NCBI RefSeq assembly: GCF_031769215.1
Contig: NW_026782081.1
Location: 2,604,001-2,668,000, forward strand
Direction of reading: 5' to 3'
DNA from: Ylistrum balloti
Taxonomy: Eukaryota
DNA: 64,000 nt
This document shows positions 1 to 64,000 of this stretch, piece after piece. Every line of letters starts with the position of its first letter. The first letter of the stretch is position 1. A program made the position numbers and the translations under genes. The notes beneath the pieces are model-generated. The model saw nothing but the letters and a program-made list of their open reading frames with translations, made no database searches and was not told where the DNA came from.

Positions 1-2309
1 CAGAACTTTATCCAGAGGTATTGTGGCGGTACAGTATTTCCCATCAAACTTCCTTGAACTCTCTCCCATGCTTTTAAATGACAGGCACTCGTCAAAAGAT
101 CCTGTCCATTTAAAGTTTCCTTGTAATACCATGGCAGGTACTTTACCAGAGGCGTCGATCACTTTAAAGTGAAAGATTAGACTCGTATCAACAACATTGT
201 AAACACACGACGAAATTGGAGAGAACTTTATGTTGAGCATTGTTGTCATGATACTGTAAAATGGAGGGAGGGGAAGCAACAACAAGAAGAAAACATATCA
301 TAATCCAACCTAAAGTCAATAAAACTAGGGCTAAATATAGACAGAAGACAGATTTGCATGAAGACCCCGGAAAAACACACAAGGAGAATAAGACCAGGTG
401 TTCCGGAAGAGTAAGCGTAAGTCTCTGGCATAGTTTTCAACGGAATTCATAAGTTTCTTGGAATTCATACTCAAATTAACGGTGGGGTTCAAGATATTTA
501 GGACCCTTCATGAAGATCTCTTATGGCTTAACATTTTGAATGATATTTAAATCACCAATTACTATGTGCCCAGTTAAACCATGGTTTAAAGAAGAGGTAG
601 AACAAAGACAAGGTGACGGAGAAGTAGTTCTCAGGTCATCTACATTCAGTCGTTTCAGCGTTTGTAGTTGAAAAGTTTGAAAGCAACGGACTTTCAGTAA
701 GACTAGAGAGTTATTGGAGTATTTCTGCTTTAAAATAACAGATTTCTGGTGTATTATGTTGCATGTTAATAGCAACAACTCCCTTATTTGCAAACTCAAC
801 TTTCATAAATTGGCGAGTTGTTGGAGGATCGCGAATATCTGTACGAACAGGTTTGAAAACCCTGATTTGTGCCACATCATTAAAGATTTCATGAAGTCGC
901 CAAGCTAGTTTCCAGAGATCACTAGCAGCGGTATCAGCTGAATCCACTTAAAGTTTTCGTAACGAGGAGAGCAGAAAATGATGGACACCTTTTGGTTTCT
1001 GTTAAGTATCTACTACACCTTCAATCGGTACATCATATTTACTTTTTTATAATGCCTCTTCTATTCATGGCTACCATTACGTGTGATTTAAGGAGCGAAT
1101 AAAGCCTAAACGCCGTTGTTACTACATTCAGGACTGGACAAATTTCATAGAGTCCACATGGTCATTGAAGCCATAGGGCGTTACAGTGCAAAGGCATTTA
1201 TTAAAGTGTTCCTCACTTTGTCTACAGTTCGATATGCTCTGTGTGGGGACATTTGTATGGTGTTATTTTTTCCAGAAAAACCAGAACAAAATATTGCTAG
1301 CTATCATATACAATGAGAATCATTGATGAATACATAAAATAAGTAGTCTAGTCTTTGGAAAAGAACATTGAATGTGTATGCTTTGAGTAAATAGAAATAT
1401 GTACTTACTTTTCAATGCTGTGACATTGTCAGTTGTAATTTCAATAAGGTGATTCCAACAAACAGTGGAAACAGGGGAAAATTGCCGAATGATGAAGTCT
1501 GAAAAAACTTTTATCTGGTCATTAGTAAGGTGCGAAATGATATCACTGATGTCTATATTTCCATCATTTCCATACAGCCTTCCAAACTTCTTTAACATAT
1601 CCGGTGGAAGTGTTATGCCGCTGCCGAACAGAAGCTGCAGGAAAGCGGTATCATTTCCTGAAGCATGCAATAGTAACGCATCAGTTATCATTTTTAGATT
1701 TTCCTGTGTTATAATGGACATGGGCAGGCCGATATTGTTAGAATGAATATAGCTACTTAACAGTGCTTGGATTTCCTTTCCTTGCAATGCATTTAGGAAA
1801 AGATTATTGATGTTTGACTGAAACACTGACGGCGTTTGATGTAATTTGTTGGATGTGTTTTGTCCAGGATTTGTGTCGTCAATCTCTGTCATGTTTCGGT
1901 ACCAGCTTCTGTAGAGCGTTGTACCCTCTGGTAGAACTTTCGGTTCGTGAAGAGCAGTTCTGTTTACAATTGACGTTCCGTTCCGTACTATCCCTGTTGG
2001 TATGCCATTTTTTTCAAGTTCTATAGTTTTGGAAGAGTGATGTAAAGCTCTGGTTGTAGACACTGGCGTTGGTGATAAAGGTGTTTTTCTTTTGAAATGA
2101 TCGACTGGGAGATTCATGCTACTTTGGTCACTCGAAAGTAAACGTTCCACAACTAAAGTTTCGCCTGTGGGAGTACTGTTGAGTCTCCCATTTGTAGACA
2201 CATTTTGCCGATAACTGTAATGATTAAAAGGTATAGTGCTTTGGGAAAAGCTCCAAATGCAACAGATGGTGGTGATGTGAAGCAAACCTCTACATCCGGA
2301 ACAAGTCAT
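1..2309 (-). CDS. nrf-6: Nose resistant to fluoxetine 6-like / O-acyltransferase-like protein (NRF domain + presumed Acyl_transf_3), 5' part only; the gene continues beyond the left edge
   Basis: Exon 1 = 2309-1409 (signal-peptide-like N-terminus; ends ...TALK A|gtaagt). Exon 2 = 161-<1 (tttaaag|TG). The split codon A+TG gives KMIDASGKVPAMVLQGNFKWTGSFDECLSFKSMGESSRKFDGKYCTATIPLDKVL, which matches the NRF-domain pattern xDAxGKxPxGxLxGNxxWxGxxDEC. The acyltransferase domain is outside the window and is inferred from the family. Confidence 0.85.
383..418 (+). repeat. Dispersed ~35-bp repeat core GGAGAATAAGACCAGGTGTTCCGGAAGAGTAAGCGT (copy 1 of 4)
   Basis: Close matches lie at 9646-9680 (reverse), 30481-30513 and 57183-57218. 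This copy sits just downstream of the retroelement relic on that relic's coding strand, so it is probably the element's 3' terminal sequence. Confidence 0.7.
480..950 (-). mobile_element. Decayed retroelement ORF fragment (region upstream of RT; probably Penelope-like) in nrf-6 intron 1
   Basis: Broken frames read WKLAWRLHEIFN...FMKVEFANKGVVAIN...SPCLCSTSSLNHGLTGHIVIGDLNIIQNVKP*EIFMKGPKYLEPH. I recognise FANKG, CxC...GHxxxGDL and KGPKYxEP from RT-encoding repeats of molluscs and cnidarians. Stops and frameshifts are present. The class assignment is from memory, not from a search. Confidence 0.55.
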
Positions 2310-3969
2310 GATGGGTCACAGATTAATTGTTGTAAAATTGCTCACTAATCACTTTCCAATATGTGAATAAGAACATCCAGGATTTCGCAATCACAAATAA
2401 CCATGATTCACGTTCATTGTAAATACCCGAGTCTGTTGTTATGAAACACCAGGGTATTGTATGTAGATAACGCTCCGTGTACTACCGTTACTTTACGGTA
2501 TATATACCTATGCTCTGAGTAAATCAATTTTGAAAAATAAATCTTTAACGTTTGAATTCTTTTGAAGTGTACATGAGGAAGTCTTTATAAACTTTTTACT
2601 CTGAGATCCGCAAGTTTCCAATGGAACATGGAAATGTTACCCAACACAGGTATGTAAAGCTACCTTGTATGTCTATACTTTTAACTGCTCATGATCAAAT
2701 GTTTGTTATCTACCGCCTAATCTATATGTCGCTGTGTGTATCCATTTAAAGGGCGGCGATATCAATAATTGTCGTTAAGATAACAACTGTTTTGGCAAAT
2801 TAACGAATGTAACCTATTTACGAAAATATACGCAATTTGGGTCAGTATTTGACTTATTTGTATAAAATGGAAGCTATAAACATATTTCCTAATCCTGATA
2901 ATCTCAAATGCAAGTTTTCAGTTTTAACATAATCATCTTTTGTAAACTTTAAAGGAATCATAATGAGTTATCAATAAATATGTATATATATAGAATCTTA
3001 ACTGAATTGTTAGTTTACATTGTATATATGGGTATGGAAATAATTTTCATTTTTCATGCCAATGGACTTATTCCAATGCTTTATAAATATATCTTGGAAG
3101 ATATATCTGAATATTATGAATATCTCTTAGCTCCATGGATCCAATATCAATGAGAATACCATAAATATCACATGGTTCCACGGATTGAATGGCCAAAAGA
3201 TTGTAGAGAATTTCAAATTACTTTTAAAGATATAACCACATTGGAAAATAGCCCGTTGCTTCGCGTTATATTACGTTCGATGTACATGTATTCGGTATCG
3301 AGAAAATGCTGATATGTATCAGATACTTTTGTGAACACAAGTGTCTCGGTGAATGTGATTCATTTGTTCATCGAATCAAATATCCAATGATCCAGATTTT
3401 CAAAATCATCAGGCAGGACATTTAAAAAGAAAATAAATAACTGTAAATGCGATTGTTGTTTGAAGAGGTGATTATCATTTCCCCAGCGATTCTATCTTGA
3501 ATGTGAAATAATCGCTGTCAGTTGAAGTACAAGTGTGCCTAACGGTCATGATATGATTGGACAAACATGACATCCTTTGGTCAACATCGCTTTATCTACA
3601 TCTTATGTCCATTTATCTATACTAGACAGTATTCTTGAGTAAGAAACCTTTAAGTAGGTAAACAATATATACTGTGATATGATGTACTAATAATTTGGTT
3701 AATACTATTTTTATGTAAGAAAACTAATTAATTATAACCTGCTATATTAATGTAAGACATCACATGATTTTATTTTAGTATTAGTATTTACACCTATCAA
3801 CAATTTTTTACGCGAAATGAAAATATATTTTTCCAAGAAGAAAGTTGTATACAATGACAATAAATTGAAGCATACGATACGTTGAACGTGATGTCTCGCA
3901 CCTAACCCAGTTATGAGAGATAGACTATCTCGATTATCAGCGGGACCCTACTGCATAAGTCAGCTAATC

Positions 3970-6900
3970 ATGGCGAAGGTAAGGAGAAAAGCTTTACAGA
4001 TTACAATATAACATAATATGTATTTCTAAAGGTTTCTTCAACCATTTTTGACTCTATCTATTACATTGTGACCTATGTTATATTGAGATATGCATAATAG
4101 ACAATGACTCGCTTCAATTATCTAATTGTTTGCTGACCATCTAGAGTAAACAGATATAAAAAAAAAAACAAAAAAACAAAAAAACAAAAAAACACAGGAG
4201 ATGAGGTACGTTTATCGTGACACGTGTAACTATATACATACATATATATATACATAATGTTGTAGCGTCATTGATGTATCTATAGATAAGTTGAAAGCAC
4301 CTTTCGCTAATTTTGGCTTAATGGTTGTGTGACCTGTTAATAACACACTTCAAAAAGCTATTCCAAAGTTGCATTAACCTATTCTGTACCCTGGTATGTT
4401 TTTGTTTACCATCCTTTAGAACATAATGATATGACCTTTAGTGCAATGTCGGTAATAAAAACTTCATAAATATATTGAGATAGTATAACTCATAACAAAT
4501 CATAACTAAAAAATAAATTGGTTTACTCTCTTCAACGCAAAAATGTATAGAAATCAAAATAAAAGTCAAATTATTACGAAGCAATCATAGATTACTAACT
4601 GTGAGATAACCTTTGTGACCTTGAAATCTACTGGATGTCATAATATAATACAGATATCAGTTTTTTTGTATCGGCATTCCCTTCTTGCAGACTACAGATT
4701 ACTGGGTCGAAGGTTTGGTAGCTGCCGTCTTCACACCCTTGGATAATAATGGGTAAACTGCTTTATTCATGAATTTATTGAATCTAGAAGACTGCTATAC
4801 AGTATAAATCCGACTATTTCAAACTGAAGTCATTTATCAATGCATGTGATTACGTGGTAAGGTATTACTATTTTGTACTTATATATATCATAGTTGTACG
4901 AGCATATCTTTACAGGGAACTGGAATTATCTAAGATAGAACCATACTGTGAATATCTGCTGAAACATAACATTCGTCATGTATATGGTAAGTATCGTGTG
5001 GTTGTCACACAGTTTTATATTCAATATAAAACACCCCAAATTTATTCAAATTCAAGTAAAACGTTTTCATCCTGATTTAAGATTGTTTAGGAAAAGAGAT
5101 ATTACAGTACACAAATTTCGTAAAAATGTTCCAGTGTACCATACAGACTACAGGGCATTTTGTCTGAAGCAAGTTGGTGCCTTATTGCCATGCTGGAATT
5201 AAAGAACTCTTCTGACTTTATAGTTACAATGCCTTGTGTAGCGTACTTGTTGTGTTATACTATAAATACTCCTAATTGGAATGTAAATGTGAGTATTTAT
5301 CTAAATCTACTTGACGTACTATTCTGTACAAAGACACAGTCTATGATAACCGGTACCACTCAATTATTCGAAATGGAATCCAACTAGTGACAAAACATGT
5401 GAATGTCTAGGGATTTTAAAGTTTAAAAGAAAGGATTTGCCAAAAGAAAATCAATATCTACAGGTGACCTTTCAAAAAGTAACTGAGATGAAAGTCTTAA
5501 CGTGACCAAGAACACAAATTGAGAGATAACCCCAGGCCCGGGAACACACGTAAGCGGATGCCATGGAAATCGCAAATCCAACCTGCCGTGTCCTGAGCAA
5601 TAAGGTGCCAGATTACTGGTAGCATACAATGATTGTGTTCGGAGAGGACATTCACAAAATGATATAGTGATCCTGGCACAAGGACTGGAAACAAAACATG
5701 TGTAGATAACGATCAGCGATAACTTATATCACAGTACCACACACACACGCTGGTTCTCAATACTCTCGACATTACATCTACTATGAAAAGAAATTTACGA
5801 TGTTTCGTCCATACACATTGAACACACGTCGTATCAAAAAAGCTTACATGATACACCATACTAACTTGGCAGAGAAAATAAACAGGATTTATGACATTTT
5901 TTCCCGATTATTTTAAAACATGTAAATGACATTTGTTAAAAGTTATCAAACACCTAAAACCATTGTCAACTAAATCAATTACAGACACATCTAACCTGTG
6001 CACATTTCGTTAGGAAAATGAAAATTTGCCTTATTTTAACCCATTTGATGTTATGTCTGTTGTAGTCAATGGCACCACAGGAGAAGGGAAATTACTTACT
6101 CTGCCGGAGCGTAAGACTATCGCTGAAAAATGGATCAATGTATCGAGGAAAAGGTAGGATGGACGTTTGATATCAAATTTTGTATTAATGTGTAATAATA
6201 CTCAAGGCCATAACACGGGAGAACGGAAATTATGCCGAATTAGGCATGTAAAAACCAAATAAAACATGTTACTTGAGAAATTAATGTAATGCTAATTGAT
6301 CTGAATTTAATGTCATACATTTAAATTTGCACTTCCTTTATAAACTTTGCAAAGGTAAACGACTTTCATTAGGCTATGAAAACAATGATATTCACAAGCC
6401 ATTTGGGAAATATCAGTTTATGCGTAGTAATGCACAAAGGGAGGGCTACACCGAAAGGTATTCGAAATCCATGGCTTACCGTGACCAGAATACTAAATAA
6501 GAGAAAACCTTAAGCCCGGTAGCATATATATGTGGTCATTTAAATCAACAACAAAAAAGTATCCTGGATAAACAGTTCTAATTGCCTGAAGTTGATCAAG
6601 ATTGTGTTAAGGGAATAAAATCTGCAACGCACTTGTGATCCTTGTTGAAATATCAAGGAAATATCCAAAAGAGAAACTGTGATTTATGACAGAGAAACTA
6701 TTACATATGTGTAGTTGCAGAAAAACGCCAAGCATAGTTATTTATGCATGGACATGGTGGGCTTCTTGTAATTTGAATGTAACCAATAAAATTTCATAGT
6801 GTTAATGAAGGTTAAAGAATTACCTCCAATACTTATATAACGACTGACATAATTGTGATTTCTCTGGGGCTCTATCTTTTGATTCAGATTGTCAGTGATG

Positions 6901-9900
6901 ATCCATGTTGGATGCTTGAACTTGGCAGAAAGTCTGGATTTGGTAAGGTGATATTTAATTGACACTATTGAACAATGCAGCGTAATATACATTATTACTA
7001 TAATGGTAGGGAAAAATTCCTCTTTAAGATAGAGGTAAAGATACACATAAGTGAAAAACACTTCTAAATAAAAATTCATTGAGCTGCATCCAGTTCTTGT
7101 CTTCATCAATGACGCTTGATGTTCAAATCAGAATAATCAACGATTGTCAAAAAGAGCTATTGATATTTGCTCCCAACGTACCCTTGTAAATAAAATGACC
7201 TCATTCGAAATTAAAAAGATATATAGTTATAAGGCTAATTGAAGAAAAAAAAAATTCTTTCAGACTCGACATGCTGCTAAAGCAGGAGCTGACGCCATAG
7301 CAACACTTCCGCCATTGTTCTTCAAACCAAACAACATAGGTATGATAATGATTAGATACTCCTATATCTTTATCACAACATCCAATCCGACGTGTTCCAC
7401 GGAACCAACGTCACACTCTCAACTCAACGACAACTTTTAAAATAAGTGTTCTGAATTATATTCAAGCGCAAAACGATGACGTGTCACAAATTCTACTCTC
7501 TAAGCCTGATTGTATGTCTATTGTACATCAACAATGTCGTACATCAAAAGGAAGGGGAATCTAAACTGCCATCTAACTACCGATACATTTAAATAAAGCC
7601 TGTTTATTCCTCACTATTCACAGCGTTGCACGACATTATTTTGTTACGCTATCCTTCTACATCTTCATACCACTGTAGTCACGTGGTCATATTATAACAT
7701 ACGTAAACCCCAGATATGAAGTACAAATGTATGTTAGTTTTTCAAAATCGTATAGCTATATGTATTTTTTAGAGTAAAGTTTATACATGTACATTCGATC
7801 ATTCTTCAGTAACCTACAAGTCGATAGAAATCCGACATGAGTTCACAAAACTAAAACTATGTACATCTGCAAGCAAATATATAAAAATGGACAGCTGCCA
7901 TCTTCAACCTACCATTTAAACATATTCTTAGTCTTAGTTCCTTTTTCCGTCGCCACAAGATCTGTATCGACGCAAGGTTACATGTCGTTAAGCTTAATTT
8001 ATCACATCAGTGCCCTTTTCTCACTTTAGATGCTCTAGTGCGGTACTGTAAGGTGATTGCCGATGAAGCCTCCCACTTGCCGTTTTACTATTATCATCTC
8101 CCAATCATGTCGCAAGTATATCGTAAGTATTACATCCTACTTGTAAGATAGTCTTGTCTGTATTACGAATAAACATAACAACCATTAACAAAAAGTCTTG
8201 TGGACAAGATTTATCATTTTGTTTACATTTACTGTTTGTAATAAGATTTTCAACCCCATACTTCGTTTACATGTATAATAATGTCAAGCCTCTGTACATT
8301 GTTTGCTATGATGTATTGAAGGTCAAAGATTAGCTGTTAGACTTACCGAGGGAATTCGGACATCAGGTCAAGTAAAAAATTATAGCTGATAGATAGGAAG
8401 TGGTTTCAACAATTCAACTGTGTAGATCAATACTGCATTAGGCTAATTACAATATTTCTAAATATAATTGTATCATATGATTTACTGCCAAGAACAGTAA
8501 AGTTGTGAATTTACAACCACGACAACTTCTTAAATACAATAGATACCAGCATACAATCTTTTAGTATTTATTACTTATAGAACATTTTACTGATACACTG
8601 AATGAACTAATCCCTTCTGGACCTGTTCAGTAAACATGGAAGATTTCCTCAACCGCGCAAAGGATGAGATCCCGAATATGGCTGGAGTGAAGTTCTCCGA
8701 CAAAGATCTTGTCGATTTGATAGGATGCAGATTCGTGGATGACGGGCGCTATAATTTGTTATATGGATGTGATGAGGTAGAGTATCCAGTTAAACAAATA
8801 AAATGATAACAGTTTAGAAGGTCATACTCGAAGAGAACTCGAGTGGAATAACACCGATTATTCATATTATCAGCAAACTGTATACAAGTTGTAGGAGTTA
8901 TCTTCCTTGGAATATGGTATTAAAAACAATCAAAATTTTCAGTGTAAAATTAATCATTTTGATCAAATATCTTTACTATGGAACAACGTATGTGATTTAT
9001 ACTTCGTGTGATCTGTGTATTTGTATCCTCGATTGGAAGAAGGCTAATATAGGCAGCGACAATAAAGTTGATTGAATATTTACAATTTATCGTTAGTTGG
9101 TTAGAGTAGATGCAAATCAGTTTAAGAAAGCTAAAGAAAGAAAGTGTATGTTGTTGCGTTTGTCAGCGTTTACTTCTGGTAATGTAGACTGATCAATTGC
9201 AAAACAAATTTAGTGTTAATGTTATAAAGAGAGGATAAATTTATTTATATCACAATCACATTTATATGTGGATCTAAAGAATAGAAAAAAAAACTATTTC
9301 TATAATGGCATATTCCTGTCACATTTTAACATTTTTTTTAGATAAATATCTCGCCAAAGTTCACTCAAAATCCCTTACTATGATTGGCGTTGTTCAACTT
9401 AATTGTCATTCTTTGACTTTTATAAATATTGTGAGTTTCTCAATATAGTTATCTCACTTCCAGCGTTACTTTTCTCCTTTCTTCCTCTCTATCAGCGATA
9501 ACCTTTAAACTTGATAAAGACCATTTGAAAATTTTAGGTGGCCATCTAATTAGGAAATATTATATTTGGTTATCTGTTGGATATAGTTTAGTGTGTCTGG
9601 TGGCTTCGTGTTTTATATGTTTTATATTAGATATTGGATCAATGATACTTACCATTCCGGAACACTTGGTCTTATTCTCCTTGCAGTTTATTTAATTTGT
9701 TCCTATGTTCGTAGTTTGCCATTTTTCATAAATGTCTAAGTGTGTATGCTAGTGTCTTATTGATATACCATACAGCAACTGATGGCTGGTCTGGTGACAG
9801 GAGCTCATGGGGCTGTGGGTAGTCTCCATAACTTCATGCCTGACTTGTACCACAGAATGATACAGCGGCTGAAGGATGGTGACTTTGATAGTGCACGGAA

Positions 9901-10762
9901 GGAGCAGATACACGGACAACGTCTTTGTAGGATCATATACCGTTATGGTGAGCTTTATGTGACCATATACCGTTATGGTGAGCGGACATTGAACTGATCA
10001 AATTGCTTATCGTCATGATTGTGAGCAAATTTCATTTACAGTCTACAGTTTGCCAGTGGGTTTATGTAAAAAACATAACATTTTTTGTTTACACAAGGTT
10101 AACTTTATAGTGTTAATCTATTTGGAGTTGAGTTACCTACCTTTACTTACACGTCTCACAGTACGTGAAGGGAAACCACTACTACATTACAGTTCACTTT
10201 GAAAGCCAAACACCACCTACAATATGTTTGCTGGTGACTTTGAAACATTATCAACAATTGGTTTATGTTTATAGCATTCTGAGCTATACTCTGGAAGCTC
10301 TTGATGTTAATTGGTGCCATTATATTAGAATGAACATTTCATGGCTACACCACAATTGACATTAGGGTATTTTTAATTTTTTAATGGGAATTTTACATTT
10401 CATTATGTTGCCAGAGTGTACTGATCCAAGTAATTTCAACATCAATCCGAAATGTGAAATCAAATAACGCTTTCGTAGTTACAATATTATTTTTTCCAAA
10501 TATTTTTAACATTTCATACCAGTTAGTTCATTCATTGTGGGACGAGAGGTTATATACAACACAATTAAGGATCAAATGTTCTTTCCTTTGTATCTTGACA
10601 GGATCGATTTTGGGAGGAAATGTCGCGGCGCTGAAAGCCATGATGTCCATTATCGGGCTTGATATGGGACCCCCTAGGGAGCCAATGCGTGCTATGACAT
10701 CACAGGAGTTCTGCAATTTTAAATCTGAAGTTGAAAGTATTGGATTTTTTGAATGGCACTAA
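3970..10762 (+). CDS. NPL: N-acetylneuraminate lyase (sialic acid aldolase, DHDPS/NAL TIM barrel), complete, ~310 aa
   Basis: Ten phase-consistent GT-AG exons: 3970-3978, 4691-4752, 4916-4986, 6066-6153, 6888-6942, 7264-7339, 8030-8122, 8631-8776, 9776-9947, 10602-10762 (933 nt). Motifs: EGLVAAVFTP, VNGTTGEG, IHVG, GADAIA..PP.FFKP, LPFYYYHLP (catalytic Tyr), GVKFSD (Schiff-base Lys), GCDEQL, GAVGS, MGPPR.P. Confidence 0.95.
9646..9680 (-). repeat. Dispersed repeat core, copy 2 (inverted), in NPL intron 8
   Basis: TACTTACCATTCCGGAACACTTGGTCTTATTCTCC is the reverse complement of the 383-418 motif with a few mismatches. Confidence 0.65.
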
Positions 10763-13053
10763 ATTAACGTGTGTTTTTACATATACAGCTAATTATTTCG
10801 CATTTTGACCGGCATACAAACTGATCCAATTGACATATCTTGATCCTCAAATCTCTGAGATTATTGCAATTTGAGCATAATTCACATCTCTATTTGTATC
10901 TTGCCAAGTTGAACGGTGGTTGATCAATGATATATTTCTGTAATTTTGTATCAAAGGAACATCGCTATGAGTATGAGCTATTTAAGATATTAATTTAATA
11001 TTTGTGTCGTTAGGATGGAGTTATATATATATTACTTCAATGAATTCAGTATTTTCTTTGTTGTCATTTTCCAACCACGCGGCCCACCTGTTGTATGTAC
11101 ATCGTGCCAGTACTGAGGGTAATAGTAATCTTTCCATCTCACTATAACATGATTGTATATGTATCATGTTTTACTTGAAGTGGTCCACGTTCGCTGAAAA
11201 ACCACCGCTGTATCGCTCTCTACGGTAAACGGGTTTTCTTTTCTTAGTTACTTTTTTCATAAACATTGGATTATATTGATATTGATAGCCCAATAAATCT
11301 ACGCCCACACATTTTAACAGTTCATGGACATACGAATTCTTGAATAAAAAAACCTACGAAGTCACTGAAATTAATATCCCCATGAAAATGTATAGTTTAA
11401 CTGTACATGTATATGTATATGTACACCATGATGCTAGTTTCACCTGAGGGACTGGAAACTGAACATCACATTGATGTTATCTTTTGTTCTTATGTGCTTA
11501 CGTTGAAGGGAATAGTTTATGTATGTTAATAGATCATACTGTAATTCATTGTTATAAATTGGTTTAAGGTATTCCATGTATAATACACGCTGTTTGAAAA
11601 GTTCACAACGTTTATATTATTGTTTTTTTTTAACAAACCTTTGTGATACATCCCAAAATTTATATGAACTTTTACCCATATACTGCTTCTTCGAAAAATA
11701 CTGTCTTCTATGTGCTAACGGCTTTCACAGCATGTAGACAGAACTTTGTGGAAAACAGATATGAAAATGATATATTTCAATTTATGACACGAAAAATATC
11801 GTATCTTTTTTCCAACATTCACAATGAAAGTAAATCAAGCATCATGTGATATAAAGCTACCTAACATGAAATAATGAAAGGTACAACAGGAAAGTTGCTA
11901 CCAACTGACATTGATGAAATGATGTCTTAATTTTGTTTCATCTGTTATATTTGGCAAAACATAGAAAAAAATCAACTTGCACTCCCCCATCTACTTTATT
12001 GTTAATGTTTTGAACTTTATAATCATACACAAGGTCATGTCTCTAATCATCAATTATATACCATGCAATATTGCTATTATGAAAGTCACAGTATAACCTG
12101 CCTTTTCTCTTATTTAGGGAAATCTCCCCATGATTCCATTTTTTGTCGTTCAACACGTGACATCTGCTACAAACAACACTGGCTTGATTATTGTATATGA
12201 CAATATGATTCATTCTTATATACAAGTAGACTTTTTATTTGTGAAGATGTAGAAATGTATTTCAAGCTGGGATAGATTCCCACAAGGTCAAGCAAACAGT
12301 TGCATTTGCAAAAAATAAGGCAATAATTTTCGATTGATTACATGAAATTTCATTTTTAATGCAATTCTAGTTTTATTACATCATAAACCAATAACTGCTT
12401 CTTTCATTATACACATTATAGCTCATTCAAAAGTCATCAAGGATTAAACACCATAAACAATACAACACTAATAGAATATGTTCAACGTCCCCATATATTC
12501 TGATCTAAAAGTGAAAAATGTGTTATAAATTAAGATAAAAAATAACGTTTTTAAAGTAACACCTAATGCAAGCTGTATTTATTTCTGATATTTCATAGAT
12601 TTGCTGACGATGTAACAGGGGATTTGTGACCATTTTATTCTTTTTGTCCGACTCATACCTTTTTTACATTTCAAACTTTGTAGAAATAGAAGAACAATTA
12701 TGTTAACTCGTTATATAAGCTCGTTCAACAACTGTTTGGCTATCACTTAATGTTGTCAGTAATAAAGAAATATTATCTATTCAATAAGCAAAATTGGAAT
12801 TTAGCCTTCGAATGAGTATCTATCTGCACATCCGCTCAAAGACATTGGCATGCACAAAGACATCTGATGAACATATCTTATTTCTACATAGATATTGGTT
12901 AAACATTAAAAGGACATAACGCTGATTAACACTTTTAAAATACATCACAATTTAATCTTTCAAGAATCAGTCAATATTTTATCTGCAAAACAGTTCACGA
13001 ATTATCAAAAGATTCTGTGGTTGTATCGGTATGTTATTGTTTTCAAATACCCG

Positions 13054-13932
13054 TCAAGCACGTGTTGTCTTTTCTACAAGTTCCTTGGTCATAGAAATCG
13101 GAGGAAGGATGAGAGAACCCTTCTTCTCTAGTCGCAACGATTGAGGGAGTGGTGTTGATTTATTAGGACTGTCAGTTCTAGAAGTTGTTGTTTCTGTGGT
13201 TCCTTCCTTAATTTTTGGCAGCAGTGAATGTTTATTCAATCCCTTATCTTGTTTTTCTTTATCCCTTTCCACGACCAATTGGTCAAACGTGTGCTGGCCA
13301 TTGTTTTCATCATTACTTTTACTAGTGTTTTCTTCTTCCTCTCGCACAAACTTGTAAAAAGGATTAACTAATCCTCGAATTGGAGGTAGGGCTCCTCTAT
13401 GTTTACTAAAAATGTCCTTTCTCTGCCTATCATCGTCCTGCTCTTCGTCTTTTTGTTGTTTCTTTGGTTCTTTTTTCTCCTCTTTGAAATGTTTATCAAA
13501 GTAATTGTGCATTCTTTTCGACATTTCAATAGGTTTGAGAATTTTCCCAGTCTCTATACTCTCCTGAATTTGTTTCCTGACTTTTCGCATTCTTCGAAGT
13601 CTAGGATGATTGTCAGCTATTTGCTGGTCGATGTCACGAGTAAACGCAGGGATTGACTTCCCTCCATAATAACCGAGCATACTTTCCTTAACTTTTGTTG
13701 CCACTCCGTCTCTTCTTATTTTCATACATTGTTTTAGAAATTTCTGACGAATAAGAATTCGTCGCACTGCTGTGGTTGATTTTTCCCAATCCAACGAATG
13801 CTGTACCTTTTCTCTTGTAATGTGCTCGTCTAAGACACCCCATTTTGATTTGATGACGTCGTTAACGATGTAAACGTATTTCCGATGGTTATTTTCACGC
13901 TTTCGAACAATGCCAAGACGTCCTTCATCCAT
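13054..13932 (-). CDS. Uncharacterised 292-aa charged protein, single coding exon
   Basis: 879-nt ORF in ~33% GC DNA with protein-like composition. A tttgtag| acceptor precedes it at 13958 (exon starts 13957, 25 nt before the ATG, open in frame), so an upstream exon is likely. No domain was recognised. Confidence 0.75.
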   Translation of the reverse strand: MDEGRLGIVRKRENNHRKYVYIVNDVIKSKWGVLDEHITREKVQHSLDWEKSTTAVRRILIRQKFLKQCMKIRRDGVATKVKESMLGYYGGKSIPAFTRDIDQQIADNHPRLRRMRKVRKQIQESIETGKILKPIEMSKRMHNYFDKHFKEEKKEPKKQQKDEEQDDDRQRKDIFSKHRGALPPIRGLVNPFYKFVREEEENTSKSNDENNGQHTFDQLVVERDKEKQDKGLNKHSLLPKIKEGTTETTTSRTDSPNKSTPLPQSLRLEKKGSLILPPISMTKELVEKTTRA

Positions 13933-15722
13933 CTTAAACAGTAATGAACGGATCCAGCTACAAACTGATATATTTTATATATATATAAAAAAAACGTTGG
14001 CGGAAATTTGTATTCGCTGTGCAGGATGAATATAAGTCTATTTTTCACTATACACATGTATGATAACATATACGTAGATTCTAAGTATGAATGATATGGT
14101 CGTGTCTAAATTTTTATAACCTAGATATATACACACGTTATCAGAGACTAGTTCTCTTTTTGGACGACGTCCCTCATTAATGTTTCGTTCCTTTTCTATA
14201 TGATTGATGTAATTATATGTAATTGTGGTGAATTTGGATTGGTGGATTTAAAGTCCATTCTCTCTTAGGGCTTCCGACGTCACATTATATATCCCAACAT
14301 AGAAGGATGTTTATTTGGCCAGGTTTCCAGATCCTTAGAAATCCCGACAACCAATCTCACACTGTAAATACAAATAGAGAAAATAAATTGAATATGGTGT
14401 CAGATTTTATCTCTGACATTATACATAGCCAATAGAATTGTCAGTCCAGATATCCTTCACATTATAGGTATAACTATAAGAAGTATAATAGAGTGAAGTC
14501 ATTACCCGTGACTGCAATTAAAGTACTATTGAAAAAAAAAATCGATTATTGGGGAATATGGTGATTTCATTATTTTCATAGACAGCGCACCAATATATAT
14601 TTTCTACTTTATGCCTCAAGTTAAATGTTAAAACAAGATAGGGTCGAGTGGGCAGATCTAAAAACTGTATAACACGTTACTCAACTATTACAGCATTTCA
14701 TTTATTTTGTCCCGATAAAGAAACTGTTTATTGGTTACTTATCAAAGCGTTCTCCTGAGATTGATCAAGGTATGTAAATGTTTGACGGGCTAGAAAAGGC
14801 CTCCAGTGATGTTTGACAGAACAATTTACATTGATTAGTAACTAACTGCAGGGCCGGCTGCTTCTCATGTAAAACAAGTGCCACTTTTAACTTGAACATA
14901 TATAAGGATTTCATTCACATAACATCAGAGAAAATCAATATTCTATGATGTTACATGATAAACATTTTTTGTATTATTTGTGATCATTCTAAAAGTTGTA
15001 TACCTGCAGCAGTGGGGTAGTTTTAGGTATCACAGAAAATGCCATTATTGTGTAAAATGGCTATTCAACTAATTCACAGCTTGTAAAAATCAATAATTTA
15101 GCCTGCAACGCATATATTGTATGTGTATGTTTTTTAAAGAAGCGAGGGCTACAATATTTGTCTCGTTTGCCATGAACTATTTAATGCTTTCACTATAAGA
15201 ATCAAATATAAATCAAACGTCGGATAATACGATCGGATTCATTTTTATTAATTTGAAAAGGATGTGTAAGTACGCCTTTATTAACCTAAGTTCTTCCTAA
15301 GGATATTTCTAGTGTATACAAATACTACTTTCTAAACATAAAACCACGCTTACATTATTTACTGCAAAGTCAAACAGTAACGAAAAAAAATCATTCACAT
15401 GTGATTTTAAATAAACATAATTTCTCTTTGTCAATATGTACAAGGTAATGATTCAAGTGAAAGAAGTTCTTTATGATAAGATAATTGAAGTCACTTCCTT
15501 GAATCCATCTGTTGAACATTTCATGTCAATGTATATATATGCACTATGCCTCCGAGACACAATTATAACCTATAAACGGTCTACATAAAGAATGTACCTG
15601 TACCCATTATCACAGAGCTAATAAAACATACGGATTGCTGGTTTGACACCATCATGTTTGTATGAAGCGATTTCAATATATATATTGTATCACAAGAACT
15701 CAGTGTGTTGTCGAATTCAAAG

Positions 15723-16260
15723 TTAAAGGGAATACCGGCAATATACATTTAGGTCATGGACAGCACGACACAGGAGAGTGTTATAAAAAAGAAGAGAATT
15801 CCAACAAGTGAACATAATTGGAATAAAAAATCAATAAAACTATGGGAAAATATGAGCAAAAGAAAGTTTTACATGGAAACTAAGGCAAAGTATTCCGAAA
15901 TAGTAAGCGTCTTCTGCTTCCTGGACGACACCCGTCATGTTAAAGATATCATATTCAAAGATAAATGTTTCTGTGACTTACAGTTTTCCTTACCGAGCGA
16001 GAATCACAATTGTATGAGTCTGTGTTCATGTACACGCTTAATCTATTCTGAGTATCTTTGAGTACAATGACTATTCAGGGACACCTTATCCAAGTATGCT
16101 ATAGTTGATCAGGGGATCTACCTGGTAAAATACTCACCTTGATATGTTTTACATGTTTTGACATTGTTGAAGTTGTATTATATTCAAACACTCAAATCAT
16201 TTTCTGATAGTTTTCACAATCTTGAGTCGTTCTGTAAACATAAGAAAAATGTTCCCTTTA
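15723..16260. mobile_element. Possible short non-autonomous DNA transposon (TTAA-ended MITE)
   Basis: TTAAAGGGAATA at 15723 faces TGTTCCCTTTAG near 16250-16261, an imperfect ~12-bp inverted repeat. The TIR is short, so chance cannot be excluded. Confidence 0.3.
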
Positions 16261-18557
16261 GCACTTGAGAACTAATCGTGCTGTCGATGACCGCTATGCT
16301 CATAAAGTCGACAAAATGTAGGGTCGGATAAATTTAATACCAGCAATAAGCTACCAGTTTCCTACTTTTTATCACACAGTTAAACTAACTTACAACTAGA
16401 AGACATATACTGGCTTTTAAAGAAAAAACGTAATGATGAAAAAAAAGTATTTATATGATTTCAAATATTAAAATTATTCGCTTTTCAGAACTCATTGTGT
16501 ATTTTTTTTTCGAAATCAGAAGAGCGTGTGTTTTTTACATTAAAGAGGTGTCAACATGAGTGTATTACTATTGACTCTCTCTGATTGAGGTAAGGGGGTG
16601 AGTATATGTGTATCAGAATGCGTGTGTATTCTGACCCCAATCAAATTCAATGTGTAGCTATTTTTTTAAGACAACATAGGGGATAGCTACTGGAAGAGAT
16701 TTTACAATTGTTAACTTCATGTTGGTAGTTGCCCAAAGTGCTAAAGTCGGCATTGATGATCAGGGACACAATGTGTTTTATGTTTCTTATTTTTCGTTGT
16801 TACATGTTGGAACAATCTGCTTCATTTTTTTGCTCTCATTTATCTGTTTAGCAGGGAGCGGGGACTGACAGGTCGTTATTTCAAATAGCATACTGACGAA
16901 TATAGAAGACAATAATGGGTACAAGTACATAGATGATCAATGATTAGGGAACAAACATTGAATCATGGTGTGAGTTTCATTACTATTGGAATCAATGGAG
17001 TGCGTAATTCACATTCATAACGGAATTTAGAATAATTAATACTGGTCCAGGAGCACAATAGTAATGAGCGTTGATATGCCACATATCTGACCAATCTAGA
17101 ACATATCATTTCTTCAGTAAAAAATGATCGATGATATTTAGAACAGACTTTATTATTGTCATTAGGGAATGATTTATCAATATGTTAATTGCCATTTAAA
17201 GATTTAGGTATTCACGTTCACCTGTTTTGTCGTTCTTGTGGGATGCAACTCGGTACTCACTTCGAGAACATGACATTACTTATATTGGATCACTGGTTAT
17301 GATACCATTGACGTTGACAACCAGAAGACACGTTCTGTCATTTTCAGTTTATCTGTGTTCATATTTTCATTGATTTTGAAGGCCTTAGCATGTACTATAT
17401 CAATCAGTATCCCAAACCTGCTTAACTAACACAAAATTCACAAACTTTCCCAGATATGTTTGAACGAAAAAACTTTTAAATCATTAAAAAGCTATTGCAC
17501 ATCTCTATGAGGAAACCTATTTACATATTCCTTGAACATATCTTTATCATATAAAGAGAAATCTGACAAAATTTAATGCTATTTTTGTAAACTTAAATAT
17601 AGTAAGTGGATGATGTATATATATATTCAAGGGGTGATATGAAAATTGATACCTTATTTCAAACTGGTTGCGAAGACTATTCATAACGCCAGTCAACCAG
17701 GAAGTGTATACGTGTATACGTGTTTATGTAGATTACAGACGATAAAGAAATCTATAGAAAATTTCAAGATTATCAAACACCAAACTGAATTTTAAACGTT
17801 TACCAGAAATAAGATAAAAAATTACTCTAAATATTACACTTACCTCAAAATGTGTAAGATTTTATCGTCCTTACAGAAATTAGAAACAATGCATCATTGA
17901 TATATATGACATCATATTGCTATTATTGGCATGTTGGCTGTAGATAAACAACTAAGGGGCATTTGTATGGGATGGGCTAATTTATCATTGTAATGTATAA
18001 AGGGATATGTGATTGTATCGATCTTTTTTGTTTTTGCTTTTAAGCGTGCTTTAAATTTTTCCTTTATTGCTCATAAAACGACACATATTGCTGAATGCCC
18101 ATATATAGACGTGTACTAGGTGTGTGTATAGTAATATCATGGTTATGGAGATCAAATACACATAATTAAGTGTAAAAGGTACAAAGCGGCCGAAATTCCA
18201 AATAATTTACCAAATCTTTAGGAATTTAGATGATTACGGTATTAAACTTAATATAGCTATCTCCTTGTCTTAATTTGCATGCTATATAAATTATGTGTAT
18301 TTGTCTACATGCTTATGCAAAAGTTAAAGAACATTTTTTTTGTAGAATTACGTCATTACTTAAAAGTTTTGAAACGTATTGAAATGATAACTTTATAAAT
18401 CTTTTCAAGATATTAATCTTAGAAAATTTTGATAACACGAAACATTGTTTGAATAAGTTTGATAAATACGAAAGGATTACGCCGATTATGACTTTTACAT
18501 TAAACAGAAGGACATATTAATCATATTGAACAATTGCTCTTAATAAACGATAGGGTT

Positions 18558-18750
18558 TTAATGTCCTATAAAACACGGTGTTGGCTGCTTTTGTAAATAA
18601 TTTGAGATTCCTAGACAGATATAAGCAATGTATGATTTATGAAATTGAAAGGATCTTTTATTACTGATGTGATTAAACCCACGCCAAGGTTTTAAACAAG
18701 TTCCTTCACCATAAACAAACTGTTTTATCAACAAATCGATAGGACCTTAA
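18558..18750. mobile_element. Possible 193-bp MITE with TTAA ends
   Basis: TTAATGTCCTAT (18558-18569) and ATAGGACCTTAA (18739-18750) are 11/12 inverted matches including TTAA. Confidence 0.35.
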
Positions 18751-21700
18751 TTGACATCCATAACGTATGCTTATGGCTTGTAATCAAATGAGAAATTATA
18801 CTCTTTTGAATTCACATAATAATATCCAATGAATGTATTTGAAAAATGTTGTTCATTAAGATAAATGTGATTGTAATGATTGGAATTGTAGTGATTGTGA
18901 ATCATTCTAGGTTTTTTGTACCTAAAGATTACTTATCTACCAAAAGCCTAATTCAACATAGCCATAAAATATTAACTTCTGAAAAATCACACCATAGTGA
19001 CGCATAATCTTTACCTTCCTCATAATGCTTTGTTGCATCGACAAATCGTGAATCAAGAAACGAAATTTGCTTTCGAAAACCAATTCAACGAACCTCCACA
19101 AATACTGAACAAAGTATATTCAACATTAATCAAGCTTCCTTGTGAAACATACCGTAACGAACGTATGAACGCGAAGTTAATAAATATGATAATTTCCTGA
19201 TTACATTGTATATTTATCAATAAGATATAACATACAATACTATGTATTTCTACTGTGTGAAACTCAATTACACGTAATAACTTGTCATTTAGATATTTAT
19301 ATGGCGTTTAAACTTATTGATTGATTTCAAATCACAATTTATTTTCGTACACTATAAACATTTTAAACAAACTTTTGTTAATACAGCTGCACCTGGTCTG
19401 TGAAAAGGAAGTTATCTTGGAGATACATAGATTTATAAAGTTGGGAGGATTCATCAATATTTAACCTATAAAATATCACTGGTGTTTCCTTTATAATACG
19501 GAAGGACATATGAAACTGAACATGCTCACTCTTGATTTCGAATGATAATATGTGAGTAAGCTTATTATAATTAAACCATTACAAAATCAAGCCACTTGAT
19601 AAATACGCTGAACACCTTACATCTATAAAACTTTCCACATATATCTAAATAGTATTTTATTTTGATTTCTAAAATTGCTCTGGGTTTGAAGAGAAGAAGT
19701 AAATAATAGCCCCCACCCCATCCCCACCACATTCTGCACCTGGTGATTGCACATGTTAAATATCTCAGGGATTTTTAGCATATTATATAAATATATGTAT
19801 GATATCATATAATTTGAGATTTATTCAATTAAATTGACTTGCACATTACATACAATTCGCCCATGCCAAGATATACAAAACGGCGTTTGCCATTGCAATT
19901 TTAAATAATTGTTATATTACGGAAGATGAATAATGAGACACGAATAACTGACGGCCAGGCCGATGTTTTATAAATTCGCTTAACAGCCATGATGAATTAT
20001 ATAACCTTGTAGCAAAGTAAAGTCTATAAGTCTGTAGTGAAGTGTACGGCGGCGACCGTTAAATGTTTGGATATAGTTGTTGAAGACATCTGGGTTTATG
20101 ACGCAACAGTTCAATATACATGTATAAAGAGTAACAGAATCGAGGCATTGTCTCGGGATTGATTGCATAATATTATCGACATCTGAAAACATACGGATTA
20201 GTAAGTTAGTGTTGGAATTTGTACAATGCCTAGATAACAACGGAAAATAAGGTCATTATTCGCACAACATCGGGAAATTATATATTTCAAAAAGCTGTAA
20301 GTAGCTGGGGAAAGTACAACACAATATCACAATTCAAACAACAAGGGAATGATACAACGAAAACAACGGAATATGATGTCGTCACTAGTAAAATGGCGAT
20401 TAATGACACAGATAAAATCCGGGAGTTATCATTGCCAAAAATGTAGAAACGGAGTCACATTCTCAAAATTCACAGCGAAAAATAATCTCGACACTAAAAA
20501 ATAATGTTATGTTATGTCAATAAAGAAAGAAACAAAGAAAAATGTTATCGAAACAAACGATTCAGCTGGGAATCATCAGCACTACTACAATCACATACCT
20601 ATATCAACAAAGGACATATACTACCGTGTCGTACATATTGCAACGAACATTATATATAAAAAAATACATACCAATATCACCAAACTTTTTGCGATCTTCA
20701 GACCAGACGCATTCAATAATGGTTAATATTGTCAAATATCAATATCCACTAATACTACCTGCTATAGATTCATTTATACACCATTAATCACCACGATATA
20801 CCACAATACAAACAATATATTACTATTGACATTACCATCCAGACGGCCATGCTCCGCAATTATATAGTCTATAGTGCCTTTTAAAACACACAATTTAGCT
20901 GTAAGGGGTTTGATGAAGGTTTAAGCATTCAACTATTATTTTTGTTATCATTACTTTGTTATATATAACTATGGAACTAATCATCACTATTTCTATAATG
21001 TCAGGTTTTACTTACCTTTTCACTTTGACGAAAAAGACTCGAAATTATAAACTGAAAACACTTAATACACACCACATAGCTTTTAAAATCTTTCTTAAGA
21101 TAAGTTATGTTGTAACTTATATATTTGATGCATCATGTTTTAACCAGTCGATGCAATTGTCTGTGAATAATTATTTACTTACCTGAGTAAATGATCTACT
21201 TCGTTAGCATATGGGTACCGCGTAGACATGAATCACAAGACATTTCTCACCACGAGTATCCTACCTGTACTAAATCCACTGATGGCCTCCGCTGTGTCCG
21301 AGGATAATCACACACCAATTACTTACCCGGTCTGCAGGTAAATGAATACAGGTAACACGCAGTAAAGGAAGGAAACAAGATACGAAAAGATTACTCAGCT
21401 TACACATATTGTATTAGCAAAATATAGACAACCCCAATCTCGTCCTGGTCTCTTACTTACCTAACAATTTGGAGTGTTACCCTATCGGTAATTTATCTAC
21501 TCAATTTATCAGTTCTGGACAAGTCATGAATTTATATAAGGTAAGACATTTACTTTATGATATAACAGCACTTTATATGTGTAGTCACTCTTCTATAGAG
21601 ACCCGTATGTTTGGAATTACAGCAGGATAATTAAATACCCGGTGATATTATGTTACTTCACAGGTTCCATCCTGCTTAGGTATAAATCACAATTATTGTT

Positions 21701-24700
21701 TATTTGATATCTTACCGTCGACGTTTAAACGCATATAAAGAAATATGTTTATTTAGGGTTACAAAGTAAAGAAAAGGACACAAATAACAAAAGGTTTGTA
21801 TTCAATATAACTTTGGTATACGATCTATGAAAGGGACACGTTTAAAATGTCATACAAGAGACAGTCTATGTAAAATGAATAAACAAGATTCTTTCAATAA
21901 GGGTTATAATATATGTGTGTTAATATCTACTAAATACATATACCTGTCCAACGTTAAAGAGAAACCATGTCAATCTATCATGTGAATATATATATATCGT
22001 TAATAGATTAGAAAAGGTTTGAAACGTGTTATTATCCTTATTAAGTAAAAGTAAAATATTAAATGGTTATCTATTGTGTCACAAACAGAAGCAACAAAAA
22101 GAAAAGGGTTATTGTAAAACAGGAATAGGATCGAGAAATTAATTGTTGTAGCAGAGTTTACAAAATAGCTTGTATACTTTCCGCTGTAGGAGATCTTTTT
22201 TATAATTAAAAAATCCACAAATAATGGGCACCTATACTTTAATCTAATATAAAGACGGCTAAGTTCTGTAACGATTCCCAATACTTGTCACTCAGTATTG
22301 ATATAAAAACTATTAACCCTTAACATATTTCTATTTTCAGACGGAAACATGATAGCTTAATCGAGGCGTTGTACCTTTCATTTGGAGAAGGTAATTGATC
22401 TACAACATTGAATACATCTAAACATGGGTAGCTTCATGTGTGTTTTTACTTGCAACAACAAAGAGTATAATACCAGCTATTTATGAAAATATATCTATAA
22501 ATAAAAATGACAATAAAAATAAATAATGTATATCTTAATTCATAATGGACTACTAAATTCAATATCCAAGTCAAAATTCATCAAAGATAAAAAGAACAAC
22601 CTCAATATCTCTGATCTGGCTAAAGGACGAGGCGACATGCGGAAAAATCTTTTACAGAAACAGCTAAATGATTGTAGAACATTCATGAAAAAAAACGTGA
22701 ATTTGATTCATTTATAAAAATTACGAAACAATTTATCAATTTATGTTTATCATGCCAATAATGATACCCAACTTACCACTTCCAGTTTCAAGTATACGAT
22801 TTAGGAATGTCGAAATCTGGGGAAATGATCTGACATGTTGCTGATTTCAACATCAATGCAATATTTCAAATGCAAAATATTTTATCTATTTTTCATCAGG
22901 TCGTTTTTATATTATCCATTATTTTCAGCTTCCTTCACCTGGCTTTGCGTTAAAATCTACCTTTATATTTGTACATTTTTACAGTACATATCGTGTTTGA
23001 GACTAGATACATGACGTAAATTATCTTTTTATTGCACAACAACGGAAATAATTTAATTATTGATAGATTCGAGTAACCATGTTTTGATTTGTGTGTGGTT
23101 ATCCGAGTGCTATATAAACGGAATATAAACACACCACATTAACGACATAGTCAGCTAATACGATAAAAACGTCATTTCACTCAGACAGGCGATATAGGAG
23201 AACAGATACATTGTACATACATAGAATAATGAAAATAGAATGTTGAAGTTGCTTGTAATAACACATATACGACAGCAATTTTTAAATGTTATACATACTT
23301 AATGTTATCTTCAATGTTAATACTTACATTAGGTAGTCACGACGATCACAGTGCATGTGAACATTTGATTATGTTCATGCTATGGCTCGCTTTTTATAGT
23401 CCTACTGTGACATTAATAATCCGATATTAACGTTTTGTCGTCTGTCAAAAAGTAACGTGACAAACAATCGGCAAAAGGCAATAAAATCAAAATGTCATTC
23501 AAAATATTGTAAACTGAAAAAGTGAAAATAGATAGAATAGCACCGTCGCCAGTGTATAATCCAGTAGATCAAACAATCCTTAACATTCCGCCGAATCGAT
23601 GAGACAACATTGTATCAGTGCCTTTATTGATAACGGTAAGGCAGACCCTTCACACGTTTCTCACAATACATGTGTCTGTTGTATCTTACTCTGTAGAAAA
23701 CTACTGCGACATGAATTTTTATAGCACCTAGTACAGATATGTAAATCATAAACAATTAAGGCAATGTATTCGATGGTATCGACCTGAGACTTGATAAATA
23801 CCATATGTGGATTACAGAATTTATATGGGAGCCTGAGTTTTCATATAATGAGTCTTTTGACCCCGATTACGCTTGCTGCTAGTCTAATGATGACAGTTAA
23901 TGTCATTAATGCGAAATCCGGGCGCTTTGTGTGCACCTTATATTCGGGTACAGACGATAGAACAAATGGTATCACCTATTCCTATTCTTCCGTCTAATGG
24001 TAAATGATATCAACATTTGAATAAAAAAATGAATGAATGAATAAATAAACCATAGTCTCTCACTTTGTATTTAGTTTATAATTCACGATCCAGTTCTGGG
24101 GTACTAGGTAAACATGATACCTTAACAAGTCACCTTCTTTGTCTTATTTTTTGCAAACTTCTCTTCAAATTAGTCTGATCCTTATATTTACGTTACAATG
24201 ATATTACAGTTATGTAACTGATCATAGACCTACGTAGCCCAAGGAGTGTATATCGAAGGTTTGTGATTCGACACTGCCAACGCATGGCAGTTTGTGTTCA
24301 TGTGGAAGCTGAGAAATGGACCGGTCTCTGCCAACATGGTTGTGTCTTTGTGAAAGATCGTTATACAAATTCCCTGAAAGACATGTGACGGGCCTCCCAT
24401 ATGCTACGCAGTGAGGTAACCACCAGCTATTACAAGAAGATTCCGCCTCAGAATGAACCTGGCTGTTCACAGGACGATAATCTTAGCAAACAAACAATCA
24501 ATTATGTGTATGGAAGGTATGGCTAAAACATTACTCATGTACTATATTCCCTAGTAACATCTATCCCGTACATTGTTTGGCAGGTTAATTACATTTCAGT
24601 AGCATTCCACAGATCCGGCCTAAACAAAGTTCCAGTAAGGGTATTTTTGTGCATAGTAAATACTTGCCTATGTGATTGATACATTCAGAATAAAGCGAAT

Positions 24701-25500
24701 ATCGGTTGCCTCATTGCAAAGACCTGGTCTTTTCTGATACTTTTTATTTTAAATTATGTGTCGTTTAAAGTCTTCCACAGAATTTCATAAGTATATAGAT
24801 ACCTGATTTAAAGTAATCTAACTTGTGTTCATATATTACAATGAGGTGCGACAGAAAATACCTTACGGCTTGATGTTACAAAGGATCACACCTGTTAAAT
24901 CCCCTGTCTGTGACGAATCACCATAAGCTGTGGCTGTTCGAGGTTATTAATAGCCACAAGCAGAGGAAACTTTAAATCTATCACCTCAACAATACGTCCT
25001 GCTGGGACGTGCTAGGAAATTATCACTTTAATACCATGTAGCTCTGGGAACATGACAATAGAACATTAACACTCTCTAATGCCGGAGAGATAATAAACAT
25101 AATGTAATATACCAATGGAGAGACCACATTTGTATACCATAACCGTATACTAGTGGTGTATACCGTGTAACTTGTAGCGTTTTATGACTTTCAGGTAACA
25201 TTCTATATATAATACGGATATAATACATCATGTTGTTTACCATTTGAAATCATATTCTCAGTCATTAAAGAAAAAACAAAGATATCAACATCAGCATACT
25301 TCGATGAATGTGGGTGGTGAAATAAAATAAGTGTTGATAGGAAAGCGGGAAGTGCTCGACATCAAGCTCTTCTTTTCATTTTTCGACAAATTCTTTCCAG
25401 TCATTGGAATGAGACAGAAATGTCAGAGCCCTAGACATAGTGAAGAACACTATATTAGACTTCTTGGCACTGCTACACCACATCGTTGCATAAGTAATTT

Positions 25501-25680
25501 TGGAAGATTGATTTTGCAAATAAGGGAGCGGATGCTATTAAAATAAGCAATATTTTACTTAAGAAGTTTACTTACATCCCAGCATACTTTCAATTCAGAA
25601 ATGTATCCGACATTTTGAGCAGTTACTTCAAGTCCACTGCATCCAAACTGTTCATTTACAAACACTCCAGCAGTTGAATG
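25501..25680 (+). mobile_element. Second decayed fragment of the same retroelement family as 480-950
   Basis: Translates as WKIDFANKGADAIKISNILLKKFTYIPAYFQFRNVSDILSSYFKSTASKLFIYKHSSS*, sharing the FANKG..AI segment with 711-947. It is in a different frame from the listed 25331-25546 ORF. Confidence 0.55.
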
Positions 25681-27205
25681 ACAACGCAATCTTATTTTAC
25701 CTCATCTTTTTTCTGTATTACCTAACATCTAATGGTCTAGCTCAGCGAAAAGTTTGGTATCGATTTGAGTAAAGCTGAATTATCTGTAATTGGTAAATAT
25801 TGTCTGCAGAAACCAACACTGACGTGTACACAGCTTGGTTTTCCAAAACGTGTTCTGTAAGAAATGCTCTGGATACTTCCTTCATGTATATCAATATGTT
25901 TATAATATTTCCCACTTACACGGAAAACTGGCTCAAGGGGCGATATTAAGCATCAGATATTGAATTACACACACTTATGTACGGACCATGTAATCCTTAT
26001 TACTATTCGCCATTTTGTGGCTATGCTTTTTGCTCATTTATTTTATTGTTATTCTATTGCTTATTTTCCCTTTCAATTTCTTCGGGTTTCTATTCTCTCT
26101 TTTACCGATGGATTTTTAATACAATGAAGAGAGCAAAATGGATTACTCATTCCTGTATATACAAGCAATCGCTTGGAAAAGACTGTCATTGTTATGTCCA
26201 TAACATCGTCGTGATACAAATGTACAAGAAAAATTGATTGATGCATTCGGAGTCTTAATTAAAAAATACTGCTTAAATGTTTTAATAGAATGATATTCCT
26301 AAAATATTATACTTATGCGTCTGTAATGTGGCTTATGCACGAACAATATAGCTAATTATACTTAACATACATTAACACACGCGAAACTGACATAAGGAGG
26401 TGATGTAATGTACTATAATCTCTAAATTGCATGCTTCCCTTTTACACAGTTTACTTCAGTTTTGCCAATACATGTACTCTTTCCTTAACGTCAACGTTTA
26501 TAACGGTAACTTGAAACATTTAAATATGATATTTCTGTCAGGTGTTTTTGACTCATAGATATTAATGACACACATGCAATCTGACACATGCCATCAAATG
26601 ATTATCTAGCTGAAGCCCGATTAAGCTCTCCCAAATAAACATCTCGGAAGACGGTTAATTCCTTGATTTACATCTGAACAAAAACATACAAGAATCAATT
26701 AATCAATTTCATTTAGTGTTTTTTAAACTGTAATTTCGATGAATATCCCGTAAAATCCTGTCGAAGAAGAGCGTGCAAACAAAGGTACATAACTCTTCAA
26801 TTCTTAAGAGGAGTCGAACAAAACAAAGATTAAAATATAATGTCATATATCTGTTTCGAGCAACGTCCTGGTTGGTGATTCGTTTAGAAGTTATACGAGT
26901 AATTTTCTTTAGTAGCTAGAAAATAACGTTTCATTCGGAAGAATTCAAAATGAATAAAAGTTTCAAAATCAAGCAATACAACATATGATTTTTTCTCAAT
27001 TTCTCATACAACTCACCGCTGTGTTAACTGGTACATGTATATTAACTGCATATGAAAATCGCTACCATTTTAAAAAATATAAGATGCTATCTATAGAAAG
27101 ACAATGACAAATATATCAAGTCAATAACAAAATATATTTTAAAATTTATGATGGAAAGGCCTTATGTACACGTACTAGTGTTTAACCTACATGCATTTAC
27201 TAGGA

Positions 27206-27919
27206 ACATATTTAAGAAGAAAAAAGACATTGTCGACTTTTGTCTTAATTGTTACAATGTTGTATAAAGTTGTTGTGTCAATTACACTAACTGTTTTCAT
27301 GGAAATGGAATCAGAAAAACAACACAACAAAAGATAACATCATTAGCATAAACATGTCACTTTATTACTAAATATAAACAAAGTTAGTCAGATTGTTTTC
27401 ATTTGGAGGAAAACAATCGTCATTCAACTTTGCAAGCATTCGTGTTACTAGCTTTAGTCATAAAGTCACCCTGATTTGTTATATTTTGTGCAATATAAAT
27501 CTACATTTAACGAAGTCATCATTTGCATTGATATCAACATCAACATCACGTTTATAAAACGACATATATTTTTAAGAAGAAAAAGACATTGTCAACTTTT
27601 GTCTTAATTGTTACAATGTTGTATAAAGTTGTTGTATCAATTACACTGTTTTCATTGAAATTGAACCAGAAAAACAACACAACAAAAGATAACAGAATTA
27701 GCATAAACATGTCACTTTATGACTAAATATAAACAAAGTTAGTCAGATTGTTTTCATTTGGAGGAAAACCATCGTCATTCAACTTTGCAAGCATTCGTGT
27801 TACTAGCTTTAGTCATAAAGTCACCCTGATTTGCTATATTTTGTGCAATATAAATCTGTATTCAACGAAGTCATCATTTGCATTGATATCAACATCATCA
27901 ACATCACATTTATAAAACG
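27206..27919. repeat. Tandem duplication, two ~357-bp units
   Basis: Units start at ~27206 and ~27562 (TTTAAGAAGAAAAAGACATTGTC...) and both end ...TTATAAAACG. They are near-identical apart from scattered substitutions and small indels. Confidence 0.9.
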
Positions 27920-28396
27920 CAATATTTACTAGTACATGAAATGTTCACCAATCAGTCTATACTGCTACAATTTACTAATTAGAAAAAAAATTCTCATCAA
28001 ATTAATCATTTCACGTCTACTTCCATATTTGTCACAATAATTGAATATGTGATAAATGTTTATTAACCTTTCATCTGTGAATTTCGTTTCAAAAGGATTG
28101 TTAAAGTGAAAATAAATCGCAAAGATAATGAGAATTAATGTAAAACCTATTAACATTTAAATAATTACCATTCTTATGATATATAATTAATGTAAAATTA
28201 TCTAATCATTTATATAATTACTAATCTCATTATCTAGAACTGGCACCAGTTTATCGTCTTCAAACACAGAAGACAATTTCCCAGAGTCTGTCTGATGTTA
28301 TTCCAGACTTGTTTTTACATATTTTTAATACTGAACGAAATAACAAAAATTAGCTTTTGCTTAAAGGTATGACGCACATAGGTACTTTTTGGCAGA

Positions 28397-28494
28397 AGTT
28401 CATAAACAATATCAACACCATTAAAATATTAATTAGTAAAATAATAAAAGTTCATAACGATATCAACACCATTTAAATATTAATTAGCAAAATA
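28397..28494. repeat. 52-bp tandem duplication
   Basis: AGTTCATAA..ATATCAACACCATT.AAATATTAATTAG.AAAATA occurs at 28397 and 28449. Confidence 0.75.
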
Positions 28495-29379
28495 CTGTCA
28501 CCCAATAGTAAATTCGCCGATGCAATTCGCTGTATTTCATTACACGATCTTGGGTTGATTTCGCTTCATGAATTGTACAATATTTTCATAATGACAAAAC
28601 ATCATTACTCGTGCTATTGTACACATCTTGATATCGTATCAGCCAAATCAGCCAGATTCCGTTCCTCATACACAAAATCATAATCATCACTGATTGAAAC
28701 GAATACATACACCTATAATCTCAACGTTTAAGCATACCCTTGATAACATCAGTATTTTCAACTGTCGTTTACATATCAAGATAAAAAATAAATATTAAAA
28801 ATACTCTAACGCCATATTGCTTACGATAGATGTCACATGATATAATCACGCGGAAGCAGTGCATTTTTTATCAAGTTTGCAATTTGAAATGTTTCTATAA
28901 TTACCAAAGTTCCTGATAAACGATCAATTTTCTCGTGTCTTTATGAACACACACTTGCGTTTTATAATGTTGTTGGCAATTAACTGAGCAAGGTGAGTTT
29001 ACATCAATAATAAATAGAATATCAATTAATATGACATAGATTTCATGGTTTTCATCATCAGATGGTAATTTTAGTTGTATCCTAATGTGATTAGGTATAG
29101 TAGGCAGTATATGATAATACTGTAGGGAGTTTAATGGTTATAGCAGTATAACATAATATCACAGCTTTATGTAAAATAGTGTGACTGGCAAAACAACACC
29201 CCATGTACAATAGAAGTGAATAAACTCACATCTCCTGAGGTTTCGTTAAAAAATTTGATACGGCAAGGACTGTGGAATGTCATAAAAACATTTTGAAGAA
29301 ATAAATAGCACGTACATTAGAGAACAAAAGAGTGGAATAAATATAATATCTAAATTTGCATTGGATATGATGACTTCAG

Positions 29380-32300
29380 CTATTGAACCTTTGTTTTGTT
29401 CGTGGCTTTTGGTCGCCCGAAACCTCCGAATATATCCTCTGCGTACTCTCTGTCCGGTCTGTCCAGTGTGTCATGTAGCCAATCAAACAGGTAGGAGTTG
29501 AAACCGAAGTTCACATGAAAATACCTAGAAATAGCATTCGATCATTTGGATATTTACGAGTATCACCGAAGAATGGTCAATAACAAACACCTGTATAATG
29601 GAAATTTGTTATCATTCGCCTAACACTTCGTTGAAATGTTTATTTAAATGTGATATTCAAATATTTTTAAACAGCTCGTGTGTTTCTATTTCAGTATATG
29701 GATTCTTCATCAATATATGTTTCTGCAACAATACTGACTTTGCTAGCATAGGAACCAATGTCATAACTCTCTCTAGCTTAATGAAATTATTGAGTGTATA
29801 AAAATCAACTTATTAATTTCCACAAGGTTTATATTTTTCGGATATTCGGACATGAACAAAACTTACTTGTGATGGTTGTCATGGAATTGTGATGGCGGTT
29901 GCCATGGCCAAAACGCATTCATCTTGACACCTGAGTGATCCATTAGGCCGTAGTAATACGTATACAATAAAACGGGAACATACACAGCTGAAACACAAAT
30001 GAGACAGCTCACAGCAACGTAACAATACACGAACTTAACGGTATAGTTGGCATTTCAATGTCTAATGGCGCACGAGACACGAACTATTTGGAGTTTTATA
30101 TGTCTTGAGTAAAGCCAGATCTGAATTATTGAGTGATTTTCAAATCAGTCATGAAAGAAATACAGAGTTTGTCATCATATTCTTGAAAGAAAGAGGATAC
30201 ACTAGAGAAGAGGAAGAAAGGACTGAGTGTCAGTCAGTCGGGAAAATGTCTTGTTTGGTACTTGTTGGTAAGGAACTAAGCAGAACACATCAAACATTTC
30301 AAATAAGGGTATCTTAGCCCCTTAACATTTCCCAAAACTACAATAATGTCGATATAAACAAATAAAAAAATAAACAACAAGAAAATATCATCATGTCAAC
30401 GTAATCATAATTCAAACGAAATCTGTGTAAACAAAAAACAAAAGAAAGATTCACAGAGATACTCATGAAAAAGCACAAGAAGAATGAGAACACGTGTTCC
30501 GGAAGATTAATGCTTCATCGACGACATTAGTCTAGTAAATCTTGGTCAATCCAAGTAAGTTACGTCATGTTCCCAAATGAGAACAAGGTGTAAAACAACG
30601 GAACTAACAGGCAAACTACCGAGCAGCAAACGCGTTTAGTTGACAACACCTTGCTAGGTAGAGTTTTGTTTTAATTCTGATCGTTCATTACTTGTCAAAA
30701 GCTGTAACTCGAGCTAACTTGGGCGGTAGTTGTGGGGGTAACAATACCTATGTGAATATTACAATATATATCCTCTCAGTAATAAGGTAGTAATGTTTTA
30801 ATCTTACTTCGAATAACCATCGCTATGAATTGAAGTAATTAGTGATACGAATGTTACCAGTATGTTAATTAACAAATTATACACACCAAATTTATTCAAT
30901 GTATGGTTATTTAATTTATACAAAATTGCCGAACGTTATTTCGTGAAAGAACGAGATGAAATAACATTAATTCACGGCAACACGCTTTTAGATATCGCTT
31001 GTTAGCTGTCCAAGATGTACCAACTACAGTGAGATTGCATTTCACTAAAACAACCGGTTAATATCGAATGTACTTATGATTTCTATGTCAGATTTGCCAT
31101 TCAGAAATGTTACTGCAGCTTCTGCAATTCTATTAACATGTGGTACATACATCCTGACAGAAATACTGACAGCTATCCGTATGGTGTTTTTCAGATATTG
31201 TACTGTCTAATGATGAAACAATGAGAGCATTAGAAATAGATTTATCGCATTCGGTAAGAAGTTTCCTTCAGACAACAGTACAAAGTTACACTTCAGGAAA
31301 GCATGTTCTATGTCTGATTCTCATGTCAAGGTCTTTGGGTGCTTTTTTTCTGTTTCGAGTATTTTGATAAAAACTTGTTAACATATTCATATACAAACAA
31401 AAATCAAATAGTTTCCATGTTTCGTTCGTGAGCAGTTATCATTCTCATTGCAAAATACACAAAAACAGACACAGCAAGTTATAGAACTTCATGAACATTT
31501 CATGTATGATTGGATGTTTATGTCTTTAAAGAACAGAGGATACACATGGTGTATTTACCTGGGTGGATAGGCACCATGAAAGGAATGGCGGCTAAGTATC
31601 CCTGGTAAAGTACAAACTCTGCCGGGTGCATGGCTACGGCAGAGAATGCTGTAGGCTGATGGTAGCGGTGGTGAACCTTGTGGATGTGTCTGTACAAGAA
31701 AGGGTAATGAAACAGACGGTGGAGGTAGTAGGCTAGACAGTCGTTGTATAGGAACATTGCAAACGCAGAGAAGGGCAGATAACTCCATCCGTAGTCTGAA
31801 AGTCCGTAGTACATCTTGCTGTAGCCTATGAAGACAGATATATATATGATTATAAATTTGTTATGTAAATGGCGTATCATGAAAATGCCTTATATCAAAC
31901 ACTTGGCGACGGGCAATTTGCAATTGAAAGTTAAAACATTTAGTGTGCTCTATCTCTAAATAGTAAATGGTTGCCTTTGTACATATAAGTCGTGTATATT
32001 TCAAGATCACACATTTAACCACTTGTAGAAGAAATCCATTATGATGTAATAAACTATGAGGAGATATGACCTCCATTTGATATATAGCAGGCAATTATTC
32101 CAGACACCAAAGAACCAAACAGCATGTTGGCTGATCCAAGCAGAATCTCGTGTCTTTCGTTCGCTGGAGTCAAAAACTTGTTTGGTTGGCACTTCCACTC
32201 GTGGGCCTGTGTAAAAATACGATATGTACTTAAACCGTAATGGAGAGGCAACTTGAATATAAAAGCTGAACATAGTTTCAGTAGATAAAAAAGACAGGAT

Positions 32301-35300
32301 TTTCACATCTAGATTAGTTTCTTTAATTAATTCAATTTCACAGCTACATCTGAAAATAAAGTTACCGTCAACACATAACCAACAACATGAAAACTTCAGC
32401 GAGGTTACAAATATATAACAACCGGAACAGAGTAAGCGATAAGGAATGGCATTTCAGGTCAAACATGTACAAAATTCGCTAAGGTGTACCGGAACTATTA
32501 GCAGATATGTTATCATATCTCGTCCATTCATACTCAAAACATCTGGTCGTTTTTACAACGTCATTGTTTGGATAGATGAAAAAAATATGAACACCGAAAA
32601 CGGAAATTGCATGTCGTCAATAACAAAAACATTGTCATAATGGAGAGACGAATTCGGTGGTACAAGCAGAGGGCAAACTGATGGGTAAGTGAAAACGCTG
32701 CATATTGTAATTGTAAATATGTTTTGATTGGTTAATGGGTCAAACTACATTTTAGGTTCTGTATGTGACTAAGACTTGGTATTATTGATTGATAAAATCC
32801 ATGCTGATCTGACCTTCAGCATTTTACACGTTGCTGTAATCTAATCACTCTTAATTGTAAGAATATTTAAATTTCAACACGACGAGTTTATAACAGGTTA
32901 TACATTAATCGGATTTCTAGTGAAATCCATTGCATCTTACGGTCATACAGTGTCGGTGAGAACTTTACAAGATACTTATAATAATGAGTGATACTTTGCA
33001 TCGTTCGACATATTTGTTAAAGTTGCATATTTTTCAGAGAGCAATGTATGTCCATTAACATGATTAACATGCATTTGAAAAGAATAATATCACTGACCAA
33101 CTTTATGTACATCGGCATGACATATGTGATAAGTATATATCTATGTACCCATTACACAGGTGACAATACAGGGAGTGAAACTGGATGCAATAAACAATTC
33201 CATTCGGTGATTTTTAATGGTCAGTTTATGTGTGATGGTTATGAACAGACAAGTCTCCAGAATATAAGTAATCCTTAAACTTTTGGTGCATTTGAGGTCA
33301 AAAGGTCAACAGGGCTTGTCTAGAATAGAAGACGTCTCGTGATATTGACTGTTGTGATCAGATGTCACTTGATTAATATATAAATTTCTTGTTGAGTCGG
33401 AAGTAATGCTAAAAAGGTCCAAACACTGATCACTAGACGTCTGTAGGATCAGCAGTTCTGTCGAAAGTGTGATGTTGATAGCTATTCGAGCGATTTTCCA
33501 TGTGGTAGGGCACTGACATGTATTTACAATTTAATACGCAGATGTAAAATCCTACAGTATGACTAAGCATTCTTTATCAGCAGAAATACAGATAGTGATA
33601 CAGAGACCCAGATGGGACAGAAATGTCATTTTTTGCTAATACGTTGTATATGTTGATATTTGACATCTAAACCCAATGTATTATATGTGATTGATATGAA
33701 CAATTTCATAATTGTTACTGTGTTTCTTAACTAACCACACATTTTTTTTACTTATGTCAGTAGACATGAGAGCGACATGACTGAATTCTTACAATTAACA
33801 GTATTAAATTCAAGCGATAAAAGCTGTATTTCAAACAAGATTAAACCACTCAGTGACTTATCTTGAACTGGCCTTTGTGCCGGATATCAGACTAAACTAA
33901 AACTATACCTTGTCACGTCGATTGATGTAAAAGTACCACATAAATCCATATGCAATACCATAGTACATCACAAATGATGACGTCACTGCTAGAAATAGGA
34001 ATAGCGGAAGGTTTTGTAAGTTCCAGGTTTCAAGTAAGCCCACGTCTCCAGAAGACACTGTAGCATTCACCACTTCGTGTAAACTGGAAGTATTCATCAA
34101 CGTTTGCCATCGGGATTTGCTTAAGTACACCACAAACAACAACCAATCACCTACAGAAGAAATTGTACACAAATTGTCGTGAATTAATGTGACTACAAGA
34201 CCCTATACATCCACGTATCGCATGTTATTGACAGAATTTGTTGACAGCAACGTAATTGTTACAATGCTATATATGTGTAATGTTTTAGTTCACAACAAGG
34301 ACATTTGGGAGTTTTCAAAGCACGGCTAATTGTTATTGTAAACACTATCTAAAGTACATTTCCTCGTGTGAACCACAATACTAAAAACAATTTAAATATA
34401 AACTTTATATATTTTACAACAATAATGAAACAAGCTTTCAGCTTATATTAATTATTCTTGTTGGTCCTGATTGAAGCGCGCGGGGAATTCTTACTGGGGA
34501 GGAAACCGGAATATCCGAGGAAAATCCACGTGATCGGGCAGGTAACCTCTCACCTTTTCACGTCTGTTCAGGGTATCGAACCCCGATCGGATTGGTGAAA
34601 GGTGAGTGCGTTATCACTGCGCCACCCATATTTATTAATACTGAAAAAAGTGAACAGAATAAGAAGTTCATCTTAGAGTACAGATATCAAACAATTATAT
34701 TTGTTATGTGTGCCACGACATTGGAATAAACATTAATTGATCAAATTTGTGTTTGTATTTCTTGAAAATGTCGCACATTACAACTTTTAGCTAATCAGCA
34801 ATAGACGTATTTTATTGGTGATAACACTTTCGTCATATTAGGTCAAGTCTGACCTAAGTACTTTGTGTTGCCCTATCACGCTATGGTCATCTGCATTGTT
34901 GTAGTTATGAAACATGACCTTAGTTATTATACACCGAAGTGTTCACAACTGTAGGTCAGCAGATGTCGCTTTGCCTTCCCCGCCCGCATCATATTACTTG
35001 AGTGTATTACAAAACCTTACGGTTATATCTAAGCGATGTGATGCAGGTGAAGGGTGAATTTATCAAAGGCACGTCGCACTAATAAACGTATTTAAATTGT
35101 GATATAGCGATACAGGGATAACAACAACAACAACGACGACAACAAAAAGCAAATCGTAATACTGCTGTTGATCTAAATGACAATTGTTTTCATTAGACAA
35201 TGTGCTAGTATTAGACTTTACATCAAATAATGATGATACGCCCATGTAAGTGTTGTAACGACAATGTTCACAGATGATGAGGCAAATAATGAAAATTGTT

Positions 35301-38300
35301 TCTGATCAAACTTGGACAATAAATTCTCGTACGGAAGATGTTTTTTTTTGTTTTTTTTTTTTTGTTTTTTGTTTTTAAATTTACAATTCCCCTTTTCGGC
35401 CCCACATCTCAGATGTTGGTCCTTACAGCTAAGTATGCTTCAGACCAAATCAGGACAACGACAAAGTATTCCCACAAAAAAGGGGATTTTAGGGATTTTC
35501 CTTTATCTCCACTATTGGATCCCGCCTCAGAAGAATGGGACCCAAAGTTTATACAAAAATTGGTTCCCCTTAACATTAGTAAGCTTCCAACCAAATAAGG
35601 ACAGAATTCTGATATTTCTACAAAAGAATGGTTTATTTTAATAATAAAACGCAATGCCTCTCTCGCCCCAGGGGCACAAGACCACCTTTTACACAAAACT
35701 GGTTCAACTTCAGAACAAAATTTGGGCAAAACCCAATCATTCCTACAGGAGTTTTAAGATTTTAAAGAATTTGCTTTATTTCCCCTTATCGGACACCGCC
35801 CCTACCGCCCTCCCGCCACAGTTGTCTGGAAAAATATGATTCCCCTTTACCGAAGAATAGTTCAAACAAATTTTGGGCAAAATCCGATTAATCGTACAGC
35901 GGCAGTAGGATTTTAAAGAATTTGCTCTACTTGTCCTATTTGCCCCTCCAACCTCCGGGGGCAAAACCTACATATATATAATTGATTAAACTTCACTGAA
36001 GAATACTTCATACCAAATTTGGTAAAAATCCAACCATTACTACACGAAAAGTAAGATTTCAAAGACTTTGTTCTATTGCCCTTATTTGGCCCCTCCCCTC
36101 CCACCCTAGGGGCTGAAACCTAATGTTTATACAAGAATGATTCCCCTTCAGCTGTATATCAATTCATTCCTACAAGCGGAGTAGGATTTTAAAGAACTTG
36201 CAAAATTTGCCTTTTGGGTCCCTACCCTTGAGGAAGAGAACCAATATTTATACAAATTTGGTTCCTCTTCTCAAAAGGATGCTTCTGACCACATTTGACT
36301 ATTAGCGTTTTCGTAAAAAGGTAACGGACACCGCGCCATGGCGTCCTTCGGACTAGGTGAGCTTAAAAAACAAGAGGAACATTTTTATCGAATATGGCAT
36401 TATACGCCACTGGTCCCAAATCAAGATATAGAGGTTTACATGAACCGTATTTTTGTGTATGTAATCATACAAATCCAAACGTATGTGCGTTCAAAAAGAC
36501 TTAAGCGTTATATTTCGTTATTTTTTAAATTCGGTTGTTTACGTACTTGGAAAGAAGTACGGCGTGTAACCGCCTGATTTGACCTAAATGTAACCAACCA
36601 CTGGAAAAACGACAAAATTCGGGTTGTAATTTCATGGAGTTATATCCAAATGCTAATTATTTGAAAAAATATCAAGGATATGTGACGTGCGTTATATTTT
36701 TTCAGCTGAACAAAGTTGCTATCTTAAGCAACAGCATTAAAACATGGCGTTTTCCCGGATTCAAATGCAACTTTGACACAGCGCACACATGTACCAACTT
36801 ATCATAGGAATCTTCAATCCTATCCTCAAAAATTGGTATAAGTGTGCGCTGATAATAAATGATTGACAAAGAAGAGTCACACTTGATAGTGTTGGAGACC
36901 TGGCAAAATGTAATCTCAATGTTTAACGTATCTCAGGATGATACATATGTATAATGTTGCATATTAATCAGTAATGCGGCAACTGATTTAATCTTTTTTT
37001 TCATATTTCCCAGATTTAATCGTGATATCGCGAGTGACATAGACAGTAAACAAACTCTGCGTTCTATTTTATACACAGTGACTCTGAATGCACGTTTACC
37101 TATCGTCATTATTAGACTGACCAAGGCGATGAACTGCAATAGGTACTGCGTCACGGTAAAGCACCATACTTGTATGTTTACGCGCGAATTAATGGGAATC
37201 CATATGTTTACATGGGAATCCATATGTTTACATGGGAATACATATGTTTACATTGGAACCCGTATGTTTACATTGGAATCCATTTGTTTACATTGGAATC
37301 CATATGTTTACATGGGAATACATATGTTTACATGGGAATACATATGTTTACATTGGAATACATATGTTTACATTGGTATCCGTATGTTTACATTGGAATC
37401 CGTATGTTTGCATGGGAATACATATGTTTACATTGGAATCCGTATGTTTACATTGGAATACATATGGTTACATGGGAATACATATGTTTACATTGGAATC
37501 CGTATGTTTACATTGGAATCCATAGGTTTACATGGGAATACATATGTTTACATTGGAATCCGTATGTTTACATGGGAATACATATGTTTACATTGGAACC
37601 CGTATGTTTACATTGGAATCCATTTGTTTACATGAGAATACATATGTTTACATTGGAACCCGTATGTTTACATTGGAATACATATGTTTACATGGGAATA
37701 CATATGTTTACATTGGAATCCGTATGTTTACATTGGAATCCATATGTTTACATGGGAATACATATGTTTACATTGGAATCCGTATGTTTACATGGGAATA
37801 CATATGTTTACATTGGAACCCGTATGTTTACATTGGAATCCATTTGATTACATTAGAATACATATGTTTACATGGGAATACATATGTTTACATAGGAATA
37901 CATATTTTTACATGGGAATATATATGTTTACATGGGAATACATATGTTTACATGGGAATACATATGTTTACATTGGAACCCGTATGTTTACATTGGAATC
38001 CGTATGTTTACATTGGAATACATATGTTTACATGGGAATCCATATGTTTACATTGGAATCCATATGTTTACATTGGAATACATATGTTTACATTGGAATC
38101 GGATGTTTACATTGAAATCCATATGTTTACATGGGAATACATATGTTTACATTGGAATCCGTATGTTTACATGGGAATACATATGTTTACATTGGAACCC
38201 GTATGTTTACATGGAATACATATGTGTACATGGGAATACATATTTTTACATGGGAATACATATGTTTACATGGGAATACATATGTTTACATTGGAACCCG

Positions 38301-39677
38301 TATGTTTACATTGGAATCCATATGTTTACGTGGGAATACATATGTTTACATTGGAATACATATGTTCACATGGGAATACATATGTTCACATGGGAATACA
38401 TATGTTTACATTGGAATCCGTATGTTAATCGATTGGTTTACATTGTGTGTGTATGTGGGAATTTGTATGTTTACTTTGGAATTCATAAGAATGCGTATCT
38501 TTACATTGAAATTCAATTTTTTAAAGGTAATTTGAATGTATGCTTTGGAAATCATATATTTACATGTAGATTTACGGGTTTATATGTGAATTAGTATTTT
38601 GGCATATGGATTCGCAACTTTACTTGGGAATTCCAATGTTTGCATGGGAAATTATATCTTAAGTTGGAATTTGTATGTTCACGTGTGATTTCATATGTTT
38701 CTATGGTAATTCGTATGTTTACGTGGGATTCATATGCTTTTCATTTAACCATGATGCCCCCCCCCCTTTATTCGCGGTATCTATATTTTAAGTCATATAT
38801 TTACACCTATACGTTACCATCCATTCATTTGCATTTTCATCCATATATTTACTCAAATGTACATCTTTAGTTTTCTTGTCAAAAAATCCCTCTACCTTTA
38901 TTTAAACATTTTATTTCGATACATATATCAATGTAACGCACACGACAACGTAATATGTGAATTGTTAAGTCTTTTAGGCAATAATTTCTCTTCACTGAAC
39001 ACATTCTTACCAGAAATTTCTGTTGGCTCACGTTTCATATTATAGAAAGACCCGAAGCGTTCCGATTGAAATTTTATCCATGGTGCGAACTAACAACAGT
39101 ACAAACCCTCCAATGATTTGTCAGCTTACTGTCGTACTAGTGAAACCTTTACAATAGATATAACCTGAATTGTGATATTATGTTTTAGGCAACGTGTTTA
39201 TCAATGGTCATGTAGAAAAGTGATTTTTAATGGTACCATTACAAATATCCCGATACTGTTAACTTAAATATATACCAAGATTGGATACTCTGGTTCAAAA
39301 TCTAAACTATTTAGAATTGTGGGAAAATCAATAATTGACTGACTGACTGACTGACTGATTGATTGATTTATTGATTTATTGATTGACTGATTGATTGGTG
39401 AATCGTAGTATTAACATATGTAATATAAAAATGTATCACGGATACTGTCTGACGAATGCGTCAAGGTAATATAGTATCGATTTTACTGGAGTGAACACAC
39501 GGAGTTTCTTCTGAAAAAGAACATGTTTAAAATCAATAGATCCTATATGCACTTCAAAGCATATTTATTGATCAACGTATATACTCTACCTCTTGTAGCT
39601 GTTGCAGCGATGAAAACTACGATCATAAATACAACCTTCGCCGCTCCATCTTTGGTTTGTTCCGTCAATTCAACCAT
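29380..39677 (-). CDS. Sterol desaturase / fatty-acid hydroxylase superfamily protein, paralog A (lathosterol oxidase / Delta7-sterol C5-desaturase-like), ~332 aa
   Basis: Six phase-consistent exons: 39677-39590, 34150-33909, 32206-32071, 31825-31559, 29987-29867, 29524-29380 (999 nt). His boxes HRLFH, HKVHH, HDNHH, plus DHSG and YFHVNFG motifs. The intron-3 donor is weak (GTCATA). The exact substrate cannot be told from sequence. Confidence 0.88.
30481..30580 (+). repeat. Dispersed repeat, copy 3, with 3' extension shared with 57183-57290
   Basis: GTGTTCCGGAAG...GTAAATCTTGGTCAATC...GTCATGTTCCCAAATGAGAACAA aligns with 57197-57293. Confidence 0.7.
34494..34627 (-). mobile_element. tRNA-derived SINE (Pol III A/B boxes, followed by a V-SINE-like segment)
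   Basis: The minus strand reads GGGTGGCGCAGTGATAA (A box)...GGGGTTCGATACCC (B box, GGTTCGANNCC)...GGATTTTCCTCGGATATTCCGGTTTCCTCCCCAG. The tail resembles the common TTTTCTCCGGGTACTCCGGTTTCCTCCC SINE core. There is no full cloverleaf. Confidence 0.75.
35376..36369 (+). mobile_element. Non-autonomous Helentron/HINE-like element with internal ~130-150-bp subrepeats
   Basis: GATTTTAAAGAATTTGC-type subrepeats recur at ~35757, 35908, 36055 and 36185, each followed by a C-rich patch. The 3' end GGACACCGCGCCATGGC-GTCCTTCGGAC(hairpin)-TAGGTGAGCTTAAAAAA resembles bivalve HINE termini as I remember them. Confidence 0.55.
37170..38430. repeat. 20-bp satellite array (~60 copies), consensus C(A/G)TATGTTTACAT(G/T)GGAA(T/C)(A/C), in desaturase A intron 1
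   Basis: Directly visible 20-nt periodicity, with degenerate copies trailing to ~38740. The + strand has no stop codon in any frame, which explains the overlapping 134-298 aa ORFs in the track. Confidence 0.97.
39336..39396. repeat. (GACT)n/(GATT)n tetranucleotide microsatellite
   Basis: Directly visible run in desaturase A intron 1. Confidence 0.85.
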
Positions 39678-42600
39678 TCTGTATTTTGAGGTGACGCCGG
39701 CATGGAAATGGAGCTTGCAACAGTCTTAGTCACTGATTATATACATGGACGAGTAAATAACTGATAAATGACTTCCAGAATTAGCCTACCCGAAACTATT
39801 TACTGACCTCCTTTTTGACTGCATTTTGGCAAACTGATAACATTTTCATTGTAGACCACGGTAGCTAGTTGTTACACACGTGTGCACAAAAAGCCGGGAG
39901 ATACTCCGAAAGGACGTGTTTTGTAACGGCACGTCGCACAGATACATTGTATGTGTATTATTGCAGACTGGAATCACTGTATGGGCGACGCATACTATTG
40001 CTATAAAGGCCTATCGGAGACAATATTCTTATTCTTTTACTCATTTAGTGACTGTTTAGAAAAACTGAATGTATATCATTAAAATATATCGATATCCGCC
40101 ATAAATATGTTGAGTCAGTTCTATTATTACAGCACAGATGTCAAGACAATGCGTAATGATAGCATATCTTGATCAATTGTCTTTTGAAATATAGGAAACA
40201 AAACATATTAATAATGTTTTCCTTTGAGATCATTATTGTAAATCTATTATTTTACACGCAACTCCACCACTTGATTTGAATCGCTCCAATTATACAACAA
40301 TTTTACTACTGTATGTCAACGTATCCTAGCTACATGACCGTTTAGCCTGAATAATTCAGTGGTAACAACGCTAGTAAGGACGCTGTGAAATTATGTCGTG
40401 TTTAAGAGCAAAACAATTCAGTTGAAAGACCTCTCTATTCCAGTGTATTAGACGTGATCGACTACACCTAAGCAGACCAGTATGTAATAAGTTTAAATCC
40501 TACAGAGAAACACAGACCAGCACACCCGGATTATATTTGATAACGACTCCGTGAATATTTGACATACATGTACATATCGATACTTCCCATGACCTATTTA
40601 TCATATTTCACCTTATATATATAGCGTCTTGCAAAATTTAAAATAAATTTAATTTTCTTCTGAACATACACATGTTGAATGGTCAATATGGCACTGTGTT
40701 TATAAATTTGTTACAAACTGTGCATATATGCTAACGGAAGAGTTTAGTCTAAATGATAAAAGTGGACGAAATGAATAAACATATTCTAAATCTAATGAGT
40801 AAAAGCTAGCTTTATCCATTAAAGTATAATAATTTGAAAGAAAGAAAACAAAGTAGTAAGCATCCTGAAGGGAAATTAGATAACATACTGATGTTAGAGA
40901 TTTTATATCTGTTTCGAGTTCACGCCCTCACAACACGAATGTTGGGATCTCGGGATGACGCTTTAGTTTTTCATGATGTCAATGACACGTTGAAGAAAAT
41001 AAATCAGACTTCATCAAATCATATCAGCGGGCACTGGTATTTTTTTAAAATTTATATGATGACTGACATGTGTGTGTTGATTAAGAAAGGAGAGTTGACA
41101 ATCATGAGCAATTCAATTAACATCCTACTTTACGTATTCGATATCACATGGAGGAAACAGATAAATTTACTAACGACCTTGTTTGTATTGTTTAAACTGG
41201 TACTAGGTACCGATCAGGCTCCGAGCAAGCATTCTCAGCTTGACACATGACCAGAATTTCCTCGGTTACTAGCTCTAAATAAGTGTGGACAGATTAAGGA
41301 GTCAAGGAGACAAAAAAACTGTAACTAACCAAGAATAGGGAGTAGGCTACATCGGGGGGACTGAGGGGTGGGTGTTTTATCGATATCAATAAAAATTCAC
41401 GAGTAAATTCTTCTATCGTCAAAGTTAAAATCCTGTTGCTATCCGTGGTTAGACTGGTTGTGATAAACAGTAACAATGATATAAAAGATATTATTAACTG
41501 CTTATTACTTTAAATGTTTCAAATATCGGAAATACCTTTATAAACAAATGGAAATTTCTTCAAAACTGTCAATACGAGAGACTACCCTAACCGGTACTCC
41601 TGCATTCCTTCAACACCCTGATCATACTGTGATGCCAAAAAATGTGTTATAACATACAATGATAAAAGATTTACATACTCGAACCTGAAACTCCTCCACG
41701 AAGAACGGTAAGAAAATGATATTGACTGTTTTTATTAGATATATTGCTTATTTCTAATTTAATTGATTTGCGACCATATAGTTGTACAACTTCAACCGCT
41801 ATTTTCTATTTTATTTATTTGTACATTACTAAAATGGATGATAATTAATAAAACACACACAGTCGGAAAGGAATATTTCCGTCCATTTCCACACAAGTTC
41901 CGCTTATTAATATTTAAACTTTTGTTACAGAGTCGTTATTATTTAGGTTAAGTGGATTGATATTGTAATACAAAATTAATCCGACTATATATAGCGTGAC
42001 CTTGATAGTCAGTGTTTACCTTCAATCAATCATACTTCGTCCTCGTGTTTTACAAAGGTTTTTTTTAAACTTTTATTAAGGATGTTTCGGGGTTTCTGCT
42101 TATCGCACGTGTCGCTTATGTTTAGCAAAAAATAAAAGATCTAGCTGAATTTCTAGGCTGTTGGGTGTCGACGACGTATTTCGGTTGAAGTTCAATTAAG
42201 TTGACAACATCTTTTCGTGTATTTCAGTCAATGATTTTATCAAAGCTGGATATAATCACTGTAGGCATTATCTACGTATGATAAAGATTGAAATGGGGAC
42301 AGCACATAGGCTAACCTAAAAATCCCTGATCACTCCTACCTATGCGTATCGCTTCCCTTTTGATTATAGTCAATGGTTAAATACAGTTTCAAAAGTCACC
42401 AGTGTATCTTTTTCTAACTTTGATACAAGTTAAATCCTAGACATGATTCATTTGAAACTTCCTGTGTACTAGTACATATACACGTACAGATATACTGTAG
42501 CTATTTCTAATCAATAAGAAAAAATCAACAACCGCGTGTTACGTTTCAGTGTCATACAAACGTAAACTACTGTAGCTGCTCTACAAACTTCGAGCCAGAG

Positions 42601-43069
42601 ACTCGTTCGAAATATGTAAATTAATTTAGCATTCATGCATTTATTTATACGTTATTGCCGACTTGGAGTAAATAACATAATTATGTTTCTATATAAAAAA
42701 AAAAAAAAAAAAACGAAAGCAAATATGAACAATCGACACTTCGACTAGTAAACAAAATCCGAATGATATCTGAAGTTCGACATAACGAGGACAACATATG
42801 AATAAAACAGAGAATGTAAGGATTCACTTGAAGGAAGACGATGTGAACTACATCGGTATGTATCGGTAGTGTCACTGCCGCCTTCTCCGTCGTTATCACC
42901 CGTCATCAATATTTAACTCGGTGCGAATAGTGATGAGAAAACGGGATTACTAGTACCGAACCCACCTAGTATATTGAAACAGGCATGGGCAATACTAAAT
43001 TTACATAGTAACAGGAAATAAACTATTTCTTAATCAGATAATGATACCTGTAACTGTCGCTAATAGCAT

Positions 43070-43300
43070 TTATTGTCTTCATCAATACACATTTCTAATT
43101 TACATCCTGTATTGTAATGACAGACGCCTATAAAACTCCCTTATTGCCTTCATCAACACGTTTCTCCAATTGACACCCTGTATTGTAATAACGGACGCCT
43201 ATAACACACCCTTATTGTCTTCATCAACACGTTTCTCTTATTTACATCCTGTATTGTAATAGCGGACGCTTATGAAACTTACTTATTGCCTTCATCAACA
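43070..43300. repeat. ~71-bp minisatellite, ~3.2 copies
   Basis: TTATTG(T/C)CTTCATCAA recurs at 43070, 43141, 43212 and 43284. Confidence 0.9.
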
Positions 43301-43898
43301 TACTTTCGATTTTTAACATTTAAAATTTAAAAAATTAGACATCAAACAAACAACTGAATTGATTTACACTTGGTTTTTTTATTTGATAATTAGAATAAGG
43401 CACACGTAGATAAACGGATACATACACTGTAGTCTGGGACTTAATAAGCATTGGAAATACTAGACTGGAATGTATATATGTGTGTGTGTGTGTATCTCAT
43501 TTGAAATAAACTTTTATATACCGTCAGCTTGAAATGCAATAGTATTGTCGACAGGAACTTGCTATTACCATAACATTGAGCTCAGTACCATCGCTAGGTC
43601 ATGCGTCATTAGTATTTAACAGCTGTGCAGGTTCGTATAACTATCAGCAAAAAATTATAATAAAACATATATGTATACTTAAATATATAAGTAAATGCAT
43701 TTATAGTATCAATTTCAATAAACCAATTCGTGTCAGATCTGTAACTGGAATATCCAACGTCAATTTAGCCATTTAAATTATATCCATTTAATGTCCAGGT
43801 GGCAAACGGAAGAAATCATATCAATTGTAAAGAATAGAGTACTGTTTAATGAAATGATCTTAAGTCAGGAGGTTTACATGAATTTCTTCTGTCCTCCC

Positions 43899-44350
43899 AC
43901 ATTTTACACAGGTACATAGGTGACGATATTGAGAGTTCAAACACGTTTATACACAGGTACAAAGGTGACGACATTGTGAGTACAAACACATTTTACACAG
44001 GTACAAAGGTGACGATATTGAGAGTTCAAACACATTTTACACAGGTACAAAGGTGACAACATTGAGAGTTCAAACACAATTTACACAGGTACATAGGTGA
44101 CGACATTGGGAGTTCAAACATATTCAATACAGGTACATAGGTGACGACATTGGGAATTCAAACACATTTTACACAGGTATATAGGTGACGACATTGGGCA
44201 TTCAAACACATTTTACACAGGTATATAGGTGACGACATTGAGAGTTCAAACATATTTAACACAGATACATAGGTGACGACATTGGGAGTTCAAACATATT
44301 TAACACAGATAGACAGGTTACGACATTGGGAGTTCAAATATATTTAACAA
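43899..44350. repeat. ~44-bp minisatellite, ~10 copies
   Basis: Unit approximately ACACATTTTACACAGGTACATAGGTGACGACATTGGGAGTTCAA. GGTGAC recurs every 44-45 nt. Confidence 0.93.
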
Positions 44351-44876
44351 AGGTACATTTTTATAAATAATAACGAAGACAATACATTACGTTTTTATCT
44401 CCATTCTATTATCTAATATAGTACACAATGAAGCTATTCACACAAATGCATAAATGTTAAATAAAATAAATAACAAATATATGTTTAGCGCAAAGTATTT
44501 TATAAGTATAATTGTAGTTTGAGAACAGCTTAATATCTCTATAAACAAAAACAAAAATCGCAGTCCGATTGCAATTAAATTTTATCCAATGACATATTGA
44601 TGTAAACTAAGCACTTGTAAGGATTTTTATAAAGATTGAAGGCATTCGTCCTGTGTAATGTTTTACTTTGTTGGTTTACTGGTTTTATCATTCCGTGAAC
44701 ATCCAGAGTTACCTACCTTGTAGTAGTCTCACTAAACACTATATGGAAGGTCCATCGAATGACACCTAGAACAGTTAGGGTAAAGTGTCACGCCCAAAGA
44801 CACAGCCACTGTAGCACAGGTAAGTCTGTATATCCATATCACAGCCGGCGCTTTACCGATTGGGTTTTCATGGTCT

Positions 44877-47800
44877 TTAGGATGTTTTAGGTTTACCGTG
44901 ACCACCGAATATATCCTCCGCGTACTCTCTGTCTGGCTTGTCCATGGTGTCATGTAGCCAGTCAAATAGGTACGAGTTCAAACCGAAGTTTACATGAAAA
45001 TATCTGAAAACAGCATTTACAATTTTCCGTATTGAAAGCTTATAACACTAAGATTGTTGAAATAATGCTAATTTTAGATTATGTGAAATAATTTATAAAT
45101 ACCGAAGCTTCTATCGTCAACGAGTTACTCGACACTGTCGACATTAGATATGATCATCGGACACAAGAAACAAAATATTTTACTACATTATGGAATATGT
45201 GCTGTTTTATAGGTAAAGTAGGTAAGAAGAAACCAAAAAACAAAATCCTTTACAAAAGAGGTATATAATATCAGATACAAGACTTCTTACTTGTGGTGGT
45301 TGTCATGGAATATCGAAGAGGGTTGCCATGGCCAAAAAGCATCCATCTTGATCCCCGAATGATCAAGCATTCCATAGTAATAGCTATATAGCAGCATAGA
45401 GATATAGATGGCTGAAACACAACGAAGTCCAATGCTTAAAAAATATACCTTAAACTTTTCATTAATTTCTAGAATTTAATTGTAAGGTTGATTACATGTA
45501 TCGTAAAGAATATACAATAAGGTCTGAAGTTTCACAATGTACAACGGAATGATTTTAGAATTCCTGTCAATATATTAAAATCAACCGTGAAATACTTGAT
45601 GCATATCTAGGTATTTTCCAATCCCGATTCTCGCTGTTCGATTTTTCATGTACGCGGAAACGACAGGCTTAAACAAGTATCCTTCACACGAAAAGGGAGA
45701 CAACTTGAACACAGAACAGCAGAAACAAGCTGGAGAAGGAAGGTAGCTGGAACACAAAAAACGCAGGCACAGAAGTTAGCAGGAAGTAAGCAGAAACAAG
45801 CAGGAGAAGGAAGGTAGCTGGAACACAGAAAACACAGTCACAGGAGTTAGCAGAAACAAGCTGGAGAAGGAAGGTAGCTGGAATACAGAAAACGCAGTCA
45901 CAGGAGGTAGCAGAAACAAGCAGGAGAAGGAAGGTAGCTGGAACACAGAAAACGCAGTCACAGGAGGTAGCAGAAACAAGCTGGAGAAGGAAGGTAGCTG
46001 GAACACAGAAAACACAGTCACAGGAGGTAGCAGAAACAAGCAGGAGAAGGAAGGTAGCTGGAACACAGAAAACACAGTCACAGGAGTTAGCAGAAACAAG
46101 CTGGAGAAGGAAGGTAGCTGGAACACAGAAAACGCAGTCACAGGAGGTAGCAGAAACAAGCAGGAGAAGGAAGGTAGCTGGAACACAGAAAACACATTCA
46201 AAGGAGGTAGCCGAAACAAGCAGGAGAAGGAAGGTAGCTGGAACACAGAAAACGCAGTCACAGGAGTTAGCAGAAACAAGCTGGAGAATGCAAGTAGCTG
46301 GAACACAGAAAATGCAGCAACAAGAGTTAGCAGAAACATACAGAAAATTTCACTACTAAACGTAAGGGAAGACGAAAAAGACGTAAGAAGGATCAATAAC
46401 GTGAAAGCTCAAATAGGTAATATTTGGAGAATATCAGTGGATATATATATAACTAATCACAGTACCTTAAGAAATATTAAGAAATGTCAATAACAGAAGA
46501 TCTTTTTTCTTTTCAGGATTAAAGCTTTTAAAAGATGACTGAACAACATTGTTGACAGAAAAAAGTATAAAGATCATTGCGCTTGACAAATGCTTAATCA
46601 TTTTTCACGGTATTGTCACACCGATACATAAATAGATGTAACTTAAAGATGCTTTGTGTATCGATTAAATAGTTGAAAAAAATAAAAGCAACATGACAAA
46701 TGTATTCCGCTAACGTTTTCAGGCCTAACTGCCATCTTCAGGCGATACATTTATATTTCATTCACGTAAAATCAGGAACACAACTTTCCTGGACAATAGA
46801 TGTATCGCCTCAAGATGGCCGTTAGGCCTGAAAACGTTACCGGAATACATTTGTTGTGTTGATTTTAATTTTTTTTTCAAATATACATATATATATATAA
46901 GGATGTGTGCCTATTATTTCTTATAAAGATAGTTTGATACCTGGATGGATGGGGACCATGAAAGGAACGATAGCCATGTATCCCTGGTATAAGATAAACT
47001 CCACTGGGTGCATGGCTGTAGCAGAGAATGCTGTGGGCTGATGGTAGCGATGGTGCACCTTGTGGATGTGTCTGTACAGAAAAGGGATATGGAGCATGCG
47101 ATGGATGTAGTACATCGCGCAGTCGCTGTATATGTACAGTGCAAATGCTGAGAGGGGCAGATAACTCCAGCCGTACTCAGAAAATCCATAATACATCTTA
47201 CTGTAACCTGTAAGGATAATAAGGATAAGTGTACAAAGCAATTAATTAATTCATTGTGATATAGGTACTGGCTAATTAATGTGTGCAGGTTGATCAATAA
47301 GATGCACTTCAGAATTATCATCTTCATGGCGTTTCAAATATAGAATATAAGTCATAGAAAAGGAAATTTCTTACACATTTAAAAAGAATTAAATTCAAAG
47401 AATCATTTTATTATATGCATGATTATAATGACCAGTTTTATGCCAAATCAGGAACTTTTGGTACCTTCCATGTAAGAGATGATAATGTTTTTTGACGGAA
47501 GGTGACGAAGGATCCTTTGCTATAAACCGGAAAATAGCTGAACAGGTAATGACATCTGCGCTTATCTCGATTGGTCAAAATATAATAATAAATAATCTAG
47601 TATTAAGATTATTTGAATTATTCAAAACTGCAAGTGCACTTTCATTTCCAGTTTGGAATATTTGAAAGGACAGTCTGTAGATCAATATATTTTCTACCTA
47701 TCAAAGGTCAGAAGTTCACATCTAGAACTATTATTCAGTTCCAGCGACCCCACTATTTAAGACGGATGCAGTTTGTCGGTCTTGCGCTTTGTTTTACACG

Positions 47801-50800
47801 TTTATAATGTAAAACAAGCATTTGATAATATTTCGTATCAAAACTCAGACTGGAGAAAACCCGAATAAGACAACCGAACTTTCTTTGAATGTATTCTTCA
47901 TAATAGCTATGACCATACAGTACTAATTGTTTCAACATCAAACAGAGTCAGACTTAGTAGCGATTCTATTGCAATCTTGATATCTGAATACACATATTGA
48001 TGCAACTACTTAGATACACTGGAATGGAGGGCATATGAGACCAGGGATTACTAATTTTGCCTATAACACTATGAAGCAACTCTTTGCATTAAACAAACGA
48101 TATAATCAAATTCCCTTTATAACTTTATTTTTTGTGAGACCGAATGTCCAAACATCAACAATGGGTTGCCTAATGTGGTGGTCATAATGCTCTTACTGAC
48201 CTTGATGATGGAAGGGAATTCGTTTACAAATTTCATTCTAAACTAACTCTTTCTAAACTGGTGTCAACAGAATACACTCTAATAAACAGAATAATAACAG
48301 AATTAATTATTTAAAAATGCAACAACTTGAGATAATACATTGTAGATTTAATGGAGTTACTTCCCTTACATTATATATTATAACAATGCATGTATTAAAG
48401 TTTTAAAATGTATTTATATTTATAAGGTATATACAGGCATATGTTACTGTATTGTCCTTGTGGGTGTGTTTGTGTGTGAGTGTTACATGTAGCAATAAAA
48501 TTTCATGAAATGAAATGCAAATGCAAAACATTCGGTGACATAACTTAGAAAACAAAATGTTTAATTTAATTCATCCTACCCTTAGAATAGACCATTGTTT
48601 TAACACATCTTCAAAGTAGGTTTTGATATTGAATAAACTGCCGTCAAAGGTAACAAAATCTTAGAAGAGATATGACTTACCGCCATTTGATATATAGCAG
48701 CCAATCACTCCTGATACCAAAGAACCAAACAGCATGTTGGCTGATCCAAGCAGAATCTCGTGTCTTTCGTTCGCTGGAGTCAAAAACTTGTTTGGTTGGC
48801 ACTTCCACTCCTGGGCCTGTGTAAATATCGAAAATGGACATACATCATTTATTATGATGTCAGTATTTATTTGGCTTTTGCTATGCTTTTATAAGAATAC
48901 CTTCCCAATTTTAACAATGAGAGATGCCGTTTTCATTTCTTTCGACCAATTTGGTGTATTGGCTATTTATATGGTATTGCAAGTGGTGATAGACATTGCT
49001 TGTGGACTTCAAGTCTGAGTTTTACGGTAACCAGCATGCCTCGTTTCAATCCATTCTCAAATAGCGGCACGGCCCATGATGTACACAGCTGTTTCCCTGA
49101 CGAGTCTAAGAAAGATGCATAATGCAGTTTAGTCGGTTATGTGGTTGTAATGTATATAGCGGTAACCTCGACGGGCATGACTTGTTTCTCTGTAATAAGA
49201 ATGGCACAAACACCAAAAAATACAATATTTGCAAGACTTTATTACACTATGTATACCCGTAAATATATTGTATACATTTCACAAATACACATCACTCACA
49301 ACTTCCACAAACAAGCATTCTCTTATCATATTATCATTAACATTCACTTAAGTAAATTTCCTAGTCGCTAAAAATATAGGACTGATATCCTCTTAGTCTC
49401 CCAGAAGTAATTTAAATAACGTCCGACACAGAAATGTCCACGGATTTTCTAAATCCTTCCCATTGATGTTGGCTATTCCGGTCACAATACTCCACCATAA
49501 GAAATGTGGTGATTTGCTCACTTATGGATAATATTCACTTTCCCAAATATGATCATCTATGAAAATGCTTGCCCATAAAAAAAATCCATCACATATATCA
49601 CCTCTCCGGACAACCACGGGACATCTGGAGTTACACGGTTGCCCTCTCCAGATTATGAACAATACAGCTCTGTACACAGGACCGCATACAGTAGTAAAAC
49701 TGCCCACACGAGACTGAGTACAATAACTACCTCGCTTACACAGGACTGTATAAATGACCGTCTTGTTAATATATATATAGTGTGCTTGCCCATACAGGAA
49801 TACATCTATGGTACTTGTCCCCACTGCCCTCACGCCATCATAGGTTAGAGCTGAAACGACACAAATATGACTAAATCAACATTTGTGTCCTGCTATATCA
49901 CACACACACAAACATATATAGCTAAATCACATCTTTACTATTTATTTATCCAGCATATTATAACCAAACACTAATAGTTTTACAAGTAATCGCCAAATCG
50001 ACAGTACTAGTATATATTAGTCGTCTGTATAATAATGATAACTAAATACAAACATATTGCACTAATTACATAACTATGACTATCTACGTATTAGCAAAAT
50101 GTAGATTATATTCTCTGGTATGAATTGCACTCATCTGTACGAACTTTATATGCATGTGCATTAATATATAAATATATACGCTACAAACGCAAAACAGATT
50201 TCAGATGAAGAGACTTTTGGGATGTTATAAAACTTACCACAAACTGTATTTGGCGCTGGTGCATCCCATTTTATCATAAACAAGCTCAAACAATACTTTC
50301 ACCGCTCCGTTCTCTTACGTGTATTGCGTTCCTTTCGCCCTACTAAAGCTCGCTTTACGAACCCGGATCCGGTTTATCCTTATCATGCTAATTACAATAA
50401 ATCATCGAAAGAATGACAATGCAATAGACGAAAACATCGGAATTATGAAATAGAATAGATGTACAAAGTCACCATGACATTATATACTGGATATTTGTCT
50501 ATATATATATATATATATATAAATGGTTGGGTCTGTGACGATGGTGCTGTTCACTTGTGTGTCTTAAAAGTTCAATGGTGTATCTGGACTACTTTTTATT
50601 TCTTGTTTCTCATACTTCAGACAATAAGACGCACGTTGTTTTGTGAGGAACTATCAACAAAGTCGAAAACCAAAGGTCACCACTTGTAGTAATCCTGTCC
50701 ACATGGAGAGACGAATTCGGAGATACAATGGCAGGCAAGCGGATGGGTAAGTTCATATATTGAAAAAATATGTCTTTGTTTTAGTATGTCTTTGTTTTAG

Positions 50801-53075
50801 TATGTCTTTGAAACTAGTATAACCCATGTATTACTTCATTTATGTAAGTATAAATTGAATAATTATTATAAAAAAATATCCCGTCCATTTTAAAACGAAA
50901 TAGACTTGTTCTAGATGCTAGTATCATTTAGTTAACCACATATCTAAAAGTCTACCAAATAAAAATCAATTTAACAAAATCAGAAACAACTGTTTTTTAA
51001 AATGTTGTATTTGTTGGTAATCGTGATACATACATTTTATCAGTTATCTGAACTATGATCGATACTTACATCATTTAATTCATAATGATATTCGCTAGAT
51101 TGTCAAATTTAAATTATTACACCTGTTATCACCTGCATATAAATGCCATATTGCATGGTTGTAGTAGTTGTATTTATATACCAAATAGAGATATATTCTA
51201 TTTATCAGACTTTATATCACAACCAAAAAGAGTTTTGGTTATGATTATGCTGACATGTTGGTATTTTTTCCCCAGACTCTCCAACAGAACTTGAATACTT
51301 GCACTTATAACAATCTGTGTATACAATGTCATATGATACGGTTGTAACCCTTGTAATTATAACAAAATGGAGACGTCCTATTTCGTTTATCAAACTTTAT
51401 ATCATTGCCAAAATGATTATCTTTAATATAATGTTTGATTTACCCTTACTATTTTGGAACATGTATATTTCACAGAATTAAGAAATATTTTGTTATATGT
51501 TTAGGTTTATTTTATCTATTGAGGTAATGGTGGACTACAGTGATATAGCGGCACAATATATACTTAATGTACTATAAATTGTTACATAATACTCTTTGAT
51601 TCCACTTTTGTTCTGAAGTAATTAATTGTTAATTATATTCAGTAATTGAATTGGTTTTTGGCAGCTTCAATGGATTTTATTAGTTTATGTTATGCTATGA
51701 TGTTACTCATTTATATTAATTAAGGCATTATCACATATTTGCATACGTCGATGTAACCCTGCTTACAAACTGCGTATGTCTTTGTTTTCTGAAATTGTTT
51801 TTATCCACAACAGTGTACAGCTAGTGTGTTATGCATATATGACAGATCCAAAATTACTAATTACTCCATATCTGATATGAATATTAATTATTCATTGTCC
51901 ATTATTTGATGCCATTCTATAAAAATAACGGTCTTAATAATATTTGAAAATATATATCTCCAGTGCAGGGGTTAATCTCTTAGAGAGTGTTAGATTGACC
52001 TGTTTACATCAAGCATTCACTTCCCCTTATCTCAACCTATTACGTCATTGTATGTGTCTGTGTTTCTTACCCCCTTGTTGGCATGTGAAGGAAGGAGAGG
52101 ACTTAGACATGCTACATCTGATGTCTGATCCAATTTTCATACCTTTTTTGTTGAAATTAAAAAGTGAAAGCTAACATTCAGAACATGTATTTGTTAAGGT
52201 AGGTTACGTATGGTAAATAAGGTGCTGCTGTCTCTGCGAGGTAAACTATTTCTTGATCTGGGATACTAAATTATCTATCATGGTACCTTGTCACGTCGAT
52301 TAATGTAGAAGAACCACATGAGACCATATGCCATTCCGTAATACAAGACAAATGATGATGTGACAGCTAGTAGGAGGAATATCGGTAGGTTTTGTAACTT
52401 CAAGTTCTCCAGCAAGCCCCCAGATGACACTGTAGCATTCACCTCCTCATACAGGCCGAATGTATCCATCTTTGATAGCCAATGTGACTTTGTTATGTAC
52501 ACAATGCACAATAACCAGTCACCTGAAATCACAAATGCATACATATTGTCACTAAATACTGGTGCTTAAACTCGTGTAGGTTCTGCAAGTGTAATTACGA
52601 TATAGTGACAATATGATCATATCCCAAAAATCTCCATACTACGGTGACTTAGTGCCAAATAAATTAATGGTCGGTTGTGTATGACTATTACAGTCTCTCA
52701 TTATATCCTAAAGGTGTATGATGAATTCACATAAAATAATAATATCATTGATTAAATAAAACGTTTGAGTCTGTATTCTGGGTTATGGGTGATTTTACAT
52801 GGTGTCTATATACTGCTAAATTCATGCTTAATAAAATTTGATCATATCAAGATCAGTTTTCAACTCTATGCAAAACAGTTATTGAACTGGTGTTAGAAGC
52901 TACAGTACATTTAAATCAAATGTGCATTCGCTATTCATGTTTAGCTGAAATAAACTCAGACGTTAACAAGCACTATACTGAGAATACCTCTTGTTGCTGT
53001 CGCTGCAATAAAAACCAAAATCGTAAAGGCCACCTTCGTGGCTCCATCTTTCATTTGTTGTGACATGTAAACCAT
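44877..53075 (-). CDS. Sterol desaturase / fatty-acid hydroxylase superfamily protein, paralog B, ~324 aa
   Basis: Six exons with the same phases as paralog A: 53075-52988, 52522-52287, 48816-48681, 47207-46941, 45411-45291, 45003-44877 (975 nt). His boxes HRMLH, HKVHH, HDNHH. All splice sites are GT-AG. Confidence 0.92.
45718..46337. repeat. 60-bp minisatellite, 10 copies plus a partial copy, in desaturase B intron 4
   Basis: Unit AGCAGAAACAAGC(T/A)GGAGAAGGAAGGTAGCTGGAACACAGAAAAC(G/A)CAGTCACAGGAG(G/T)T. The T/A variant mostly alternates, giving a 120-bp higher-order dimer. Confidence 0.97.
46700..46750 (-). ncRNA. Candidate minimal type I hammerhead ribozyme (core-intact copy)
   Basis: The minus strand reads ATGTAT-CGC-CTGAAGA-T-GGC-AGTTAG-GCC-T-GAAA-ACGT-TA-GCG-GA-ATACAT. 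It has CUGANGA and GAAA cores, a bulged helix I, a short helix II and a palindromic AACGTT helix III. The U.U at the base of helix II is non-canonical. Confidence 0.6.
46800..46850 (+). ncRNA. Second hammerhead-like copy, core-mutated (CUCAAGA)
   Basis: ATGTAT-CGC-CTCAAGA-T-GGCC-GTTA-GGCC-T-GAAA-ACGT-TA-CCG-GA-ATACAT. Helix II is better (4 bp), but the core has a G-to-C change and helix I has a mismatch. Confidence 0.45.
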
Positions 53076-56000
53076 CTTGAAACAAACTACACAGAGTTCT
53101 AAATACCAGCTATTAATATCTGCATATGTGCAATACGTTCGTCACGGCTTGTTGTTTTGTAAAACCTTGTGAATAAAGGGTACCCGCTTACTCAATATGA
53201 CACGATATGGTAGACTGTGGGTTTAGTTGGATGGAATCACTTTATATTGGAATACAAATTTATTATTTATTTAATGGTTTGACGTCCACTGTCATGGCCT
53301 TTTGGCCTTTCAGTGAAGACTAAGAATACGAAACTACTGCCTGTCATATAAATGTTCGTGATTGAACGACAACCGGTGTAATATCATATTTGTATCCCCC
53401 TGTAATAAAAGTACCTTTTCCTCTACCCTAAACACATCCGGGGATAATTGTTTTGTTCATCCTGAAATTATCACCTTGCAATATTTGTAGCGACCTTACA
53501 GGATGTTACTGTTTTGTTGTGTTATAAGATACTCCAAGTGTACTTCTACAGGTGTCAAGGTAACTGATCACACCTGGTCAGATAGGAGTTATGGTTATAC
53601 ACTTTATAACATCTATATAGTGTGTGTTGGATGAGCAGGGACAGGTGTCAATACAGGTGTAAAGCCATTAGTAAGAAGACAATTAGATGATGATGGGCTT
53701 ATATCAAGAGTACCTGTCATTTATATGAAAAGTACATGTAGACGAATGTTACCAATGATAATTCATTGTAAATTGGTTCTGATTGGAAAACATATACTTC
53801 TTAATCATTTGAACACATACAATTTCTTCACATGTATTTACTAAATGTCGAAACATATCACATTTCAAAGAGTGTATAAATTAAGGCAAATTCTAAAAAT
53901 GTCATGATGTAGACTTAAAACATCAGAATATTGAAGATGATTACAAAAAAAAAAAAAAAAAAACATATAAAAAACAATTTTTATTGGTGTGTTATTCCCG
54001 TTTTAATCATACTTCAACTGTCAAGTAAAAATAGTGATATAATAACATTTTCTTGGGGAAATTTGGGTACAGAAATTCAATACAGTGGCTGGCACGAAGG
54101 TTTTAATACAAACTCAAGTTTAATTATAGAATTTGGACATAGAAAATCTATACAGTATTTTCTCCAATGAAATAGTACCGTATAGAACAGGAGGGACAAT
54201 AGTCATCAGATAGGAGCATTTAGTAGGGAGAGATACACCAAATAGAGAGTGTGAATACATACAATGTCCGTGTAGACAATAGTTGTCAGAAAAAATGTAG
54301 GGGGGGGGCGTGGGATTAATCAGATTTATATATATTGAGGAGACATATATAACAGGCATCAGAAGAAATATTATATGGTCGTGTATTATACCATATATTG
54401 GGAGATATGTATATGATGGTCATCAGAAAAGTATCGAGAGAAATGTATTAGACATGACTACTCACTGACAGGTATGACATCTACTGTCCTGTTCATGTAA
54501 CACTGCCAGGTCAGGTGTCGTTAATTAATTACAAATCGAACATTCACTCTGATATTTGTACGGGTATCTGTGTTTTTTATGACTATTTCTTAAAAATGAA
54601 ATATGTGTATAGTAAATACAATTCGATGGATGTAGCTGATGCCCTATTTGTTCTCTGTATTCTTGTCCTTTCAATCATATTTAATGATGTTGCTATATAT
54701 TTTCATGTGTTGTATCAGTGTAATCTGCTGAAAAAAATGTATCTTTAATCTCTATTAAAAAACTAAATAAAAAAAAAGATATAAATTATAAAACTGGTTT
54801 TGTAGCATTTTCGTCCAGGATGGTTGACATGTTTGTAAAACTTAACGACCAACTGATTAATAGATAAGTTAAGCCTAAGTTAAAACCATACCATTGCTAA
54901 TCCGATTTCTGTCCAAGGAAATAAAAAGAAACACATGGTGTTTCCATAGCTTCCACAATGGTTGGCATCGTTATCGACATAGAATTTCTTCTTGAATCAT
55001 GCTCAAATAATGGGTTGTTCAATATGTTTGCCGTGAGAGTAACTCATTTAAGACGTACAAACATACAGTGTTCTGTTAATTCTAACACTATAATATGTAT
55101 GTAATAATCCCATATTGCACCTACAATATACAGTATCATTACAAATTACATGCACATAACGTATGGTCTTATTCAGCATAAACTCATAGGGAGGAATATA
55201 GCGATATTTTCAATCTCGCTTACCAAAAAATACGGGTATTTGTCACACTTGTGAAGTATGTGTCAAAGCCACTTGCAAACTATTAAGTATTCTCCATATA
55301 GCAGGTTGTTCATGGAACAAGTTTGAAATACATTTGTTTTTTTGTGAAGAAATCTTACAATTTGGGCTCATGTAAGCTATTCTAAATCATGTTGAAATCT
55401 TTGAATTTGAGACAATAAAATAGCATGTCCATCTTATTTTAAAACTGACATACATTTAGTGTATTGTATACACGTAACAATGTCAACCTGACGAGGTGAA
55501 TGATCGTGGTTTTCATATAACAGATAACTTGAATTATGAACATCGCAATGTATGGAATGGAAGTGTTGGAAATAACCACTTTATTTCATGCATATCCAAT
55601 ATCAGTGAGGCATGATCATCTTTAAATATACAAATAATCACCAAATATGGACCGGGTATCCTTAAGGTAACCCATATCTGTCCTATAATCCCAATGTAGA
55701 TAAGGGTATTTAGAGAGGTACATTCGGGGTACTCTTGGGTTTGTACATAAATCTATGTATTATCAACCTGATATATTGTCAAAATGAAAATCCCGCCTTA
55801 TCATTTTTACGTCGAAATAAAGATTAGGGATGAGCGTTAGAGGAATGGAACATAAGGGATTAAATTAGGGGCTGACCATGGTCCTGATAAACGTCGAGTA
55901 GAGGAATAGTGCAAGACTGGATATACTTTGAAAGGATCTACAACTATCTCAGTAACATAGATTCCCAGTATTGTCCAACATGTTACCCTTAGAGGTACTC

Positions 56001-56281
56001 GTGCATTCCACAAATGCTGCGATGATACTGTGATGCTCAAATATTTATGATAACAAGAATTGATAAAGGTTCAGTATATGATTTAAAGTTTGTCTGAAGA
56101 CGACCGGTAAGTCTTTATTACTTATATATCAGATAGATCTATATTGCGTTACTTGTGTAGGATCTTTAAATCACTTATATAATTTTATGACTTCATGTTG
56201 TAAATGAATATTTTCTGACGTGTGTAGATACTTTATGTTAGCATTAGTAGTGTTAATATGTCGCATTATTTATTTTGGTAG

Positions 56282-56580
56282 TTTATAGATACATTTGTAT
56301 AACGGAACACAGTTTATAGATACACTTGTATCACGGAACACATTTTATAGATACACATGTATCACGGAACACAGTTTATAGATATATATGTATCACAGAA
56401 CACAGTTTATAGATATATATGTATCACGGAACACAGTTTATAGATACACTTGTATCACGGAACACGGTTTATAGATACACTTTTATCACGGAACACATTT
56501 TATAGACACACTTGTATCAAAGAACACAGTTTTTAAATACACCTGTATCACAGAACACAGTTAATAGATACACGTGTATC
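56282..56580. repeat. 31-bp minisatellite, ~9 copies
   Basis: Unit TTTATAGATACACTTGTATCACGGAACACAG. Most units contain the small inverted pair GATAC-N4-GTATC, and units abut without spacers. Confidence 0.92.
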
Positions 56581-57182
56581 GACATGTATTGCGAATTGAA
56601 GTTTTGAAACGTTACGTTGCATAATTTGTTAATTCAACTCATAATCAATTACATGTACACGATTATGATGCTAAAAGTTTTCAGTGTATGAATGAACCAG
56701 GATACAGGGTGTGTTAATGGTGTATCTACGTGTGTATCTACATAGTTGGATACACGAGACGTTGTGGTTTGTTTATCTCCCATATGACAGGTTAAAAGGA
56801 TGTCTCGAAGCTGAGATATGTTTATCAGAAATACTTTGTACTGTCCCGTATTTAAGTGTCGATTAATGACGTAAAAACAGGTCAGCTTTGTTACCTAACA
56901 AGCAGATCATCCTAAGAAGAACAATATTTATATTATCAACACCAACGTCATCGAGAGGGATGTCAATATCAATGTACTATCTTACAGTAAGGCTGGTTGT
57001 GCGCTTCCAGCGGGAGCAACAACATTGATAAATCAAAGCTGCACCACTTCTTTCAAAATTATTCAAATTTTCATGTATGGAACTAGTCAGATAAGTAACA
57101 TAAAAAAAAATATCGACATGTTAACAGACTTGAACTGAAACAAAATTGAAACAAAAGAAATATCTACACGTGGAAAGTACTA

Positions 57183-57293
57183 GGAGAATAGGACCAGGTG
57201 TTCCGGAAGGGTAGGCGTCTTCTTCTCGACAACATCCGCCATGTAAATCTTGGTCAATCAAAATAAGCAATGTCATGTCCCAAATGAGAACAA
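57183..57293 (+). repeat. Dispersed repeat, copy 4
   Basis: GGAGAATAGGACCAGGTGTTCCGGAAGGGTAGGCGT... matches 383-418 and extends in agreement with 30481-30580. Confidence 0.75.
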
Positions 57294-57704
57294 TTAAACA
57301 CCAAGCAAACTAACGAGCACCACACACGTCCAACTTCATATCGCACAAAGAAATGTTGTTGGAGGAGATGACAAACTTCGTACATTTACTAGTATCTACT
57401 AGCAGTGAGTTAAAGTATTATCATAGTATACATCATTCACTTGTCTTGATTTACCAGGGCTTTTATCTTACAAACTACCAATCGAGTTTTATCAGCTGAT
57501 AAATATCATTCTTGTTCCTCTGAATAACGGGGGAGGGGGAAGGGGTGGCGTTGGTAGTGAGTGTTATTCGCTACACCACTTGAATCAGGGATGCGATAGT
57601 ATTATATCAAACAAACACATAACCTATATCAAAAATGTTCATATTGTTGAAATGTGTGGGTTTTATTTATTAATTTATTTTGATCTTTTTACAGAATTGA
57701 CAAG

Positions 57705-63835
<6,131 letters not shown>

Positions 63836-63917
63836 CGTGTTCCCAAGGAACGTATGACGTATTTTCGGGGAACGCAATATCTGCTGATTTGCATGTTCCT
63901 GAGATCTTTGAAAGGAT

Positions 63918-63923
63918 AATAAA
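63918..63923 (+). terminator. Candidate polyadenylation signal of the SLC3 gene
   Basis: AATAAA ~80 nt after the stop codon. The hexamer is common in AT-rich DNA. Confidence 0.35.
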
Positions 63924-64000
63924 CACTGAAAACTGATAACTGAATCAACTAAATGAAATGAAACTGCGAAGAACAACTGGATAAAAACTATTGTGTGTGT

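What the first reader, a model, noticed from the sequence alone, without database searches (positions are those of the whole stretch)
46673..46880. Fold-back architecture that may lock the ribozyme with its own antisense arm
Seen: the two arms are hammerhead copies in opposite orientation with complementary lesions (left has an intact core and weaker helix II; right has a perfect helix II but a CUCAAGA core and a helix I mismatch). In the host pre-mRNA the antisense arm is transcribed first, ~60 nt after the donor, and can pair with the ribozyme over ~55-75 bp. Inference: a self-silenced ribozyme MITE tolerated inside introns, which might be a conditional switch (ADAR editing, helicases, temperature) or a dsRNA/siRNA source. 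I know of no description of this exact element, but cannot search to confirm novelty.
Basis: partly seen in the sequence, partly recalled or inferred. Interest (0 to 1): 0.75.

Follow-up and report, generated by a model that had tools for sequence, protein, structure and literature searches.

The report
Inverted Penelope-element tails carrying hammerheads
The 208-bp fold-back is two truncated 3' ends of a Penelope-like retrotransposon, each with that family's usual hammerhead-ribozyme motif, inserted head-to-head in a scallop gene intron; this is the ordinary insertion scar of such elements, not a new ribozyme switch.

Summary
Arms 46676-46754 and 46796-46874 are 90% complementary. The left arm, read on the minus strand (the host gene's strand), has an intact hammerhead core, CUGAAGA...GAAA...A17. 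The right arm has G5>C and G1.1>C.

The interpretation mostly fails. Each arm is one copy of an ~85-nt unit found at least 74 times in this Ylistrum balloti genome. That unit is the 3' tail of a Penelope-like element (PLE): longer copies run upstream into a GIY-YIG endonuclease ORF whose full-length homologues are RT + GIY-YIG proteins.

Of 70 independent loci, 22 carry an adjacent inverted partner. All 22 are head-to-head, none tail-to-tail, and the junctions differ. In at least 19 of the 22, only one arm carries the 37-nt "tail". These are published hallmarks of PLE integration.

The 40-nt spacer is unique in the genome, so this is not a MITE family.

The hammerhead has a 1-bp helix III with a palindromic ACGU loop. 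Published work shows this class to be poorly active or inactive as a single copy. The hairpin is predicted to beat the ribozyme fold by ~59 kcal/mol, but there is probably little activity to lock.

No RNA data exist for this species. One other first-reader note in this genome (s1-268604) describes a similar Penelope fold-back on other DNA.

The parts
46624..46634 (.). Left flank ATACATAAATA. It may be a target-site duplication or the remnant of a (TA)n-like target.
   Evidence: It matches ATACATATATA at 46883-46893 (repeat D4). Most family copies are flanked by (TA)n.
46635..46671 (-). 37-nt 'tail', the optional 3' extension of the left copy (sense: CTATTTAATCGATACACAAAGCATCTTTAAGTTACATC).
   Evidence: It aligns to reference positions 84-120 of tailed copies (L126). 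It is present in 39 of 99 copy ends and absent in 46. The CGATACACAAAG motif is also kept in sister lineages.
46672..46754 (-). Left copy of the PLE 3'-terminal unit, in the sense orientation of the host gene.
   Evidence: It is 94% identical to the reference copy over positions 1-130, and 93-95% identical to solo copies.
46698..46752 (-). Hammerhead motif with an intact core: C3-A9 at 46741-46735, G12-A14 at 46720-46718, A15.1 at 46717, ACGU loop at 46716-46713, U16.1 at 46712, A17 at 46711. Cleavage is predicted between 46711 and 46710.
   Evidence: Read directly from the sequence. It has one mismatch to the family core. Helices I and II covary across lineages.
46755..46794 (.). Junction spacer of about 40 nt between the two truncated 5' ends. 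It contains a small CAGGAA/UUCCUG hairpin.
   Evidence: It is unique in the genome at up to 3 mismatches. It has no similarity to PLE upstream sequence beyond shuffled controls.
46795..46880 (+). Right copy of the PLE 3'-terminal unit, without a tail. Its hammerhead (about 46800-46852) is degenerate, with G5>C at 46811 and G1.1>C at 46840.
   Evidence: It is 88% identical to the reference over positions 0-86 and has 2 mismatches to the 36-nt core.
46881..46904 (.). Right flank, (TA)n-like, including ATACATATATA at 46883-46893.
46942..47208 (-). Host exon of an FA_hydroxylase family gene (His boxes HRMLH and HKVHH). The donor GT is at 46941-46940.
   Evidence: Pfam PF04116, E = 5.4e-14. It is 100% identical to LOC132548185 of Ylistrum balloti. 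DNA homology with the paralogue stops at 46938.
45291..45411 (-). Next host exon (...MLDHSGIKMDAFWPWQPSSIFHDNHH). It defines a phase-1 intron of about 1.53 kb that holds the fold-back.
   Evidence: It is 75% identical to paralogue 29862-29998. It has a cag| acceptor and a |gtaaga donor, and the frame is kept across 46942|45411.

Best explanation
The fold-back is the scar of a Penelope-like element (PLE) integration into a (TA)n-like site in an intron of a fatty-acid-hydroxylase-family gene of the scallop Ylistrum balloti.

Two heavily 5'-truncated copies of the element's 3' end lie head-to-head, with their 3' ends facing outward. One has the 37-nt tail and one does not. They are joined by about 40 nt of filler.

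This is most likely the product of one event in which both strands of the cut target primed reverse transcription. That step is inferred from the family-wide pattern and from published in-vitro work.

Each copy carries the hammerhead that this PLE lineage keeps about 110-165 nt downstream of its GIY-YIG ORF.

The hammerhead is the metazoan type-I, dimer-dependent kind: a 1-bp helix III capped by a palindromic ACGU loop. A single sense copy in the host pre-mRNA is therefore expected to cleave poorly or not at all. It is in addition sequestered in a 79-bp hairpin of about -112 kcal/mol. Both points are predictions.

The locus most likely has no evolved function. At most it is a generic intronic dsRNA hairpin.
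For: 1. Family membership. The arm is a dispersed unit: at least 100 BLAST matches (capped) and 74 core matches against 0 in the control.

2. PLE link.
- Longer copies extend at least 420 nt upstream into an ORF remnant with CxxC...YIGQTG...R...H motifs, whose stop lies about 165 nt before the hammerhead.
- Sister-lineage ORFs give GIY-YIG hits at 16-20 bits.
- Their homologues pass the Pfam threshold.
- Full-length homologues of 700-820 aa have RVT_1 plus a C-terminal GIY-YIG.
- YLDD and FDVISLYTNIP motifs lie upstream.

3. Hammerhead conservation. Copies found through the protein alone (EN about 64% identical) keep CUGAAGAU...UGAAAACGUUA while the flanks are unalignable. Compensatory changes occur: helix I G-C 16 / A-U 6 and helix II G-C 23 / A-U 3. 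85.9% of cells are paired, against 16-42% when the partner is slid.

4. Architecture.
- 22 of 70 independent loci have an inverted partner within 60 nt. All are head-to-head, 0 are tail-to-tail, and the junctions vary.
- In at least 19 of the 22, exactly one arm has the tail.
- This matches PMC8557442 (inverted 5'-truncated copy; 30-40 bp tail often at one end only; microsatellite bias; HHR in pLTRs) and PMC11167929 (both strands cleaved and extended; the tail is the sequence between two RT start sites).

5. Energetics. The hairpin ensemble is -113.5 kcal/mol and the HHR-constrained ensemble -54.5 kcal/mol.

6. Dimer dependence of this HHR class: PMC4209133 and PMC7229834.
Against: - No intact full-length PLE of the arm's own lineage was recovered. 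RT evidence in that lineage is only motif-level, and Pfam finds nothing on the fragments.
- Rfam hammerhead models do not hit the motif.
- The arms differ at 8 of 79 positions and the spacer is the longest among the fold-backs. Two separate insertions at a hot spot therefore cannot be excluded for this one locus.
- About half of all copies start within 5 nt of the same position. This could mean a short non-autonomous derivative rather than random 5' truncation.
- No RNA data or cleavage assay exists, so inactivity of the lone ribozyme is inferred from other species' ribozymes.
Confidence: 0.85

Rival explanations
1. The fold-back is a self-silenced ribozyme module. The antisense arm keeps an otherwise active intronic hammerhead locked, and unlocking by ADAR, helicases or temperature would cleave the pre-mRNA as a conditional switch.
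For: The sense arm has an intact core and the antisense arm is transcribed first. The hairpin is far more stable than the ribozyme fold.
Against: - The arrangement is explained by PLE integration mechanics and recurs with arbitrary truncation points. This is the only one of the 22 head-to-head loci whose two arms each hold a whole hammerhead.
- The ribozyme class needs a second sense copy to build helix III (PMC4209133, PMC7229834).
- Helix II of the sense arm is already damaged.
- The spacer and junction are unique to this locus.
- 59 kcal/mol is far beyond what a few A-to-I edits could offset.
Confidence: 0.03
2. It is a MITE or fold-back DNA transposon whose terminal inverted repeats happen to contain hammerhead sequences, and it has amplified as a unit.
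For: It is compact (about 250 bp), has long inverted arms and AT-rich flanks with a possible 11-bp duplication. Several other fold-backs exist in the genome.
Against: - Most copies are solo arms: 48 of 70 loci.
- Fold-backs have different junctions.
- The spacer is unique.
- The same-junction copies L081, L100 and L105 share 86-97% identical flanks, so they are one duplicated locus.
- The arms continue upstream into a retroelement ORF in longer copies.
Confidence: 0.02
3. Two independent insertions of PLE 3' fragments landed by chance in opposite orientation in the same (TA)n hot spot, rather than arising in one double-primed event.
For: The arms are only 90% identical. The left arm is 94% and the right arm 88% identical to the reference copy. 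A unique 40-nt spacer lies between them. (TA)n is a strongly preferred target.
Against: - Family-wide, adjacent inverted pairs are 22 head-to-head against 0 tail-to-tail. Independent hits would give both.
- The one-tail-per-pair asymmetry holds at this locus too.
- The flanks look like one duplicated target.
Confidence: 0.1
4. The arms are monomers of a short non-autonomous derivative (a non-LTR retrozyme or SINE-like mini-PLE of about 90-135 nt) mobilised by PLE enzymes. They are not truncated copies of the autonomous element.
For: 35 of 99 copy 5' ends fall within +/-5 nt of the same position. Tandem arrays occur with a 148-bp period. A 2026 preprint derives animal retrozymes from PLE pLTRs (10.64898/2026.07.22.740005).
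Against: - A continuum of longer copies reaches into the ORF.
- The common 5' end lies in TATAATAAAT, which could simply favour microhomology joining to (TA)n targets (inference).
- The 148-bp array has a dead core, CUGAGA.
- No circRNA evidence is available.
Confidence: 0.25

Closest known systems
Complex tandem/inverted insertions of Penelope-like elements (Evgen'ev & Arkhipova 2005; Arkhipova 2006; Craig et al. 2021, PMC8557442; Frangieh et al. 2024, PMC11167929)
   Same: High 5' truncation. An inverted 5'-truncated copy abutting the 5' end. A 30-40 bp tail at only one end. Microsatellite (TA)n targets. A hammerhead in the terminal repeat. A GIY-YIG ORF upstream.
   Different: Here both copies are truncated to about 85-120 nt, so nothing but the ribozyme-bearing tails remains. 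The junction carries about 40 nt of filler. This scallop lineage itself has, to my knowledge, not been described.
Metazoan type-I / PLE hammerheads with minimal helix III (Cervera & de la Pena 2014, PMC4209133; newt and axolotl satellite HHRs, PMC7229834)
   Same: The CUGANGA and GAAA cores. A 1-bp helix III capped by a palindromic tetraloop (ACGU), implying dimeric action. A U.U at the base of helix II, as reported for axolotl HHR_Amex2. Location in PLE terminal sequence.
   Different: Helix I has 3 bp + a 2-nt bulge + 8 bp. No Rfam model scores it. Activity is untested.
Non-LTR retrozymes (Cervera & de la Pena 2020, PMC7229834; Li et al. 2026 preprint)
   Same: Short, AT-rich, HHR-bearing repeats related to PLE pLTRs. 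Monomers are common, including in introns (about 44% of Xenopus copies overlap introns).
   Different: This locus is an inverted pair, not a direct tandem, so it cannot give unit-length RNA by double cleavage. The one tandem array seen (148 bp) has a broken core.
L1 'twin priming' inversions and inverted Alu pairs in introns (my own knowledge, not checked here)
   Same: A single retrotransposition event yields two segments in opposite orientation. Intronic inverted repeats form long dsRNA that ADAR can edit.
   Different: A different retroelement class and enzyme. Editing was not examined because no RNA data exist.
MITEs
   Same: Small size, inverted arms, AT-rich target.
   Different: There is no amplified unit with fixed termini and interior. 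The arms derive from a retroelement 3' end.

Membership tests
Hammerhead ribozyme (type I, metazoan/PLE class) | Catalytic core C3-U4-G5-A6-N7-G8-A9 | tested here: met
   The left arm on the minus strand reads CUGAAGA (46741-46735). The right arm reads CUCAAGA, so it fails (G5>C)..
Hammerhead ribozyme (type I, metazoan/PLE class) | G12-A13-A14, an A15.1-U16.1 pair, and H17 (not G) at the cleavage site | tested here: met
   GAA-A-ACGU-U-A|G in both arms. The A-U pair is kept in 27 of 27 aligned copies, though those copies were selected by a pattern that includes it.
Hammerhead ribozyme (type I, metazoan/PLE class) | Helices I and II supported by compensatory changes | tested here: met
   Pair 13-50 is GC 16 / AU 6. 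Pair 23-37 is GC 23 / AU 3. 85.9% of cells are paired, against 16-42% for slid controls. This reflects only two or three independent events across lineages, so support is moderate.
Hammerhead ribozyme (type I, metazoan/PLE class) | Score above threshold with curated covariance models (Rfam Hammerhead_1/3/II/HH9/HH10) | tested here: not met
   No hit at gathering threshold on the window, nor at E<=10 on 451 nt or on the isolated 73-nt arm. PMC4209133 reports that PLE min-HHRs need relaxed descriptors.
Hammerhead ribozyme (type I, metazoan/PLE class) | Self-cleavage | not testable with these tools
Penelope-like element (canonical EN+) | C-terminal GIY-YIG endonuclease ORF | tested here: met
   The ORF remnant upstream of the arm family has CxxC...YIGQTG motifs. 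Sister-lineage ORFs score 16-20 bits to PF01541. Homologues at E = 1e-56 and 1e-36 score 24.8-34 bits, above the 22.6 cut-off.
Penelope-like element (canonical EN+) | Reverse transcriptase N-terminal to the EN in the same ORF | tested here: inconclusive
   Full-length homologues (698-817 aa) have RVT_1 + GIY-YIG. In this genome only degraded fragments with YLDD and FDVISLYTNIP motifs were seen, and Pfam finds nothing on them.
Penelope-like element (canonical EN+) | Hammerhead motif in the terminal (pLTR/3') sequence | tested here: met
   The HHR lies about 110-165 nt after the EN stop codon in three or more lineages.
Penelope-like element (canonical EN+) | Frequent 5' truncation, with an inverted 5'-truncated copy abutting the 5' end | tested here: met
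   5' ends range from below -400 to above +60. 22 of 70 loci are head-to-head and 0 are tail-to-tail.
Penelope-like element (canonical EN+) | Optional 30-40 bp tail, often at one end only | tested here: met
   There are two 3' ends 37 nt apart (46 copy ends without the tail, 39 with it). Exactly one tailed arm occurs in at least 19 of 22 inverted pairs, including this one.
MITE | An amplified unit with fixed terminal inverted repeats and a shared interior | tested here: not met
   The spacer is unique. Junctions differ. Same-junction copies share their flanks.
Non-LTR retrozyme | Direct tandem repeats, each with an HHR, expressed as unit-length or circular RNA | tested here: not met
   This locus is an inverted pair. 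A 148-bp tandem array exists elsewhere (C180) but with the core CUGAGA. RNA was not testable.

The most novel reading that the evidence does not exclude
The inverted partner that PLE integration so often creates (about 31% of loci here) may systematically mask the element's hammerhead by antisense pairing in read-through host transcripts. That would make genic insertions harmless and turn them into dsRNA (ADAR or siRNA) sources. This would be a built-in, general consequence of PLE double priming that has not been discussed, with this locus as its clearest case because both arms hold a whole ribozyme.
Probability: 0.05. Interest if true: 0.4.

Novelty: new member of a known kind. Interest (0 to 1): 0.15.

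Why it matters
It matters little beyond annotation. It shows that a striking "ribozyme with its own antisense" is the expected by-product of Penelope-like element integration, so similar fold-backs in invertebrate introns should not be read as switches.

One modest point has value. In this family every inverted pair is head-to-head and carries the tail on only one arm. This is genomic support, from a mollusc, for the model in which both target strands prime reverse transcription from two start sites (Frangieh et al. 2024).

It also flags an HHR-bearing canonical PLE lineage in a scallop, and a probably truncated NCBI gene model.

Tried and rejected
- Rfam at gathering and E-value thresholds on the window, on 451 nt and on the isolated arm gave no hammerhead hit. 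Only spurious miRNA-type matches appeared, caused by the long hairpin.
- Pfam found nothing on the 108-aa EN remnant of the arm's own lineage or on short RT fragments. The link was made through longer sister-lineage ORFs and their homologues instead.
- The RNA-seq search found only one non-RNA run, kept as contigs. Its contigs break in the repeat, and the one long contig laid on unique sequence is about 95% identical to the window. This said nothing about expression, editing, cleavage or an empty site.
- The spacer showed no similarity to PLE upstream sequence beyond shuffles and has no other genomic copy.
- The paralogous gene copy was tried as an empty-site control. Its intron is too diverged to align.
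- The invariance of core columns in alignment A1 was discarded as evidence, because those copies were picked with a pattern that contains the core. The protein-anchored copies were used instead.
- No consensus of the element was built. Natural copies served as reference.
Full report
**The observation.** Arms 46676-46754 and 46796-46874 are 79 nt long and 90% complementary, about 40 nt apart. The minus-strand RNA folds into one long hairpin: -125 kcal/mol for 326 nt, against -58 +/- 4.9 for shuffles, z = -13.75.

Read on the minus strand, the left arm is AAAUGUAUCGC / CUGAAGA / U-GGCA-GUUA-GGCC-U / GAA / A-ACGU-U / A | GCG-GA-AUACAUUU. This is a type-I hammerhead layout with an intact core. Its one lesion relative to the family is C>A at the top of helix II.

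The right arm, read on the plus strand, has CUCAAGA (G5>C) and CCGG in place of GCGG (G1.1>C), with a perfect helix II.

**The host gene.**
- The exon 46942-47208 on the minus strand encodes part of a fatty-acid-hydroxylase-family protein (PF04116, E = 5.4e-14). It is 100% identical to LOC132548185 of the scallop Ylistrum balloti.
- DNA homology with a paralogue elsewhere in the window stops at 46938, and GTATCA follows 46942.
- A further exon at 45411-45291 carries the third histidine box (HDNHH). It is conserved in the paralogue and joins in frame.
- The deposited protein model reads through this donor to a stop at about 46924, and no RNA data exist to settle the matter.

**What the arms are.** The 208-bp query has at least 100 matches in the 648-Mb genome (capped). 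Most of them cover a single arm of about 82 nt. The 36-nt core with up to 3 mismatches occurs 74 times, against 0 for the reversed control. A looser core pattern occurs 116 times against 0.

Longer copies share at least 420 nt upstream of the unit. That sequence is the degraded end of an ORF with ...LIYVIVCPTCQ.HYIGQTGNALSERVRVHKQQIRTPETRKIPLSEHLDICGKG...KPALNAS*. It ends about 165 nt before the hammerhead.

- Pfam does not score that 108-aa remnant.
- Longer ORFs of sister lineages (about 64% identical) hit GIY-YIG at 16-20 bits.
- Their database homologues pass the threshold at 24.8-34 bits.
- Full-length homologues of 698-817 aa carry RVT_1 followed by a C-terminal GIY-YIG.
- YLDD and FDVISLYTNIP motifs lie upstream in genomic copies.

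RT plus C-terminal GIY-YIG is the defining architecture of canonical Penelope-like elements (PMC8557442, PMC4209133).

**Is the hammerhead real?** Rfam does not recognise it. Copies retrieved through the endonuclease protein alone, and so without bias towards the ribozyme, keep CUGAAGAU...UGAAAACGUUA about 110-165 nt after the ORF in at least three lineages, while the surrounding 3' sequence is unalignable.

The helices covary. The second pair of helix I is G-C in 16 copies and A-U in 6. The first pair of helix II is G-C in 23 and A-U in 3. Overall 85.9% of cells pair, against 16-42% when the partner is slid.

Helix III is a single A-U pair capped by the palindromic tetraloop ACGU. A U.U sits at the base of helix II. 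Both features are described for newt and axolotl hammerheads and for PLE hammerheads. Those ribozymes are weakly active or inactive as single motifs and work as dimers, in which two copies form an extended helix III (PMC4209133, PMC7229834). I accept the motif as a member of that class on sequence, covariation and context. Activity is untested.

**Why a fold-back?** I fetched 72 loci holding the core and mapped each to natural reference copies. Three of them are one duplicated locus (flanks 86-97% identical), which leaves 70 independent loci.

- 22 of the 70 have an inverted partner within 60 nt. All 22 are head-to-head (5' ends facing) and none is tail-to-tail. The truncation points differ.
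- The unit has two alternative 3' ends 37 nt apart (46 ends without the tail, 39 with it). In at least 19 of the 22 inverted pairs exactly one arm has the extension, including this locus: the left arm is tailed (46635-46671) and the right arm is not.
- Most copies sit in (TA)n.

These are the published signatures of PLE integration. [quoted passage not shown] The purified Anolis PLE protein cleaves and extends both target strands and starts reverse transcription at two sites that bracket the tail (PMC11167929).

The window's geometry fits one double-primed event. The 3' ends face outward against similar flanks (ATACATAAATA and ATACATATATA). The truncated 5' ends face inward. About 40 nt of filler lies between them. 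That filler is unique in the genome and unrelated to the element. That it was a single event is inference.

**The lock.** With nearest-neighbour energies the hairpin ensemble of the 211-nt fold-back is -113.5 kcal/mol. Forcing the hammerhead helices gives -54.5 kcal/mol, a gap of about 59 kcal/mol. The ribozyme fold would therefore not be populated.

This is a by-product. A lone sense copy of a dimer-type hammerhead, with a weakened helix II, is expected to be nearly inert anyway.

The MITE idea fails on three counts: the unique spacer, the variable junctions, and the shared flanks of the only same-junction copies.

Editing or small-RNA production from the 79-bp hairpin is possible, as for any intronic inverted repeat, but could not be examined.

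**Novelty.** Both the kind of element and the kind of scar are known. The scallop lineage is a new member. The all-head-to-head, one-tail-per-pair statistics are a small genomic corroboration of the two-start-site, two-strand model.

Another first-reader note in this genome (s1-268604) describes a "fold-back Penelope mini-insert with twin hammerheads" on other DNA. It agrees with my reading, which I had reached independently.

- No N stretches were filled.
- Read laying was given 1,201 letters.
- The host's spliced coding sequence was checked exon by exon only, and the joined model was not searched.

Noticed in passing
window 45780-46338: A 60-bp minisatellite, 9.3 copies at 93% identity, lies in the same intron. 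It creates a spurious 206-aa ORF on the minus strand.
   Followed up: partly
window 46921-47241 and 45291-45411; paralogue at 29862-32218: The deposited 149-aa model LOC132548185 reads through a conserved GT donor at 46941 and stops at about 46924. A downstream exon with the HDNHH box exists and is conserved in a tandem paralogue, so the model looks truncated.
   Followed up: partly
G000:C101:2307406-2307969: A cluster of at least 10 identical hammerhead cores of a sister lineage (GGCC-GCGA-GGCC), with 41-nt and 82- or 123-nt spacing. It is a very short-period tandem array of ribozyme cores.
   Followed up: no
L012 1388-2036 (G000:C180:~61030-61680): A 148-bp tandem array of 4.4 copies at 98% identity, made of the unit plus tail but with a one-base deletion in the core (CUGAGA). 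It ends in a palindromic junction inside helix II.
   Followed up: partly
L005:1583-2683 (-), query positions 534-670: An unrelated repeat of about 136 nt next to a PLE copy has at least 30 genomic copies at 95-99% identity. It looks like a very young SINE or MITE.
   Followed up: no
70 family loci (L055-L126): 35 of 99 copy 5' ends fall within +/-5 nt of one position, just before helix I and inside TATAATAAAT. This could reflect microhomology joining to (TA)n targets or a short non-autonomous derivative.
   Followed up: partly
G000:C85:2669619-2669813; C230:1027434-1027539; C476:328894-328985; C181:14542-15245: Sister PLE lineages also show head-to-head pairs in which both arms keep an exact hammerhead core. 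All are ordered minus then plus.
   Followed up: no
window 46309-46668 vs run X1: The only public run holding this region gives a contig with 10 substitutions and 7 gaps over 353 nt. It probably comes from a different individual or a close relative, and it ends at the repeat.
   Followed up: no
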